Shown one piece after another: positions 1 through 64,000 of a DNA stretch of 64,000 bases. The translations under genes and the position numbers were made by a program. The DNA is taken from the sequence record OK040907; one strand, given 5' to 3'. Source of the DNA: Enterobacteria phage Ac3. The notes under the pieces were generated by a model. That model did no database searches and had not been told where the DNA came from. It saw nothing but the letters and a program-made list of their open reading frames with translations. Numbering within the stretch: the first letter of the stretch is position 1; every line of letters begins with the position of its first letter.

Positions 1-2178
1 TTAGGCCGCAAGGGCCTTCATAGTTTTAGCGATTTGGGAAACTTCATCATCACTTAAAGAGTTGCGATATCCGATGAAGTCGGAAACAATACGGAATTTC
101 TTGGTAAACTCAGCAACCATTTTATCACTATTTTTTGAAGCATTATTTGATAATACATCAAAAAGATTAGTTACTGTCCAGATATCATGACCGATGGTAT
201 CTTTTCCACCATTAAAATATACACCGCGCAATGAACTAACTATATTAGCGAGTCGTGTATATTCTTCAGAAACTTCATCTGTACTGAAGTACTTCATCAT
301 AAAATCTAGCTCAGGATACTTGATAATTTTATCAATATATCGTTGAGCTGAACTTGAATAACCTACATACTTATCATAATCTACATCATCAAAAGCATCT
401 ATATATAAATCACGCAAAGCTTCAAAAATACATTGGCACTGACCGAGTTCTTTTACCTTTTTCTGTAAAAGCGGACGAATAACATAAAATTCATTAATGC
501 CAATAAGATTAGCCATACGAATCAAAATATTCATAGATGGATGACAAAGAGATGTAGTACCATCCATAGAGAAAATATCAGAACGATGCATATACGCTAC
601 ATAACCAGTAATTTCATCTGCTTCTGACGTAAGTGTAAATAGTTCCTCTTTTTCCCATCGCCCATCTTTAATTTCAAATTTAAATGCTGTAGCAGCTTTA
701 GGACGAGGAGCTTTACTTTTAACTACCTTTGGAATATAGCTTTTAACTAAATTTTCAATTTCTGACAAATAATGAATGTTAACTTCATCACTTTCAAACA
801 TTGCCATAATATCAGGTAGTAAATCAATCTGCGATTCTACTTCCGGATTAATAAACAGAAGACGCTCATTGTGATGAATATTCAAAGTGTTATTAAATTC
901 ACTATCATCTAACGCGTGTGCTAATCCACGGACAATATTAACACGATTTTTAATATTATCAATAACGATATTAATTTTTGTTGTATTAATACCAAACAGA
1001 CGATAACTTGATGCAACGGCTGAAGTTTCATGACTTTGCTTAATGCGTTTCAGTCGAGGGTCAAGATTTACTTCATACACCACGCCTGCATTACATAACT
1101 TACTGTCAGGTTCAAACATGCTCTGCATCTTTTTATATGACAGATTTTTAGTCGTGAATTTGACTGAATTACTAATCATATAATCTCGAGCAGAATACCC
1201 CATCTTCATCAATTCACGATATGTGTGACGGGGAGATGTTGATTCTTTAAATCGTTTTACATCTTCATTAAATGCTTTCTCACTGAGTTCTTTAACTCGT
1301 TCAATAATATTTTTACGAGTACGATCATCCAGCGAAAGAGCCTCGCGAGATGGAGCAATATCAAGTGAACCCATTGGAAACTTAATGTAATTCACTTCAT
1401 TGCGAATGCTTAGCCAGTTACGGTCTCTAATAACACCATCGATAGGATAAACAATACCGCCATAGATAGCATATAATCCACCACGATCTGGCCAGTATCT
1501 TTCTGGATTTACGCCATAATAATCATCAAAATCCGGAAAATAATCAATTTCGCGGTCAAGACCATTAATGATAGCCAAATCTTTGAACGGTCGCATGATA
1601 TAAGAAACTTCATAAGCAAAGTTTCTAAAGTCTTTTTCTTCAACTGGAACTACGATTTCAATACCAGTTTTATCATCTGGACCCATTTCTTTTACGAATG
1701 TAGGTTTAATCTGTGGGCCATCACCATCCATGTAAGCTACATAACCACGAATTTCACCTTTATGATACGAAGTAATACTAAACGTATCAGTATAACTAAA
1801 CGGAGATTTAGAACCTAAACCAAATCCGCCAATGAAATCGTTAGATTCAGCTTTAGATGAACTGAAGTATGAATTATACAAACCAGGAGAATTATCATCA
1901 CCCTGAATATCAAAATCACTCATACCCGGACCAAAATCTCGGCAAACAAATCGTGGATCTAAACGTCCAGGAACTTGAATGATAAATTTTTCAGGATTTC
2001 CATTGAGAGCATGGGCATCAATCATGTTGGTAATCAATTCACGGACTACTGCGCGAATTTTGTTTGTATACAAATCAGACGACAGAATTTTAAATACTTT
2101 AGGAGATGCTGTGATGCTAAATGCTTTTGATTTAGAACCATTACCAAGAATTGTTTCTTTTTCAGTGGTGATAATCAT
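1..2178 (-). CDS. rIIA: rIIA protein (membrane-associated, GHKL-ATPase-like N-terminus)
   Basis: 725-aa ORF with stop at window position 1-3; size and position next to the topoisomerase gene match T4 rIIA; AT-rich native codon usage. Confidence 0.9.
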
Positions 2179-2188
2179 AATTTCCTCA

Positions 2189-2392
2189 TTAATTCATATT
2201 ACGCTTAATGACTTCAGCAACTTCTAGTAGTTCATCTTTAGTTGCGGTGTCGGATTGAATTTTATCTCTAATATCTTTAAAGCGGTTTTTAAATTCTTCG
2301 GCTTCTCCCATATCGAAAAAGCGTTGAATGATTCTATATTCTCGATGAACTGCTTTATCAAAAAGTTCTAAATTTACTCTATATGATTTCAT
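2189..2392 (-). CDS. small hypothetical protein in the rIIA.1 position
   Basis: 67-aa ORF directly downstream of early promoter 2418-2447 and upstream of rIIA. Confidence 0.55.
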
Positions 2393-2417
2393 TTCAATAT
2401 CCTCATTTGCCCAATTA

Positions 2418-2447
2418 ATTATACCACATCCTTGTGGTAAAGTAAAC
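2418..2447 (-). promoter_or_regulatory. T4-type early promoter (minus strand: GTTTAC - 18 nt - TATAAT)
   Basis: plus-strand attata at 2418-2423 and gtaaac at 2442-2447; 32 nt identical to 49441-49472. Confidence 0.6.
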
Positions 2448-4267
2448 TACTGGCTCATCCATTCTTTACGAAGGTCAGCATTATCTCCCATGAGCATTTC
2501 AAAAAGCTCTTTCCAGTTCTCAGGAAGTTTAACAACATCATATACTGGATTTTGAATCATCTCACGATATTCAGATTTTTCCAAAGAGCCAAGTCCCTTA
2601 ATATAACGGATACTATGTTTAGGTAGAGCATCTTTAGCACTCTCATATTCAGCGACTGTATAAAACCATTCTTGTTTTTTACCGACCTGAGCGATGATTA
2701 CAGGAGTTTTGACAAAGCGAATTCGTCCTTGCTCAAACAGTTCTGGCCAATTACTAAAAAATCCAAGAAGAGAAGGATAAATGCTTCCTAGACCATCATG
2801 GTCAGCATCAGTCATAATAGCAATATTGCGATAATTCAAGTTTTCAGCTTTTTCACCAAGAACTAGACCAGTGATTGCGCAAATATCAAATAGTTCTTTG
2901 TTTTTAAGCATATCGGCATATGACATACCCCAGCTATTAAGAACTTTACCGCGCAATGGATAACCACCATGAAGTTCTTTATCGCGAACATCAATAAGAT
3001 ATCCGATAGCTGAATCACCCTCAGTCAAGAACAATGTAGTGTCAGCATCTTTACCGCAAAGATTCGCTTTAATATGTTTATGAACCTTAGCTTTAGAAGC
3101 CTTTTTAGCTGCTTTAGTTTCTGCTGCTTTTTCTGCCGCCAATTTACGAGCCAAAGCAGCTTCAATAATCGGCATTAAAATTGCTTCATTATTTAGAATA
3201 GCGCGTGAAATCTTTTTAGCATCAAGCTGAATATGACTACGAATTTCGCCAAATGGAGAAGTCAAACGCTCTTTAGTTTGAGAATCAAATCGCATGTTTT
3301 TCATATCACGAACAAACATAACGATAGTCAAACATTCTTTGACACGTGCTTTAGTTACATCAATTTTGAATTTACGTTTGATTTGTGGAATAAGGTCTTC
3401 ACAAATATCATCCATAACGCAGTCAATGTGATGGCCACCATTCTTAGTGTGAATGTTATTCACGTAAGTTAATTGACGAAATCCATCCGGTGAACGACCA
3501 ACCGCAATAGAACAATTTTCTTGTTCTTGAACGATAGCATGTTCATCATACTGTCGTGCATATTTCTTAAAATTGCCCTGAACCTTTTTACCATTAAAGG
3601 TAAATTGAATATCAGGATAAACGACAGCAAGTGTCTGGAGACGATCCAGTGTAATGTCAAGATAAACCTGGGACAGCTCATTAGTTTCAAATGACATAAA
3701 ATCAGGAATGAAAGTAACACGAGTTCCTTTCCATTTTCCAGGAATAGTTTCCCAGGATTTATTTTCCATACCATTTGAACAACGAACTACAATATTATTT
3801 TGACCATCGCCAGTTTCACCAACAAACATCACAGAAAAAATGTTTGTCAAACTAGAACCAACGCCATTCATACCACCGGTGACGCGTTCTTTATCATCAC
3901 CGAAGTTACCACCTGCTTTTGGAATAGTCCAGGCAGCAACAGGACCAGGAATTTCTTCACCAGTAGGTGTTTTAACCATCGCTTGTGGAATACCACGACC
4001 GTTATCTTCAACTGTTACTTGATTGTTTTTGATAGTAACATTAATTTTATTTGCGAATTTAAACTTAGTACGAATACCTTCATCTACTGAGTTATCGATA
4101 ATTTCATCAATAAGCTTAACAAGACCAGGTACATACTGAACACTTTCCCATTTACCAAACAGAAAGCGCTCATGCATTTCATTAGCAGAAGAGCCAATAT
4201 ACATGCCGCTACGCTTTTTGATATGTTCAATATCGCTCAGAATTTTAATTTCATTCTTAATCATCAC
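2447..4267 (-). CDS. 39: DNA topoisomerase II large subunit, single fused ORF (GyrB-like ATPase plus C-terminal part)
   Basis: 606-aa ORF starting MMIKNEIKILSDIEHIKKRSGMYIGS; continuous ORF without the split gene 39/gene 60 arrangement. Confidence 0.9.
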   Translation of the reverse strand: MMIKNEIKILSDIEHIKKRSGMYIGSSANEMHERFLFGKWESVQYVPGLVKLIDEIIDNSVDEGIRTKFKFANKINVTIKNNQVTVEDNGRGIPQAMVKTPTGEEIPGPVAAWTIPKAGGNFGDDKERVTGGMNGVGSSLTNIFSVMFVGETGDGQNNIVVRCSNGMENKSWETIPGKWKGTRVTFIPDFMSFETNELSQVYLDITLDRLQTLAVVYPDIQFTFNGKKVQGNFKKYARQYDEHAIVQEQENCSIAVGRSPDGFRQLTYVNNIHTKNGGHHIDCVMDDICEDLIPQIKRKFKIDVTKARVKECLTIVMFVRDMKNMRFDSQTKERLTSPFGEIRSHIQLDAKKISRAILNNEAILMPIIEAALARKLAAEKAAETKAAKKASKAKVHKHIKANLCGKDADTTLFLTEGDSAIGYLIDVRDKELHGGYPLRGKVLNSWGMSYADMLKNKELFDICAITGLVLGEKAENLNYRNIAIMTDADHDGLGSIYPSLLGFFSNWPELFEQGRIRFVKTPVIIAQVGKKQEWFYTVAEYESAKDALPKHSIRYIKGLGSLEKSEYREMIQNPVYDVVKLPENWKELFEMLMGDNADLRKEWMSQ

Positions 4268-4316
4268 TTATCCTCGTTTGGTTTCGGGAATATTATACTC
4301 CGGCAATCATAAAGCT

Positions 4317-4334
4317 AAAGGCCCGAAGGCCTTT
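4317..4334 (-). terminator. stable hairpin, UUCG tetraloop on transcribed strand
   Basis: plus aaaggcc-cgaa-ggccttt between lipoprotein gene and gene 39. Confidence 0.45.
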
Positions 4335-4603
4335 TATTTAAAACGAATAGTTGAATCCTTAAAGAACAGCCCAGAACATACTGTTCCTTCTACTTTCTGC
4401 CCAGTAGGTCCAATAGCACGAAATCCAGTATGTTGGAAATCATTTTCAGAGCAACCGAACCAGTTATATCCAGTGATTTCAATATTCGTAAAACCACTTG
4501 ATGATAAAATTTTAGTTGCATTATCAGCATCAGTACATCCTACTAAAGATACTGCTAATACTAATGCTGCAATAGAACGATTAATATATTTCATAGTTTT
4601 CAC
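4334..4603 (-). CDS. small lipoprotein (signal peptide with lipobox LVGC)
   Basis: 89-aa ORF, N-terminal MKTMKYINRSIAALVLAVSLVGC. Confidence 0.6.
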   Translation of the reverse strand: MKTMKYINRSIAALVLAVSLVGCTDADNATKILSSSGFTNIEITGYNWFGCSENDFQHTGFRAIGPTGQKVEGTVCSGLFFKDSTIRFK

Positions 4604-4974
4604 TTAAATTTAATGGCTTGAAGGAGACTAATAATTCTCAAACGGCTTCTTTCATCTTTAACTGTAAAAGAAAGAGGGTCGCCAGATTTCATGGTAATAG
4701 TGCATTCAAAATCAAAATCTTCAGTGACTTCTTCGAAGAAGTCAAATTCTTCATCATAAATTAGAACACTACTTTGCAGACTGTGAAGAGTTTTTCCAGC
4801 ATTTCTGCTAACTGCTGTACTAATCATTGTAACATTATGACCTTTCATATCTTCGACGATAAATTCACTAGTCAATATTACAGCATTAATAGAACTATTC
4901 CTATTACTAGCAGAAAGTAGAAATTTCTGTTCTTCACCTTCACGAATACGATATTTCTTACCAATTTTAAACAT
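4600..4974 (-). CDS. hypothetical protein
   Basis: 124-aa ORF, 4-nt overlap with downstream gene, native codon usage. Confidence 0.55.
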   Translation of the reverse strand: MFKIGKKYRIREGEEQKFLLSASNRNSSINAVILTSEFIVEDMKGHNVTMISTAVSRNAGKTLHSLQSSVLIYDEEFDFFEEVTEDFDFECTITMKSGDPLSFTVKDERSRLRIISLLQAIKFK

Positions 4975-4976
4975 AA

Positions 4977-5153
4977 TTATCCCTTAAGTAAGTCGTAAAA
5001 TCCACCATTCACATGCTTAGGAGCAGAAGGCCGACGAGTAGACAAACGATGACATTTAGGACAAACATCATTTTCTCGTTCAGAAATCTTTTTAATTTTT
5101 TCATATTCATGCCCGCAATCTTTAGATTGGCATTTATAATCATACATCGGCAT
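4977..5153 (-). CDS. small zinc-ribbon protein (CxxC...CxxC)
   Basis: 58-aa ORF below the ORF-track cutoff: MPMYDYKCQSKDCGHEYE...CPKCHR; stop 2 nt before next start. Confidence 0.45.
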   Translation of the reverse strand: MPMYDYKCQSKDCGHEYEKIKKISERENDVCPKCHRLSTRRPSAPKHVNGGFYDLLKG

Positions 5154-5155
5154 AA

Positions 5156-5599
5156 TTATTCCTTAAAATGTGCTTTCAACATCTGATACAAGGACCATGC
5201 CTGTTCATTATTTTCAATAGTAACTTTCATGACTGGAAATTCTGTGAAATCTTCTATTTGTTCTTGCTCTTTCTCTTCCTGCTCTTGCTCTTCAGCTGCC
5301 TGGTATGGATTTTCCACTTCATCAAAGAACACAGCTTCACTCGTTGAAAGCCAGATAAAATCTTCATCCAAAATATCTTTACCAGAAGATAACGCCAATT
5401 TTCCACTAGATGTCACAAGTTTAGTAGGACGACCAAGATAGTCAATATCTGTAACTCTAAAAGGTTCCATACCAAGACGTCGTGCATAAATTCCGTTTTC
5501 AGTATGGTCCTTGATAAAATCTTCTTGAGCTTGTTTATTTTTAAATTGATACCATTTATTAACTTCAAATTTAATAGCCATTAATAAGTTTCCTTCCAA
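5156..5599 (-). CDS. hypothetical acidic protein
   Basis: 147-aa ORF with [12 protein letters not shown] acidic tract. Confidence 0.55.
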
Positions 5600-5796
5600 T
5601 AAGTTGTACCATCTTCAGTAATTTCGCGAAACACACCATAAATTGGTTGTTTATCACCAACTTTTTCGTACACATAAACCGAAGTCAAGTGAGTAAACTT
5701 ATTAGTATGTTCCTTTTGAACTACTACCAGATTTGGATCAAATAATACATCTTCAAATTCGTCATTAGTGCAATTCTGAACAATTTTACGTTTCAT
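5581..5796 (-). CDS. hypothetical protein
   Basis: 71-aa ORF in operon context. Confidence 0.45.
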
Positions 5797-5809
5797 TACA
5801 ATTTCCTCA

Positions 5810-6091
5810 TTAATTGAACAGTGGAGCGATGCGTTTCAGAAGAGTAGCAGCACCTTTAGCGAATTTTACATCATGAAAAACAGTTTCTTCTTCCGTTACA
5901 ACACGAACTTTAATGTTTTCACAATCCCAATTTTTACGAACAATCTTCAAAAGCTGCAGTAAATCTTTACATTCAGCAATATCGATAACACATCCACGAG
6001 AATCTTCCATTATCGCACGATAACCGTAAGCCATACCATAATCGTTGAAAGATTGCTCGATGATAATTAAGTTTTCCATTTTATTCTCCAA
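5810..6091 (-). CDS. hypothetical protein
   Basis: 93-aa ORF. Confidence 0.5.
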   Translation of the reverse strand: MENKMENLIIIEQSFNDYGMAYGYRAIMEDSRGCVIDIAECKDLLQLLKIVRKNWDCENIKVRVVTEEETVFHDVKFAKGAATLLKRIAPLFN

Positions 6092-6186
6092 GTTATTTTC
6101 TGTATCAGTAGTTGATATTGATATAGTACCATAATCAACTACTGATGTATATAGTTTTATGAAAAAATTTTAAACTTTATGCAAAT

Positions 6187-6606
6187 TTATGCTAAAGCTG
6201 CTTCGCACCATTTTTTAATTTGGAATTCAGGAACTACCATGAACTGGCCTGCAAAAACAATATTGTAGAGCTTGACACCATCTTCTACCCAACGGTCCGA
6301 AATAAAACCAGCGACTTGATTCGTTGTCCATGGAGTTCCATCTGTTGCCGCCGCAATTGTGAATTTATGGTCTTTTACAACTAAAACTGAAGAACAAAGT
6401 TTCCATTTAAATGCGCTTTCTTCTGGCTCAATGAACTGACTTGAGACATAGCCAATGTTACCATCAGCGTCACGAACTTTAACCTCGTTACGACCAAAAA
6501 CTGGATCACTTACAGAAAGAACTTCAACCAGCTTTCCTGCAACTTTAGAACGAGAAGCAACGGATACATATACGTAATCACCAGTAGAGAGATTTACAAT
6601 ATTCAT
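6187..6606 (-). CDS. hypothetical protein, member 1 of a tandem paralog triplet
   Basis: 139 aa; shares N-terminal S.ASRSK.AG.LVEV motif and C-terminal W.EDG.KLYN.VF.G.F.VV motif with 6616-7089 and 7162-7671. Confidence 0.6.
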   Translation of the reverse strand: MNIVNLSTGDYVYVSVASRSKVAGKLVEVLSVSDPVFGRNEVKVRDADGNIGYVSSQFIEPEESAFKWKLCSSVLVVKDHKFTIAAATDGTPWTTNQVAGFISDRWVEDGVKLYNIVFAGQFMVVPEFQIKKWCEAALA

Positions 6607-6615
6607 AATAATTCC

Positions 6616-7089
6616 TTAAGCTTTACGAGGAGAAGCATAACGAGTGATTTCAGATTCTTCAACAACCCGGAAGTCACCTAAGAATACGATATTGTAGAGC
6701 TTTTCACCATCTTCAACCCATTGGTCTGTGATGAAGCCACACATCCTATCAGTTTTACTTGGACCAGCGAAATCATCAATATAATCGAATTCTTCATCAG
6801 TTACAAATTCAACGCCTTTACACAACGCCCATTTAAATTGTGCATTAGACTCAGTGGATTCAACTTCTTCAACAGAAGTAAAATGAGAGCTAACACGAGT
6901 TTCCAGAAATTTAGGACTTACGTAAGCGTACTGAGTTTCAGTTTTTCCAGAACTAGGAATGATTCGAACTTTAACTTCTTTAACACGACCAGTACCATTA
7001 GTACGAAGTCCTACCACTTCAACTAGACGACCTGCAGCTTTAGAACGAGATGCAGACGATACACGCTTAATTTCACCGATAGTAATCAT
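6616..7089 (-). CDS. hypothetical protein, member 2 of the tandem paralog triplet
   Basis: 157 aa; same shared motifs. Confidence 0.6.
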   Translation of the reverse strand: MITIGEIKRVSSASRSKAAGRLVEVVGLRTNGTGRVKEVKVRIIPSSGKTETQYAYVSPKFLETRVSSHFTSVEEVESTESNAQFKWALCKGVEFVTDEEFDYIDDFAGPSKTDRMCGFITDQWVEDGEKLYNIVFLGDFRVVEESEITRYASPRKA

Positions 7090-7126
7090 AATTTTTCTCT
7101 CTTTGTTGTTAAGATTTATTCTCCAT

Positions 7127-7149
7127 GAGAGCCATTATAACAGGCTCTC
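7127..7149 (-). terminator. intergenic hairpin (7-bp stem, 9-nt loop)
   Basis: gagagcc-attataaca-ggctctc between paralog genes. Confidence 0.3.
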
Positions 7150-7161
7150 TATAAAGTAAAC

Positions 7162-7671
7162 TTAATTAAGGATATTAATTACTGCACTGCGTGGAACTAC
7201 ACTAAAATCACCTGCATGAACAACGTTCAGAAGTTCAACACCATCTTCAAGCCACTGGTCAGTTACCCAACCACTTACTGGACCAGCAAATGGTCGACGA
7301 ATTGAAACAGCTTTACACAACAAGTCAGTAGGCTCGATAGGCTTAACCAGAGTACCGTACATACAAGCAATGTCCATATCAAAGTGGAGACCAGTGCTAA
7401 CAGGTGCTTCTTCAATCAACAATTCGAAATCTTGTTCTGTAATATAGACCGTAGATATTGTACCATATAAGTTTTTAATTCTTAAGAATGATACAGATGA
7501 AGCTGTGGCAGTTGATGCAAAAATAGGACCAGCATTTACAATAGTGAAACCTTTACCTTGGGTAACACCAATAAGCTCGCAAAACTTACTATAAGAACCA
7601 TTATTTGCTTCAAACCAGTTTACTTGCTTTTCGTCTTTCAGGATGTAAGTAGCTGTAGTACTGATATTCAT
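7162..7671 (-). CDS. hypothetical protein, member 3 of the tandem paralog triplet
   Basis: 169 aa; C-terminal WLEDGVELLNVVHAGDFSVVP. Confidence 0.6.
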   Translation of the reverse strand: MNISTTATYILKDEKQVNWFEANNGSYSKFCELIGVTQGKGFTIVNAGPIFASTATASSVSFLRIKNLYGTISTVYITEQDFELLIEEAPVSTGLHFDMDIACMYGTLVKPIEPTDLLCKAVSIRRPFAGPVSGWVTDQWLEDGVELLNVVHAGDFSVVPRSAVINILN

Positions 7672-7683
7672 GATGTTTTCCCC

Positions 7684-8187
7684 TTAATCTAAGGTAATAA
7701 AGCCTTTTAATTCGGCATGTGACTTGCGGAACATTACTTGATGACCGCCAATGATAACTTGGTCATCAGGTACTTCGTATACAGCGAGATAAAATCCTTT
7801 AGAAGCTAATTCTTCGCGCTCTTCTCGTGTGAACCATCTCATCATATCATATTCGCTAGCGAAAGCAAAATGATAAAGAGCTATAAACCATCCTGGAATA
7901 TAGTGATCTACGCCTACATATTCTTCTTTCTCAAAATTAGTATTAATTGCTATATTAGCATTTTTAACTAATAATTTGTCTTCATGCGGCACAGGAATTC
8001 TTTTATTATCATTACTATGATGCATAAAATTGGGTCTGTCATAACCTACGCGTAATAACCACTCTTCGCTCCATGAATCTATTATACTCCTGTATGGCGT
8101 TATTTGAACACAAAGATCTCGACGTATTGTTATAGCATCTTCATAATTAAGAATACTAAATGATGATTCAACACGATAAATTTTCAT
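7684..8187 (-). CDS. hypothetical protein
   Basis: start moved to internal Met (MKIYRVESS) which has GAGGA RBS; the longer ORF start would lie inside promoter 8215-8244. Confidence 0.5.
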   Translation of the reverse strand: MKIYRVESSFSILNYEDAITIRRDLCVQITPYRSIIDSWSEEWLLRVGYDRPNFMHHSNDNKRIPVPHEDKLLVKNANIAINTNFEKEEYVGVDHYIPGWFIALYHFAFASEYDMMRWFTREEREELASKGFYLAVYEVPDDQVIIGGHQVMFRKSHAELKGFITLD

Positions 8188-8214
8188 TTTATTATCCTCA
8201 GTAGCTATGGTGTT

Positions 8215-8244
8215 ATAATACCACAACTAACCGAGGAAGTAAAT
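8215..8244 (-). promoter_or_regulatory. early-type promoter (ATTTAC - 18 nt - TATTAT)
   Basis: plus ataata 8215-8220, gtaaat 8239-8244. Confidence 0.45.
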
Positions 8245-8250
8245 AACTTT

Positions 8251-8934
8251 TTATCGTTTTGTTGGAAGAGATAGAGGATCGCATTCTTCCTCTGATGGAG
8301 CGTCTTCAAGACCCATAGCATAGCGCAAAGCATACTTCATCATCAGGATGTCTTTCGCACAGTCATGAATAGAATCATGCGCAACGAATCCATCTAAAGT
8401 TCCTTTTGGAAGAGGACACGTGGTCATATCACGAACAAGGAGAAGTGCTTCAATTCTGGTACGAATATCACGCTGATTCCAGAATTTACATGGTTCTAAC
8501 TTAAATGTGTCAAGCTCATTCTCGGAAACGCCGTTAAGACGTTGAATATCGCGAATGAGATCGACTAAAATTGGAAAATCAAACGACATTCCACGGCACC
8601 AGCCTTGAGATTTCCAAGGATCGATATTATGCGCATTGATGTAATCATTAAATTTTGCAATACCATCGATAGTGCTTACATCTTCATCTGATGGCGCAAT
8701 ATTTTTTCGAGCTTCAGGAGATTGATTCTTCCACCATTCGATAGTGCTTTTAGTAAAAAGACGATGTCCTTTTTGGCTTTTTAAATCAAATTTGATTTTA
8801 ATGCCACGTGAAACTAATTCATCAAATGTTTCAACGACTTCTGGATTAGGGTCAAAAGCAATTACAGCCAAATCAATAACAGCTGCTTTTTCACCGCTTC
8901 CCATTGTTTCAAAATCTATAATAAAATCAAACAT
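8251..8934 (-). CDS. dexA: exonuclease A (DnaQ-like 3'-5' exonuclease)
   Basis: 227-aa ORF MFDFIIDFETMGSG...; size and position before dda match T4 dexA. Confidence 0.85.
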   Translation of the reverse strand: MFDFIIDFETMGSGEKAAVIDLAVIAFDPNPEVVETFDELVSRGIKIKFDLKSQKGHRLFTKSTIEWWKNQSPEARKNIAPSDEDVSTIDGIAKFNDYINAHNIDPWKSQGWCRGMSFDFPILVDLIRDIQRLNGVSENELDTFKLEPCKFWNQRDIRTRIEALLLVRDMTTCPLPKGTLDGFVAHDSIHDCAKDILMMKYALRYAMGLEDAPSEEECDPLSLPTKR

Positions 8935-9176
8935 TAAATTTTGCGAGCCAGATCACGGATCTGACCAACAGTGTAGTCCTGGATGTACACTTTGTTGATC
9001 GGTTCATCGATGAATTTTGCCATGCTTTCGATATCCTTTTGGATCTCTTCCAGAGAGTAAACAATTTTCAGCGCTTTTTCGCGAATCGTAACGTTGTCCG
9101 GACCCGGGTTCTCCTGGATTACTGCTTTAACGTTCGTCATCAGAGATTTGAACTGATACCAAGACAGCTCAATCAT
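8934..9176 (-). CDS. small hypothetical protein in the dexA.1 position, with E. coli-optimised-looking codon usage
   Basis: 80 aa from internal Met MIELSWYQF; ctg/ccg/cgt-rich codons unlike neighbours; paralog pattern with 9169-9429; ATGATTGA overlap upstream and TAATG overlap with dexA. Confidence 0.55.
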   Translation of the reverse strand: MIELSWYQFKSLMTNVKAVIQENPGPDNVTIREKALKIVYSLEEIQKDIESMAKFIDEPINKVYIQDYTVGQIRDLARKI

Positions 9177-9429
9177 TAATAATCGCCTCATAAAGATAGC
9201 TAATTTCGCCTAAAACGTAATCATTGATTGTAACAGTTTTCACTTCACCACAAAAGAATTCTAACGCAATTAAATCTCGTTCAATTTCTTCTAATTGAAG
9301 CATCAACTTACTAGATTCAATTTTTACAGTTTCACGATTTTTACCATGAGCAATTTCATAAATTTCGCTCACTTTATCTTGAAGCAGATAAAACTGGTCT
9401 TTAGTTATTTCCACGAATAGCTTCCTCAA
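9169..9429 (-). CDS. small hypothetical protein (paralog of 8934-9176)
   Basis: 86-aa ORF, native AT-rich codons, shared LEEI...DY..G.I pattern. Confidence 0.55.
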   Translation of the reverse strand: MRKLFVEITKDQFYLLQDKVSEIYEIAHGKNRETVKIESSKLMLQLEEIERDLIALEFFCGEVKTVTINDYVLGEISYLYEAIIND

Positions 9430-9661
9430 ATTTAATTAGTAATTTACAGACACTTTCATCTAGTGTAATTACCGTATCTGTATTACTGTGATATGATTGT
9501 TTTTCAATTCGTTTAATTGCTAATATAGTATCACTTATAAGATAAAGCTTATGAAGGAGCTCAGCTCCTGTTACCATAACATCGAGATTATCTTGCTTAT
9601 TAGTATGCTTCCTTATACCATCTATTAGACGATTTAAATATTTTGAATTGATGTTAATCAT
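9401..9661 (-). CDS. small hypothetical protein
   Basis: 86-aa ORF upstream in same operon. Confidence 0.5.
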   Translation of the reverse strand: MININSKYLNRLIDGIRKHTNKQDNLDVMVTGAELLHKLYLISDTILAIKRIEKQSYHSNTDTVITLDESVCKLLIKFEEAIRGNN

Positions 9662-9667
9662 ATAGCC

Positions 9668-10987
9668 TCACACATAAAACACATCATAACGACCACGTGT
9701 TACACCAACATAAAGAAGCTGCTGAGCTAGTTCAGCATCTGCATAATGAATACAAGGCGTATAAATGAAAGCACGGTCTACAGACATACCCTGAGCTTTA
9801 TGGAATGTTGATGCAGGAAGTGCTTTCACTTTACTAAACTGTGATTTAGCATCCCAAAAATCACTCCACGGAGCCTTTCCGCCTTTATTCCAATTTTTAT
9901 AAGTTTCTGCTGTTTTACCTAAAAACAGGTTAAACTTATATAGCTCTTCATCAGATGAAATTATTTTAATCTTTTCACGATAATATTCATCATCGCCGTA
10001 AGTTTCTACTGTTAAATCCCAATGACGAATTAAGTATTCTCCAGGAACACCACGAGCTTTAACAAACGTCGATGTATACTCTGCTTCTATAATACGAACT
10101 AATTGTCCATTATTAAAAATAATTTCTGATACAGGCTTTCCATCAATTTTATATGTTTTAATTAACGGTTCTTGCATTACAATAATTTCACCGACAATAA
10201 AGTCTTTATCAGTTTCAAAAATCTTTTTACGAATAATGCTATTTAACTTGTCAACAGATTTATTCGTAAATGCCATTACGCGATTTTCAAACAAATCATC
10301 TAGTGATTTGACGATTGAAAAATAATTTACCATAAAATCGCGTAAAGCGGTATCACCAGTAAATCCACGTACTCCATGCCCATCAACAACTTTATCATAA
10401 ATCCATTTACCGTTGCGAACATCAGTAGCTACATCAATAATAGGAGCATTACTGCGTTTAACTTCAGTAAGTTCACACTGATAAAAATCTTTGTGTGTAA
10501 AGAATGGACTGATATAAGCAGTATTTTCTCCTGGGTCAACAGGTCTAATTTGCTTATTATCGCCTATTCCAATTATAGTACACCACGGTGGGATAGTTGA
10601 AAGCAAAATTTTGAAGAGCTTTCTATCATACATTGACACTTCGTCGCAGATTAATACCCTGCATTTAGCTAAATCTGGTACTTCTTTTTGTTCAAAAAGA
10701 ACGTTTTCTTCATATGTTACTGGGTTAATTTTAAGAATACTGTGAATAGTACTCGCTTCTTTCCCCGACAGTTTTGAAAGAATCTTTTTAGCTGCATGTG
10801 TAGGAGCTGCCAAAATGATACCAGTTTCACCCGTAGATATTAAAGCTTCAATGATGAACTTAGTAAGAGTAGTCTTACCAGTACCAGCAGGTCCATTAAT
10901 AGTTACATGATGTTTCTTTTCTTTAATAGCCCTCATAGCGATGTTAAAGGCGTTTTTCTGGCCTTCTGTCAAATCATCAAATGTCAT
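9668..10987 (-). CDS. dda: Dda DNA helicase (SF1B)
   Basis: 439-aa ORF with Walker A GPAGTGKTT; matches T4 Dda length and N-terminus MTFDDLTEGQKNAF. Confidence 0.9.
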   Translation of the reverse strand: MTFDDLTEGQKNAFNIAMRAIKEKKHHVTINGPAGTGKTTLTKFIIEALISTGETGIILAAPTHAAKKILSKLSGKEASTIHSILKINPVTYEENVLFEQKEVPDLAKCRVLICDEVSMYDRKLFKILLSTIPPWCTIIGIGDNKQIRPVDPGENTAYISPFFTHKDFYQCELTEVKRSNAPIIDVATDVRNGKWIYDKVVDGHGVRGFTGDTALRDFMVNYFSIVKSLDDLFENRVMAFTNKSVDKLNSIIRKKIFETDKDFIVGEIIVMQEPLIKTYKIDGKPVSEIIFNNGQLVRIIEAEYTSTFVKARGVPGEYLIRHWDLTVETYGDDEYYREKIKIISSDEELYKFNLFLGKTAETYKNWNKGGKAPWSDFWDAKSQFSKVKALPASTFHKAQGMSVDRAFIYTPCIHYADAELAQQLLYVGVTRGRYDVFYV

Positions 10988-11295
10988 CGGAAAGTCCCTG
11001 CAATTGGAATACTAACAATACGCCCAGTATCTAGAATTCGTTGATATAATCTTTGTGTATCTACATCAGGCTTAACATGTTTAACTTCTATTTTATTAAA
11101 CCAAAACTTGCGTGGAGTCTCAACTAGTCTTGGAATTCCCATACCTAAAGCTAGTTTATATTGGTCTTTGAGAGTAGTAAAAACTCTATCAGCAATCTCT
11201 CTTTCAAAAAACACAGCAGGACGATGTTCATCAAGTGGAACTGGCGCCGTAAATCCGTCTTTGTCTCGGTAAACTATCGCATATACATAAACCAT
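10984..11295 (-). CDS. hypothetical protein in the dda.1 position
   Basis: 103-aa ORF overlapping dda start by 4 nt. Confidence 0.55.
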   Translation of the reverse strand: MVYVYAIVYRDKDGFTAPVPLDEHRPAVFFEREIADRVFTTLKDQYKLALGMGIPRLVETPRKFWFNKIEVKHVKPDVDTQRLYQRILDTGRIVSIPIAGTFR

Positions 11296-11296
11296 A

Positions 11297-12043
11297 TTAT
11301 CCTCGGATAAGTTTAAAAATTGAACAATTTAGCGGGTATCCTCTTTTCAGTTTAAGTTTATCAATAAAAGACAAGTTTTGATACCGCTCTACACCTTGAA
11401 TAATTTTATCACACATATCATATTGCATTTCTGCTTCTGACAACTTTTTCACAATTTTCCAATCCGAGCCTTTAAGAAGAACGTTCAGTTTAACAACTTC
11501 AGCGCCTTCTGCTATGCGAGAACCATCAATACGAGCTTTAAGTGCTATAATCCTTAGCTTAATGTCAGAGGTCTGTTTTGATTTAGAAAGCTGAGAAATG
11601 TGTTCAATTCGATTTTCACGCTTTTTCTGTATAGCTTTAATTTGATTATAAGTCTTTTTGATTTTAGCCCATTTCTTTTCATCTAAATTTAGTTTATGAA
11701 CTTTTTTCGCAGATGAACGACCAATTCGCAAAGCAAATAAATCCCGTTTTTCAATCAACTCTTCTAAAGTATAATCAGAACGAAATGTATTATACTTTTT
11801 CTTTACTGCAATAACATTCCCTTTAATGTATCCAATGTTATTATCAAAACGTTCTAATGATAATTTCTCTCCTTCAATACGATTATCAAAAGGTTCTCCT
11901 GAATAGGCACAAACTTTTTGATCTAAAATGTTCTTAATGTAATTGAAGTCTAAGTTAAAATCTTTAGAACGTCTTTTTGCAGATGCCTGAGTGTGCTCTA
12001 AACGACGTTTAATTTTACGAATTTGATTATTAGACAGTTTCAT
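11297..12043 (-). CDS. hypothetical basic protein, possibly Srd
   Basis: 248-aa ORF between dda.1 and modA positions; assignment is positional only. Confidence 0.45.
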   Translation of the reverse strand: MKLSNNQIRKIKRRLEHTQASAKRRSKDFNLDFNYIKNILDQKVCAYSGEPFDNRIEGEKLSLERFDNNIGYIKGNVIAVKKKYNTFRSDYTLEELIEKRDLFALRIGRSSAKKVHKLNLDEKKWAKIKKTYNQIKAIQKKRENRIEHISQLSKSKQTSDIKLRIIALKARIDGSRIAEGAEVVKLNVLLKGSDWKIVKKLSEAEMQYDMCDKIIQGVERYQNLSFIDKLKLKRGYPLNCSIFKLIRG

Positions 12044-12078
12044 ATTTTTCTCACATCTTACGGACGATTGACTACTAT

Positions 12079-12108
12079 ACTATAACATTTTTACCTTAGC
12101 TTGTAAAC
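12079..12108 (-). promoter_or_regulatory. early promoter (GTTTAC - 18 nt - TATAGT)
   Basis: plus actata 12079-12084, gtaaac 12103-12108, upstream of 11297-12043. Confidence 0.5.
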
Positions 12109-12165
12109 AACTTTATGTAAAAATGCTTTAAAAATTTCATGGTATAATGAATCTAAGTCCTTCCA

Positions 12166-12768
12166 TTATAGATTAAATCCTTCAAAATCAAGAGTATAGA
12201 TAGTGTATGTTGAATACTTTTTATACTCATATCTATCCGCAATTCTAAATACACTTCCAGCTGGTATCATTACTTCTTGTTCATCTGAAACTAATTCCAT
12301 ATTACGATAACGATGGCTATCCGGAAACTTAAAGTTTGGATTGTATTCTTTACAGCGTAGAGCTTTTATAGCATACTCCTGGAAATTGAATACCATAGGA
12401 GCTTTGAATTCAAAAATAACCTGTGTGTTATACTCTAAACCGGAAGCAAAATGTAGAGCTATATTTTTATCATATGAAGCTGATACTACTTTATCAAATG
12501 TAATAATATCAATTCCTTGATTTAACACTTGCTTAGTCTCGACTGGAACACCTCTCCAAAGAGGTTTATCGTTTGGAACCAAACGAGATTTGATTATTTC
12601 ATTTAACCAAGAATGGTCATCTGGTTTGTTGGTAATACAATGAATTAAAAGTTCAATTTCAGATAAATTAAACCCTTCAGAAAGCAATTCTTCACGAATA
12701 GAAGCACGCACCGATGCATCCATTGATTTTATTTTAAAATCTTTTAGTTGCATTACTGAGTATTTCAT
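12166..12768 (-). CDS. modA: ADP-ribosyltransferase ModA
   Basis: 200-aa ORF; size and order (srd-modA-modB) match T4. Confidence 0.7.
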   Translation of the reverse strand: MKYSVMQLKDFKIKSMDASVRASIREELLSEGFNLSEIELLIHCITNKPDDHSWLNEIIKSRLVPNDKPLWRGVPVETKQVLNQGIDIITFDKVVSASYDKNIALHFASGLEYNTQVIFEFKAPMVFNFQEYAIKALRCKEYNPNFKFPDSHRYRNMELVSDEQEVMIPAGSVFRIADRYEYKKYSTYTIYTLDFEGFNL

Positions 12769-13388
12769 TCAACTACCTCAATATCATAAACTTTAAATGT
12801 TCCAAATGAATCGTGTAATTTTTCTTTTGAAATAGAATTTATTTTATACTTTCCAATTGGAATCATCCATTCTTGTTCATGTACAATCATCATTAAGTTA
12901 TCAGTTCTTTCTGAATCTAACCCATCAGTATCTTCATACGTGTACTTAAACTCAGTATTAGGAGAAGAAAGTATAATATCGCTGATATGGTCAGAATAAT
13001 TAAAAGCTTTATCAGTTTTTAAACGAAGTATTGTTTCAGTGAAATATTCAGCATAAGAAAAAGAACACGCTGTATGCAAACTAGTAGTAAATGAATCTAC
13101 CCTGTTCGTTGAAAACACTTCTCCAACCTGTAAATCTTTAATAAGTTCTTTTGTCGATTTTGATATACCACGATATAATTGATAAGGCGATTTAGTTAAA
13201 TGCTTTTTAATGATTTTATTCAACTGTCTGTGAAGAGCTTCATTCTTTTTGGCTTCCATACATTGCCAAAGAACAGACTGCTCAAAGTCAGTAAATTTTT
13301 CACAGACTTTTTTATACATATCATATTGAAAATCAACGCTTTCAGCTTTTATAGATAACTGTTCAACATCTGCAGGATTAATAATCAT
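12765..13388 (-). CDS. modB: ADP-ribosyltransferase ModB
   Basis: 207-aa ORF overlapping modA start by 4 nt. Confidence 0.7.
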   Translation of the reverse strand: MIINPADVEQLSIKAESVDFQYDMYKKVCEKFTDFEQSVLWQCMEAKKNEALHRQLNKIIKKHLTKSPYQLYRGISKSTKELIKDLQVGEVFSTNRVDSFTTSLHTACSFSYAEYFTETILRLKTDKAFNYSDHISDIILSSPNTEFKYTYEDTDGLDSERTDNLMMIVHEQEWMIPIGKYKINSISKEKLHDSFGTFKVYDIEVVE

Positions 13389-13414
13389 GATAGCCTCCGT
13401 ATACTTCAGAAGCT

Positions 13415-13444
13415 ATCATATCATCGTTAGAAAGGAAAGTAAAC
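13415..13444 (-). promoter_or_regulatory. early promoter (GTTTAC - 18 nt - TATGAT)
   Basis: plus atcata 13415-13420, gtaaac 13439-13444. Confidence 0.45.
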
Positions 13445-13455
13445 AACTTTTTGAA

Positions 13456-13638
13456 TTATTTTGCCCAGGGAGCCCAAGGCGGAGGGTCAAGATGGTATGA
13501 AGCTAGTTCTTCTAGAAGAGCATCTGGGGCTTCAATTCCATAATTCTGTAATACTATACGGTACTCTTTCTTATAATCACTAGAATCATTCTGGATATTC
13601 GTAGAATGATTATCTTCTAACATCTCAAATAAATCCAT
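13456..13638 (-). CDS. small hypothetical protein
   Basis: 60-aa ORF. Confidence 0.4.
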   Translation of the reverse strand: MDLFEMLEDNHSTNIQNDSSDYKKEYRIVLQNYGIEAPDALLEELASYHLDPPPWAPWAK

Positions 13639-13646
13639 ATTAATTC

Positions 13647-14129
13647 CTAGCGATAAAAACCAAATTGACGATTAGCTTCAATAATCTTTCTTTCTTCTTC
13701 GGACATTCTCCAGCGTAGTCCAACATCAAAATGAGCCCAGACCATCTTAACAAATGCATTTATATCTTTAATATCTTCAATAATGAATGTTTTACTTTTA
13801 GAAGGTTGACCTGCTAAATTAAGTGCTAATTTAACGTTATCATCTTCAAACAAGTCAAAAAGACCATATTCATGAGCTCTTTTATAGCCTTTAATAGTTA
13901 AAGCTTCGGAAGAAGAAAACGGTGAATCAGTATTCTGTAAAATATCTTCAGTATGCTTTATAATTAGAATAACATTTTCTGGATATTTTCTTTCTTTTAT
14001 ATCTTTAATTAAAAAATCCGGATTTTCTGCTAAAGGAATAATTAATGAGCATTTTTTATCAAGTGTATTTACTGATTTACCTTCTTTGGACATAAATTCT
14101 ATTGAATAATGTTTTGCTACTTCAATCAT
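13647..14129 (-). CDS. hypothetical protein
   Basis: 160-aa ORF. Confidence 0.5.
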
Positions 14130-14286
14130 GTGATTTCCTTTTGCCTACTAATGGACCGTCAGGAATTTTATTTTCCTGGATATACTTCTCATTTTCTTCC
14201 ATCATTTTACTGCCAATTTTAAGAAGCAAATCCAAGGCTTCATTTGCTTTAGCCTTTGCCTCTTCTAACGTCATATCTTTGGTCAT
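14122..14286 (-). CDS. small hypothetical protein
   Basis: 54-aa ORF below track cutoff ([21 protein letters not shown]...); ATGA overlaps at both ends. Confidence 0.4.
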
Positions 14287-14486
14287 GATTTATCACCATA
14301 GATGTCTCTCATCAATTTAAGCGCTGAGCGTTCTAATTTCTTTTCTTTCTCAGCACTAATCATTGATTTCATCCATTCTTCCGATTCGTTCTGCATTTCT
14401 TTATTTGCTTGTTCAACCCAACCATCATCAATATACATTGAGTTTGGTCTATTGAACCATTCAAGAATCTTCTTGAGAGCTTTCAT
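14283..14486 (-). CDS. small hypothetical protein
   Basis: 67-aa ORF. Confidence 0.45.
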
Positions 14487-14958
14487 TTATTTTACCTAAA
14501 ACAATAGTATGGACACCGTCAAATTCATGAATTTTTAGCAAATTTGGATTTAAATTATTCCATAAAGAAGTAATAAAATATGATAACGCACTTTCGTCCG
14601 TAATTATAAATTTATTTCCTTTATCTATTTTCCAATCATATATTGAATCATATGAATAGAAGGATAACGGTTTATTATTATAATATGCTTCAGCAACATC
14701 AATATAGTTAGATTTAGTAAATGCTTGAATTGCCATAAATGGAGAATTTTGTACAGTTTCAATAATTCCGATCTTTTTAAGTTTTATTTCAACATCTTCT
14801 GGAACTGGCATTGAAATAAAATCTTCTACTAGATACATGTTATTGTCATATCTTTTGTCAATCATTACTGCTACGGTAATTGGAACATCCTTGACAAACG
14901 CCATACTAATACTATTGATAGACATTTCAAACAAAATCGCTTCCATAATTTTCCTCAA
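14461..14958 (-). CDS. hypothetical protein
   Basis: 165-aa ORF. Confidence 0.5.
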
Positions 14959-15299
14959 TCACAAGATGTAGATGAACAACTAGAATCACAAGAACTTCCA
15001 CATGAATCGCCCGTCCATACATGAACAGGAACATTAGTATCATATGAATCAGAACTAGATTGTGTATTCTGTGTGTTAGATGATGTAGTAGGTGTTGACC
15101 AGCGCCAAGGATTTTTATAATATTCTTGGGCTTCTTCATAAGTCATAGTAACTGCTTCTACTGTTCCATCTCCCATATAAACATACTCAACTACAGTTAA
15201 AGGAAGGTAGTTATTTGAAATAGGAACTACACCTTCCCCAGGAGTCGTAGAGAAAAAATCCGTAAAGAATCTTTTAAACCATTTAAAGATAAACATCAC
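14955..15299 (-). CDS. hypothetical protein with Ser/Cys-rich C-terminal tail
   Basis: 114-aa ORF ending [18 protein letters not shown]. Confidence 0.5.
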
Positions 15300-15508
15300 A
15301 AAAATCCTCTTTGAAATTCGACTCTTTGAAATCCATCCCAGTCAGTATATCGCATTTCAGCATTGAACTCGACTGAACCATCCGCATGCATCATGAATGA
15401 ATGCGTGACAACATCACAATCCCAGCTTTTCATACCCCATTTATCAGAGATAGCTTTATCAAGAACCTTCTGAAGGTCTTCATTTGGTTTAATCCAACGA
15501 TTTAACAT
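15296..15508 (-). CDS. small hypothetical protein
   Basis: 70-aa ORF downstream of promoter 15535-15564. Confidence 0.45.
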   Translation of the reverse strand: MLNRWIKPNEDLQKVLDKAISDKWGMKSWDCDVVTHSFMMHADGSVEFNAEMRYTDWDGFQRVEFQRGFL

Positions 15509-15534
15509 AGTGTTCTCCTCTATAAGATATTTTT

Positions 15535-15564
15535 ATTATACCACACTCATTTTGACATGTAAAC
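15535..15564 (-). promoter_or_regulatory. early promoter (GTTTAC - 18 nt - TATAAT)
   Basis: plus attata 15535-15540, gtaaac 15559-15564. Confidence 0.55.
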
Positions 15565-15579
15565 CATAAAATGAAAAAA

Positions 15580-15597
15580 GGAATCCCGAAGGATTCC
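15580..15597 (-). terminator. hairpin with UUCG tetraloop just 3' of soc
   Basis: plus ggaatcc-cgaa-ggattcc. Confidence 0.5.
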
Positions 15598-15606
15598 TTA
15601 AATTAT

Positions 15607-15864
15607 TTAACCACCTACACCTGGTGTAGGTGTAACAGTCCAAAGACCTTCATTAGCAGTGATCCATTCAGTACGCTGATTTTCTTCATATACTGTAGAA
15701 TATGCTGCTTTTTCAGAAGGGAATGTCTGATAATGAGCACCAGAAATTTTGTGAACATCAGAATAAAGAGGGAAAGCTACAGAAATTTCTTTACCCTGAA
15801 TTGTACCACCATCAACTGTTTGGTCAAATGTTTTAATATTAACATAACCGCGAGTACTAGCCAT
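15607..15864 (-). CDS. soc: small outer capsid protein Soc
   Basis: 85-aa ORF MASTRGYVNIKTF...EGKEISVAFPLYSDVHKISGAHYQTFPSEKAAYSTVYEENQRTEWI; late promoter upstream. Confidence 0.85.
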   Translation of the reverse strand: MASTRGYVNIKTFDQTVDGGTIQGKEISVAFPLYSDVHKISGAHYQTFPSEKAAYSTVYEENQRTEWITANEGLWTVTPTPGVGG

Positions 15865-15894
15865 GTAATTCTCCTTTTATTTAAATTACATGAT

Positions 15895-15902
15895 TATTTA
15901 TA
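15895..15902 (-). promoter_or_regulatory. late promoter TATAAATA for soc
   Basis: plus tatttata, about 30 nt upstream of soc ATG. Confidence 0.55.
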
Positions 15903-15932
15903 ATAAATTCTCGCGGCTTTTAAGACGAGCTG

Positions 15933-16451
15933 TTAATAACCTCGGTCTTGACGTGCGAAATTTTCAGCATTTTTCAGGTAATAAAGTTTAAAGATTTCTT
16001 CAGCTGTAAGACCAAGACCCTGGAACATATTCAGAACGAAATGGAGAATATCAATCATTTCAAATTTAATTTCCAATTGGTCTTGTGGAGACAAATCAGT
16101 AATCAGAGTTTCACGGCGTTCACCATGCTGCGACTTCCAAGGCTTCCATACAGCAGATGCATCTTTTTCACCATTGCTCATACCACCAAGAGAAGTCAGA
16201 AGTTCGCGGAATTCATCATCAATATAATCTTTCTGATTACGCAGCCAATCAACAACTTCACCTGCGGTAGCCAAATCATCAGGATGACGGTTATATTCAG
16301 GTTTATCTTTAGCTAAACGAACCTGTAGAGATTTCTGCATATCAAGCATAACCTGCAGCGGGTCTTTTTCATCACCAAGAATATCCCAGTATTCATTTTG
16401 AGCTTTATCAGCGCCTTCAATCAGTTGTGAACATTCGTTAAAGTAAGCCAT
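15933..16451 (-). CDS. 56: dCTP pyrophosphatase (dCTPase/dUTPase)
   Basis: 171 aa from internal Met MAYFNECSQLIEG with AGGAAA RBS; the longer 203-aa ORF has a hydrophobic N-terminal extension judged spurious. Confidence 0.8.
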   Translation of the reverse strand: MAYFNECSQLIEGADKAQNEYWDILGDEKDPLQVMLDMQKSLQVRLAKDKPEYNRHPDDLATAGEVVDWLRNQKDYIDDEFRELLTSLGGMSNGEKDASAVWKPWKSQHGERRETLITDLSPQDQLEIKFEMIDILHFVLNMFQGLGLTAEEIFKLYYLKNAENFARQDRGY

Positions 16452-16522
16452 TATTTTTCCTTTCAATTCATGGGTTAGTAGATTAATTATACAATAAATA
16501 TATAAAGCAATAAGGAGGACAT

Positions 16523-16723
16523 ATGGTACAAAAATTAATGGCACTTGTTAATGCCATCAAAGGTAATAAAAAGCGTATAGCTTTTACTATTTCTGCTATG
16601 GTAGGAATTTTACTCTGGAACTTTATTTTATCACCAATTGCAATTGCGCATGGTGTTAATATTCCAGTAGTTACTCTTGATACATTTGTAGATTTAGCAT
16701 TTGCTTTAGTTGGGTTAATTTAA
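16523..16723 (+). CDS. small hydrophobic membrane peptide (plus strand)
   Basis: 66-aa ORF with strong RBS taaggaggacatATG; convergent with primase gene; only plus-strand native-composition gene seen. Confidence 0.5.
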   Translation: MVQKLMALVNAIKGNKKRIAFTISAMVGILLWNFILSPIAIAHGVNIPVVTLDTFVDLAFALVGLI

Positions 16724-17748
16724 ATCTTAGCATATTTAGATAACCGCATTTTAGCCATCAACCCCTGTGCAATATTATTTTTCATATATTCCATAATTTG
16801 TTCAGGGGTTGCACCTTCCTTTCTAATCATATCATTAACATCTTTTGATTTCCAGGGAGATTTATCCCAAAACATAACCCTTTCTCCTGCATCAACTAAT
16901 TTAGTCATTCGTTTGATAGTGTCAGGGTGACGAGGTTCATTATCTAAAACCCACACACGTCTATCTTTAAATGGAACAACTTCTAGGTCTAATTGACCAC
17001 CTGTAATAGCTATACCATTTTCAATAAAAAGTGAATCTATAGGTCCTTCTAGAACATATACATCACCATCTTTAACTCGTTCGACTCCATAGATTTTTGT
17101 TGCTTCAGGATAAGCTTTGATAGTGATATATTTTTGGGGAGCATCTTTCTTTAATGCACGTCCTTGAAAAGACTCGGCTTTTCCATTAGCATTATAAATT
17201 GGAATAACAAGACGAGGCTCAGAAATTTCCTTTTTGTATGTTCCCGGTGCTATGCTATTAACTAATTTAGGCCATTCAGTTGTAAACCAAAGATATTTCC
17301 ATTTATCCTTTGGAATACAACGAGCTTTTACATATTTTATAATTGGATGGTCTTCCGCCAGTTTATCTAATCTAACACATGACGGAAGAGATTTAATCAT
17401 TTTCTTCTCAGGTTGTTTAGGAAGTTCTTTAGGTTTTTCTACTGGACGACTTTTACCTTTTTCTTTTCTTATTTCAAAGATATACTCACGATATAAATCA
17501 GGTTCAAACTCCTTTAAATATATTCCGATTGGTGCATGATAGTTACAGTTATAACAATGAATATTTCCTTCATTATTATCACCATAATACCATCCACGAG
17601 CTTTATTCTGGTCGGTTTTTGAATCTCCGCAAACAGGGCATCTAAACCGTAATTTAAAAGTTGAACTATTATTTACTTGTGTGAATTTAGGTAAATGAGC
17701 CAATGCACGATACGCAAACTCATTATCAATCCAAGGTATTGATGACAT
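16720..17748 (-). CDS. 61: DNA primase
   Basis: 342-aa ORF with N-terminal zinc-ribbon CPVCGDS...CYNCNYH; matches T4 gp61 length. Confidence 0.9.
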   Translation of the reverse strand: MSSIPWIDNEFAYRALAHLPKFTQVNNSSTFKLRFRCPVCGDSKTDQNKARGWYYGDNNEGNIHCYNCNYHAPIGIYLKEFEPDLYREYIFEIRKEKGKSRPVEKPKELPKQPEKKMIKSLPSCVRLDKLAEDHPIIKYVKARCIPKDKWKYLWFTTEWPKLVNSIAPGTYKKEISEPRLVIPIYNANGKAESFQGRALKKDAPQKYITIKAYPEATKIYGVERVKDGDVYVLEGPIDSLFIENGIAITGGQLDLEVVPFKDRRVWVLDNEPRHPDTIKRMTKLVDAGERVMFWDKSPWKSKDVNDMIRKEGATPEQIMEYMKNNIAQGLMAKMRLSKYAKI

Positions 17749-17750
17749 TT

Positions 17751-17915
17751 TTACTCTTCTTTTTCTTTAGATTCCTCTTTTTTCTTTTTAGGAATCTGTT
17801 CAGGACCTTTATTTACTACAGCACCTGATGTTGTTCCAGTAGAGATATTTTCAGGATTACCACCTGAATCTCCAGCTACCATATCTTCTTTAATAAATTC
17901 TTTATATGTTTTCAT
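17751..17915 (-). CDS. small hypothetical protein
   Basis: 54-aa ORF below track cutoff, stop immediately before gene 61 start. Confidence 0.4.
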   Translation of the reverse strand: MKTYKEFIKEDMVAGDSGGNPENISTGTTSGAVVNKGPEQIPKKKKEESKEKEE

Positions 17916-17916
17916 A

Positions 17917-18273
17917 TTAACCTCTATTCATAAAAGCATTAAAAATTTGGTCATCAATAGATGGAATAGCAACCTTTTCGGCATCATTTAGCAAATCATT
18001 AATTTCATCAGATAACATAACACATGTGCCTTTATTTCCTGTAATTGTTACTGCACAATTACGAACGTTTTCTTTATCAAATTTTAGGTTAATATTTTCG
18101 TAGTGAAAATCCTTTAATGCCGAATATATCTTTAAAATGAAATTGTCTTTTACTACAATAAACCCAACCTCACTATTAAAACATGGTTCATGGAAACTGT
18201 AATAAACCTTTTCATCTATAAAATCGTATGAAATTTTTTCCATTTTTAAATATGAAAATTCAGAACTATACAT
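17917..18273 (-). CDS. hypothetical protein sharing a C-terminal tail with 18275-18907
   Basis: 118 aa ending SIDDQIFNAFMNRG; native codons. Confidence 0.5.
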   Translation of the reverse strand: MYSSEFSYLKMEKISYDFIDEKVYYSFHEPCFNSEVGFIVVKDNFILKIYSALKDFHYENINLKFDKENVRNCAVTITGNKGTCVMLSDEINDLLNDAEKVAIPSIDDQIFNAFMNRG

Positions 18274-18274
18274 A

Positions 18275-18907
18275 TTAACCTTTGTTCATAAAAGCGTTGA
18301 AAATTTGGTCATCGATGGAAACGTTCACTTTAGACTGTTCCTCGAACGGCAGTTCGTAACCGCAAATAACGATTTTATGGTCGATACCGAAATAGACAGA
18401 GGCAATGTGGTTAATGTTATTTTCCGTGAAATCCAGGTCCACATCAATGTCTTTCTGGGAAACAGACAGCGGGTAGTTAATACGAATGATACGGTTATCC
18501 TTAACGAAGATGCCACCAACGTACTCGGTGTTACGTTTGAAGTTGACACGTTTACGGAAAGAGAAATATTCCGGTTCTTTGTGTGCACGGCTCATCGGGC
18601 ACAGGGAGTAGCTAGAGTAGCTAATGTCGAAACCTACACCTTCAATATGCGCGAGGGTGTCATGGTTAAACCAGTTGTAATCATAAGCCAGGTCCATGAT
18701 ATTGTAATAAGTAAACGGTACTGGGTTCACATCGTGGGTAGTACCTTTGAAGTCAGCCCATGCAACGATTTCGTTATCTTTTACGATCACAAAAATCGTA
18801 CCGATGAGGTAGCCACGGTTATTTTCGTCTGGAGTGATGTTATAACACTGAGCATCCGGGAATTTACCGTACTTGAACGGTGGGTTTTTATGCATGTAAT
18901 AGATCAT
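18275..18907 (-). CDS. hypothetical protein with E. coli-optimised-looking codon usage
   Basis: 210 aa from ATG at 18907 (MIYYMHKNPPF...), ending SIDDQIFNAFMNKG; ctg/ccg/cgt-rich; starts 1 nt after sp stop. Confidence 0.55.
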   Translation of the reverse strand: MIYYMHKNPPFKYGKFPDAQCYNITPDENNRGYLIGTIFVIVKDNEIVAWADFKGTTHDVNPVPFTYYNIMDLAYDYNWFNHDTLAHIEGVGFDISYSSYSLCPMSRAHKEPEYFSFRKRVNFKRNTEYVGGIFVKDNRIIRINYPLSVSQKDIDVDLDFTENNINHIASVYFGIDHKIVICGYELPFEEQSKVNVSIDDQIFNAFMNKG

Positions 18908-18908
18908 A

Positions 18909-19202
18909 TTATTCACCTGTGATTTCGGTTACGATATTTTTGTTATTAAAGTTTTTATCGCAATACAGAACATAATTATACTGCATTACACCACCAGACT
19001 TAAGTTGTTTTTGCACTTCAGCTTTCATTTTAGGACGATCGCGCTCAACAATATTCATAATATCCGCTTCAATTTGAGTTTCAACTTCAGTCTGATCTGC
19101 AGTCATAGACCATTCACACAAGTCTTTATCATATCCTGCCATAGCAGGCTGAGCAGCACAAGAAGCCAAAGTAAAAATTGTAGCAAAAATAAATTTTTTC
19201 AT
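18909..19202 (-). CDS. sp: Spackle periplasmic protein
   Basis: 97-aa ORF with signal peptide MKKFIFATIFTLASCAAQPAMA; size and position match T4 sp. Confidence 0.8.
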   Translation of the reverse strand: MKKFIFATIFTLASCAAQPAMAGYDKDLCEWSMTADQTEVETQIEADIMNIVERDRPKMKAEVQKQLKSGGVMQYNYVLYCDKNFNNKNIVTEITGE

Positions 19203-19262
19203 GATAATCTCCTCAGTAGTTTATGTTTATATAGTATCTCAATTTCCAACAAAAGTAAACAG

Positions 19263-19562
19263 CTATTTTAAAACTTCTGCGTAATCACATGTTACAAACT
19301 GTTTCTCTAGCTTAACGATTTTACGAAAATACCTTTTATACTGACGAATCTGCCTCTTCGTAGGACGTACAGCAAACTTAATAAATTCCACTCGACCAAA
19401 TGGAGGACTTTCTTCTGCTGGAATATCTAACACCAATTCCCATGTATCCGCAATAAGTGCTTTGAATTGAGTATTTTTCCTGACGTTATACGGAGTAGGT
19501 TTAAATAAAACAATATGCATATTATCCTCGGCAATCCACTTCGCACACTTTCTTGTCATCAA
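19263..19562 (-). CDS. hypothetical protein
   Basis: 99-aa ORF between dmd and sp. Confidence 0.5.
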   Translation of the reverse strand: MMTRKCAKWIAEDNMHIVLFKPTPYNVRKNTQFKALIADTWELVLDIPAEESPPFGRVEFIKFAVRPTKRQIRQYKRYFRKIVKLEKQFVTCDYAEVLK

Positions 19563-19704
19563 TGAAAGCTTTAACTAATGCTTTATTAACTTCAGCATAT
19601 TGAGTAGTAGCCCATTGAACGTCATCTTTCATCATTGTGATTTCTTTAGTAAACATGCTTTCATTCTTAAACCACCCCATAAAAACTACCTTTACCAATT
19701 CCAT
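19522..19704 (-). CDS. dmd: Dmd antitoxin (inhibitor of RnlA/LsoA)
   Basis: 60-aa ORF MELVKVVFMGWFKNESMFTKEITMMKDD...; first gene after promoter 19734-19763. Confidence 0.75.
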   Translation of the reverse strand: MELVKVVFMGWFKNESMFTKEITMMKDDVQWATTQYAEVNKALVKAFIDDKKVCEVDCRG

Positions 19705-19733
19705 AACAATCTCCTCATTTAACCAACAAGACT

Positions 19734-19763
19734 ACTATACCATAGTCTTGTCAGCTTGTAAAC
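19734..19763 (-). promoter_or_regulatory. early promoter (GTTTAC - 18 nt - TATAGT)
   Basis: plus actata 19734-19739, gtaaac 19758-19763. Confidence 0.55.
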
Positions 19764-21190
19764 TAAAATTTTAATTCATTTGCCAAAGCATCTAACTGAG
19801 CTCGAGCTGATTCATTTCTTTGATAGCGATTCTGTTCAGCCTGAATCTGTTGTGAACCTGCTACTTCACTCACTTCGGTTGGAGTAGAATCTTGTTCAAT
19901 TTCTACCCATTTTTGATTTCCTTTTTGAACACCCATCAAAAACTTATTCCACTTATTCTTATCACCATATCGTGATTTGATTTGCTTAATAAGTTGTTGT
20001 TCAGCAGCTGCTAGCTCCTCGGTTTCAATGACCGCAAGCATAAAATCAGCTGTTGCTGGAAGACCAGCAGATTCTGCAATATCGCTCATGTTAACATCGG
20101 AAGAGTCCCAAGCTTGTTTACCGACCTGTGCTGCAGTCCAAAGAACAGTTTCGGTTTCAACAGCCAGAGCACGCAATTCCTCTGCGATAGCTTTAACAGT
20201 TGTGTAACTATTTTCTGAATAAACTCTAATGCGGCAAGATTTACAAATACCTAGATAGTCGACAATAATGATTGTTGGAACAAAATTCTTTTTGAGCTTT
20301 AATTCATTTAAAAGTGATCGAAATGTATTAGCGTCTGCTCCACCAGTAGGATATTGCTTAACGATTAAACGACCAAGGGTAGATTTCTCACGCCATTTTT
20401 CCATTTTTCCTTTATATTCAGCGTAAGAAATATGCCCATCATCAATGTCATCAAGAGAAACATCAAGCATGTTAGCGTCAATACGCTTAGCACAGACTTC
20501 TTCTGCCATTTCCATGGAAATGTAAAGAACATTATGTCCGAGCTGTAAATAATCTGCTGCTAATGAACACAATCCTAATGATTTACCAACGTTAACGCCA
20601 GCCATTAAAACGTTCAGTGTTCCAGTTTCAGCTCCGCCTTTCGTAATTTTGTTTAGAATTCTGAGTTTAAATGGAACTTTACGAGCTTTATTCATATAAG
20701 ATAGCCAGCGTGCTTCGTAGTCATCCATCCAATCATGACCAACGTAGCTATCAAATGAAATTGATAATGCTTGACGCATGATGTCAGGAATAGCACCAAC
20801 ATCCGGCATTTTCTTATTTCGTTTTTCCGGAGGAAGCTCAGCATTAGTTTGAATTTCGATTATTTTAGACGTAGCATTAAACATCGCCCTTTGCTGAACA
20901 TATTTTTCTGTTTCTTTTACTAACCAGCTGTGGTCTTCTGGAGAATCGGCTAGTTTTGAAATAAGTGTTTTTACACCAGAATATTCCGTTTCAGTAAATG
21001 AACTATTTTCTAATGCAACATTTAACGCATTAATAGATGGAACGCTATGATACTCATTAACATGAGATTTAATTAATTTGAACGTATTTTTAGCTGGACC
21101 ACTTTCAAAATATTCTGAATCCATATATGGCCAAACTTTTGAAAAATAAGCTTGATCAAATATAAGATGAGAAAGAATAATTTCTACCAC
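19763..21190 (-). CDS. 41: replicative DNA helicase (DnaB-like)
   Basis: 475-aa ORF, Walker A GVNVGKS; matches T4 gp41 length. Confidence 0.9.
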   Translation of the reverse strand: MVEIILSHLIFDQAYFSKVWPYMDSEYFESGPAKNTFKLIKSHVNEYHSVPSINALNVALENSSFTETEYSGVKTLISKLADSPEDHSWLVKETEKYVQQRAMFNATSKIIEIQTNAELPPEKRNKKMPDVGAIPDIMRQALSISFDSYVGHDWMDDYEARWLSYMNKARKVPFKLRILNKITKGGAETGTLNVLMAGVNVGKSLGLCSLAADYLQLGHNVLYISMEMAEEVCAKRIDANMLDVSLDDIDDGHISYAEYKGKMEKWREKSTLGRLIVKQYPTGGADANTFRSLLNELKLKKNFVPTIIIVDYLGICKSCRIRVYSENSYTTVKAIAEELRALAVETETVLWTAAQVGKQAWDSSDVNMSDIAESAGLPATADFMLAVIETEELAAAEQQLIKQIKSRYGDKNKWNKFLMGVQKGNQKWVEIEQDSTPTEVSEVAGSQQIQAEQNRYQRNESARAQLDALANELKF

Positions 21191-21199
21191 ACTTACTCC

Positions 21200-21562
21200 T
21201 TAAAAGAATTTAAACTTTTTCTTTGACCTTTTATTAAATGCATCTTGTAGTTGCATTGTAATACATTTTTCTACATGAGGAGCTAACTCAGCTTTTCTTT
21301 CTTGGTCAAGAACAGCAAAGTCCATTACGACTTTTCCATCAACCCAATCTAATTTTGTCACATACACAATGTGTGTAGAACCATCTTCTAGTTTAATGAC
21401 AATCTCCTGGATAACATTTTCCATGGCAGATTTAATTATCTTAAGAGATTCATTAAAAAGACGTTCTTTTCTTTCTTCTTCCCCCTCCGAAGAGGGGGAT
21501 TCATCGATAATTTCTAGATCTAAATCTAAATCATCTTTATTCATTAAATTCTTCCATATCAC
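21200..21562 (-). CDS. hypothetical protein in the gene 40 position
   Basis: 120-aa ORF between 41 and uvsX. Confidence 0.5.
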   Translation of the reverse strand: MIWKNLMNKDDLDLDLEIIDESPSSEGEEERKERLFNESLKIIKSAMENVIQEIVIKLEDGSTHIVYVTKLDWVDGKVVMDFAVLDQERKAELAPHVEKCITMQLQDAFNKRSKKKFKFF

Positions 21563-22718
21563 TTAACTGCTCGAGGTCAGTTTCTAAATCAGCAGCTGAT
21601 TTACTTTTACTTTCTGGAGATTTAAATTTTTCAACCTTTGAGTTAATCAATTCATCAACTTCAGCTTCAACAATTTCATTACTATCAATAGCACCTAACT
21701 GATAAGCACGTTTAATAGCATCTCGGAATGGTTGATGCTTAAATAAAGGACCCCAGAATGTGGTGCAGTTGGTATCTTTTGCACGCCAAGATTTTTCTTC
21801 GCGAATCATCTCACCGGTTTCTTCATCAAGAAATTCACGAGCATACCAACCATTTTTAGGTTTTACCACGAATCCTAATTCTAGAGCCATATCTAACAAT
21901 CCAGAATAAGGATCGATACCGCCGTCAAATTTAACATCAATAAAGAATTTACTTTTTTCTTTAACGGTACGAGATTTTTCTACATTTAGAACAAATTGAT
22001 ACCCTTGAAGATCAGAACCATCTTTAATCTGACGTTTACCGATAATGAATACGGTATCAGCCGAATACATTACGCCTGTACCACCTGTCATCACGGTTTT
22101 ACTAAACATTTCAATTGTTTCAATTGTATGGTTAACCGCAACACATGGAATATTTTTAATGCTAAAGTAAGGAGTAACAATACGGAATAATGACTTCAGT
22201 GATTTAGCACGAGTCATATCTGCCACAGATTTTTCATTCAAGGCATCTTCCGTTTCTTTCTTAGAAGCCATATTACCAATTGAGTCGATGAATACAATAA
22301 CCTTTTCACCACGCTCAATAGCTTCAAGCTGGTTCACCATATCAATTTTCAGCTGTTCAACTGACTGAATCGGCGTATGAATTACTCGTTCCGGGTCAAC
22401 TCCCATGGATCGCAAATAAGCTGGAGTAATACCAAATTCACTATCATAGAATAGACAAACCGCGTCAGGATATTTGTTCAAATATGCCGCAACCATAGTC
22501 AAAGACATATTTGATTTAAAGTGTTTAGAAGGCCCTGCGAAAATAGTTAAACCAGACTGCATGCCGCCATCAATCGCACCAGAAATAGCAATATTAAGCA
22601 TTGGAATTTTTGTACGAATTACATCCTTTTCATTAAAGAATTTAGATGTAGTCAGTTCAGCAGTCATTTTAGAAGTGGAAGCTTTAATCAAACGGGATTT
22701 TAAATCTGCAATAGACAT
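21537..22718 (-). CDS. uvsX: UvsX recombinase (RecA-like)
   Basis: 393-aa ORF MSIADLKSRLIKASTSK...; RecA fold motifs. Confidence 0.9.
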   Translation of the reverse strand: MSIADLKSRLIKASTSKMTAELTTSKFFNEKDVIRTKIPMLNIAISGAIDGGMQSGLTIFAGPSKHFKSNMSLTMVAAYLNKYPDAVCLFYDSEFGITPAYLRSMGVDPERVIHTPIQSVEQLKIDMVNQLEAIERGEKVIVFIDSIGNMASKKETEDALNEKSVADMTRAKSLKSLFRIVTPYFSIKNIPCVAVNHTIETIEMFSKTVMTGGTGVMYSADTVFIIGKRQIKDGSDLQGYQFVLNVEKSRTVKEKSKFFIDVKFDGGIDPYSGLLDMALELGFVVKPKNGWYAREFLDEETGEMIREEKSWRAKDTNCTTFWGPLFKHQPFRDAIKRAYQLGAIDSNEIVEAEVDELINSKVEKFKSPESKSKSAADLETDLEQLSDMEEFNE

Positions 22719-22795
22719 TCATTTTTTCCATAGGCATCATTATATTTTCCTCACTGGTTAAAGATAGAGTAATTATAACACAATAAATTTAGGCA

Positions 22796-23644
22796 TTAAT
22801 CAACTGCTATTGGATGAATAGCATTAAACTTATGAAATGCTTCTGATTTTTCTTTACGTGAAACGCACATGCGAAGAACCTTTAATGGTTCGTCTTCTTC
22901 ACCCAACGATTTTCGTTTTTCAATATTAGAAGTTTTCCAACGAGCTTGCTCTGGAAACTCTCTATTAATCTGCTCAAGCGCTCTATTATGTTTAGAATTA
23001 CTACGAATTGAACTGCACCCGCCAGGAGCTTGTGCTTTTCCAGATACAACTAGATATTTGAACAAGGCCAAATGCGGATAACCTTGATTAATTAAATTGA
23101 GAAATGCATACATATCTTCGCATAAATCAATTTTTCCATACCCAATTTGTTCTGTCGTAAGTTTTCCGAGGTCATACCATGTATTCGTGAATCCATATGA
23201 ATTTTCACGATAATTACCCCAAGATGAAGTAATTTTAAAAATAGGTAGACGAGCATGGCCATGATAATACCCGCAATCCATGGCATCCTCAACATATTGA
23301 ATCAATTCATAGAACTGTTCACGAGTCAATTGATTGACTTTATCTACGCAACGACGATCATCTCTTTTTCGCATTGAACTCATACGAATAGTAGTATCAT
23401 CGTCAATCATCCAGATTCGTTGACCTGCATACATATCGGTAATTGCTTTACGAGTACCGGCAATTCCGTTTACATCATCAGGAATAGTTATAATTTTAGC
23501 TCTAGACCCATAAGCGTCATGATAAGCTTTTTCTTCATGTTCACGCACTACAATATGCGGTTCATAATCAGTCGGAAACATATCAAGGGCAGAAACTGCC
23601 CTGACACGCTGATAACTTGGAATTACGAATTGAATCATTTCCAC
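22796..23644 (-). CDS. glycosyltransferase (DxD motif) in the beta-gt position; possibly a T2/T6-type beta-alpha glucosyltransferase
   Basis: 282-aa ORF with IWMIDDDTTI; T4 beta-gt is about 351 aa and unrelated in sequence. Confidence 0.55.
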   Translation of the reverse strand: MEMIQFVIPSYQRVRAVSALDMFPTDYEPHIVVREHEEKAYHDAYGSRAKIITIPDDVNGIAGTRKAITDMYAGQRIWMIDDDTTIRMSSMRKRDDRRCVDKVNQLTREQFYELIQYVEDAMDCGYYHGHARLPIFKITSSWGNYRENSYGFTNTWYDLGKLTTEQIGYGKIDLCEDMYAFLNLINQGYPHLALFKYLVVSGKAQAPGGCSSIRSNSKHNRALEQINREFPEQARWKTSNIEKRKSLGEEDEPLKVLRMCVSRKEKSEAFHKFNAIHPIAVD

Positions 23645-24375
23645 TCACCTTTATAGTCTTTTTTCACAATATGAGTTTCGCCAGTATTCCACCAATGATC
23701 AACCAAGTAAAAATGACGAGAATATACATGAAGACTTCCGACATTCCATATAATAGAACCTGCTTTATACTGACGAGATGAATCGCCGGCATTCAAATCA
23801 GATACTAATTTATCTAATACGTATTTTTGCCATGCATAATCATTACGGAATCCGAAGACCACGTCATTTGAGCGCATGCTTACTACTGCATTGACTTTCT
23901 TATCACGAATCAGGTACTGTACTGTATTAGTACACATGAAATCTGACATACCATCTTTATTGTAGTCAAATTGCATGGATGGACGAGTATAAATCATGAT
24001 ACCACGTCGAGAATCAGGATTTTGACCAAGTTCAGCTAAACACATATCATACTGGGCATAGTTATCTTCTGACCAAATAGCCCAACCATAATTCGAGTTA
24101 ATTTCGCCTTTAGAAGATGCTACCTGCTGCCAAATCTTTGGTGTTTCACCTGGAATATCTTTAACAAACAAGCTCTTAGATTTATACCATTCAAGTTCAC
24201 GTTGAATGTATTCATCATTAAGAGCGCCAAAAATAAACGGTTCATCTGCTACAAATGATGCGCCAATAATTTCAATAGTTTTAACACCAGTTTTATCAAC
24301 TACGAAATCTTTTTCTTTTAATGCAAGCCCCAAATGAAGACGGATTTCTTCAACTGTCATAGAGTCACTAATCAT
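23635..24375 (-). CDS. 42: dCMP hydroxymethylase
   Basis: 246-aa ORF, thymidylate-synthase-like; matches T4 gp42 length. Confidence 0.9.
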   Translation of the reverse strand: MISDSMTVEEIRLHLGLALKEKDFVVDKTGVKTIEIIGASFVADEPFIFGALNDEYIQRELEWYKSKSLFVKDIPGETPKIWQQVASSKGEINSNYGWAIWSEDNYAQYDMCLAELGQNPDSRRGIMIYTRPSMQFDYNKDGMSDFMCTNTVQYLIRDKKVNAVVSMRSNDVVFGFRNDYAWQKYVLDKLVSDLNAGDSSRQYKAGSIIWNVGSLHVYSRHFYLVDHWWNTGETHIVKKDYKGEWK

Positions 24376-24528
24376 TTAAACCTCAATTGATACATTCATA
24401 TTTAACTTGTAACAGTAATAAACCCCAACCTAAAATAATAGTTGGAATCATAAGAGGAACCGTTACACTATAGTATATACTTATTATAATCATCAAGATT
24501 AAAAGCAACACTGTTATAATTTTGCTTT

Positions 24529-24780
24529 TCATTCCTTCTCTCTGATGATAATTACCTGATTTGGTTGTGCAGACTTTTTAGTTTCACCCGCAATTGACCA
24601 AATAAATGTAATAAACCAACCAATAATTGACCAGTTAAACAGTAAAGATGTGAAAAAGATTCCTACTGTCGATTTTGACCCACGCATCAAGGCGATAAAC
24701 CATGGAAGCATGTATATAATAATAGCCAACACACCTGAAACTAAAACCATAAAAATTGAACCTGCTACTAAAGTTTCCAT
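24529..24780 (-). CDS. imm: immunity (superinfection exclusion) membrane protein
   Basis: 83-aa ORF with two hydrophobic helices; position between 42 and 43. Confidence 0.7.
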   Translation of the reverse strand: METLVAGSIFMVLVSGVLAIIIYMLPWFIALMRGSKSTVGIFFTSLLFNWSIIGWFITFIWSIAGETKKSAQPNQVIIIREKE

Positions 24781-24787
24781 GTTTTCC

Positions 24788-25168
24788 TCACTTAGTCAAA
24801 TTTTTTACGCATGAATTATAAGAATTCACTACATACTCCATCGGAGCATTTTTACCAGTACGCCATTGGTAATTATTAGCCCAATTAGCCCAAAGCTCGG
24901 CGCAGTAATTTTCAATTTTTTCTTCGCGTGTAATTACATCCGAATTACGATATGCTTGAGCAGATTCATCTGGACGAATAGCTTCGTCAAAATTCGCCTG
25001 CATTTGTTCTACTGTTTGCTTTGGAGCTTCTTTATAACACTTGACATTAGGATTATAAAATTTGCTTGAACAGTTTACAATTTTTCCTACATCAGACTGA
25101 TTTACTACCGGTCCTTGAGCTACACAACCAGTAAGACCTAATGCAATAACCAAAATAGCGATTTTCAT
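24788..25168 (-). CDS. lipoprotein
   Basis: 126-aa ORF, MKIAILVIALGLTGC lipobox. Confidence 0.55.
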   Translation of the reverse strand: MKIAILVIALGLTGCVAQGPVVNQSDVGKIVNCSSKFYNPNVKCYKEAPKQTVEQMQANFDEAIRPDESAQAYRNSDVITREEKIENYCAELWANWANNYQWRTGKNAPMEYVVNSYNSCVKNLTK

Positions 25169-25180
25169 AATAATTTCCTC

Positions 25181-25432
25181 TTAAAACTTAACAAATAACT
25201 TTAAAGCATCTTCAATTTTAATTCCTTTTCTTACACCCATAACAGAAATTGGCTGTGACTGAAATTTTCCTTTACCATTATAAATTTCTAATCCAGTCAC
25301 CATTCCATTTTGTTCTATAATACCGTAAGTGTTGCCTTCATTTTCAAATTCTTTAACTTTAAAGAGTTTATTAGCTTTTTCTGCGTTAATAACTTTTAAA
25401 TTTTGAATAAAATTAGTTTGAATATTTTTCAT
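25181..25432 (-). CDS. small hypothetical protein
   Basis: 83-aa ORF with GGAGG RBS and conserved leader downstream of promoter 25461-25490. Confidence 0.5.
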   Translation of the reverse strand: MKNIQTNFIQNLKVINAEKANKLFKVKEFENEGNTYGIIEQNGMVTGLEIYNGKGKFQSQPISVMGVRKGIKIEDALKLFVKF

Positions 25433-25460
25433 TTTCGGTTCCTCCGTAGTTGATAGTTGT

Positions 25461-25490
25461 ATAGTACCATGGAAGAACAGTCTCGTAAAC
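25461..25490 (-). promoter_or_regulatory. early promoter (GTTTAC - 18 nt - TACTAT) with conserved leader
   Basis: plus atagta 25461-25466, gtaaac 25485-25490; leader gttgatagttgtatagta repeated at three other loci. Confidence 0.55.
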
Positions 25491-25577
25491 AGTTTTGTGA
25501 AAATTTTTTAGGGAATTCTAAAGGTCCAGAATCATCTGTTTTTCATAAGTATAGATTTATATTACTTGTATGAAAAG

Positions 25578-25593
25578 GGGACCCGGAGGTCCC
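25578..25593 (-). terminator. hairpin 3' of gene 43
   Basis: plus gggacc-cgga-ggtccc. Confidence 0.45.
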
Positions 25594-25606
25594 TAGATTT
25601 ATTCTA

Positions 25607-28303
25607 TCAGCCAAACAGGAAGTCTAACGAAGCTTTTTCTTCATAGTCCATACCAGCCGATTCACACATGCCTGCAAGCGGTTTAACAAACGATTTTTGG
25701 AACAAAGTTGAGTAGTCAATCCAAGACAATACGTCAGAACGAATTTCTTTTGGAAGTTCTGTGCCCGACGGCCAAGCAATGCACTTGTCACCAAATGGAT
25801 TTCCTTCACGCAATGGAAGAACCATTACTTTATTTCCATCCAAAATTGGAGCTACACCCAGACCACTAACAGCTCGACGATAAGTTAGCACACCACGAAT
25901 ATGGAACGGACATTTAAATCCTGGCCAACCTTTATCATCATATTTCGCTATATCGTTCGCAGTTTTTACTTCAGCAATAACTTTATAGTCAAGTTGACGA
26001 TATTCTTTCTCAAAGTTCTTATAATATTCTTGAACAGACTCTTCGCCTTCTTGAAGAATACGACGAATACTTTCTTCAAGAGCTTCTTGAACTGCTTTAG
26101 GCGTTGAACTTTGCTGAGTTTCCATACCCATGATTTTTAGATGCGGTTCAGCAAAACGCTTATCTTCCATATCATATACGTTCAGAGCATAACGCTTTTT
26201 CGCTTTCCAAAATCCACCAACGCCCTTTGAACCAAGTGGAGGGCAAGAAATAGCTTCACGGTCCATATGCATCAGATGCTCGCGGTTATTCATATAATCA
26301 CATAACTCACGATATGCAACATCAATCATAGGTTCCATCTTTTTCTTACCGAACTGATTCATGAATTCAACTAAATCGTTCTGCTCTTTGAATCGGTCAA
26401 GACCAACTTTTTCAATAACTTTATCTACACAAACATATACCGAATCAGTATCACCTGCTGCAATGAAATCTTCGCCATTAGTTCCGCACACTTTATTCAG
26501 ATACTCATTAATTTTACGAGCAATCCACTGAATACCAACTTGGCCGAAAATTGTGATAGCAGTAGCATTTCGCAAATCATAGTAACGGAAATGAATATTA
26601 CCAAGAGCACCGTAAAGGCTGTTAATAAGAATTTTACGGTTCAGCTGATTTGTATTAGCAAGTGTAGCCGCTTTTTCACATTCTTCAATCAAACTATTGA
26701 GAACAGATTCAGTATAATTCGATAGTTCATTTAAGAAATCATCACTGAACTTAACATATCGTTCAACTTCAGGTTTAGTTGAACAAGACCCTGCGCCTTT
26801 CATAATAATCTTTTTAATAGCTTCGGCATTCATTTCTTCAGCGAACATTTTCTTTTTCCAATCTTTACGCTGGAAAAATACTTTAGCGATTTCCTTTGGA
26901 ATGATACCTTCTTGATGCTTATCGTACATCCATCCATTCGGAGAACAAGAATATTCATCACTCGGTTTAGGAGCTGTTCCTGCGATATATTCATGAATTG
27001 GATGAACTTTAAACTGACCACGAATAGTCTCAGGACTAATGTTAACCTGACGAATAATGCTCGGATACAGAGACGTCAAGTCAAAACTCATAATATATCG
27101 ACGAGCAATTGGTTTAGGTTCAAATACAAATGCACCCGGAAAACTCTGTTTAACATGCGAACCTTGTTGAGGAATAACCTTGTGTTCACCTTTCAATGAG
27201 TTAAAAATAATAGCATCCCAGGTTTTAATAGGACTCATTACACCAGAAAAAGGCATTTTAGCGTAATAAGACATACTTAAAACTAGATCGATAAACCCGC
27301 GAATTTTATCAATTGCTTGAACTGATTCTACGTCAATGATGTTATAACTAATGTATCGTTGATGATTAGTCTCACGAAGTTTATTAATAGGACCGTCGTA
27401 TGGTAATTTACCTTTTTTGGTTTCATGCTGAGCAACTGATTCCAAAGAGAATGACGGCAAATTAGTAAATGCGAATTTCTTATACAAATCTAAATAATCA
27501 AGAATAGATACGCCATCAATAGAATAAATTTCTTTGCTACCGTACATATTTTGGATAAGTTTAGATTTTACTCGACCGATTGGAGAGAAGCGTTTCATAC
27601 TACGTTCACCGAGAACCATTTTAACGCGATTCATGATATACGGAACGTCAAATCCCTCAATATTCCAACCAGTAAAAATAGCAGGTCGTTTCTGTTCCCA
27701 GAGATTGATATATTCCATGAGCATATCACGCTCATTATCGAATGGCATATAAATTACTCGGTCAAGAATTTCTTGAGGAACTTCATCACCACCTTCACAG
27801 TCAAGCTTAGCAGCTAACTTTGCATCCCATTTTGATACTGAACCATACATTGAATTCAAAAGGTCGAAAACATAAAAACGATCATCAATTGAATCGTAAT
27901 GAGTGATAGCATCAATTTCATATTCAGCTTTCATTGGGTCAGGAAATTTATCACCAGTAACCTCAATGTCACAGTTAGCTACACGAACAAATTTTCGGTC
28001 ATAAACAATTTCTGAACCGTATGTATCACTGATATAAGCGAGTTTAAAATCGTTCATACCGAGAGCTTCGAGACCGATGTCTTCCATTCGTTTCATCCAA
28101 TCTCGAGCATCTTTCATTGATGGAAATTTTTGAGGAGCGCAGTTTTTACCATAGATGTCTTTGTATTTTGACTCTTCCTTACAATGCCTAAACATAGTCG
28201 GAAGATATTCTACTTCACGAGTACGTTCCTTTCCGTTTTCATCAATATAACGTTCAACAATGTTATTTCCAACTGTTTCGATAGAGATATAAAATTCTTT
28301 CAT
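25607..28303 (-). CDS. 43: DNA polymerase (family B)
   Basis: 898-aa ORF with exonuclease and polymerase motifs (YGDTDS); matches T4 gp43 length. Confidence 0.95.
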   Translation of the reverse strand: MKEFYISIETVGNNIVERYIDENGKERTREVEYLPTMFRHCKEESKYKDIYGKNCAPQKFPSMKDARDWMKRMEDIGLEALGMNDFKLAYISDTYGSEIVYDRKFVRVANCDIEVTGDKFPDPMKAEYEIDAITHYDSIDDRFYVFDLLNSMYGSVSKWDAKLAAKLDCEGGDEVPQEILDRVIYMPFDNERDMLMEYINLWEQKRPAIFTGWNIEGFDVPYIMNRVKMVLGERSMKRFSPIGRVKSKLIQNMYGSKEIYSIDGVSILDYLDLYKKFAFTNLPSFSLESVAQHETKKGKLPYDGPINKLRETNHQRYISYNIIDVESVQAIDKIRGFIDLVLSMSYYAKMPFSGVMSPIKTWDAIIFNSLKGEHKVIPQQGSHVKQSFPGAFVFEPKPIARRYIMSFDLTSLYPSIIRQVNISPETIRGQFKVHPIHEYIAGTAPKPSDEYSCSPNGWMYDKHQEGIIPKEIAKVFFQRKDWKKKMFAEEMNAEAIKKIIMKGAGSCSTKPEVERYVKFSDDFLNELSNYTESVLNSLIEECEKAATLANTNQLNRKILINSLYGALGNIHFRYYDLRNATAITIFGQVGIQWIARKINEYLNKVCGTNGEDFIAAGDTDSVYVCVDKVIEKVGLDRFKEQNDLVEFMNQFGKKKMEPMIDVAYRELCDYMNNREHLMHMDREAISCPPLGSKGVGGFWKAKKRYALNVYDMEDKRFAEPHLKIMGMETQQSSTPKAVQEALEESIRRILQEGEESVQEYYKNFEKEYRQLDYKVIAEVKTANDIAKYDDKGWPGFKCPFHIRGVLTYRRAVSGLGVAPILDGNKVMVLPLREGNPFGDKCIAWPSGTELPKEIRSDVLSWIDYSTLFQKSFVKPLAGMCESAGMDYEEKASLDFLFG

Positions 28304-28361
28304 AGATATTCCTTAGTTTATAGCCCGAGTTATTAGGCTCTTGATATATTATACTCCAAAT

Positions 28362-28379
28362 AAGGGGCCGAAGCCCCTT
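28362..28379 (-). terminator. hairpin with UUCG tetraloop upstream of gene 43
   Basis: plus aaggggc-cgaa-gcccctt. Confidence 0.45.
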
Positions 28380-28383
28380 TGCT

Positions 28384-28620
28384 TTAAATTTCTATTGTAC
28401 AACGCGATATAACGGACTTGCCATCTTTATTTGTGGTTTTGATAATCGCATGAAATGCGCGTTGGCGTGGGTAAACTAATCGTTGGAATTCTTTTTGGAA
28501 TTCTATTTGTTTATCTTCCGGGAGGTCAAAAACCAGTTGGGTAGAAGACAGACCATATGTTTGTTTTAGATTTTCGAATATTAGAAAAGCTTCGGTAAAC
28601 TGAATCTCTGATTGTGTCAT
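28384..28620 (-). CDS. small hypothetical protein
   Basis: 78 aa from Met MTQSEIQF with AAGG RBS, 10 nt after regA stop. Confidence 0.4.
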   Translation of the reverse strand: MTQSEIQFTEAFLIFENLKQTYGLSSTQLVFDLPEDKQIEFQKEFQRLVYPRQRAFHAIIKTTNKDGKSVISRCTIEI

Positions 28621-28630
28621 ATAATTTACC

Positions 28631-28999
28631 TTAATTACCAATCGTATATTTAGGAACGAGTTTCCATTCATGTTTTTGTTTAAAAGAAATAACTCGGAAG
28701 TTATTAGTTAAATCTTTCATAAAAGTTCTTTGACCAGGAACGATTTCAATCAGTCCCCAATCTTCTAACAGCCATGCAATCGAATCACGACGAACTTCAT
28801 CTTCTTCTGTCATTTCAACTTGACGGCCATCCATACGAAGCATTTCTTTAAAATGAACGATATAGTATAGTCCTTTTTTCTGAAGAATATGACAGGACTG
28901 ATACAGAACTTTATCTTTATTATTAGCAATTCCCATACGAGTCAAAGTTTCTTTTACTTTCAGAAAATCTTCAGGTTTTTTAAGAGTAATTTCAATCAT
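28631..28999 (-). CDS. regA: translational repressor RegA
   Basis: 122-aa ORF MIEITLKKPEDFLKVKETLTRMGIANN...; downstream of gene 62. Confidence 0.85.
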   Translation of the reverse strand: MIEITLKKPEDFLKVKETLTRMGIANNKDKVLYQSCHILQKKGLYYIVHFKEMLRMDGRQVEMTEEDEVRRDSIAWLLEDWGLIEIVPGQRTFMKDLTNNFRVISFKQKHEWKLVPKYTIGN

Positions 29000-29000
29000 T

Positions 29001-29564
29001 TTACCATTCCAATGCTAGTTTTTTGAGTTGTTTCTGTTCTTTTACGTTCTTAGTCACTTCTTTCAAAAAATCATCCGTGACTAATCCTTTAAGTTCTTTT
29101 AATACTAAAGGTAGTTTTCCATTTTTAGTAAGAATTGATTTATAGTTAATTGCATCATTTGTGTTAACTTGATACCGCTTAGCAAGTAACTTAATAATCA
29201 ATACTTCGGTGGAATCTTCAACTAGTTTTGCCCATTTACCATATCTTTTACCACGAGGAACTGCAGCCATCAGATAATTAAAATGGGCTTCATCGCTTAA
29301 ACCTGATCCAATTAAATTCATAGCATATACAGCTGGCATGCACTCCGGAAATTGTGATAATGCATTTTCAACCATGAATTTTGAATAATCTTTTTGAGCA
29401 ATAGAGCATTTAGTTTTATTATTAATAGCTCCAATTATTTCAAAAAACTCATTTTCAGCTTTTTCTTTAAAAGAATCAGCAGCGGATTGGACAGCTGTCC
29501 AATCTTTTGAATACCAAGCAACTTGATGCTCGTTTAATTGAATATCATCTTCAAATAAGCTCAT
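29001..29564 (-). CDS. 62: clamp loader small subunit
   Basis: 187 aa from Met MSLFEDDIQ; start 1 nt after gene 44 stop. Confidence 0.8.
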
Positions 29565-29565
29565 A

Positions 29566-30540
29566 TCACTTCCACTGCATTTCACATGCTAACTGAATGA
29601 AAAGATAAGCTAAATGCAATTCAGTATTAGCTGCAATACCATGATACTGATTATTTTCGCCGACAATTTCGTACATACGAATAATACTCTGTGGAGTTAC
29701 ACGTGAATAGATTTCTTCGGCAAGTTTACCCACGAACCACGAATAATCGGCTGCATATTTTGGTGCTAAAGCTCTGAGTTGTTTAACATCTTTATTTTTG
29801 AGAGACTCAAGAACATCATCAATAGCACCACGATCGTTAGTAACCAGTGATAAAATACCAGCATCCAAAACACCTTTAGATGAATAACTATCGAGCTCGC
29901 CAATAGTTTTACGAAAATCAGGAAAATTCTTTTTAACCAAAGCTGCTACAACTTTCATATCAGCTATAGCAATTCCTTCATGCTTGCAGATTTCAGTCAA
30001 TCGACGAATCATCTGCTTCATCATTTCAATTTTATCTTCATCGGTCGGTTGACCGAACGTAATAACTCGGCAGCGTGACTGAAGCGGTTTAATAATACCA
30101 TCAATATTGTTAGCAGTAATAATAATACTACAGTTTGAACTATAAGCTTCCATAAAGGAACGAAGATGTCGCTGAGACTCTGCTAATCCTGAGCGGTCAA
30201 ATTCATCAATAACGATTACTTTTTGACGACCATCAAATGAAGCGGCGCTGGCAAAATTAGTCAAAGGACCACGAACGAAATCAATTTTACAGTCTGATCC
30301 ATTCACAAACATCATATCAGCATTTACATCATGACACAATGCTTTTGCTACAGTTGTTTTACCTGTTCCTGGAGAAGGAGAATGAAGAATAATATGTGGA
30401 ATCTTACCTTTACTTGTAATAGATTTAAAGGTTTCTTTATCAAAGGCGGGAAGAATACATTCATCGATAGTAGATGGACGATATTTCTGTTCAAGAATGT
30501 GTTCTTTTTCATTTACGGTAATCATAATTTCCTCATTCAA
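29566..30540 (-). CDS. 44: clamp loader large subunit (AAA+)
   Basis: 324-aa ORF, Walker A GTGKTT. Confidence 0.9.
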
Positions 30541-30559
30541 GTTTTAGTGTAAATTATAA

Positions 30560-30573
30560 AGGGCCGAAGCCCT
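30560..30573 (-). terminator. hairpin with UUCG tetraloop between genes 45 and 44
   Basis: plus agggc-cgaa-gccct. Confidence 0.45.
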
Positions 30574-30576
30574 CTA

Positions 30577-31263
30577 TTAAAAATCGTGGGTAGAATCAGC
30601 TTCAAGAGCTACTACATAATTCGCGTGTTCACCTTCAAATTTAGCAGCGCCTTGTTTACCTTTTGCCCAGAGCAGAAGTTTATAATTTCCTGGTTGCATT
30701 TTCATATTTGCCATATTGATAATGAAATTAAATGTATTTTCACCATCATAATCACCAAGAGTCAAAGAATATTTAACACGGGTAAGAGCAGAATCTTCTA
30801 CTTTATTAAAACCATTAATTACGATTTTACCTTCTTTTACCGTGATAGCAATTGTATCAATTTGCAGACCACGAGATACACGCAACAGTTGTTGAAGGTC
30901 TTCAGCTTTAATTTCAGTAACAACAGATGCTACCGGGAATGGAATTGGTTTATTAGGAGCAACTACTGTACTCGGATCGGCTGCTGGCCAAAAAATTGTT
31001 GAGCGGGCATCAGCAATTTTAATATTTCCATCTTCTGACTGGGAAATTTCTGCATCATCATTAACTAGAGACAGAATACCGAGAAAACCGTTCAAATCGT
31101 AAATTGCTACATCAAAATCAATAACGTCAGAAATATTTGCTTCCGCGTAAGTTGTACCATTAACTGCGCGAGTCATAATAAATTGACCGGATTTAAGCAT
31201 AATGCCAGAGTTAATAGTAGCGAAATTTTTAAGCAGAGCAGTAGTATCTTTAGACAGTTTCAT
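30577..31263 (-). CDS. 45: sliding clamp
   Basis: 228-aa ORF; matches T4 gp45 length and order 45-44-62-regA-43. Confidence 0.85.
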   Translation of the reverse strand: MKLSKDTTALLKNFATINSGIMLKSGQFIMTRAVNGTTYAEANISDVIDFDVAIYDLNGFLGILSLVNDDAEISQSEDGNIKIADARSTIFWPAADPSTVVAPNKPIPFPVASVVTEIKAEDLQQLLRVSRGLQIDTIAITVKEGKIVINGFNKVEDSALTRVKYSLTLGDYDGENTFNFIINMANMKMQPGNYKLLLWAKGKQGAAKFEGEHANYVVALEADSTHDF

Positions 31264-31318
31264 GTAATTTCCTTCAATTCAAATGAGATTTAATTTTATA
31301 ACTAATTTAATAAAGCAA

Positions 31319-31708
31319 TTAACGATTAAAATCAGTTGCGATTGTTTCGGCAACAATTTGTGCAGCAACAATTAGACGTTCATCTGCATTACCGCAATAA
31401 TCATCTTCAAGGCGTTCACCACATGAAGTCATAATAAATTTAGCACCGGCGTTTAGGGATTCTGTAGTATGTTTGCGCATTAGTTCAATCCATTTATTAC
31501 TTACTTCACGATCGATAGCTTCATAATACGCATGACGAGCAGGTGCAGATTTAATTTTGTTCTGAATAACTTCCATTGCGTTATCAGAAAGAGACAAAAC
31601 CCATGCGCGACGAATTTTATTTTGGTTTTGTGGATTTGATTCAGAACGCACGTGTTTTGGCTGAATATCTTTTACATCAACAGTATAATTCACAGTAATT
31701 TTAGTCAT
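31319..31708 (-). CDS. rpbA: RNA polymerase binding protein RpbA
   Basis: 129-aa ORF next to gene 45; size-based assignment. Confidence 0.6.
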
Positions 31709-31717
31709 AATACACCT

Positions 31718-31909
31718 TTAGTCATAATAATCAGTAACAGTCCAAGCTTCATTTCTATTGGACATTATTTTTGTATATTCTGCTTTAAATGCATTCCTAA
31801 GCATAGATTCAGTAACTATATGCTCTTCATTAGAAAAATTATTTCTCAGAATATATCGTTTTATTTCAGGAAAAGTTAATAAATGCTGTCCAGTTGAATA
31901 TTCTGCCAC
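31718..31909 (-). CDS. small hypothetical protein
   Basis: 63-aa ORF (GTG start in track). Confidence 0.4.
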   Translation of the reverse strand: MAEYSTGQHLLTFPEIKRYILRNNFSNEEHIVTESMLRNAFKAEYTKIMSNRNEAWTVTDYYD

Positions 31910-31960
31910 AGTTCCTCCGTATAAATATGTTTATCACTCGCTGTATCAAAAGGATATGTT

Positions 31961-32674
31961 ATGAACTATAAACTGATCTACGAAAAACTGATCAGCAACG
32001 CCAAATCCCGTAAACTGGACTGTTACACCGAGTCTCATCACATTATCCCGCGCTGCCTGAATGGCTCCGATGACGCGAGCAACCTGGTAGACCTGACCCC
32101 TGAGGAACATTACGTTGCACACCAGCTCCTGGTTAAAATTTATCCGTCCGAGCCAAAACTGATTTACGCTGCCAACATGATGACTGTATCCACTAAATAT
32201 GCTAAACGCAATAACAAAACGTTCGGTTGGATCCGTCGCAAACTGTGGGAAATCGAAAAAAACAAAGAATTCTCTCAGGAAACCCGTAAGAAAATGTCCG
32301 ATGCGGTTGCCAACAAGGCGCGCCTGACCTGCCCGCACTGTGGTAAATCTGGCCTGTCTGGTAACATGAATCGTTGGCACTTCGATAATTGCCCGAACCA
32401 CCCGAATCCGAAAGTGCGTCCTCCGATGTCTAAAGAACACCGTAATAACATCAGCAACGGTCTGAAAGCAATTATCCTGGAGGAAACCTCTTGCGAATTC
32501 TGCGGTATGATCGGCAAGAAATGCGTGATTGCAGCTCACCGTAACTTCTGTAAGAAAAACCCGAACGGCCGTAAGAAAACCGAGAAAACCGGTACTTGCG
32601 TGCACTGCGGTAAAGTTACGACCTTTGGCAACCTGAGCCGTTGGCACAACGACAACTGCAAGCACAAACACTAA
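31961..32674 (+). CDS. HNH homing-endonuclease-like protein with C-terminal Cys-rich zinc-finger repeats; codon-optimised-looking
   Basis: 237-aa plus-strand ORF with ESHHIIPRCLNGSDDASNLVDLTPEEHYVAH motif; ctg/ccg/cgt codons; stop overlaps gene 46 stop (convergent). Confidence 0.65.
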   Translation: MNYKLIYEKLISNAKSRKLDCYTESHHIIPRCLNGSDDASNLVDLTPEEHYVAHQLLVKIYPSEPKLIYAANMMTVSTKYAKRNNKTFGWIRRKLWEIEKNKEFSQETRKKMSDAVANKARLTCPHCGKSGLSGNMNRWHFDNCPNHPNPKVRPPMSKEHRNNISNGLKAIILEETSCEFCGMIGKKCVIAAHRNFCKKNPNGRKKTEKTGTCVHCGKVTTFGNLSRWHNDNCKHKH

Positions 32675-34359
32675 TTGATCGTAGCAACGGAGAAACGACC
32701 CACTTTCTCCATTTTGATGTGCTGACCGTAGTCCTGTGGGTCGTGGTCTTTGTGGCTGATAATGAAAAAGTTAGTATCTTTCAGGCCATCGAGAATTTTA
32801 GCGACGTTTTTGATACCTTCGGCGTCGAACGCGCCATCGTACACTTCATCCAGGAACAGGCAAGAGATTTTTACACCAGAGACTTTTTCGGCGATGTCAC
32901 GCCAGGTGAACAGGAGGGCGATATCGATACGTGCCTTTTCGCCTTGGGAGAAGGATGCATAAGAGAAATCTTCGCGGCCGCGGGATTTGATAGTTTCGTT
33001 GAATTCCTCGTCCAGGGTGAAAACATAGTCCGCCTCCATAATTTTCAGATAATGGTTGATCTGTTTGTTGAACAGCGGGATGTATTTCTTAATGATCGCG
33101 CCCTTGATGCCGCTGTCTTTCAGCATGTCGGTCAGGATGCCACGGTGGTATTTTTCCATCACCAGGTTGGTTTTAGTCTTCACGATCTTATCCAGCTCTT
33201 CCTGCAGGAGGGCAATTTCGTCCGCGTGGTCAATGAATTCAGAGGAAGCTTTTTCAATGGCAGCTTTAACTTTCTTAGCTTTGTCAACCGTGGTAATCAG
33301 GGACTGTTTCTTGTTACGAATATCGTTCGCCAGAGACTGTTGGGTCTTAATGTTATCACGATATTCGTCCACCAGGACTTTCAGGTTATCGCGGTGGGTG
33401 GACAGTTGTTCAAAAGAGTGGGTGCATTCGCTCACCTTATCTTTAATTTTGCTCACAACTTTATCACCGCTGGACAGTTGAGACAGGCAGGTCGGACACA
33501 GACCGCCCTCGTGGTACATGTTGATAACTTTGTTGTAGCTATCGATTTTGGATTTAATCAGCACGGCCTCCTGGCCAATTTTGTTAAAAGCATCAGTAGG
33601 GTCTTCGTCCAGCACGATGTTGACCAGACGTTCATTCGCTTCCTCGATTTCGCTTTTCAGGGTACGAGCTTCTTTAGCCAGATCGTCGTACATGTTCTGC
33701 AGGCGCGTCAGGTTGTCACCGGTCAGTTTCTTCTGACGTTCTACGTTGTCGTTGTAGATCTTGATCTGTTGGATAATAGAGTCTTTCTTCACATCCAGTA
33801 CCTGGTTCTGAGAGTTCAGTTCACGGATCAGTGCTTTGTTCAGTTTGTCCATCTCCGCCAGGGTGCCAACCTCCAGGAGGTCTTCGACCAGCTTACGGCG
33901 TGCTGGAGTGCTCAGGCCCATGAACGGAGTGTAACCCGCAGTGCCGAGCACAACAATCTGCTTGAAGCTAGCGTAAGACATACCGATCAGCTGTTCGAAC
34001 TCGGCCTGAAAATCTTTGGAAGAGGCAGATTCGTTCAGACGGGTGCCGTTCACAGTGATTTCAAAGACGTTTGGTTTTTGACCGCGTTTGATGTAATATT
34101 TCTTTTCGTCATATTCCATCCACAGTTCTACCAGGAGTTCTTTCTTATTGGTGCTGTTGATCAGCTGGCCTTTCTTAACGTCGCGGAACGGTTTACCGAA
34201 GAGGCCGAAGGTAATAGCCTCCAGCATGGTAGATTTACCGCCACCGTTACGACCAGTGATCAGGGTTTTCTGAACTTTGTCCAGCTGGATATCAACGCCG
34301 TTCTGGCCTACGCTCATAATGTTCTTGTATTTAACACGGTTCAGTTTAAAGGATTTCAT
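32671..34359 (-). CDS. 46: recombination endonuclease subunit (SbcC/Rad50-like ATPase)
   Basis: 562-aa ORF, Walker A GRNGGGKST, coiled coil; protein is gp46-like but DNA is E. coli-optimised-looking. Confidence 0.85.
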   Translation of the reverse strand: MKSFKLNRVKYKNIMSVGQNGVDIQLDKVQKTLITGRNGGGKSTMLEAITFGLFGKPFRDVKKGQLINSTNKKELLVELWMEYDEKKYYIKRGQKPNVFEITVNGTRLNESASSKDFQAEFEQLIGMSYASFKQIVVLGTAGYTPFMGLSTPARRKLVEDLLEVGTLAEMDKLNKALIRELNSQNQVLDVKKDSIIQQIKIYNDNVERQKKLTGDNLTRLQNMYDDLAKEARTLKSEIEEANERLVNIVLDEDPTDAFNKIGQEAVLIKSKIDSYNKVINMYHEGGLCPTCLSQLSSGDKVVSKIKDKVSECTHSFEQLSTHRDNLKVLVDEYRDNIKTQQSLANDIRNKKQSLITTVDKAKKVKAAIEKASSEFIDHADEIALLQEELDKIVKTKTNLVMEKYHRGILTDMLKDSGIKGAIIKKYIPLFNKQINHYLKIMEADYVFTLDEEFNETIKSRGREDFSYASFSQGEKARIDIALLFTWRDIAEKVSGVKISCLFLDEVYDGAFDAEGIKNVAKILDGLKDTNFFIISHKDHDPQDYGQHIKMEKVGRFSVATIN

Positions 34360-34374
34360 TTTGTATCCAATTGT

Positions 34375-35225
34375 TTAGAGGCTAGAGAATTCTTTTACCA
34401 GGGCTTGCAGGCTAGCTTCGATCGGATAACCATTTTTCACCAGCATTTTACGGAACATCACGTGTTTAGGACGGTTATAGCTGATCCACAGTTCGTACAG
34501 TTTGTCTTTGTTGTCCCAGTGGTAACCTTTGCGACGGCTGGCAATGTGAGCCTTACGAATCTCCGGATTTTTCCAGCTTGCAGCGACAGAGTTGGAAATC
34601 GGCTTTTGATATTTTGAGACGGGCACAGCGGAGCGAAAGGCTTACGAGTGTTGAGTTTGGTGCGTTTCATGGTCAGACCGTTTGCCAGATGCCACTGGAA
34701 TTTCTGTTTAGTTTTGAAGTTATTCAGACGTTCTTTGTTATCCTTACGGTTTTTCGCTACGGAGAAGTATTTCAGTGCGCGTTCACGAGCTGCATTACGG
34801 TTCTGTGGGTTGGAGTAATACTGTTGCAGGCGTTTAGAAATGGTATCGGAAACATCCTGTTTGATAAAAGAGTATTCTGCCGCAATCAGATCAACTTCTG
34901 CCAGGCTGAGGTTTTTATAGGTTTTGCCAGACATCATACGATTCAGCGCGTTCAGCATTTTACCGTTTTTACCTTTTGCCAGGAGGAAGTGTGCTTTAAA
35001 GTGGTTAAAGTGGCTGAGGTTCACCAGGTTCCAGGTAGATTTGAGATATTCCGGGAAGATAGATTTCGGCAGCACGTGATGTGCTTCGGTCTTGCCCGGA
35101 GTCTTAACGGTGCTGTTAACGCTAATGAAGTTGATATAGGACTTAGCGTCTTCCTCAGACAGCGCCAGTTTTTCCACCAGTTCTTTGATCAGGAATTCAT
35201 CGTTGATGTCCAGTTTGAAGTTTTT
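34375..35225 (-). pseudogene. HNH endonuclease-like gene, disrupted (frameshift, no canonical start); codon-optimised-looking
   Basis: EAHHVLPKSIFPEY HNH motif in one frame (to about 34640); C-terminal part continues in another frame (34375-34626) after an in-frame TAA; no ATG upstream of the recoded N-terminal segment. Confidence 0.45.
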
Positions 35226-35440
35226 AACAAAAGATTCCTTTTAATGTATCTTTTAGACCATTCTATCATATCATCATAATCTAAAAAGTATTCATCAAAT
35301 TCAGCCATGCAAACAACGCCTTGTGCTGTTTTTGATGTAATATAAATTATTCCAACATATCTAGAATCTTCTTCGGTATAATCAATATTTGCTATAAATT
35401 CATCATTAATGTCAAATGTCGAAAACTTCACAGTATGCAT
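35189..35440 (-). CDS. hypothetical protein, 3' end uncertain
   Basis: native-composition ORF from Met MHTVKFSTFDINDEF; its reading frame runs into the recoded block; contains a motif (FDINDEF) repeated at the start of 34375-35225. Confidence 0.3.
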   Translation of the reverse strand: MHTVKFSTFDINDEFIANIDYTEEDSRYVGIIYITSKTAQGVVCMAEFDEYFLDYDDMIEWSKRYIKRNLLLKTSNWTSTMNS

Positions 35441-35675
35441 CCTTAATACAAGATACAGCCATATCTCGTAATGATTTAGGTGTGTCATTATCTAAAATGT
35501 TGAAGTTAAAAGATACAGCCCAGTCAGTGCAGACCGTAACCTTTTTAATACAATTATCTTCAACCTCTAACGGTTCAAACCAATATTCAATAATTTCTTT
35601 ATGCCCAATATCATCTTTTACTTCGCATTCAAAATGCTGACTCATCATAACATTTTTAAATTCATCAAAAGTCAT
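35412..35675 (-). CDS. hypothetical protein
   Basis: 87-aa ORF overlapping gene 47 stop by 4 nt. Confidence 0.5.
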   Translation of the reverse strand: MTFDEFKNVMMSQHFECEVKDDIGHKEIIEYWFEPLEVEDNCIKKVTVCTDWAVSFNFNILDNDTPKSLRDMAVSCIKDAYCEVFDI

Positions 35676-36691
35676 TGTGTTGCCTCTACATATAACTGAT
35701 TTGCATATTGAATAAGTGCTTCGCGGTCAGAATCAGTGATGTCTGGAATTGCATTAATGTATTCTTCCATCAACGTCTGAAGAGATTGAACTTCAACTTC
35801 TTCGCTTTCATCTGACTCGACAGAGTTATCAATTTTTGACACAACTCGTAATGAATGCACAACTTTTTCTAGTTCAGATTCGAACTTCGTCAGATTTTTG
35901 TCTACCTCAGTTACTATAACACGTACTGATAGATTTGTAAAATCTTTATAGTCAATTTTTCCTTTAAATGGATAATGAATTCTACGATGCCAGGTAGTAT
36001 TGTTTGGAATAAATTCCATTCGTTCTGTTTCTGTATCAAACATCCAGAACCCGCGAGGGTCATTCTCGTCACCTGCAGTTAGTGTCCATGGTGTCCCAAT
36101 ATATCTGACGTTTGCAGCCTCAGAAATAGTATGGAAGTGACCAGACCACACTTCTTTATAAGTCTTAAGGAAATCAGGTTCAAGACCGTGAGATTTCATT
36201 CCTTTATAAAAATAAAATCCATTCAGTTCCCAGTGACCAACACAAAAAGAAGCAGATGAAGTTTTTATGTGCTCGAGAATTTCACCAGTATTTTCTTCAC
36301 ACATCCAAGGAATTAAATCAATTAAACATCCGTCAAAATCTACTGTAGTAGGCTTATCATATACTTTAACATTAGGATATTTAGCCAAAAGCTCAGTAGA
36401 GGCATTTGGAGTTAAAGTATTTTTAAAGTGCATATCATGGTTTCCTACAACAGTATGTAGGGTAATACCAGCATCATCAAGCATTTGAACTATTTCACGA
36501 GCGAACTCCATAGTTTTATGCGTGATTGCTTTTCGCACATCAAAAATATCGCCATATTGAATCCAGGTAGTAATTCCATTTTTCTTAGAATATTCTATTG
36601 CTTGTTTAATTCCATCCAACTGAATGGATTGAACCCACTCGTCATCGGCTTTAACGCCTAAATGCCAATCACCTAAATTTAAAATTTTCAT
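35672..36691 (-). CDS. 47: recombination endonuclease subunit (Mre11/SbcD-like phosphoesterase)
   Basis: 339-aa ORF with metallophosphatase motifs DWHLG...GDIFD...GNHD; matches T4 gp47 length. Confidence 0.9.
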   Translation of the reverse strand: MKILNLGDWHLGVKADDEWVQSIQLDGIKQAIEYSKKNGITTWIQYGDIFDVRKAITHKTMEFAREIVQMLDDAGITLHTVVGNHDMHFKNTLTPNASTELLAKYPNVKVYDKPTTVDFDGCLIDLIPWMCEENTGEILEHIKTSSASFCVGHWELNGFYFYKGMKSHGLEPDFLKTYKEVWSGHFHTISEAANVRYIGTPWTLTAGDENDPRGFWMFDTETERMEFIPNNTTWHRRIHYPFKGKIDYKDFTNLSVRVIVTEVDKNLTKFESELEKVVHSLRVVSKIDNSVESDESEEVEVQSLQTLMEEYINAIPDITDSDREALIQYANQLYVEATQ

Positions 36692-36828
36692 ATATCAAGA
36701 ACCGTCATTGAAATGCAAAATAAAATTATTGAAATAAACCCATCTGGTGTGCTAAAGAACCCAATCCAACATGCTCTAGTGAATAGATAAAATGCAAGAA
36801 AAAGTATCACATATCCAAGAAATATCAT
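36688..36828 (-). CDS. small hydrophobic peptide, translationally coupled to gene 47
   Basis: 46-aa ORF below track cutoff; ATGA overlap with gene 47 start. Confidence 0.4.
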   Translation of the reverse strand: MIFLGYVILFLAFYLFTRACWIGFFSTPDGFISIILFCISMTVLDI

Positions 36829-36851
36829 TATATCAAACTCCGTATAAAGCT

Positions 36852-36869
36852 AAAGGGCCGAAGCCCTTT
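36852..36869 (-). terminator. hairpin with UUCG tetraloop 3' of alpha-gt
   Basis: plus aaagggc-cgaa-gcccttt. Confidence 0.45.
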
Positions 36870-38070
36870 ATTTTGTAATAATGTCAAACTGTTCTTTAAA
36901 GCAGAAGCTTGAATCTTGATGCTGATACAAAAATTCATAAGCTTTTTCGCGTTCGCGGTCATAAAGAGTTCGGTCAGATGACAGTTCTTTAATACGTTCA
37001 AATGTTGATTCCATGTCATTTTCATCAAACCAAATGATACCGCTATCATGCGAGGTCAAAGGAGTATTATCAACACGGAATTTTAAATTTTCGCCAGTAG
37101 ATTTCCAAAATACCGGAATTGTTCCACATGCACCAAGCTCGAGATGAGTATATTCTAAAGAACGTTGTAGATATTTTTTATCCAACTTACTCAACTGATA
37201 ACCAAAACCGGATTTACTCATACGTTCAAGCATTTCGCTATTTACATAACGGTCAAGAATTTGCGTTGGCAAATTAGGAGCAATTTTAATTTGGTCTACT
37301 TGATGAAGACGATAATACTCGTATGGAATTCCTTTTTCTTTAATAGGAATGAACGCTGGAGAACGTTCCAGACCTTCCATAATAGTACTTAGTCCTGCAG
37401 GTTTAAGATGTTTTTCGTGAAAATCAAACATCTGATAAAAACCTTTCCATGTAGTCGTACGACCAATCCAACGGTTGATATTCATGTTAATTTCAGAAAC
37501 ATCTTTCCAGTAAGTTGACCGAACCTTCGCAATATCCATAGGAGGCTGAAAGTTATATACGGTCGGTGCTTCTTCAATATCATCAAACAGAGAAACAGTT
37601 TCTGGATACCACTCTTTCATCAGAACTTTATTAAAATCACCATTATCAGAATGGCTAAAAATAACATCAGCTCGACGAACAGTTTCTTCTAATCCCAAAT
37701 TTCGACGCAAAGAAAGAGAAGAATGGTCATGCTGATAAACTACAACACGAACAGAAGGTTTAATATTATCAATAATTTTTTTATAGTTATTAATAGTGTC
37801 TTCTTCAACCGAAGTAGCAGGAACTGAATTGATAATTAGAATATCACAATCATTTACCAGCTTAAGTGTTTTATCGTATTCTTTTGCCAATAAAACCGGA
37901 ATTGAAAATGATTTATAATCATGCGCGCAATTACGAGTAAATGATTTATCTTTAGCATAAACCAAAGTCACTTCATGACCATTTTTAATAAACCAATCAC
38001 GTTGCTCGAGTGAGAATTTTGTTACACCACAACCTTCAAGACCTCGAGCCATAAAAATACATACTTTCAT
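36868..38070 (-). CDS. a-gt: alpha-glucosyltransferase
   Basis: 400-aa ORF MKVCIFMARGLEGCGVTKF...; matches T4 alpha-gt length and position. Confidence 0.85.
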   Translation of the reverse strand: MKVCIFMARGLEGCGVTKFSLEQRDWFIKNGHEVTLVYAKDKSFTRNCAHDYKSFSIPVLLAKEYDKTLKLVNDCDILIINSVPATSVEEDTINNYKKIIDNIKPSVRVVVYQHDHSSLSLRRNLGLEETVRRADVIFSHSDNGDFNKVLMKEWYPETVSLFDDIEEAPTVYNFQPPMDIAKVRSTYWKDVSEINMNINRWIGRTTTWKGFYQMFDFHEKHLKPAGLSTIMEGLERSPAFIPIKEKGIPYEYYRLHQVDQIKIAPNLPTQILDRYVNSEMLERMSKSGFGYQLSKLDKKYLQRSLEYTHLELGACGTIPVFWKSTGENLKFRVDNTPLTSHDSGIIWFDENDMESTFERIKELSSDRTLYDREREKAYEFLYQHQDSSFCFKEQFDIITK

Positions 38071-38120
38071 TTAATATCCTCTTTGTTTTGGTTTATTTTA
38101 CCAAAAATTTATAAAGCAAT

Positions 38121-38140
38121 ATAGGAGCCGAAGCTCCTAT
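38121..38140 (-). terminator. hairpin with UUCG tetraloop
   Basis: plus ataggagc-cgaa-gctcctat. Confidence 0.45.
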
Positions 38141-38310
38141 CCACATAATACGCCATACAGAGGCTCATTAGAACTTTTAAATTTTATACGCTTATATGTT
38201 ATAGTTCCTTCTGCTTTAGCTTTATCATGAGACTCTTTAAAGCGTCTCATCATTTCCTCTTTAGAGGAACGAATTTTATTATAATCTATTTCAGAAGTCT
38301 GGATGTTCAT
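38137..38310 (-). CDS. small hypothetical protein
   Basis: 57-aa ORF below track cutoff. Confidence 0.35.
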   Translation of the reverse strand: MNIQTSEIDYNKIRSSKEEMMRRFKESHDKAKAEGTITYKRIKFKSSNEPLYGVLCG

Positions 38311-38313
38311 CTT

Positions 38314-38520
38314 TCATAACTGCCACCATTTTTTGACTTGATAAGAATCAACCCACACTTTCATATTAGGGTCTGCTCTTACAATAGGAGGATTAACTTC
38401 TTTAATTGAACTATCATGGTATTCTTTTTCAGAAATTTTCACACAAAGATGACCATTCAAAGATTCAGTAAATCCTGCATTAATTTTAAGACGCTTGAAT
38501 TTTACGTGTGTAAGCATCAA
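38314..38520 (-). CDS. small hypothetical protein
   Basis: 68-aa ORF. Confidence 0.4.
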   Translation of the reverse strand: MMLTHVKFKRLKINAGFTESLNGHLCVKISEKEYHDSSIKEVNPPIVRADPNMKVWVDSYQVKKWWQL

Positions 38521-38803
38521 TCATATCCTCAATCTGCGATCTAGTAGTCTTCCAAAGAATACTGATAAGTTCATCGTTATATGGCTGTTTTAGAATATCC
38601 CGACTTTTCTTGATAGCATATTCGTATTGAGCAAAATTATTATTTTCAGCCGCAATCTGAGCATGCTTATAAAGACGATTCAGTTCGCGTTTGTTTTTAG
38701 ACAATAACTTATTTGCTTTTCTTTCTGCTTCAAGACGGTTCTTTTCTTCAATAGAAGAAATAAGCTTTTCCACTTCATCATTAATTTCGGGTTTATCAGT
38801 CAT
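38486..38803 (-). CDS. hypothetical protein
   Basis: 105-aa ORF. Confidence 0.5.
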   Translation of the reverse strand: MTDKPEINDEVEKLISSIEEKNRLEAERKANKLLSKNKRELNRLYKHAQIAAENNNFAQYEYAIKKSRDILKQPYNDELISILWKTTRSQIEDMIDAYTRKIQAS

Positions 38804-38804
38804 A

Positions 38805-39023
38805 TTATTTCTCTAATATAAAATAAAAATCATCATCTGTTAAATGATACCGATAGTTTAATTCTACACCATTAGATTTAAAAGCGGTATCATACGGATT
38901 TTCTGGATCAATATCAATGTCAAGAGCTAAAACTTCCCTGAGATACATTTTAAGTAAATAGGGAATAGCTTCAACTTCAGGTATTTCTTCCAAGAATCCG
39001 GAGAGGTTAATCGTTAGCCTCAT
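38805..39023 (-). CDS. small hypothetical protein
   Basis: 72-aa ORF. Confidence 0.45.
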
Positions 39024-39570
39024 ATAAAAAATCCAAACTAGGAGAATCGTCTACAACACTTTTCTTTTCAGCCCCCGGTGTTCTATAGGTTGATTCTTCG
39101 TAATGCGTCATTTTATCATAGATGTCTTGAATAAAAGTTTCATCTACTAACGCAACCATATCGTCGTCACGACTGTCATAGACATTGTGAACGAAGTAAC
39201 TATATTTCTTTGCAACTTCCTTACGTTCTTTTTTAATACGTTGGACGAATGCATTAAAACAAGCTTGAGTTATATACGCATGTGGGTTTTTATATTTCGT
39301 TTCATCAAAATTGTGAAGCCCCTTAATAGAAGCTTCTATACCATCTGCAATCATTTCTTGTTTCCAAGACTGGGTGTATCCTGAAAAGTTGAAACGTTTA
39401 GATAAGCCTTCTGCAATAAGCATAATGGCTAATCCGATAGTATCATTCTGACGAACTACTTTATTTGGGTCTTTATTATTTGCTAATTCTGTTTTCCAAT
39501 CAATAATAGCTTGTAAAAGCTCTTTATTGTTTACGTAATTATATTTAGGCTTAGTTTCTGACATTTTCAC
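39007..39570 (-). CDS. 55: late-transcription sigma factor
   Basis: 187-aa [29 protein letters not shown]; sigma region-2-like. Confidence 0.85.
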
Positions 39571-39642
39571 CTCTTAGCTCAATTCATAGATCTATTATAT
39601 CATAATATTTGAAGATCTATCTTAAAGCATAGAGGATATCAG

Positions 39643-39912
39643 TTATCTAAGTAAACAGTATGCTTGGAACACTTTCTCCATCATCTTTTTAAATTCATGA
39701 ATATCTATGTAATGACTAGTTAGTTCAGCATGATATAAAAAGTCTAAAAACTTTTCATGTGTACTAACATATTCACTTTCATTTAATTCAGAAACATGGC
39801 TTTCCCAGTATCCAACACCAGTCTTATTTGGGAAAAATGAAATTTTCATGTATTGGTCAACATAGAAAATGCCATAATTTTCAATAGTAATAGAAATATT
39901 AATAAATTTCAT
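39643..39912 (-). CDS. hypothetical protein
   Basis: 89-aa ORF. Confidence 0.45.
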   Translation of the reverse strand: MKFINISITIENYGIFYVDQYMKISFFPNKTGVGYWESHVSELNESEYVSTHEKFLDFLYHAELTSHYIDIHEFKKMMEKVFQAYCLLR

Positions 39913-40124
39913 ACATTCATCAACTTAGCCGCTTCAAGAGCTGCATCTAGTGAATCAAATTGGTCAACGTATTCAATCAATTCGCCGTAATTGGCATATA
40001 ACCACCATTGGCTAAATTCATACTCAAGGATGAATCCATTTCCTTCAATTTGAGTTAAACCATTGCCGTTTGTATTTACTTCATATCCGGCAAGACGCAA
40101 ATCGTTAATAAGAGCTTCGTTCAT
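39909..40124 (-). CDS. small hypothetical protein
   Basis: 71-aa ORF. Confidence 0.45.
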   Translation of the reverse strand: MNEALINDLRLAGYEVNTNGNGLTQIEGNGFILEYEFSQWWLYANYGELIEYVDQFDSLDAALEAAKLMNV

Positions 40125-40126
40125 AA

Positions 40127-40453
40127 TTATACCTTAGTAATTTTCAGGTCTGCAAATTTTTTCTTGCGTTGATTTTTCATGCGACGAATAGTTTTATCGG
40201 AAATTTCATGCTTTTGATAAGCTTTAGATTCTACACCAAAAGCTTTAACATCAAATTCTGACAAGATATATTGAACCAACAATTCACGGACAGTATTGCG
40301 TCCAATTTTCTGATCATTCTGTTTCATCGTCTGATGAAGTTCTTTTTCCCATTTATCCAAAATTTGAGGAGTTACAATATCGCCTTTTTCTAGCAAAGAA
40401 ACTACTTTATCATATGCATAAGAATTAATGACGTTTTTAATCTGAATAGTCAT
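40127..40453 (-). CDS. hypothetical protein
   Basis: 108-aa ORF. Confidence 0.5.
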   Translation of the reverse strand: MTIQIKNVINSYAYDKVVSLLEKGDIVTPQILDKWEKELHQTMKQNDQKIGRNTVRELLVQYILSEFDVKAFGVESKAYQKHEISDKTIRRMKNQRKKKFADLKITKV

Positions 40454-40490
40454 ACATTATCCTCAATTACGTTAAAATTTTATTATCCAA

Positions 40491-40506
40491 AAAGGGCCGA
40501 AGCCCT
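40491..40506 (-). terminator. hairpin with UUCG tetraloop
   Basis: plus aagggc-cgaa-gccctt. Confidence 0.45.
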
Positions 40507-40706
40507 TAGCTAAACTTTTTGGCACCCTTCCAGCCTTCATACATCATTGCGGCTGATATTAATATTGCTCCTGAGCAACTTGAATATTTGTGATTCCAAA
40601 ACCAGTTTAGAAAAACTTCGTCATCAATACCTTGGGCTATCATATTTTCAAAGAACTGACGACGAGCTTCGGCAATTCGCTGCGATAATTTAGATTCAGG
40701 ATTCAT
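40506..40706 (-). CDS. small hypothetical protein
   Basis: 66-aa ORF. Confidence 0.45.
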   Translation of the reverse strand: MNPESKLSQRIAEARRQFFENMIAQGIDDEVFLNWFWNHKYSSCSGAILISAAMMYEGWKGAKKFS

Positions 40707-40838
40707 TTAAATTTCCCAATTGCCATTTTCATCAATAAATTTAATCCAGTCATTTACTGACCACTTAGTTGTATCGCCTTTTGGAGTAACATTTAAAGTG
40801 TATAACCCCTGCTTAAAAAGCATTCGTTTAATATTCAT
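40707..40838 (-). CDS. small hypothetical protein
   Basis: 43 aa from internal Met MNIKRMLF with GAGGA RBS; the longer ORF would overlap the upstream gene. Confidence 0.4.
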   Translation of the reverse strand: MNIKRMLFKQGLYTLNVTPKGDTTKWSVNDWIKFIDENGNWEI

Positions 40839-40845
40839 ATTTTCC

Positions 40846-41139
40846 TCAGCTGTAACGATAACATTCGTTTGATTTGCGCTTAGCAACTCGTTGAGATGTA
40901 TTATAATCAAAATCATCGTCAATGTAAACTGATTTTTTCAACTTTCTTACTTCACCACGCAGTTGACGATTCAATTCATTCTTAACCTCTGAATCAACAC
41001 CTCGCATACGTCGCCATTTATCTGAACGAAAAATGTTTTCAACCATATCTTTATGACTTACCCCATCAGGAGCTTTACGCTTTCCGAAATAGTCATAATC
41101 ACGAACTTTCAAGTCTTTACGACGATACGTTTTACCCAT
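40846..41139 (-). CDS. hypothetical basic protein
   Basis: 97 aa from Met MGKTYRRKDLK with AAGGA RBS. Confidence 0.45.
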   Translation of the reverse strand: MGKTYRRKDLKVRDYDYFGKRKAPDGVSHKDMVENIFRSDKWRRMRGVDSEVKNELNRQLRGEVRKLKKSVYIDDDFDYNTSQRVAKRKSNECYRYS

Positions 41140-41314
41140 GGAGTTTAATTTCCTTAGCAACTGAACTAAATACAGCACGATCACAAATCATGTGTTTATG
41201 TAACTTAAGTATAAGATAATAAACATCATAACCATTTACGTAAGTAACACGAACAACATTACCATTAATAAAATAATATTGTCCCTTTTTAATTTCTTTA
41301 TCAATCATAACCAT
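41132..41314 (-). CDS. small hypothetical protein
   Basis: 60-aa ORF downstream of promoter 41345-41374. Confidence 0.45.
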   Translation of the reverse strand: MVMIDKEIKKGQYYFINGNVVRVTYVNGYDVYYLILKLHKHMICDRAVFSSVAKEIKLHG

Positions 41315-41344
41315 ATCAATTCCTCAAAGGCAATTCATGTGTTA

Positions 41345-41374
41345 ATAATACCACAGTTTGAGCTTGTTGTAAAC
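41345..41374 (-). promoter_or_regulatory. early promoter (GTTTAC - 18 nt - TATTAT)
   Basis: plus ataata 41345-41350, gtaaac 41369-41374. Confidence 0.5.
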
Positions 41375-41454
41375 AACTTTGTGAAAATTATTTTAGGGAA
41401 TGATAAGAAGGGAACGATAGCTTAGAATGGTAATATACAGAATGTGAGAAAGAA

Positions 41455-41469
41455 AGGCCCAGAGGGCCC
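41455..41469 (-). terminator. short GC hairpin
   Basis: plus ggccc-aga-gggcc. Confidence 0.35.
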
Positions 41470-41472
41470 GTC

Positions 41473-41796
41473 TTAGTCTTCTATGATATCTCTATCATAT
41501 CCAAGTGAAATGAGAGTTTCTTTGAAGTGTTTAATGTTCTTTTGTCTAGAATCATTAATGAAAATGACTGGATAACGAATGTTAAGAGATGTGAATCCAG
41601 CGCGTTTAGCAAGAGATACAATCAGTGGGCGATCATACTCAATCTTACCATTATTTGTAAGAACTTTATAGAAAGTAAAAGGAGCATTAAGCTCCTTTAG
41701 AAGTTTTGTAACTGATTGACATCCAGGACAACGACCTACTTCATCTGGAATTCCATAGACTTCAATCTTATTCTTTAAGTTCGAGTTTTGTTCCAC
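41473..41796 (-). CDS. glutaredoxin-like protein (NrdH-like), start uncertain (possible GTG)
   Basis: CPGC redox motif; the annotated long ORF overlaps the upstream gene so real start is likely internal. Confidence 0.45.
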   Translation of the reverse strand: MEQNSNLKNKIEVYGIPDEVGRCPGCQSVTKLLKELNAPFTFYKVLTNNGKIEYDRPLIVSLAKRAGFTSLNIRYPVIFINDSRQKNIKHFKETLISLGYDRDIIED

Positions 41797-42079
41797 GAGA
41801 AATAATTCCTTGGTAAGCCCAATAAGGAGGATTAACAGAATCCTCACCAGAGTTTTCTTCAGGAAAATAAACCTGGATAACGAAGCCGGATTCATCAAAG
41901 GTGAAATAAGTAGTAGGCAGTTCACCTAACAAATCGGCACGAGCGTTGATTTCTTCGAGGTCTTGTTCACGTCCAGCCCAGAAGCTTGGGTTCAGACTAC
42001 ATTCATAGAAATAATAGTCATTACCGAACATATCAAAACCATTCCAACTCTCTACTACATACCGCTCAAAACTAATCAT
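41768..42079 (-). CDS. hypothetical protein
   Basis: 103-aa ORF. Confidence 0.5.
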   Translation of the reverse strand: MISFERYVVESWNGFDMFGNDYYFYECSLNPSFWAGREQDLEEINARADLLGELPTTYFTFDESGFVIQVYFPEENSGEDSVNPPYWAYQGIISRGTKLELKE

Positions 42080-42081
42080 AA

Positions 42082-42297
42082 TTAAGCCTTTTTATCAAGA
42101 ACAGCATTCAGCTTGTTAGTAATTTTATCCAGACGCTTATTGAACTCACTAGAAGATAAGCCCTTTTCTGGAGAAATTAAACTAATCACGAAAAATATAG
42201 CAATAAAAGGAATAAGGAAAATAGCTCCAACTGCCATAAACAGAAAGAATGTTACAGTTGTAAGAAAATCAGCTAAACCTTTACGAAATTTATACAT
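42082..42297 (-). CDS. small membrane protein
   Basis: 71-aa ORF with one long hydrophobic helix. Confidence 0.5.
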   Translation of the reverse strand: MYKFRKGLADFLTTVTFFLFMAVGAIFLIPFIAIFFVISLISPEKGLSSSEFNKRLDKITNKLNAVLDKKA

Positions 42298-42306
42298 ATT
42301 TTACCC

Positions 42307-42420
42307 TTAATTGATTAACCAAGCATTGATAAGCACTAAACTATATTGCGAATAAAATTCTGGACCAAAATGAAAAATCATATCATTTATAGTATCCATA
42401 ATGTAATTCAATTTAATCAT
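42307..42420 (-). CDS. small hypothetical peptide
   Basis: 37 aa from Met MIKLNYIMD, start 2 nt after nrdG stop. Confidence 0.3.
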   Translation of the reverse strand: MIKLNYIMDTINDMIFHFGPEFYSQYSLVLINAWLIN

Positions 42421-42883
42421 GTGTCCACACCCCATCGGTATTTGACCAAAGTCGCTGATTATCTGATCCTCGCCACAGCTTTTTGGTCGGAAGATTTTTC
42501 TCATACTTCCCATCAATAATAACATCAACATATTTAAGCATTTCTAGTTGTTTAATATCTTCAAACTTATATCCTGTCCACAACCAAATGCTTTTATTGG
42601 GATAAAGATTTTTAATAGTTTGAACCACAGAGTGAATCACGTCTCTGTTATCAGGATAAAGAGGGTCACCTCCGGTTATAGTTAATCCTTCTATATAATC
42701 ATTATTCAAACATTCAATCAATTGTTCTAGTGTTTCACCAGTGAATGGAATACCATTTCTAGCATTCCATGTTGATTTATTATAACACCCTTCGCATTTA
42801 TGCAAACAACCTGTAACGAAAAGAACGACCCTGCATCCAGGGCCATTCACAAAATCACAGGGATAAAATCTATCGTAATTCAT
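42413..42883 (-). CDS. nrdG: anaerobic ribonucleotide reductase activating protein (radical SAM)
   Basis: 156-aa ORF with CLHKCEGC cluster motif; matches T4 NrdG length. Confidence 0.85.
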   Translation of the reverse strand: MNYDRFYPCDFVNGPGCRVVLFVTGCLHKCEGCYNKSTWNARNGIPFTGETLEQLIECLNNDYIEGLTITGGDPLYPDNRDVIHSVVQTIKNLYPNKSIWLWTGYKFEDIKQLEMLKYVDVIIDGKYEKNLPTKKLWRGSDNQRLWSNTDGVWTHD

Positions 42884-44697
42884 TGGTGTTTAACCCTATG
42901 CATGATTTCTTTATTTTTACCGAGATTAAATCCGCGCTCGTTCGGATTTCCCAAATAACCACATGTTCTTCTTATTGTGTTCATCTTTTTAGGATCAGTT
43001 TCTCCACAAATAGAACAAACAAATCCGTTTTCAGTAGGAGTCATTTCATGGGTACTTCCACATGTAAAACATTTATCTACTGGCATATTAACACCAAAAT
43101 AATCTAAATGTTGTGCGGCATAATCCCATACAGCCTCAAGACCTTTTAAGTTATTTTTCATATCAGGAAGTTCAACATAAGAAATGTGACCACCTGTCGC
43201 AATGAAATGATATGGCGCTTCACGAGAAATCTTTTCAAACGGAGTAACATTTTCTTCTACTGAAACGTGGAAACTGTTAGTGTACCAGCCTTTATCAGTA
43301 ACATCCTTTACACTTCCATATTTTTCTGTATCAAGTTTACAGAAGCGATAGCAAAGGTTTTCAGCAGGAGTAGAATACAAACTAAAAGCAAACCCAGTTC
43401 TTTCAGTCCACTGTTTAAGATGAGCATTCATTTTAGTTAAAATTTCTTGTCCAATATCACGACCGATAAGAATATTCAATTCGTGAATACCAATGTATCC
43501 TAAAGACACTGAACTTCTACCGTTTTTAAATAACTCAATTATATCGTCATCGGGTTTAAGACGAACCCCGAATGCACCTTCTTGGTAAAGAATAGGAGCA
43601 ACAGTAGCTTTAACTCCTTTTAAGGAACTAATTCTACACATCAAAGCTTCAAAACATAAATCCATTCGTTCATTGAACAATTCGATAAATTTCTGTTCAT
43701 TGAGCTGTGTTCCAATATAAGAATCTAATGCGATACGAGGAAGATTCAGTGTTACAACACCGAGATTATTACGTCCATCAAGAATTTCATTGCCAGTCGA
43801 ATCTTTCCATACGCTCAAGAAACTACGACAACCCATTGGAGAAACAGGAACAGATGAACCAGTGATAGCTTTATTGTTCTTAGCTGAAATAATATCAGGA
43901 TACATCCTTTTGCTTGCACACTCTAAAGCAAGCTGCTTAATATCATAGTTCGGATCGTCTTTATAAAGATTAACACCTTCTTCAACAAACATAACAAGCT
44001 TAGGGAAAATAGGAGTTATCCCATCACGACCAAGACCTTTAATACGATTTTTCAGAATTGCTTTCTGAATCATTCGTTCAGTCCAGTCAGTTCCTGTACC
44101 AAATGTAATTGTTACAAAAGGTGTTTGTCCGTTTGAACTAAAGAGAGTATTTACTTCATATTCATAAGCTTGGAATGCATCGTATACATCTTTTTCTGTT
44201 TTAGATTGAGCATAATTTAACGCATCAGCGATTTGCCATTTTTCTGCATCCTCAATATGTTTTGCATAGGTGCGTTTAACATAAGGAGAAAGTACTTTAT
44301 CTACATTAGCAAAAGTCGTTCCGCCGTATTGATGGGAAGCAACCTGTGCAGTAATTTGTGCCATAATTGCAGTAGCAACACCGATTGATTTAGGAGTTTC
44401 AATCTGTGCATTACCAAGCTTAAATCCGTTCTCAAGCATTCCTTTTAAATCTACTAAACAACAATTAGTAAATGGAAGAGCAGGGGAATAATCAATATCA
44501 TGGAAATGAATAATTCCGCTTTCATGCGCTTTCATAATAAAAGACGGGACCATATTTTTGGCAATGTGTTTAGACACAATACCAGCCATAAGGTCCCGTT
44601 GAGTTGGAAAAACACGAGAATCTTTATTAGCATTCTCGTTTAAAAGGTCTTTATTAGTTTTATGAATCAATCCTTCAATTTCTTTTTCAATTGTCAT
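42880..44697 (-). CDS. nrdD: anaerobic ribonucleoside-triphosphate reductase, intron-less
   Basis: 605-aa continuous ORF; C-terminal glycyl-radical motif and Zn-ribbon CFTCGSTHEM...CSICG. Confidence 0.9.
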   Translation of the reverse strand: MTIEKEIEGLIHKTNKDLLNENANKDSRVFPTQRDLMAGIVSKHIAKNMVPSFIMKAHESGIIHFHDIDYSPALPFTNCCLVDLKGMLENGFKLGNAQIETPKSIGVATAIMAQITAQVASHQYGGTTFANVDKVLSPYVKRTYAKHIEDAEKWQIADALNYAQSKTEKDVYDAFQAYEYEVNTLFSSNGQTPFVTITFGTGTDWTERMIQKAILKNRIKGLGRDGITPIFPKLVMFVEEGVNLYKDDPNYDIKQLALECASKRMYPDIISAKNNKAITGSSVPVSPMGCRSFLSVWKDSTGNEILDGRNNLGVVTLNLPRIALDSYIGTQLNEQKFIELFNERMDLCFEALMCRISSLKGVKATVAPILYQEGAFGVRLKPDDDIIELFKNGRSSVSLGYIGIHELNILIGRDIGQEILTKMNAHLKQWTERTGFAFSLYSTPAENLCYRFCKLDTEKYGSVKDVTDKGWYTNSFHVSVEENVTPFEKISREAPYHFIATGGHISYVELPDMKNNLKGLEAVWDYAAQHLDYFGVNMPVDKCFTCGSTHEMTPTENGFVCSICGETDPKKMNTIRRTCGYLGNPNERGFNLGKNKEIMHRVKHQ

Positions 44698-45167
44698 TTT
44701 AAACTCTTTCTAAGCTGCTTCTTAAATGAAGCTATTAATTGTGTTTTAGTGTCAGATTCATTATATTCAAATCCTCTTTGAAGCATCTCAGCCATCATTT
44801 CCTCTTTTCCTAAACGAGAAAATTCCTTTGATTTATCTCCAACAAAGTTAGGGTGAATATTATTTTGGGTGTAATCGGATTTTAAATAAGTAAGTAAATT
44901 TTCTAACCATTCAAGATAATCAACACCCTGTCCCTTTAAGCCAGAACGATTAAATTTATGCTTCATTTGACCTTCTGCGGCATTGCAGAGATTACAAAGC
45001 AATCCACGTACCTTTCCTGCTTTTGGTCCATTTAATTCATGGTCATGATCAAGATGATTAGCTTGAACATCAGGATTTAGTTCTCGTTGGCAAATTAAAC
45101 ATTTACCATTTTGTGCATCATAAAATTTCTGTTTTTCTTCTTTATATAATTTGCCAGTCAATAACAT
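44694..45167 (-). CDS. 49: endonuclease VII (Holliday junction resolvase)
   Basis: 157-aa ORF MLLTGKLYKEEKQKFYDAQNGKCLICQRELN... Confidence 0.9.
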   Translation of the reverse strand: MLLTGKLYKEEKQKFYDAQNGKCLICQRELNPDVQANHLDHDHELNGPKAGKVRGLLCNLCNAAEGQMKHKFNRSGLKGQGVDYLEWLENLLTYLKSDYTQNNIHPNFVGDKSKEFSRLGKEEMMAEMLQRGFEYNESDTKTQLIASFKKQLRKSLK

Positions 45168-45208
45168 AATAAACCCTTACCTTAAATAGATAAGGGTATT
45201 TATTATTT

Positions 45209-45694
45209 TCAAGTATTGTAAAACATTTGATTCAATCGCTTATATTGCCGAATCTTTTGGTCAGAAAAAGAAATTTGGGTTTCAAGCCATTCAATATATT
45301 CTGCCGCAGCTTGCATCAAATTTCCTTCATAGCCATCGTTATTTTCTTGTGCAGCTAATTTAGCTAATGCGTATGAAATACGTTCACCTTGAAAATCAGC
45401 TTTAGGCTTCTGAACAACTTGATTAGTTCTCTCTACAACTTCTTCAATTTCGCCATTTTCTACTGATTCAGTATTCCACAAGCACCAATACGTAATTGGC
45501 TTATCGTAGATGTTAATAATCTTTCCATCAGAAAGTTCAATTTCAATAATTCCAGTATCAGGCTCTATATCATCTTCACATTCTTTTGCAAGTTCACGAA
45601 CTTTAAAGACAGTACCTGCACTAAGTTCCGGCCAGTAATTACACAGCCCTATATCAGCACGATTAATTCTAAACCACTTATCTACTGTAATCAT
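45209..45694 (-). CDS. hypothetical protein, possibly Pin (protease inhibitor)
   Basis: 161 aa from Met MITVDKW; positional and size-based guess only. Confidence 0.4.
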   Translation of the reverse strand: MITVDKWFRINRADIGLCNYWPELSAGTVFKVRELAKECEDDIEPDTGIIEIELSDGKIINIYDKPITYWCLWNTESVENGEIEEVVERTNQVVQKPKADFQGERISYALAKLAAQENNDGYEGNLMQAAAEYIEWLETQISFSDQKIRQYKRLNQMFYNT

Positions 45695-45817
45695 GTCCCA
45701 TCTCCATATCAATTAAGTCATTTATCGTCGGTTCATTATATATTGTTTCTTCATCAGTGTAAACCGGTTCTTCCGGCTCTGGCTCTACAGTTTCCCATCT
45801 AGCCGCCCACCAAGGTT

Positions 45818-46138
45818 TTATAGCGTAATCCATTCTCGTACTGTCTGAGTTACTACACGTTCATGGGGCTCGACTAGTTCAACAGTCGGAACTGCATAAT
45901 ACCAGTCAGAATGATAAGAACCTGACCGAGATTCATTTACCGCTACATGTACATTATGTTTTGGACTAAAGTAAACACACTGACGATATTGACATTTACC
46001 ATCTTGCACCCAGTCTTCTATTTCGACAGGTTTAAGATAATCGGAAAAATCGAAATCATAGTTTTCCGAAAATGCATCATGGTCTTCAATGATTTCGCTC
46101 AGAACTGCATCAACATCTAATTTATTTTCAATAGTCAT
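45818..46138 (-). CDS. hypothetical protein
   Basis: 106-aa ORF. Confidence 0.5.
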   Translation of the reverse strand: MTIENKLDVDAVLSEIIEDHDAFSENYDFDFSDYLKPVEIEDWVQDGKCQYRQCVYFSPKHNVHVAVNESRSGSYHSDWYYAVPTVELVEPHERVVTQTVREWITL

Positions 46139-46148
46139 TTTTCACCAA

Positions 46149-46319
46149 TTAGTTGCGCAGCTTATTCAGTTCCTCGTCATCGATCCAAGACTCCAGACCG
46201 GACGGCAGAGCACATTCGATCTCCCACAGGAGTTCCTCAATTTTCTGCAGGCGATCCAGTTCCTCAGCCGGGATGGTCACCATGGACGGTGCACGGCTTA
46301 CGTTAATGTCATAGATCAT
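46149..46319 (-). CDS. small acidic protein with E. coli-optimised-looking codon usage
   Basis: 56-aa ORF below track cutoff (MIYDINVSRAPSMVTIPAEELDRLQKIEELLWEIECALPSGLESWIDDEELNKLRN); GC-rich island bounded by native genes. Confidence 0.5.
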   Translation of the reverse strand: MIYDINVSRAPSMVTIPAEELDRLQKIEELLWEIECALPSGLESWIDDEELNKLRN

Positions 46320-46321
46320 AT

Positions 46322-46537
46322 TTACCCCAATTTAACCATACAATCGCCGTATTTCCACTTAGAAATAGACTTTTCACCATTAGAATAATAAACTTCGAGT
46401 TTAGCACGATTATTTTTAATTTGAATAACCTTGGCTGTCATCAAAGTTCCATACCCATAATAAACTGCAACTTCATCACCTACATATACCGCGCTTCCGC
46501 GGTAATCATGAATATAGTCAGTTCCTTCGAGCATCAT
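46322..46537 (-). CDS. small hypothetical protein
   Basis: 71-aa ORF. Confidence 0.5.
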   Translation of the reverse strand: MMLEGTDYIHDYRGSAVYVGDEVAVYYGYGTLMTAKVIQIKNNRAKLEVYYSNGEKSISKWKYGDCMVKLG

Positions 46538-46797
46538 TTAAAATATTCTCGCAGTTGGTCAAATCCACCAATATGACTTCCATCAGGAGCAAATACCTGG
46601 GGCATTGTCAAGCCGATTTGAGTATCACGACCTAGTTTAGTCAGAAGCTCAGCGATTTTCTCATCATCAAAAACACCTTTTTCCGGCATAATGTTGATAA
46701 ATTCAAACGGCTGTTTCTTCACGGTCAAAAGACGTTTTGCATTATCGCAATACACACATTTATGAATGTTGCTATCATAACCATATACTTTAAACAT
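46534..46797 (-). CDS. nrdC: glutaredoxin/thioredoxin
   Basis: 87-aa ORF with CVYC active site; matches T4 NrdC. Confidence 0.85.
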   Translation of the reverse strand: MFKVYGYDSNIHKCVYCDNAKRLLTVKKQPFEFINIMPEKGVFDDEKIAELLTKLGRDTQIGLTMPQVFAPDGSHIGGFDQLREYFK

Positions 46798-46798
46798 A

Positions 46799-47041
46799 TT
46801 ATTCCTTAATTCCTAGTACTTGTTTAAAAGTCTCGTCGTAATCAAGACTTTGGCCTGTTTGTTCTTTATGTTTGTATATAATATCACTTACTTCTGATAG
46901 CATATTTTTATATGAACGAGTTAAAGCAGATTTAAGTACGCTGTACCTATCAGGAAATTTACCATGTTCATTATAATAAGCTATTGCTAATTCACGGACT
47001 GCCTTTTCAGCAGCCTCCATATATTCTTTACGCTTGGTCAT
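46799..47041 (-). CDS. small hypothetical protein
   Basis: 80-aa ORF. Confidence 0.5.
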
Positions 47042-47043
47042 TT

Positions 47044-47433
47044 TTAATCCAAAATATTATTAGGCATTGGTTGAACACTCACAAGTTCTTTAAAGAACTC
47101 AGTAGAGTCAGGCAATTTAACCATTTCCGGAGCATGCTTACTGAATTTATGTTTACATTGACGGCATTTATATTCAAGCTCTGGTTTACGCCAGTTAATC
47201 AATTGAACTTGTTCAGTACCGCATTCAGGGCAATTAGGAACGTTTTTAGAAGCTCTTTCACGTCGTTCAACCATAGCCATAATAGCATCCCATGCTGGAG
47301 GTTTAAAATCTAAATCGTCGCAGCCGTGAATCTTTCCACGCATTTCCAAATCGTCTTCTTCACCAGCCATAATAATTTTAATTAGACTAGAATTACTTGA
47401 AGCTGCAATGTCTTCTAATAAACGCTTTTTCAT
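47044..47433 (-). CDS. zinc-finger protein
   Basis: 129-aa ORF with CPECG...CRQCKH. Confidence 0.5.
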
Positions 47434-48356
47434 TTCAATACCTCAATAGCATTACGTAAACCATTTGCTTTGGCGGTTAAAGCCTTAAGAACTTTAGTAT
47501 GCTCTTCAATCTGTTTTTCAACTTCAATCAAACGGGCACTGAGATATTCGCGTTCTTCTTTCATAGTATCATTTCCATGATTGGATTTTGGTGTAGGTTT
47601 AAATTCACTAGGGTCCTTTAATTTAATAACAAATTTAGTTTCAAACAGTGAAAGACCATAATTCGTATTATCATCAAAGGATTTGACTACATCCATATCA
47701 GATAATAACACGCGCAAATTATAAGCCAAAGAACTAATAGTTTCATTGTGTTTATTAGCTTCGCGTGGTTTCATATACGGAAGATTTTTATATATCTCAT
47801 GCGGAGCGCAAACGATAATTGACAATTCAAATTGTCCATTCTGGGACGATGGAGTGAATTTAGCCGTAACCCAGTCTTTTACATTCACATTAATAGTACG
47901 GTTATCACCATGACAAAACAGTCTACGAGAATGCTTAAAAAGCATATTCACGTTATTATTGAATTCGTGTGAAAATTCACTAGCAAATTTTTCTTTACTA
48001 TCTTTAGAAAACCATTCTTCTAAATAAGTTCTTTTCACGTCGTTAATAATATTAAATGTAACAACACTAGCATTTGATACATTAGTCTCAATGTAGCTTG
48101 GATACATAAATTTTTTAATATTATTAACAGCTATCACAGAAGATAGTAATCGGGAACGTTTGAACCACTCGAGCAAAGAACCAAGAGAATGTGAATACGC
48201 ATTTTGTGTATCTTTACAAATATGGTTTTCCCATCCAATATAGTCTAAAAAATCACGAAGAATATTATTGATTACTTCTCTATGTCCTTTCTGATAATCA
48301 CGATGTTTAGTAATAAGACTGTCAAAATAATCAATATAATGTTTACGAGTTTTCAT
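47430..48356 (-). CDS. hypothetical protein with C-terminal coiled coil (array member 1)
   Basis: 308 aa; one of four adjacent 300-340-aa ORFs each ending in a coiled-coil tail. Confidence 0.55.
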   Translation of the reverse strand: MKTRKHYIDYFDSLITKHRDYQKGHREVINNILRDFLDYIGWENHICKDTQNAYSHSLGSLLEWFKRSRLLSSVIAVNNIKKFMYPSYIETNVSNASVVTFNIINDVKRTYLEEWFSKDSKEKFASEFSHEFNNNVNMLFKHSRRLFCHGDNRTINVNVKDWVTAKFTPSSQNGQFELSIIVCAPHEIYKNLPYMKPREANKHNETISSLAYNLRVLLSDMDVVKSFDDNTNYGLSLFETKFVIKLKDPSEFKPTPKSNHGNDTMKEEREYLSARLIEVEKQIEEHTKVLKALTAKANGLRNAIEVLK

Positions 48357-48389
48357 GTTCTTCTCACTTGGTTAATGATTTATACTCCG

Positions 48390-48403
48390 AGCCATCCTTG
48401 GCT
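48390..48403 (-). terminator. hairpin
   Basis: plus agcca-tcct-tggct. Confidence 0.35.
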
Positions 48404-48410
48404 TTAAATT

Positions 48411-49412
48411 TTACTTAATTAACTGTAAAGCTTGTTCCAGACGATCAAGACGATTAACAGATTCTTCCCAAATCCTTTTAGCCTGCTCATATTCTTTCTG
48501 TGCTTTATTAGAAATTTCTAGAACTTCTTTATAAGCTTTTTCTAGTGCAATAACTTCTGGACGAATTTCTATCGGTTCAGGTGAATCATCAAGATTATCC
48601 ATTAGTTCCTCAAGGGTAGTTTCTTCTTTAGGAGTATTCACAATTTCATCACATTTTTGTTGATAAATTTCTTTATCAGTAGGTGAGTACGCGCACTTTA
48701 CTTCACGAAGACTAATTACAATTTTATATCCTTCCCAACCACCCATATTTTTGAAAGGATATGTATGAATACTTTTTACAGTTTCCATACAATCCAAAGC
48801 CGTCTCTAATTGATGAGTTATAGTGCTAGCAATTGAGAAAAATTTATTAATATTCTTTTGGTTAGCTTCTGGTGTAAAAAATTCGTAATTCACAAAAATA
48901 GCTACTTTATTTTTATCAAGCTCATATTCTTTTACGATAATCATATCAGAAGCCAAAGGATGAATTTGACGATAATCGCCATAACATAATTTAGAAGCTG
49001 ATTTTAGAATTTGTCCTTTAAAAAGTCTGAAATTGCTAATCCAACGACGAGTAAAAATATTCTTAGGGTCTTCTTTGATATTAAGATGATAAGAATTAAC
49101 ATCACCGAACCAATTGTATCCTATTACACCTTTAGTTCGTTTAATTTCTTTCCCAAAATTACCAAGAATATCCCGATTAACCAAATATGAAAGAAGACGA
49201 GACCCTTTAAAGATTATCTTAATATCATCTTTATCTACACGGCTAGAAATTTCACGAACTTCATGAATAAATTTACTGGAAGAAACAATACTTGCATCAA
49301 TACTGCTGAGCCATTGATTGATAATAGAAAGAACAGCGTTCTGACTAGACATGGGTTTAACTTTATCATCAATAACACTATTGAATGATTTGATATATTC
49401 GTTACGAGTCAT
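48411..49412 (-). CDS. hypothetical protein with C-terminal coiled coil (array member 2)
   Basis: 333 aa from Met MTRNEYIKSF with GAGGAG RBS; the longer ORF start lies inside promoter 49441-49470. Confidence 0.55.
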   Translation of the reverse strand: MTRNEYIKSFNSVIDDKVKPMSSQNAVLSIINQWLSSIDASIVSSSKFIHEVREISSRVDKDDIKIIFKGSRLLSYLVNRDILGNFGKEIKRTKGVIGYNWFGDVNSYHLNIKEDPKNIFTRRWISNFRLFKGQILKSASKLCYGDYRQIHPLASDMIIVKEYELDKNKVAIFVNYEFFTPEANQKNINKFFSIASTITHQLETALDCMETVKSIHTYPFKNMGGWEGYKIVISLREVKCAYSPTDKEIYQQKCDEIVNTPKEETTLEELMDNLDDSPEPIEIRPEVIALEKAYKEVLEISNKAQKEYEQAKRIWEESVNRLDRLEQALQLIK

Positions 49413-49440
49413 AATAATCTCCTCAGTAGAAAGTAAGAAC

Positions 49441-49470
49441 ATTATACCACATCCTTGTGGTAAAGTAAAC
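49441..49470 (-). promoter_or_regulatory. early promoter (GTTTAC - 18 nt - TATAAT), 32-nt identical copy of the one at 2418-2449
   Basis: plus attataccacatccttgtggtaaagtaaac. Confidence 0.6.
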
Positions 49471-50495
49471 TAGTTCAGTGCATTTAATGCATTGTTCAGT
49501 TTAGAACGTTGCTTCGTGAGATTTTTGACTTTTTCTTGTGCTTTTTCTAGCATCTTTTCAGCTTCTAACACTTCATTGGTCGCTTTAACGAGTTCATCAT
49601 CTACTGCCTTGATAGACTTCTCAATCGCATCCGCGTGCCATTTTTCAACAGGTTTAAGACTCGGATTTTCAATAGGAAGAAAATTCACTTTATTGAATTT
49701 CCATGCATCCTTATTACCTGAACTATACATCCAAAATTTAGGATCGTTTGATGAGTAATTGGATAAATTTAAATTTAAGTTATCTTGCACTTCCTGCTTC
49801 TTCTCTTGCGTGACTTCGTCCTTTCTCAAAAAATCATATTTAAATGAAACAATCATATCAAGTTCATATGTTGTTGTGTCTAATTTAAATCGTTCGAAAT
49901 GCTGTGAAATCTTAGACCGAACAGCGGCAACAACATCCATATACTTAAATGCTTCTGTCAACTGTGATTTAAGGCATTCACAAATTGAAAGAGAATTTTT
50001 TGTATTAGGTTTAAAGCTAATTCGTGCAGTTCTATTATTTTCTTTTAATGGTCTTACTTCCATCTGAAGAGTATAACCATCAAATTTCAAGTTCTTTAAG
50101 TTAATATCAGAACCTTTTAATCGACTAGCAGTTGATAAAATTTGCTTTAATTGTCTACGGAACAGAGCAATAAATCTCCATTCAATACGATAATGATTTG
50201 GATTGAAAAATCCAGATGATAAATCGACCTTACTCTGACCAACACCTTGAACAAATAGAGGATTTTTATAATCAATAGTTTTACAGAAATCGGTGAGCTG
50301 CTCACGAGCAGTCATTTGTGTAATATATCCCGCTTTACTAAAATGACGTAACCATTCACTGCTATTCATATACTTAAAGTGAATGGAACTATTAACTCTA
50401 TCAGGGTCTAAATTATTTTGGCACAAAAATGTCATAACATCACGAGTATAGCTGGCATTACGAACCATATCTTCAATTTGAGAACGAGTTTTCAT
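49470..50495 (-). CDS. hypothetical protein with C-terminal coiled coil (array member 3)
   Basis: 341-aa ORF. Confidence 0.55.
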   Translation of the reverse strand: MKTRSQIEDMVRNASYTRDVMTFLCQNNLDPDRVNSSIHFKYMNSSEWLRHFSKAGYITQMTAREQLTDFCKTIDYKNPLFVQGVGQSKVDLSSGFFNPNHYRIEWRFIALFRRQLKQILSTASRLKGSDINLKNLKFDGYTLQMEVRPLKENNRTARISFKPNTKNSLSICECLKSQLTEAFKYMDVVAAVRSKISQHFERFKLDTTTYELDMIVSFKYDFLRKDEVTQEKKQEVQDNLNLNLSNYSSNDPKFWMYSSGNKDAWKFNKVNFLPIENPSLKPVEKWHADAIEKSIKAVDDELVKATNEVLEAEKMLEKAQEKVKNLTKQRSKLNNALNALN

Positions 50496-50503
50496 AGTGT
50501 TCC

Positions 50504-51409
50504 TTAAGATTTAAGTAAATCAACAATTTTAATTAATTTTTCACGCTCAGATTTAGCTTTATTACTCAATCCAGATAGTCTGAAAATTTCATCGTCATAC
50601 TGTTGAATAGAAATATTCAGCTCTTCAATTTGCTTATTAAAATAATCAATTTGCTCAGAATGTTTTTCGTTACTACGAACTGGTACAGGGTTTGTAGGCA
50701 ATTTAGTTAAACTGGATTCATCCGGGCGATAAATTAAAATGCAATTTGAACCAATCGGGCATTTAGCACCAGATGAATATTCTAACGTTCCAGCTTCTTT
50801 TAAAACTTCAAAAGCTAAACAGAGATGATGCCCCATATTAACATAATCTGTAGAGTGAGCTCTGACGTAATAATCATCTCCACGAGTACTAAATTTAAAG
50901 CATTTAAGGTCTTCTGTATTATTAGTTTTAAAAATCATTTGTTTATCTAGACCTTTAGCCAATCGAGCACCTAATGCTAATAATCGTCGTTGATTTTCCC
51001 ACAAATCCGCAATCATTTGATCGAATGACAATTTCGGCATTAGTCGACCATAAAGGTCATATCCTTTATTATAATTGCGAAGAATTTCACTCGCGTTAAT
51101 GCGAGACAATGCTCCAATTTTATTAAGGGCTTTCATGATGCGATTAGATAAACTCATTCCAGACCCATTTGTTCGCTGTAAATGTTTTTCTAATCCAAAC
51201 CCAATATCAACTTTAAATTTATCTAAAATTTCAGCATGAACATCTCTGTCAATAACATTCAAATCCAAAGTTGGGTTAAATCTATGAAAAAATTTATCTG
51301 GCTCTCCACGACGAAATACAGTCCATTCATTCATCATTTTTTTATTAACTAAAGATTTAATTACTGCATTGACATTATTAATTACTACTGACATATTTTT
51401 CTCACTCAA
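50504..51409 (-). CDS. hypothetical protein with C-terminal coiled coil (array member 4)
   Basis: 301-aa ORF. Confidence 0.55.
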   Translation of the reverse strand: MSEKNMSVVINNVNAVIKSLVNKKMMNEWTVFRRGEPDKFFHRFNPTLDLNVIDRDVHAEILDKFKVDIGFGLEKHLQRTNGSGMSLSNRIMKALNKIGALSRINASEILRNYNKGYDLYGRLMPKLSFDQMIADLWENQRRLLALGARLAKGLDKQMIFKTNNTEDLKCFKFSTRGDDYYVRAHSTDYVNMGHHLCLAFEVLKEAGTLEYSSGAKCPIGSNCILIYRPDESSLTKLPTNPVPVRSNEKHSEQIDYFNKQIEELNISIQQYDDEIFRLSGLSNKAKSEREKLIKIVDLLKS

Positions 51410-51810
51410 TTTTCAATTTTACTAAATACACAGAATATGATGGAAAAGACTATATAAGCACCGCACACAGATTGAACTAATACCATTCCAAAGAACCAAA
51501 TAATATTATCAAACAGTGTCTGTTTTACGTCGAAAGGACGTAAACTTACAGTAATATTATCACCTTTTTCTATTGAAGAATACATCTCTGGTGAAATATA
51601 TTCACTAAATCTATAACCGTCTTTGAGTTCATATACAGCAATAAACGATAAACTAGACCCCTTTCCTTGAGTTCCTGTAAGGGTATTAACTACAGTAACA
51701 TCATAATCTTTATAATGCATATAATCATTAATTGCGTAATAACCATATGCAACTACTACACATAAACAACATATCAATAAATTCAATCTTTTAATTATCA
51801 ACTGTTTCAT
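51406..51810 (-). CDS. membrane protein
   Basis: 134-aa ORF with N- and C-terminal hydrophobic helices. Confidence 0.5.
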   Translation of the reverse strand: MKQLIIKRLNLLICCLCVVVAYGYYAINDYMHYKDYDVTVVNTLTGTQGKGSSLSFIAVYELKDGYRFSEYISPEMYSSIEKGDNITVSLRPFDVKQTLFDNIIWFFGMVLVQSVCGAYIVFSIIFCVFSKIEN

Positions 51811-51840
51811 AATAATCTCAATTAAAAGGGCTTAGAACCA

Positions 51841-51860
51841 TTATACCATCCTTGGTATAA
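51841..51860 (-). terminator. hairpin (8-bp stem)
   Basis: plus ttatacca-tcct-tggtataa. Confidence 0.4.
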
Positions 51861-51865
51861 AGCGG

Positions 51866-52393
51866 TTATGCGAGTACCGTCTTTAACCGTTCTTCAAACT
51901 TCCGAAGAGTATTCTGGCGTTCAGCTCTTTGCTTTTTGTAAGTTTCAATACGCTCTGAAATGAGATTGTATCGTTCATTTACTGTTTCTTTCATAAAATC
52001 AGGAATTTCACGAGAAGCTTTAATCTCGTCAAATTTATCAATAACAGCTTGCTCTTCAGCAATTAAGTTATCATACATCAAAATATCTTTCTTGATGAAC
52101 TCAATATCTTCTTGAGTTACACGAGATAACTTAGATGCTTTATCCTTTTTGTACTGTTCGTTAGTATCACGAGACCAGTGTAATGTACGATTTTTATTCG
52201 TATTCTTGTAAATTTCTACAATACCAATCTCATCGATAATAACGATCCAATTCCAACGGGATTTGTAAATTTGTCCTCCATCAACAGTGATTTCACCACC
52301 GATTGAGACATCATTAAAGAACTTGCTTTGAGCTTCAGATTTAAATTTACCATCATTGTAGTTTACCAAGTTGAAAATATCTTTAGCATTCAT
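51866..52393 (-). CDS. hypothetical protein
   Basis: 175-aa ORF with GGAGG RBS and conserved leader. Confidence 0.5.
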   Translation of the reverse strand: MNAKDIFNLVNYNDGKFKSEAQSKFFNDVSIGGEITVDGGQIYKSRWNWIVIIDEIGIVEIYKNTNKNRTLHWSRDTNEQYKKDKASKLSRVTQEDIEFIKKDILMYDNLIAEEQAVIDKFDEIKASREIPDFMKETVNERYNLISERIETYKKQRAERQNTLRKFEERLKTVLA

Positions 52394-52421
52394 TTTCTGT
52401 TCCTCCGTAGTTGATAGTTGT

Positions 52422-52451
52422 ATAGTATCACAGAGGAACAGTCTTGTAAAC
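52422..52451 (-). promoter_or_regulatory. early promoter (GTTTAC - 18 nt - TACTAT) with conserved leader
   Basis: plus atagta 52422-52427, gtaaac 52446-52451. Confidence 0.55.
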
Positions 52452-52453
52452 CA

Positions 52454-52768
52454 CTAAAAGAAACTTCTTTCACAATTTTTTCCACTGAACCACGCGCTCA
52501 CTGCTTTCTTAGTCTCAGGAGCAGTGTTATCCATAAACCATTCAAAGGCAGCCTTTTTATGATTCTGGAGGGCTTCTCGGGCTTTAATCTGCTCACGGTC
52601 TATTAACACTAACATATGAGCCTTTCTTGTCACCAGGGGCTTCTTATGATTTTTTGAATATTCCCAATCATTTGTCCATCGCATTGTTGTTGCGAACTGA
52701 AATACTGCTTCTTTAATTTTAGTTTCATAAATTTCACGAGCCTTTGAGTATAACATCATTACCTCCAT
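52454..52768 (-). CDS. hypothetical protein
   Basis: 104-aa ORF. Confidence 0.45.
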   Translation of the reverse strand: MEVMMLYSKAREIYETKIKEAVFQFATTMRWTNDWEYSKNHKKPLVTRKAHMLVLIDREQIKAREALQNHKKAAFEWFMDNTAPETKKAVSAWFSGKNCERSFF

Positions 52769-52838
52769 TTACCAGTTTAATTCTAGTCATCTTTTTGATG
52801 GCAGTCCATATAATCTATTTCTGAACTGCCTTTTTGTC

Positions 52839-53558
52839 TTAGGATTCTTCTAAATGTCTTTTCTGAAAAGTTGATACCATACTACGATACGGTTCATTTG
52901 GATATCCGTGTTTTATAGCTTCCTTTGTAAATTTTCTCCATCCATATTTAGTTTCTTTCCAAAGCTCGAATAATTCATCTTCATATTGCCATATAGTTAA
53001 ATGAGAACGCTTTGCAGCTTTAATTCCATTAATATGCTTTTCTTTTACTACAGGATTGCTTAGTTTCTTTTTAATAATATTACTAACTTTTCTAACAAAA
53101 ACTGGGTCCTTATATCGTTGCGAAGTTTTTATTGAAGTGTTTAATTTAGCTTCCGGCGTGGATGTGACCTCTTTCATCTTTTTCTTCATATGCTGTATAT
53201 GATTAGGATTTTTCCATAAATTTATAGAATGCTTTTTGCATTTTATCCTAGTTTCATCTGCAACCTTTCCTCCTTCACCCCCGTATGACAGGTTAACACA
53301 GTTTTTTCCATATTTCAATTTACCTGCCATGATATATAATATTTCAGCTTGTACCATTTTATCATAATTATCAAAAACTTCTAAAACCGTTTTTGATAAT
53401 ATGTGGTCATTTGACACTTTTACACGTTCTATATAATTTCCACTACCAACATACGAATCATTGATGTTATTAGTTATATGTCGACCATAATAGTATTTCT
53501 TAATACCTGTCTTTAAATTTAATATTTCAGTTTTATAGATAGTAAAATATTTTTTCAT
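52839..53558 (-). CDS. putative GIY-YIG (Seg-like) homing endonuclease
   Basis: 239-aa ORF with N-terminal YYYGRH...SYVGSG motif and basic C-terminal half. Confidence 0.5.
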   Translation of the reverse strand: MKKYFTIYKTEILNLKTGIKKYYYGRHITNNINDSYVGSGNYIERVKVSNDHILSKTVLEVFDNYDKMVQAEILYIMAGKLKYGKNCVNLSYGGEGGKVADETRIKCKKHSINLWKNPNHIQHMKKKMKEVTSTPEAKLNTSIKTSQRYKDPVFVRKVSNIIKKKLSNPVVKEKHINGIKAAKRSHLTIWQYEDELFELWKETKYGWRKFTKEAIKHGYPNEPYRSMVSTFQKRHLEES

Positions 53559-54523
53559 TTTAATAATACCGTTTCAGCGATTTCTTCCCAACCGTTTTTG
53601 TCGGTCATAATAAAGTCAGCAAGATAAAGTGCAGTACGCAGTGAAACATTACGTAAACGATTAACATTGACTTTCATCCATGATAATGCTTTATAAGTTT
53701 CTTCATCAGAAAGACCGCGCTTTTGCATCATGTCGGTTGAAAGAATAACATCTTCAACCCTGACCATAATTTCTTCATTAGTGTGAACACCCAAATCCAA
53801 ATAAACTGAGCGGGACACTAATGCTTGTAAATGTGGAGCAAGTTTAGTACCACGGTCTAATTCGCGGTCAATGTCAACGTTTGTGATAAAAACAATCGTT
53901 CCTTTAAATTCAAACTCACGCTCAATGCCTTTTTCTTCTAAGTAAGAAGATGCGGTGCTCCAGCAGACTTTACGGGTCTCTCCAGTGTCCAGAGCAGCTT
54001 TCAGAAGATTAAGAATGTCCATATCAGAGAAAACATCCACATCATCAATCAAAAGGACAGAATTCTCTTCACGATTATTCCAAAGCTGTTCATAAAGACC
54101 AATACCAGAGATTTTACCATTAATGCTTTTATACTCAATGTATCCAATATCATTTGCTTTATTTAAAGCTTTATCTAAAGAATACGTTTTACCAATACCT
54201 GCTGCTCCCGAGATAATTAATGAACGAATGTTTCCGTTAATAATACCATTCGTCATCATTCCCATAACATTAAATCTTTTATTAATGCGGGTTTTCATAT
54301 CTTCATACGATTCTTTAACTTCTTCAACTTTTACACCATCATATGAAATGTCTGATTTGTAAACCCAAACACCGCGACGCTTACCGTCAATTTCAACAAA
54401 AACTTTACCATCTCCTTGTGCATCTACCGGAGCATTATCTGGGAACCATTCGCCTAAGAGCTCAAAAGTTCCAGAGATTTCTTTACCGAAGTAGATACCC
54501 TTATTGATAGTTACAGTTTTCAT
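53555..54523 (-). CDS. P-loop NTPase
   Basis: 322 aa from Met MKTVTINKG; Walker A GAAGIGKT and Walker B LLIDDVD. Confidence 0.55.
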   Translation of the reverse strand: MKTVTINKGIYFGKEISGTFELLGEWFPDNAPVDAQGDGKVFVEIDGKRRGVWVYKSDISYDGVKVEEVKESYEDMKTRINKRFNVMGMMTNGIINGNIRSLIISGAAGIGKTYSLDKALNKANDIGYIEYKSINGKISGIGLYEQLWNNREENSVLLIDDVDVFSDMDILNLLKAALDTGETRKVCWSTASSYLEEKGIEREFEFKGTIVFITNVDIDRELDRGTKLAPHLQALVSRSVYLDLGVHTNEEIMVRVEDVILSTDMMQKRGLSDEETYKALSWMKVNVNRLRNVSLRTALYLADFIMTDKNGWEEIAETVLLK

Positions 54524-54557
54524 TTTATTCTCCAAATCTGTATCAGTTGATAGTTGT

Positions 54558-54587
54558 ATAGTACCATAAAGCTTTATGCTTGTAAAC
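54558..54587 (-). promoter_or_regulatory. early promoter (GTTTAC - 18 nt - TACTAT) with conserved leader
   Basis: plus atagta 54558-54563, gtaaac 54582-54587. Confidence 0.55.
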
Positions 54588-54616
54588 AACTTTGTGAAAA
54601 ATTTTTGAAATAAAAA

Positions 54617-54636
54617 AGGGAGCCCGAAGGCTCCCT
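54617..54636 (-). terminator. hairpin with UUCG tetraloop 3' of the nucleotidyltransferase gene
   Basis: plus agggagcc-cgaa-ggctccct. Confidence 0.5.
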
Positions 54637-54637
54637 A

Positions 54638-55648
54638 TTACTTATAGTAGGAGCGGTGGTTCTCCAGGTAAACTTTTTCCAGAAAGTCATCCCAGAAACC
54701 CATGTCAACCTTTTGCTGCATGCCATTCTTGGATGCTTCCGTGCTCGCAGCCTCCACCTGATCAACTACGTCCTCGAGGAATTCCTGCACGGTTTTGAAC
54801 GGGTGCTTGCCCAGTTTGACATCCAGGATAAACGGCGCATCCTGCAGTGGGTAGATCAGGTCGCCGGTTTTGTAAATTTCCAGGAGCTGCAGGCCACCGC
54901 GGCATGCATGGGACAGAGCTTTCCAGTCGATGCCTTCGTTTGCCTCTGCTTTGCGGGCGCGTTCGCCGTATTCAGCATCCAGTTTATTCAGGGATTGTTT
55001 CAGTTCGATCAGGCTCAGGGTAGTCTGATATTTACGACCCAGCACCGTATAGAAAGTTTGCGGGCCGGTTTTTTCGTGGTTGTGAAACACCCATTCACAG
55101 AATTCGTTTTCCGGCAGGCGGTGTTTGATATCTTCGATTTTGGTACGGCGTTGACCCTGAGTGCCGTCTTCGCGATAAACGTTGCGCTGGTCCGGGATCT
55201 GATTCACGACTTTCAGGACGTCGCGCAGAGCGGCCAGACGGGAGCCCTTAACACCATATTTAGAGGCTTGTTTGCGTACATAGCCCAGGTAAGATTTCAT
55301 ATTGGTAGTGTAGAAGCGGCTGCGGTTGTCCTGAATGAATTTCCAAACGTCAGGCAGATCGCTCTTAACCACCAGTTCTGGCGGCGTATGCAGCATGTCG
55401 AGTGCCACGGTCTCACCGTCCGCAGCCAGTTTGAAAAAATACTTGAGGCTATACAGTTCGTGGTCGATGTCATCTTTGGTATTCTTGCTAGAGGTATTGT
55501 TGGTGTTTTTAGACATGTGTTCTTTCACGTTGCCGATCAGAATGTCACGTGCCGGTGGCACGAAGATCTCTTTGAAGTCGACATCGCTTTCCGGGGTGGA
55601 AGTGCCGTACAGGTGGCTGCCAAAGTAGGATTTCATCACAGTCTTCAT
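54638..55648 (-). CDS. Pol-beta-superfamily nucleotidyltransferase-like protein; codon-optimised-looking
   Basis: 336-aa ORF with N-terminal GS-x11-DVD motif (YFGSHLYGTSTPESDVDF) and candidate third acidic residue in ALDMLH; ctg/ccg/cgt-rich DNA. Confidence 0.55.
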   Translation of the reverse strand: MKTVMKSYFGSHLYGTSTPESDVDFKEIFVPPARDILIGNVKEHMSKNTNNTSSKNTKDDIDHELYSLKYFFKLAADGETVALDMLHTPPELVVKSDLPDVWKFIQDNRSRFYTTNMKSYLGYVRKQASKYGVKGSRLAALRDVLKVVNQIPDQRNVYREDGTQGQRRTKIEDIKHRLPENEFCEWVFHNHEKTGPQTFYTVLGRKYQTTLSLIELKQSLNKLDAEYGERARKAEANEGIDWKALSHACRGGLQLLEIYKTGDLIYPLQDAPFILDVKLGKHPFKTVQEFLEDVVDQVEAASTEASKNGMQQKVDMGFWDDFLEKVYLENHRSYYK

Positions 55649-56109
55649 TATTCAGCTTTGTATTCGATCACCGGACACACTTTCGCTTTGCGCGCTTTCA
55701 GGAACTCAACAATGATAGATTTCTTCGGTTGGATTGGCGGCAGGCCTTTGTAAGCGCGATCGATGTTTTCAACGTGCAGCGCGTAATCTTTCTTCCATTT
55801 GTAGTCTTTGTATTTCTCACGCAGGTGCGCCGGAATCACGAAGGAGCCGATAATCAGGAGAACCACCAGGAGTGCCAGAATGAACGCGGATGGCAGGAGG
55901 GTCCACAGGCTACCGAAGATCAGCCAGCGCTGCAGGGATTCAGCACAGATAATAGTCAGACCAACCAGGATGGCACAACCGAAGATGGAAACGAAAAACG
56001 TCGGGATGGCGATAGACCAGAAGTACGCGCACAGGGTTTTAGGGCGCTGCCACTCGTCGTTAAACAGTTTGAACAGCTTATAGTGCCAAGAGTTTTCATT
56101 AATGATCAT
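55648..56109 (-). CDS. two-transmembrane-helix membrane protein; codon-optimised-looking
   Basis: 153-aa ORF with two long hydrophobic segments; TAATG overlap with the nucleotidyltransferase gene; native RBS upstream. Confidence 0.55.
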   Translation of the reverse strand: MIINENSWHYKLFKLFNDEWQRPKTLCAYFWSIAIPTFFVSIFGCAILVGLTIICAESLQRWLIFGSLWTLLPSAFILALLVVLLIIGSFVIPAHLREKYKDYKWKKDYALHVENIDRAYKGLPPIQPKKSIIVEFLKARKAKVCPVIEYKAE

Positions 56110-56111
56110 AA

Positions 56112-56633
56112 TTATCCTTTCATTGAAGGCGTAACGGTTGTTAAATACTTAATCATAGCTTCAGCTTCTGATTTTGATAATGAAATTTCTCCATTGCTTT
56201 GACGAATAGAAATAAAATCCGGATGACGGTCACCACCAGCTTTTAAAACACACATATAAGTATCAACTTCGCCTTCAATATTTGAAATGATTGAAGCAGT
56301 TCCACATGAATGCGGTTTTTGATAAATCAATACAGCTTTTCTTCCACCATTTGACTGTTCATAGGCTTTTAATACATCAAACAAATCAGTTCTTTTATCA
56401 ATAGCTAAAATGTTATTTTCATCTTCAATGTTAAATCCTTCGGATACTTCATAAAGCGTTACCCATAAATCACCGATGTCAATAACAGCATTTACTTTTC
56501 CACAGCTTTCAAGAGTATGACAAATTTTCTTGATTTCGTCATAACTCATTTTAATAATATCATCTCCTTGGCTAAGAAAGATGTCATTTTTAAATTCAAC
56601 ACGAATTAAACCACTTCCACTTGAAATAAACAT
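56112..56633 (-). CDS. hypothetical protein (paralog pair with 56640-57185)
   Basis: 173-aa ORF; similar C-terminal pattern EA.A.IKYL..V.P.M. Confidence 0.5.
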   Translation of the reverse strand: MFISSGSGLIRVEFKNDIFLSQGDDIIKMSYDEIKKICHTLESCGKVNAVIDIGDLWVTLYEVSEGFNIEDENNILAIDKRTDLFDVLKAYEQSNGGRKAVLIYQKPHSCGTASIISNIEGEVDTYMCVLKAGGDRHPDFISIRQSNGEISLSKSEAEAMIKYLTTVTPSMKG

Positions 56634-56639
56634 ATTTCC

Positions 56640-57185
56640 TCACTTTGAAATCATAGTTGGAATAACAGAATCAAGATAAGTCTTTAGTGCAATAGCTTCG
56701 TCTTTGGTAAATGTAATGATATGTGATCGAAAATCGTCAATTTGACGAATAGATACTACATCTCCCTCTTCATAGCATTTTGACACATTTAAAATAGTTT
56801 CATCATTCTGATTGCAAGCGTTAGTAATAATAGCATTGCAATTTTTAAACCATTTTAAACTATGTTTTCTTTCATTAGAATAATAAAAATATTTAATCTT
56901 ATCTATAAAACTATCCCAATGGATAACTGATAAGCATATTGACTCGCTTTCAATATTAAATCCTGGGCATGAAGAATAAAAATGAATTTTATGCTCATCA
57001 TTAATGCTTACAATTTTATCAGTATAAGGATTTTCAATTTTGGTTAAATGAATGATTTCACTAGGCGTAAAATACAGCATATCGTCTTCTTGTGTCAAAC
57101 GATACATATTATTTACTTTTTCTATAGCCAATTCACCAAAAAGTGAACTAACTTCTAATACTAATCGTTTCGCCTCGCTCATCAT
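56640..57185 (-). CDS. hypothetical protein (paralog pair with 56112-56633)
   Basis: 181-aa ORF. Confidence 0.5.
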   Translation of the reverse strand: MMSEAKRLVLEVSSLFGELAIEKVNNMYRLTQEDDMLYFTPSEIIHLTKIENPYTDKIVSINDEHKIHFYSSCPGFNIESESICLSVIHWDSFIDKIKYFYYSNERKHSLKWFKNCNAIITNACNQNDETILNVSKCYEEGDVVSIRQIDDFRSHIITFTKDEAIALKTYLDSVIPTMISK

Positions 57186-57317
57186 TACATACTCCTTTGA
57201 ACCATATCAATAATGTTATTCACCAGATTATAAGTAAACATTGGGTAATTATATTGAATCATCACATACACAACAAACAAAACTTTCATTCTCTTCTCCT
57301 TGGCAGTTGACAAGATT

Positions 57318-57347
57318 ACTATACCATAACCTTGCCAACTTGTAAAC
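57318..57347 (-). promoter_or_regulatory. early promoter (GTTTAC - 18 nt - TATAGT)
   Basis: plus actata 57318-57323, gtaaac 57342-57347. Confidence 0.5.
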
Positions 57348-57349
57348 CA

Positions 57350-57523
57350 TTAAATGGCGTTTTCAATAAAATTCTGAAGCTTTGTGTGAGCATCAACCAT
57401 GATTTTCATTTCTTCTTTGGCGAAAGCTGTACCTCTTTCCCGAGAAGAACATTCATAGTCAGAAACTGCATTAGCATATTCTTCGATTAGTTTCATTAAA
57501 AACATCTGTTTTTCAGTTTTCAT
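57350..57523 (-). CDS. small hypothetical protein
   Basis: 57-aa ORF below track cutoff (MKTEKQMFLMKLIEEYANAVSDYECSS...). Confidence 0.35.
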   Translation of the reverse strand: MKTEKQMFLMKLIEEYANAVSDYECSSRERGTAFAKEEMKIMVDAHTKLQNFIENAI

Positions 57524-57707
57524 TATTCCACCTAATCATTTCAAGATATTGAACTAACTTAGCTTTAGATTTATCCAAATCCTTTTTAGCTGCTTCTATA
57601 CCGTCGTATGAATATCCTTCACAATGCTCAACTGCTAATTGATATGAATCTATTTCAATATCACGTGCTAATTTAATGATTTTTTCAAACTGTTCGCGTG
57701 TTAGCAT
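57513..57707 (-). CDS. small hypothetical protein
   Basis: 64-aa ORF. Confidence 0.4.
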   Translation of the reverse strand: MLTREQFEKIIKLARDIEIDSYQLAVEHCEGYSYDGIEAAKKDLDKSKAKLVQYLEMIRWNNEN

Positions 57708-57709
57708 AC

Positions 57710-57913
57710 TTACACTCTCGTATTATGATCGATAATTTCATCAAGAAACATATCTAACGCTTCTATAGCATTATCCACTTTAGTTTCAAAGTCTTTAATG
57801 CCTTTATTCGAAATACCCGATGAATACCAAGCAAAGTCAATCAGCTCTTCATCTGCTTTACGAATTGAAGCCACTAATTCCTTGATTTTATCTGCTTGCT
57901 CTATACTAATCAT
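57710..57913 (-). CDS. small hypothetical protein
   Basis: 67 aa from internal Met [11 protein letters not shown]; ATGA overlap with upstream gene. Confidence 0.4.
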   Translation of the reverse strand: MISIEQADKIKELVASIRKADEELIDFAWYSSGISNKGIKDFETKVDNAIEALDMFLDEIIDHNTRV

Positions 57914-58101
57914 TATTCCACCACATATGACAGAGAGAATATTGCACACGCCATGTGAGTTGCAACTTCATCACACATATTATAACGTTTCTTAAGAAGT
58001 TCTACAAGTTCTTCACTAGTAACTTCATCCATGTCGACGAAAAAATCACCATTAATGATGACGTAGATATTTCCTTCTTGATTGAGTGCTTCAATTTTCA
58101 T
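57913..58101 (-). CDS. small hypothetical protein
   Basis: 62 aa from Met [10 protein letters not shown] with AAGAGGAG RBS; downstream of promoter 58130-58159. Confidence 0.4.
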
Positions 58102-58129
58102 GATGTTCTCCTCTTTATCTGATAGTTGT

Positions 58130-58159
58130 ATAGTATCACAGCTCAAACGGAAAGTAAAC
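58130..58159 (-). promoter_or_regulatory. early promoter (GTTTAC - 18 nt - TACTAT) with conserved leader
   Basis: plus atagta 58130-58135, gtaaac 58154-58159. Confidence 0.55.
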
Positions 58160-58174
58160 CGGTAAAATGAAAAA

Positions 58175-58192
58175 AGTCTCCCGAAGGAGACT
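58175..58192 (-). terminator. hairpin with UUCG tetraloop
   Basis: plus agtctcc-cgaa-ggagact. Confidence 0.5.
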
Positions 58193-58196
58193 AATG

Positions 58197-58583
58197 TTAT
58201 TCGAGGGAAAGAAGATACTTACTCTGGTAAAACATTCCAGTAATATCATCTATCGTGCTTTGAATGGCTGGAGGCATTTCTTTATAAATGCTGTTAGATT
58301 GGTCTAGTATGCGATCAATCATTTTAATTGTGTCGGTAGGAAGTTTACTGGCATCTGGAATTGAAGGTGTGTATTTTCTACCAGAATACCCCAAATATTG
58401 CTCACCAAATTTATCAATCAAATCTGGCAACTCGGAGAAAATAAAATCGTATGCTTTGTGTCTAGCATAACTTTTAGTTTCAAAATGTGCAGAATGAAAA
58501 TAAGCTTGTGCAGCCATTAATAAACCTAAGTATTCATCTGCCTTTGAAGGTTTTCCACTTTGTGAAAAGTCGCTGAATTTCAT
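58197..58583 (-). CDS. hypothetical protein in the rI.1 position
   Basis: 128-aa ORF overlapping rI stop. Confidence 0.5.
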
Positions 58584-58873
58584 TCAGTCTCCAATTTAAT
58601 GTTCATAATTCTAGCGTATGATTGTGCCATCTCCGCGCCTCGTTCTATACATTCAAAATCAGAAGAGCACGGGTCATTTTTATAGGTCGTTCTCATAAAA
58701 CTATAGAACTGTTCAGATGATTCTACGCTTTTATTTTCAAAAAGCATATAAACATGTCTAATACCAGATTCCATAAATTTATCAAAATGAGGATCGACAT
58801 TCGCTTCAATTGGTGGAGATAAAGCAAATGACAATCCTAGCATGGCAAAAAGTGCCGTTGCTTTTAAGGCCAT
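58580..58873 (-). CDS. rI: lysis inhibition regulator RI (antiholin)
   Basis: 97-aa ORF with signal peptide MALKATALFAMLGLSFALSPPIEA and periplasmic domain. Confidence 0.8.
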   Translation of the reverse strand: MALKATALFAMLGLSFALSPPIEANVDPHFDKFMESGIRHVYMLFENKSVESSEQFYSFMRTTYKNDPCSSDFECIERGAEMAQSYARIMNIKLETE

Positions 58874-58885
58874 AAAGGCCTCCTA

Positions 58886-59098
58886 TCATTTTTGTCCTGT
58901 ATTTACTTTATGCCGATGCACGGCCTTAACTTTATCAAGGTATTTTTCAAAATTTCGCAATCTAGTATAGTCTGCCGGAGATTGGTTGAGTGATACTTCT
59001 CGACGCAAAGCTGAAATGATATTTCCAACTTCCCTACGAATTTCATCTAATTGAAGCACAGTAAGATTGCGAAGTTGCTTTTCAGTTAATTGTAGCAT
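58886..59098 (-). CDS. small hypothetical protein
   Basis: 70-aa ORF. Confidence 0.45.
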
Positions 59099-59140
59099 AT
59101 ATACCCCTTTAGTTAGATAAACCTATTTATAACTTTTGCA

Positions 59141-59722
59141 CTAACCGAGCTTTTTAGTTAATTCATTCCAATGTTTTCTACACAAAGAAACATAAATTTC
59201 ATCACCAATACAGATTTGATTACCTTCTTTAACTGGTGTTCCATCTTCCATTAATCGAGCTGTCATAATCGCTTTTTTGCCGCAATGACAAACTGCCTTT
59301 AGTTCAATAAGTTTATCTGCAATCGCTAAAAGTTCTTTAGAACCTTCAAACAATTTTCCAGCGAAATCAGTCCTTAATCCATAAGCCATAACAGGAACAT
59401 TATATGTATCAACAATTCGGCTCAATTGATGCACTTGTTCAGTTTTTAAAAACTGAGCTTCATCTACAAATACACAATGAATATCTTTTTGTGCTTCAGC
59501 CCATTTATAGAACTCGAAAATATCCATATCATCTGTAATAATATTCGCTTCCTGTTTAATTCCAATGCGAGAAACAACTTCACAGACAGAATCGCGAGTA
59601 TCAATAGCAGGCTTAAGAACTAATACACTCATTCCACGTTCTTTATAATTATGTGCAGCAGTCAAAAGAGAAGCAGATTTTCCAGCATTCATTGCTGCAT
59701 AAGTAAAAATTAAACTCGCCAT
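59141..59722 (-). CDS. tk: thymidine kinase
   Basis: 193-aa ORF MASLIFTYAAMNAGKSASLL (P-loop) with C-terminal zinc knuckle. Confidence 0.9.
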   Translation of the reverse strand: MASLIFTYAAMNAGKSASLLTAAHNYKERGMSVLVLKPAIDTRDSVCEVVSRIGIKQEANIITDDMDIFEFYKWAEAQKDIHCVFVDEAQFLKTEQVHQLSRIVDTYNVPVMAYGLRTDFAGKLFEGSKELLAIADKLIELKAVCHCGKKAIMTARLMEDGTPVKEGNQICIGDEIYVSLCRKHWNELTKKLG

Positions 59723-59731
59723 ATCACCTTC

Positions 59732-59917
59732 TTAAAGCGTATTCACATAAGCTATTAATTCATTTTCTTTCTTATCAAACCGATCAGCAAATTCTTCCTG
59801 CTGTTCAGGAGATAGCGGGCCGTATTCATCATAAAAGGTGTTTGCTTCTGTATGCTCATCTAGAAGTTCATGGATAAGCTCAAACAATTTATCTTTTTGT
59901 TCTTTACTCAGACTCAT
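59732..59917 (-). CDS. small acidic hypothetical protein
   Basis: 61-aa ORF. Confidence 0.45.
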   Translation of the reverse strand: MSLSKEQKDKLFELIHELLDEHTEANTFYDEYGPLSPEQQEEFADRFDKKENELIAYVNTL

Positions 59918-60080
59918 ATATTAATTTCCAGGAGTTTTAAAATAATTCGCTTTTGCTTAAATATTTCCATAGTTAAATGACTAGTATCTTTTTGACCGAT
60001 TCCAATGGCAAAACCTTTATTAACAGCGAGTTCAATTAAATTATCAAGCTCACGTAACACTTCGTATTGTAACTCAAAAC
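59914..60080 (-). pseudogene. 5'-truncated remnant of a native gene
   Basis: native-composition ORF tail of about 55 codons with no start codon; its upstream boundary is the edge of the recoded island 60084-60963. Confidence 0.35.
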
Positions 60081-60083
60081 TAT

Positions 60084-60514
60084 TTATTTCGGTTTACCTT
60101 CCTTCACGAAGTCTGGGTACGGATAAAAGCCAGAGTAGAAACCTTCGCCTTTGTGGTTGATACAACCTTTGTTGGAACAATAGCACCAGTAATCGAAATC
60201 GCAAGCCATTTCGTCGTTGCACAGGGCGAAAACGACCGGCCATTTACATTTTTCACAGTGCGCGTTTTTCAGGATGGAAGTCTGGGATACCGCCAGGTGA
60301 CTTTCAGGCAGTATTCCTCCACATGCTGTTTGCGACCTTTCTTGTCGATGAAGGTGTATTCAACGAAGGTACCGATGTAATCTTTATCCACGTCGTGCGG
60401 AGAGTTGATCGGGCACTTAGTACGGCAGATGCGTTCCCACTGACGAATGATTACAGCCTTGTTTTTCGGGTCGAACGGGTGTGGATAATGTACTTTTACA
60501 GCAGCGGCTCCCAA
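60084..60514 (-). pseudogene. Cys-rich protein gene split across two reading frames; codon-optimised-looking
   Basis: frame A (TTG start in track) has protein-like sequence to about 60300; frame B continues with HCEKCKWPVVFALCNDEMACDFDYWCYCSNKGCINHKGEG... to a TAA at 60084-60086; no ATG. Confidence 0.4.
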
Positions 60515-60963
60515 TCAACGATTACGATTTCCAGTTTGGAAGAATAGGTGTCCAGGATACCTTCAATGATGTCCCAGTTGCCTTTACCGATGCCGGCGCC
60601 GATGCGCGGCATGTAGATGGTTGGTTTGATCAGTTTGTTTTCACCGAATTCGTTCAGCTCCAGCATACAATTCATCAGCGCAGAATATTCAAAGTTTGGG
60701 CCCGGCTGGAACTGAGTGTACAGGTTAAAACAGTACGCTTTGTGGGTGCGAAAGTACTTTTCATACACGGAGTAGCTACCCAGTTTAGTCACGTCGCCCC
60801 ATTCGGTCTGCAGCTTGTCAGCTTCCAGGATTTTCGGAAACGCTTTGGTCAGCTGACCGGCTACACCCGCTTTCATGGTATGGAAGCAGTTACAGCCGTG
60901 AGCGATGTTTTTACCTTCGGCAAACAGCGCTACGATATCGCCTTTGATGTATTTGACAATCAT
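60496..60963 (-). CDS. macro-domain protein (Poa1p-like ADP-ribose-1''-phosphate phosphatase family); codon-optimised-looking
   Basis: 155-aa ORF with IAHGCNCFHTMKAGVAGQL and YMPRIGAGIGKGNWD motifs resembling Poa1p; ATGA overlap with upstream native gene. Confidence 0.55.
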   Translation of the reverse strand: MIVKYIKGDIVALFAEGKNIAHGCNCFHTMKAGVAGQLTKAFPKILEADKLQTEWGDVTKLGSYSVYEKYFRTHKAYCFNLYTQFQPGPNFEYSALMNCMLELNEFGENKLIKPTIYMPRIGAGIGKGNWDIIEGILDTYSSKLEIVIVDWEPLL

Positions 60964-61301
60964 CTAGTACTCAATCCTCGATTATAAGAATCTACCAAAC
61001 GGTCAACCATTGAATGACAAGCGGCTTTATCTTTCTCCTCCGCAACTGAACATTCTAAAGTATTCCACTTTTTAGCATATCGTTTTAATAATGTATCGTT
61101 TTTGTATCTGCTTGATTTATCTCTTTCTCCGTCTTTGTATGCATATATTAATTTCTGTGCAAATTCAGCTTGGCATGCTTTATTTTTCCCACAATAATCT
61201 GCCGCAGTGCGGTTTACATACTCTCTAATTTCAGTATATGATGTATCTGCTAACGCAGAAAATGAAATTAATCCTATACATAAAACCAAAATTTTAGTCA
61301 T
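60960..61301 (-). CDS. secreted hypothetical protein
   Basis: 113-aa ORF with signal peptide MTKILVLCIGLISFSALA and four Cys. Confidence 0.5.
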   Translation of the reverse strand: MTKILVLCIGLISFSALADTSYTEIREYVNRTAADYCGKNKACQAEFAQKLIYAYKDGERDKSSRYKNDTLLKRYAKKWNTLECSVAEEKDKAACHSMVDRLVDSYNRGLSTR

Positions 61302-61839
61302 TTACTATTTCCAAAAGTTTATTATTTTTAAGGTAATTAGCCTTTTCTAGGACTTCAGAAGCATATTTAGAACCTGCTTTAACATTCCATCCCGAATTAT
61401 AAGAGGATATTGCTTTTCTTATATCGCCCTTATGTATATTTAACCAATAAGAAAGTTCAATGTACGCCCAGGAAGCTGAATTGGACCGTTTATTCAACAT
61501 TCTTTTTATTTCAGCATCGGTCATATTATAACCAAGTTCCTTAACTCTTGCTCGCATAGTAGGCAAATAATTTTGGAACATTCCATAAGCGTGATGCTTT
61601 GGTTTAGATTTTAAATTAACTCCGCCAGAGCTTTCTTGCCATAAAATAGCAGCCATTATATGACCTAATCCACTCTTGTGGATGTTTTTGTGTGTTTTAT
61701 ATTTTCCATCCTTAGAAAATTGTTCCCCGAATTGATACGCGTAACGCATGTTATCGAGTTGGACATTACTGAAAGTATGCTCGGAGCTATGTGCCATCAT
61801 TGAAATGGCCAATAGACCAGCGAGTAGTGCTTTTCTCAT
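61294..61839 (-). CDS. lytic transglycosylase-like protein (SLT domain)
   Basis: 181-aa ORF with signal peptide and WQESSGG...AYGMFQ motif. Confidence 0.6.
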   Translation of the reverse strand: MRKALLAGLLAISMMAHSSEHTFSNVQLDNMRYAYQFGEQFSKDGKYKTHKNIHKSGLGHIMAAILWQESSGGVNLKSKPKHHAYGMFQNYLPTMRARVKELGYNMTDAEIKRMLNKRSNSASWAYIELSYWLNIHKGDIRKAISSYNSGWNVKAGSKYASEVLEKANYLKNNKLLEIVND

Positions 61840-61846
61840 GCTTACC

Positions 61847-62308
61847 TCATTGAGTTTTAATTACTGCTTTAGAAGCCTTTCCTGGTAAACGACGACTGTT
61901 AATAATTGCCATCCTACATTGGAGTGACGGGTCTTTGAACTTCTCATTAGGTTTACAAACCGTAAATCCAAGCCAAAGATTTCCATCTGTGATTTCTAAA
62001 CGTCCAGGACGATATTCAACCCCATCAATAAAATCCTCGTCAATGTCAGGACGCGGAGGCATACTCAGAAATTCATTAACTTCTAAAACATGGTCTTTTA
62101 TTTTATGGAATAATTCAAAAACGTATGTCTCATCAATCTCCCGTTGAATTGCGCGATCAAGAAGATGCTGAGAATATTTTAGATGAAACGATGAGACCCC
62201 TGCTGCTTTTGATGCCTCACGAATCTCATTGTTAATTTGACGAAACTCCGACTCAAAGTGACGACGAAGCTTATTTCGACGGATAAAAACTTCTGTATTG
62301 ATAGTCAT
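61847..62308 (-). CDS. regB: sequence-specific endoribonuclease RegB
   Basis: 153-aa ORF MTINTEVFIRRNKLRRHFESEFRQ...; promoter 62335-62364 upstream. Confidence 0.85.
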   Translation of the reverse strand: MTINTEVFIRRNKLRRHFESEFRQINNEIREASKAAGVSSFHLKYSQHLLDRAIQREIDETYVFELFHKIKDHVLEVNEFLSMPPRPDIDEDFIDGVEYRPGRLEITDGNLWLGFTVCKPNEKFKDPSLQCRMAIINSRRLPGKASKAVIKTQ

Positions 62309-62334
62309 GTTATTCTCCTCTTAACTGATAGAAA

Positions 62335-62364
62335 AATTATACCACAGTCAAGAGGAAAAGTAAA
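62335..62364 (-). promoter_or_regulatory. early promoter (GTTTAC - 18 nt - TATAAT)
   Basis: plus attata 62335-62340, gtaaac 62359-62364. Confidence 0.55.
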
Positions 62365-62367
62365 CAG

Positions 62368-62688
62368 TTATTCTTTAAATCTAATCAATTTATTCATAGA
62401 CTTTGAAACTTCTGCACGAACCTCATGTAAGTTTTTAAGCTGTTCAAGACGCTGCGTATAGTAAGCAATTTCATCTTCTTCGAGACAGTCCTGTGAATCT
62501 TCTTTAAGATAACGCGCATAGTCCTGGAAAGCTTTACGGACTACTTCCTGGAAGTCATCAAGACTTTGAATTTTCTTAGGAGCGGCAGATACACGACGAG
62601 GTGCAGTATAATACTCATAACCAAACCCTGCGCTTAATTGAGCCATTAGTATTTTTCCTCTGGTTGGAACACTGCGCGACAAGCCCAC
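62368..62688 (-). CDS. hypothetical protein
   Basis: 106-aa ORF. Confidence 0.5.
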
Positions 62689-62963
62689 ATACTAGCTTCT
62701 TTGAGTTTAGACTTGGCCTTTTGAATGCAGTCAATAGAATTCATAGCTTCATCTAACTTAGAGTCTGACACTTCTTCATTTCCACCTAATGTGCTGTAGA
62801 TTTCAATATACTCGTCTTCTAAAGCCTTTAAAATAAGTCCTAAACGAACTTCAGCGTCTTTGATAGCATTCACTTTACCGATTTTCTCTTCAGTATGCGG
62901 CTTATAACCTTTAATGTCTTCAATCATATTTGACTTCCTCACCAGTACATAAATCATATTCAA
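62646..62963 (-). CDS. hypothetical protein
   Basis: 105-aa ORF. Confidence 0.5.
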
Positions 62964-63141
62964 CTAAACGAATAGGTTCATGAATGCCATATCCTTGAAC
63001 AGAAATTTCTGTCGTAGGATAAATTCCATCAATATCACCCATATTCCAGGCTTCATTAAATTGCTGTTCGCCTGAATTACTAAACCACTCGGCGAAAGCA
63101 TTTAGCACATCTTTAGAACCTTCAATAATTATCTTTGCCAT
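62920..63141 (-). CDS. small hypothetical protein
   Basis: 73-aa ORF. Confidence 0.45.
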   Translation of the reverse strand: MAKIIIEGSKDVLNAFAEWFSNSGEQQFNEAWNMGDIDGIYPTTEISVQGYGIHEPIRLVEYDLCTGEEVKYD

Positions 63142-63503
63142 TACAAACTCTCAGTAAAGGTACGAGCGATAACGTCGCGCTGCTGTTCCGGAGTCAGAGA
63201 GTTAAAGCGAACTGCATAACCGGATACACGGATGGTCAGCTGCGGATATTTTTCCGGATGCTTAACTGCATCTTCCAGAGTTTCACGACGCAGAACGTTA
63301 ACGTTCAGGTGTTGACCACCTTCAATTTTAACTGTAGGTTGTGTTTCAATTTCAATTTCACGGGCATGCAAACCGTAGAAAATTTCTGGGTCTACAAAAG
63401 AGTCCTCTTTAAAGGTTTTAGAGACAATAATTCGTGCTTGAATACCATCTTCAAAATAAATAGTACCTTTATGTGTGCCTTCAAGAATTTGATATGCTTT
63501 CAT
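63141..63503 (-). CDS. autonomous glycyl radical cofactor (GrcA/YfiD-like)
   Basis: 120-aa ORF; C-terminal [61 protein letters not shown] matches E. coli GrcA from memory, with E. coli-like codons; N-terminal half is AT-rich. Confidence 0.75.
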
Positions 63504-63510
63504 ATAAACC

Positions 63511-63840
63511 TCAATTAGAAAATAAATTTATCCAAGATTGTTCTTTAATTAAAAATGGCTCAGAATCATATGCCATTAAACTTTGGGTGATTAGTCCTTT
63601 AAAAGGTCCATCAATAAATTCCATGGTAAAATATGGAATTTTATTCATTAACTGCGCGTTAGGAGCAGTGCACAAAACTCTGCATCCTTTGAATACGCCT
63701 TTTTGTAATTTGTATTGCTTGGGATAAAATTCGCTCAAAATGTTATTATTTGCCAAAATTTCAAAATGATTCACCAATTTATTTTTAATAGTTTTTGGCG
63801 AAAAATAAAGATATTCGAAAAGCTGTGTGTCTGTCATCAT
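63511..63840 (-). CDS. hypothetical protein
   Basis: 109-aa ORF. Confidence 0.5.
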
Positions 63841-64000
63841 TGCATTCCAATCACAAAAAATTGAGGACGAACTGTTTCACCTGTTTCAGCATTATAGCTT
63901 CGACAACAGTGTTGTACCGTTTTAATATGGATATTGTAAATCTTATCCATATCAGGAGCTTTAATAGGTTCGTCAATTATGTACAAGATACGAGAAAGCG
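63835..64000 (-). CDS. hypothetical protein, C-terminal fragment (5' end beyond window)
   Basis: open frame to window edge ending ...[10 protein letters not shown]; ATGA overlap with next gene. Confidence 0.35.

Follow-up and report, generated by a model that had tools for sequence, protein, structure and literature searches.

The chromosome of the host is degraded by T-even phages, and phage and host are usually taken to have hardly any nucleotide sequence in common. In T4 marker rescue and in plasmid–phage recombination, short cloned homologies are copied into T4 genomes by the phage recombination system. For cyanophage psbA and psbD, intragenic recombination between host and phage was reportedly found by Zeidner et al. 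in 2005. Both are host-derived metabolic genes in T4-like phages, with patchy G+C content and with segments that are exchanged between host and phage (Sullivan et al. 2006, PMC1484495), and psbA is the closest precedent for the gene discussed in this study, vs.6, which lies in a stretch of phage DNA of 64,000 nucleotides (hereafter, the window). Like psbA, vs.6 contains one segment that is far closer to the host gene at synonymous sites. In contrast to psbA, its tract is a single, sharply bounded block with 100% identity to a living host allele, its hosts are enterobacteria, its phages are classical T-even phages that degrade host DNA, and three genera share its boundary, with a content that is specific to the host. 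In comparison to marker rescue, a chromosomal grcA tract would be expected to act alike, with the difference that the donor is a natural single-copy locus for which no selection is known.

The gene vs.6 itself, its annotation and its biochemical role were already known, as was intragenic host–phage recombination in psbA. In the searchable literature we found no description of a nucleotide-level vs.6/grcA mosaic in T-even phages, although an earlier mention elsewhere is possible. The vs.6 mosaic is an unusually clean signature and comes with evidence of recurrence in three genera. We consider it very probable that vs.6 is an old spare-part gene of the T4 family, the 3′ half of which was overwritten by gene conversion with E. 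coli grcA in RB51, in T4 and in nearly all members of Tequatrovirus and Mosigvirus. Sequence comparison further suggests that this overwriting was recurrent and host-specific.

Gene context and product of vs.6

The coding sequence of vs.6 occupies positions 63141–63503 on the minus strand, where it runs from an ATG start over 120 codons to a TAA stop and encodes an ortholog of T4 Y06I, an autonomous glycyl radical cofactor of the GrcA/YfiD type. Its 363 nt are 100% identical to vs.6 of phage RB51 (YP_002854079.1; also of RB68), which has equal coordinates of 63141–63503, and "RB51" in all sequence comparisons below denotes the vs.6 gene of the window, the two sequences being identical. GrcA is also the RefSeq name of the RB51 vs.6 protein. 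From ORF coordinates and the RB51 annotation, vs.6 belongs to a tightly packed same-strand string, vs.8–vs.7–vs.6–vs.5–vs.4–vs.3–regB, in which stop and start signals overlap. At its 3′ end, a TAATG overlap (63139–63143, minus strand) links the stop codon of vs.6 (63141–63143) with the start codon of vs.5 (63139–63141). At its 5′ end, a Shine-Dalgarno-like GAGG (63509–63512, minus strand), detected by pattern match only, is located 5 nt 5′ of the vs.6 ATG and overlaps the TGA stop of vs.7. Scanning for promoter- and terminator-like sites adjoining vs.6 returned none above background, and the gene would be co-transcribed with its neighbours in the string. An antisense ORF at 63135–63518 on the plus strand has no support and was put down to the coding strand opposite.

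The T4 ortholog is found at the equivalent position between vs.7 and vs.5 and is annotated as autonomous glycyl radical cofactor GrcA. In the comparison by Nolan et al., vs.6 was conserved in all six of six T4-like genomes and was among the few such ORFs with genetic function unknown (PMC1524935). The beginning of the 5′ half, MKAYQILEG..., is kept in Jiaodavirus, Slopekvirus and Pseudotevenvirus, reads MNAYQILNG in Winklervirus and is partly kept in T5-like phages. From this conservation across T4-like genera, extending in part to T5-like phages, it follows that the gene is old in phages and only its 3′ tract is young.

For the protein, the family used for comparison was that of the GrcA/YfiD autonomous glycyl radical cofactors (TIGR04365, IPR011140). 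The Pfam profile Gly_radical (PF01228) matches residues 60–101 with 67.2 bits against a cut-off of 22.2, and the RVSGYAV motif is located at residues 92–98. Within this motif, the GGT codon at 63219–63221 (minus strand) encodes Gly95, the predicted glycyl radical site, which aligns with G102 of E. coli GrcA and has its equivalent in G734 of PflB (PMC8683613). The closest solved structure is that of YfiD (PDB 6OWR, E = 4.6e-42). TIGR04365, the NCBIfam equivalog model for GrcA, aligns with residues 20–120 and yields 154.6 bits, which is below the cut-off of 170 and compares with 233.9 bits for E. coli GrcA; the shortfall results from divergence of the N-terminal half. By curated sequence criteria, the RB51 protein is GrcA-like and just outside the equivalog. 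An assignment as pyruvate formate-lyase (PFL) was rejected, with TIGR01255 reaching 89.2 bits against a cut-off of 994.2 and covering profile positions 680–744 only. The full enzyme has about 750 aa, while the stand-alone protein of 120 aa matches only the last 63 residues in PflB structures, without the catalytic barrel, as is characteristic of the GrcA/YfiD family with its proteins of about 14 kDa. Some phage records name the gene product 'pyruvate formate-lyase', which overstates the match.

Residues E61–L120 are identical to E. coli GrcA (YfiD; 6OWR), including the RVSGYAV motif with its radical glycine, in line with the earlier note on this DNA, which had recognised a match over about 60 C-terminal residues. 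Both proteins are small and stand alone, but the RB51 protein is 7 residues shorter and its N-terminal half is strongly diverged and AT-rich at the DNA level. BLASTP against E. coli GrcA gave 74 identities over 100 residues from residue 22 on, most of them supplied by the C-terminal 60 residues. The N-terminal half is itself a diverged homolog of the GrcA N-terminus with weak similarity (QARIIVSK versus EARCIVAK), visible in BLASTP and HMM alignments that reach to residues 20–22. The event can therefore be considered a gene conversion between homologs and not a fusion of unrelated parts.

In the account of Wagner et al. 2001 given in PMC8683613, T4 Y06I and E. coli YfiD are the only two PFL spare parts presented as biochemically validated: the T4 protein was expressed and characterised, and both proteins receive a glycyl radical from PFL-activating enzyme, upon which O2-cleaved pyruvate formate-lyase regains activity. 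By analogy to this T4 ortholog, from which it differs at 2 of 120 residues, the RB51 protein would be expected to work as GrcA.

The host-identical tract

Pairwise alignment with grcA revealed the mosaic structure of vs.6 at nucleotide level. The 5′ segment (63326–63503, minus strand; gene nt 1–178) comprises codons 1–59 and the first base of codon 60 and is phage-type and AT-rich. It is followed by the host-derived tract (63151–63325, minus strand; gene nt 179–353), which encodes the glycyl radical domain and is identical to E. coli grcA at 175 of 175 nt, with unrelated flanks on either side. The tail (63141–63150, minus strand) consists of the third base of codon 118, codons 119–120 and the stop codon. 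In the last three sense codons, three synonymous mismatches at gene nt 354, 357 and 358 distinguish GAG AGT TTG in RB51 from GAA AGC CTG in E. coli. The host-like interval of 63141–63320 that had been proposed from the sequence is thereby correct to about 10 nt at each end, and the idea of a mosaic between a phage Y06I-type gene and host grcA is supported by the 175-nt identity between unrelated flanks.

Gene nt 179–363 match grcA at 98.4% in all 5,426 of 5,426 complete E. coli genomes, so that the elevated identity of the 3′ half, without which the earlier note would have given up the mosaic, is indeed observed. The 5′ half, which had been described as phage-like and AT-rich, finds a match in 0 of these 5,426 genomes, and in an end-anchored, ungapped comparison the 5′ segment agrees with E. 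coli at 68 of 178 positions. The 175-nt tract reaches an identity of 99% or more in 5,156 of the 5,426 genomes, and in an evenly spaced sample of 30 it is matched at 100% by 13 (roughly 40%). At the one locus examined, the E. coli match is chromosomal grcA, flanked by ung and eamB, whereas the RB51 gene resides in the early-region gene string of a lytic phage. G+C content changes at the junction from 33.1% in the 5′ 178 nt to 49.1% in the tract, with a window mean of 35.7%.

When the 64-kb window was split into three pieces and all of it was compared with the 5,426 E. coli genomes by megablast, a single match resulted, at window positions 63137–63325; positions 1–42900 gave none. At this sensitivity, other GC-rich stretches of the window are consequently not recent E. 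coli imports. The suggestion that host-derived GC-rich patches can exist here holds for the vs.6 tract, which, as the sole match, is silent on where the other GC-rich stretches come from.

High conservation of the glycyl radical domain could by itself produce similarity in this block. The protein is nearly invariant in all phage homologs examined (Jiaodavirus, Slopekvirus, Pseudotevenvirus, Winklervirus, Krischvirus, T5-like phages and IMG/VR contigs), which would suit a scenario without recombination, in which the whole gene was anciently acquired from a host, selection on the radical domain or on codon usage held the 3′ half host-like, and the 5′ half drifted. Selection on protein, however, leaves synonymous sites free. 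Enterobacter phage Taquito has 57 of 57 residues identical to E. coli, yet shares only 32 of 57 codons (about 56%). RB51 shares 56 of 57 codons, in agreement with the E. coli-like codons previously noticed in its 3′ half, compared to 20–33 in control lineages, and even Krischvirus and T5-like phages, which infect E. coli, share 20–26 codons in the block. If codons were shared at the control rate, p = 0.56 each, a run of 58 identical ones would have a probability of about 2e-15. In nine tract-less phage lineages with the same or nearly the same residues, nucleotide identity to E. coli is 64–85% and GC3 as low as 0.2–0.3 in the block. Related genes without the host-like segment, with block identities in this range, are those of L098–L102, Virsaitis27, Taquito, KP27, Krischvirus and T5-like phages. 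The identity of the tract exceeds chance or protein constraint. In addition, the transition between host and phage sequence is abrupt, and the tract is E. coli-specific and equals a current E. coli allele. We therefore regard a history without recombination as exceedingly improbable.

The donor can be narrowed down from the divergence among hosts. Over the block, E. coli is 92.4% identical to Citrobacter amalonaticus and 98.8% identical to the cryptic Escherichia clade. Given these distances, the sequence came from E. coli proper, and its copying was recent in comparison to the divergence of enterobacteria.

Tract content across phages and hosts

A query of E. coli grcA with its flanks matched 752 of 50,697 phage records. 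In 60 evenly sampled rows of these 752, 59 of 59 full-length matches start at one host position (query 299/300, once 305), corresponding to phage gene nt 179. This common start is seen in Tequatrovirus, in Mosigvirus (RB69, PHB12) and, at 85–89% identity, in Klebsiella phages of the genus Jiaodavirus. Tract and junction are common to T4 Y06I and about 645 Tequatrovirus and Mosigvirus records, including T2, RB69 and RB32. Perfect identity to the propagation host over 175 nt is just what contamination would be expected to look like, whether through host reads that entered the phage assembly or through host DNA in the record. Such an artefact would have had to reproduce one junction in all of these independently sequenced phages, while keeping the reading frame continuous and acquiring phage-specific variants inside the tract and at its end. 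As the T4 protein has moreover been expressed and characterised, the chance of an artefact is negligible.

T4 Y06I is an ortholog with the same mosaic and junction, differing from RB51 at about 5 of 363 nt and in two residues, P54 and H73. The latter results from a CGT-to-CAT change inside the host tract, leaving the T4 domain one residue off that of E. coli and the RB51 domain none, while codon 118 is the E. coli-like GAA in T4 and GAG in RB51. Uniform identity to a phage homolog over the whole gene, which had been put forward as an argument against a mosaic, is trivially found with T4 and refutes nothing, since T4 carries the mosaic itself.

Comparison of RB51 with RB69 allows tract and flanks to be viewed separately. 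Identity is 69% in vs.7, 71% in vs.5 and 90.4% in the 5′ half of vs.6 (17 differences), and rises to 98.9% in the tract (2 differences), where each phage equals the E. coli sequence except for private changes. The nearest genus-specific marker is located 8 nt from the junction. Movement of the tract alone between genera by phage–phage recombination would therefore need a crossover inside these 8 nt, whereas a host donor gives the junction automatically, because host–phage homology begins there. At the other end, the tail sites nt 354, 357 and 358 display five of eight possible haplotypes among 19 phage sequences: G,T,T in RB51, A,T,T in T4, G,T,C in L094, G,C,T in L095 and G,C,C in OES_C-2, with A,C,C in E. 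coli. Variable tract ends or patchy repair explain this shuffling more readily than simple descent does. Retention of the last three phage-type codons as ribosome-binding site of vs.5 (GAGAG before the ATG) was considered and set aside, since T4 has GAA and the sites are shuffled among phages. It should be noted that the tract is absent in Krischvirus and T5-like phages, which have E. coli hosts, and in Slopekvirus KP27, which has a Klebsiella host. With lineages on the same hosts lacking the tract, conversion is not universal.

For Jiaodavirus, Klebsiella grcA DNA was obtained by protein search and contig look-up, and 84 host sequences were compared. Over gene nt 179–305, identity to Klebsiella grcA is 122 of 127 nt for KpV477 and 124 of 127 for L117, the best among the 84 hosts, compared to a median of 107–108 of 127 and to 108–109 for E. 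coli. In a set of 80 host grcA loci sampled before the Klebsiella sequences, identity over this block reached only 91%. Outside the block, agreement with Klebsiella grcA is 64 of 178 for nt 1–178 and 41–42 of 48 for nt 306–353. The Jiaodavirus tract thus shares its left boundary with RB51, is 96–98% identical to the Klebsiella gene and decays after nt 305; an exact donor was not found among the 84 host sequences. The negative controls, the Klebsiella phage KP27 (Slopekvirus) and Taquito, display no such tract. A candidate for a fourth case, with Haemophilus grcA as the host gene to compare, is a 56-nt exact run in L112, one of the Pasteurellaceae-type phage contigs L110–L115.

Host alleles, of which E. 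coli has two or more within the tract, provide a second line of comparison. The common SK1144-type allele of E. coli and the minority TR01-type allele of O157:H7 differ at gene nt 204 (T/A), 285 (T/A) and 336 (C/T), the second of which is the third base of the Gly95 codon (63219). About 270 E. coli genomes are 95–99% identical to the RB51 tract, a band that includes the O157:H7-type allele. The allele comparison covers 19 of about 650 phage sequences, chosen from ranked lists of matches. RB51, T4 and the Mosigviruses are SK1144-type at all three sites, while the Tequatroviruses IME537, PD112, Killian and EcNP1, whose 5′ halves are only 1–5 nt away from RB51, are O157-type at all three. Nested intermediates exist in KIT03 (A/T/C) and in HY01 and PEC04 (A/A/C). 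Some O157-isolated phages are among those with O157-type bases, PEC04 at 2 of the 3 sites and KIT03 at 1 of 3. Three of six phage variants thus coincide in site and base with the three host allele differences, for which the probability by chance is about 1e-7, and this coincidence implies that two or more alleles of the host have found their way into the phage gene pool. No E. coli counterpart was found for G183, C288 and A324. G183 accompanies A204 in every phage with the O157-type A204 and occurs in no complete E. coli genome; at least part of this haplotype is consequently of phage origin or derives from a donor outside the sample. For the HY01 tract, no identical E. coli allele was found, the best reaching 98.9%, and a metagenome scan for a bacterial donor, using a 35-mer specific to the IME537-type tract, gave 0 hits.

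These data have to be weighed against a simpler history, in which a single host-to-phage conversion was followed by phage–phage recombination and mutation with no further host input, producing the distribution over genera, the allele variants and the intermediates. T-even phages recombine freely, the nested series of KIT03, HY01 and IME537 resembles crossovers between two tract variants, G183 is confined to phages, and a common junction is expected from single ancestry. The intermediates could indeed have arisen by phage–phage recombination rather than by repeated host input. A single conversion would, however, leave the match of three phage variants to three E. coli allele differences to chance. 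It would also need the crossover within 8 nt to explain how Tequatrovirus and Mosigvirus tracts both equal E. coli between strongly diverged flanks, and it gives no account of a Jiaodavirus tract that is Klebsiella-type and not E. coli-type. We consider it improbable, though the least so of the alternatives discussed here, and favour recurrent conversion from the respective host.

Sharing of polymorphisms alone gives no direction, and two-way exchange has been claimed for cyanophage psbA (PMC1484495), so that the 3′ half of E. coli grcA, or its O157-type allele, might conversely be phage-derived. GC3 is 0.42 and host-like in the tract, compared to 0.19 in the phage part and the similarly low values of tract-less relatives. 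The grcA gene is present in every one of the complete E. coli genomes, with full-length homologs of 81–100% protein identity across Enterobacterales and Pasteurellaceae. A204 also occurs in a cryptic Escherichia clade and in Salmonella, and cells infected by T-even phages normally die. Phage-to-host transfer is therefore very unlikely. Transfer from host to phage is suggested by the host-like composition of the tract, by the universal presence of grcA in E. coli and by the AT-rich nature of the block in other phages.

Proposed conversion route and its implications

We propose a model in which grcA-bearing pieces of the host chromosome, set free by its degradation during infection, serve as donors for conversion of the homologous vs.6 segment by the phage recombination system, which in T4 would be UvsX/UvsY with gp46/47. 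The first conversion must have crossed an identity of about 80% with identical runs of 20–35 nt. The left edge of the tract would mark the start of host–phage homology, and the right edge would fall within the last three codons. Once the tract is host-identical, later conversion by any host allele encountered should be easier, and the tract would follow the host gene. Since tract-less lineages encode the same residues, conversion is nearly neutral at protein level, and we take the nucleotide identity to be incidental to recombination and not a selected feature. Better codon usage is a possible benefit of the tract.

On the protein side, the vs.6 product would be activated by the PFL-activating enzyme of the host, dock onto O2-cleaved host PFL and restore its activity. 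For this, the host-identical glycyl radical domain, fused to a phage-type N-terminal half, must fit both host PflA and the cleaved PflB core. The benefit for the phage would presumably be that PFL-dependent fermentation, and with it energy metabolism, continues in the infected cell when oxygen in the gut is low.

A further step of this model, to which we assign even chances, is that vs.6 undergoes continuing concerted evolution with the host chromosome, the tract being open to re-copying from the grcA of each host and thereby recording the recent host allele, be it E. coli K-12-type, E. coli O157-type or Klebsiella. If this is true, vs.6 would make it possible to read host-to-phage recombination, and the hosts recently infected, at allele resolution from natural isolates of strictly lytic phages that destroy host DNA, and the recent host of a phage isolate may be inferable from a single amplicon. 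The pair vs.6/grcA provides a specific and inexpensive place to assay host-to-phage recombination. For annotators and contamination filters, it is a warning that phage genomes can contain genuine stretches that match the host perfectly. In terms of phage biology, the mosaic indicates that recombination with the host chromosome takes place even in T-even phages, which are strictly lytic, and it underlines that these phages of the gut maintain a repair part for the oxygen-sensitive fermentation enzyme of their host.

GC-rich stretches and gene neighbourhood

Elsewhere in the RB51 window, a GC content as high as that of the grcA tract (the part of vs.6, nt 179-353, that is identical to E. coli grcA) also occurs, taking a cut-off of at least 49% in windows of 175 nt. 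These windows fall into stretches at 20001-20175, 31956-34710, 46121-46365, 54611-56100 and 60181-60970, the last of which overlaps with tk.3/tk.4/vs. None of these five stretches matched E. coli in a megablast search of 5,426 E. coli genomes, which indicates, at megablast sensitivity, that they are not recent imports from this host. Around vs.6, RB51 and RB69 share about 70% identity in vs.4, vs.5 and vs.7, in contrast to 90% in the AT-rich, phage-type 5' half of vs.6 itself, and vs.5 has a length of 222 nt in RB51 (62920-63141) compared to 177 nt in T4 (L003:4382-4558).

The RefSeq product name for 63141-63503 is 'autonomous glycyl radical cofactor GrcA', although the RB51 Vs.6 protein scores 154.6 and thus stays below the NCBIfam equivalog cut-off of 170. 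In other records vs.6 is named pyruvate formate-lyase, 2-ketobutyrate formate-lyase, acetyltransferase or glycerol dehydratase.

Sequence resembling grcA of other bacteria

In vs.6 of Jiaodavirus, a genus of Klebsiella phages (KpV477, L005:501-863; second sequence, L117), GC3 amounts to 0.63 in the 3' block compared to 0.23 in the 5' part. The 3' block encodes the Klebsiella-type residues LLDAVEH, the E. coli counterpart of which is LEDAVKH, and nt 179-305 display 96-98% identity to Klebsiella grcA in both sequences.

The T4-like phage contig IMGVR_UViG_3300008607_000007 carries a GrcA homolog (L112:601-1005) with a Pasteurellaceae-like N-terminus. Over its 3' ~80 nt, this gene shows near-identity to grcA of the Haemophilus parainfluenzae type, including an exact run of 56 nt, with many more differences in the same segment of the sibling contigs (L110, L113-L115). 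From these alignments, the segment may constitute a fourth, independent host-derived tract besides those of Tequatrovirus, Mosigvirus and Jiaodavirus.

A full-length bacterial-type GrcA, starting with MITGIQITK..., was additionally observed on the 19-kb IMG/VR 'viral' contig IMGVR_UViG_2706794630_000006. Its grcA block is 91% identical to that of Yersinia artesiana, and the contig appears to derive from a host genome or from the flank of a prophage, not to carry a phage vs.6.

Variants of Vs.6 in OES_C-2 and T4

In Escherichia phage OES_C-2 (L176:523-885), the GAAATTGAAATTGAA repeat in the vs.6 5' half has lost 6 nt, shortening EIEIE to EIE in the protein. At nt 357 and 358, the tail of this gene carries the E. 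coli bases, so that over 185 nt only a single mismatch to E. coli grcA remains (99.5%).

The T4 reference vs.6 (L003:4558-4920) encodes P54 instead of T54 and, within the host-derived tract, displays a CGT-to-CAT change at gene nt 218, resulting in R73H. Consequently, the biochemically studied Y06I differs by one residue from the E. coli radical domain, which is unchanged in RB51 Vs.6.
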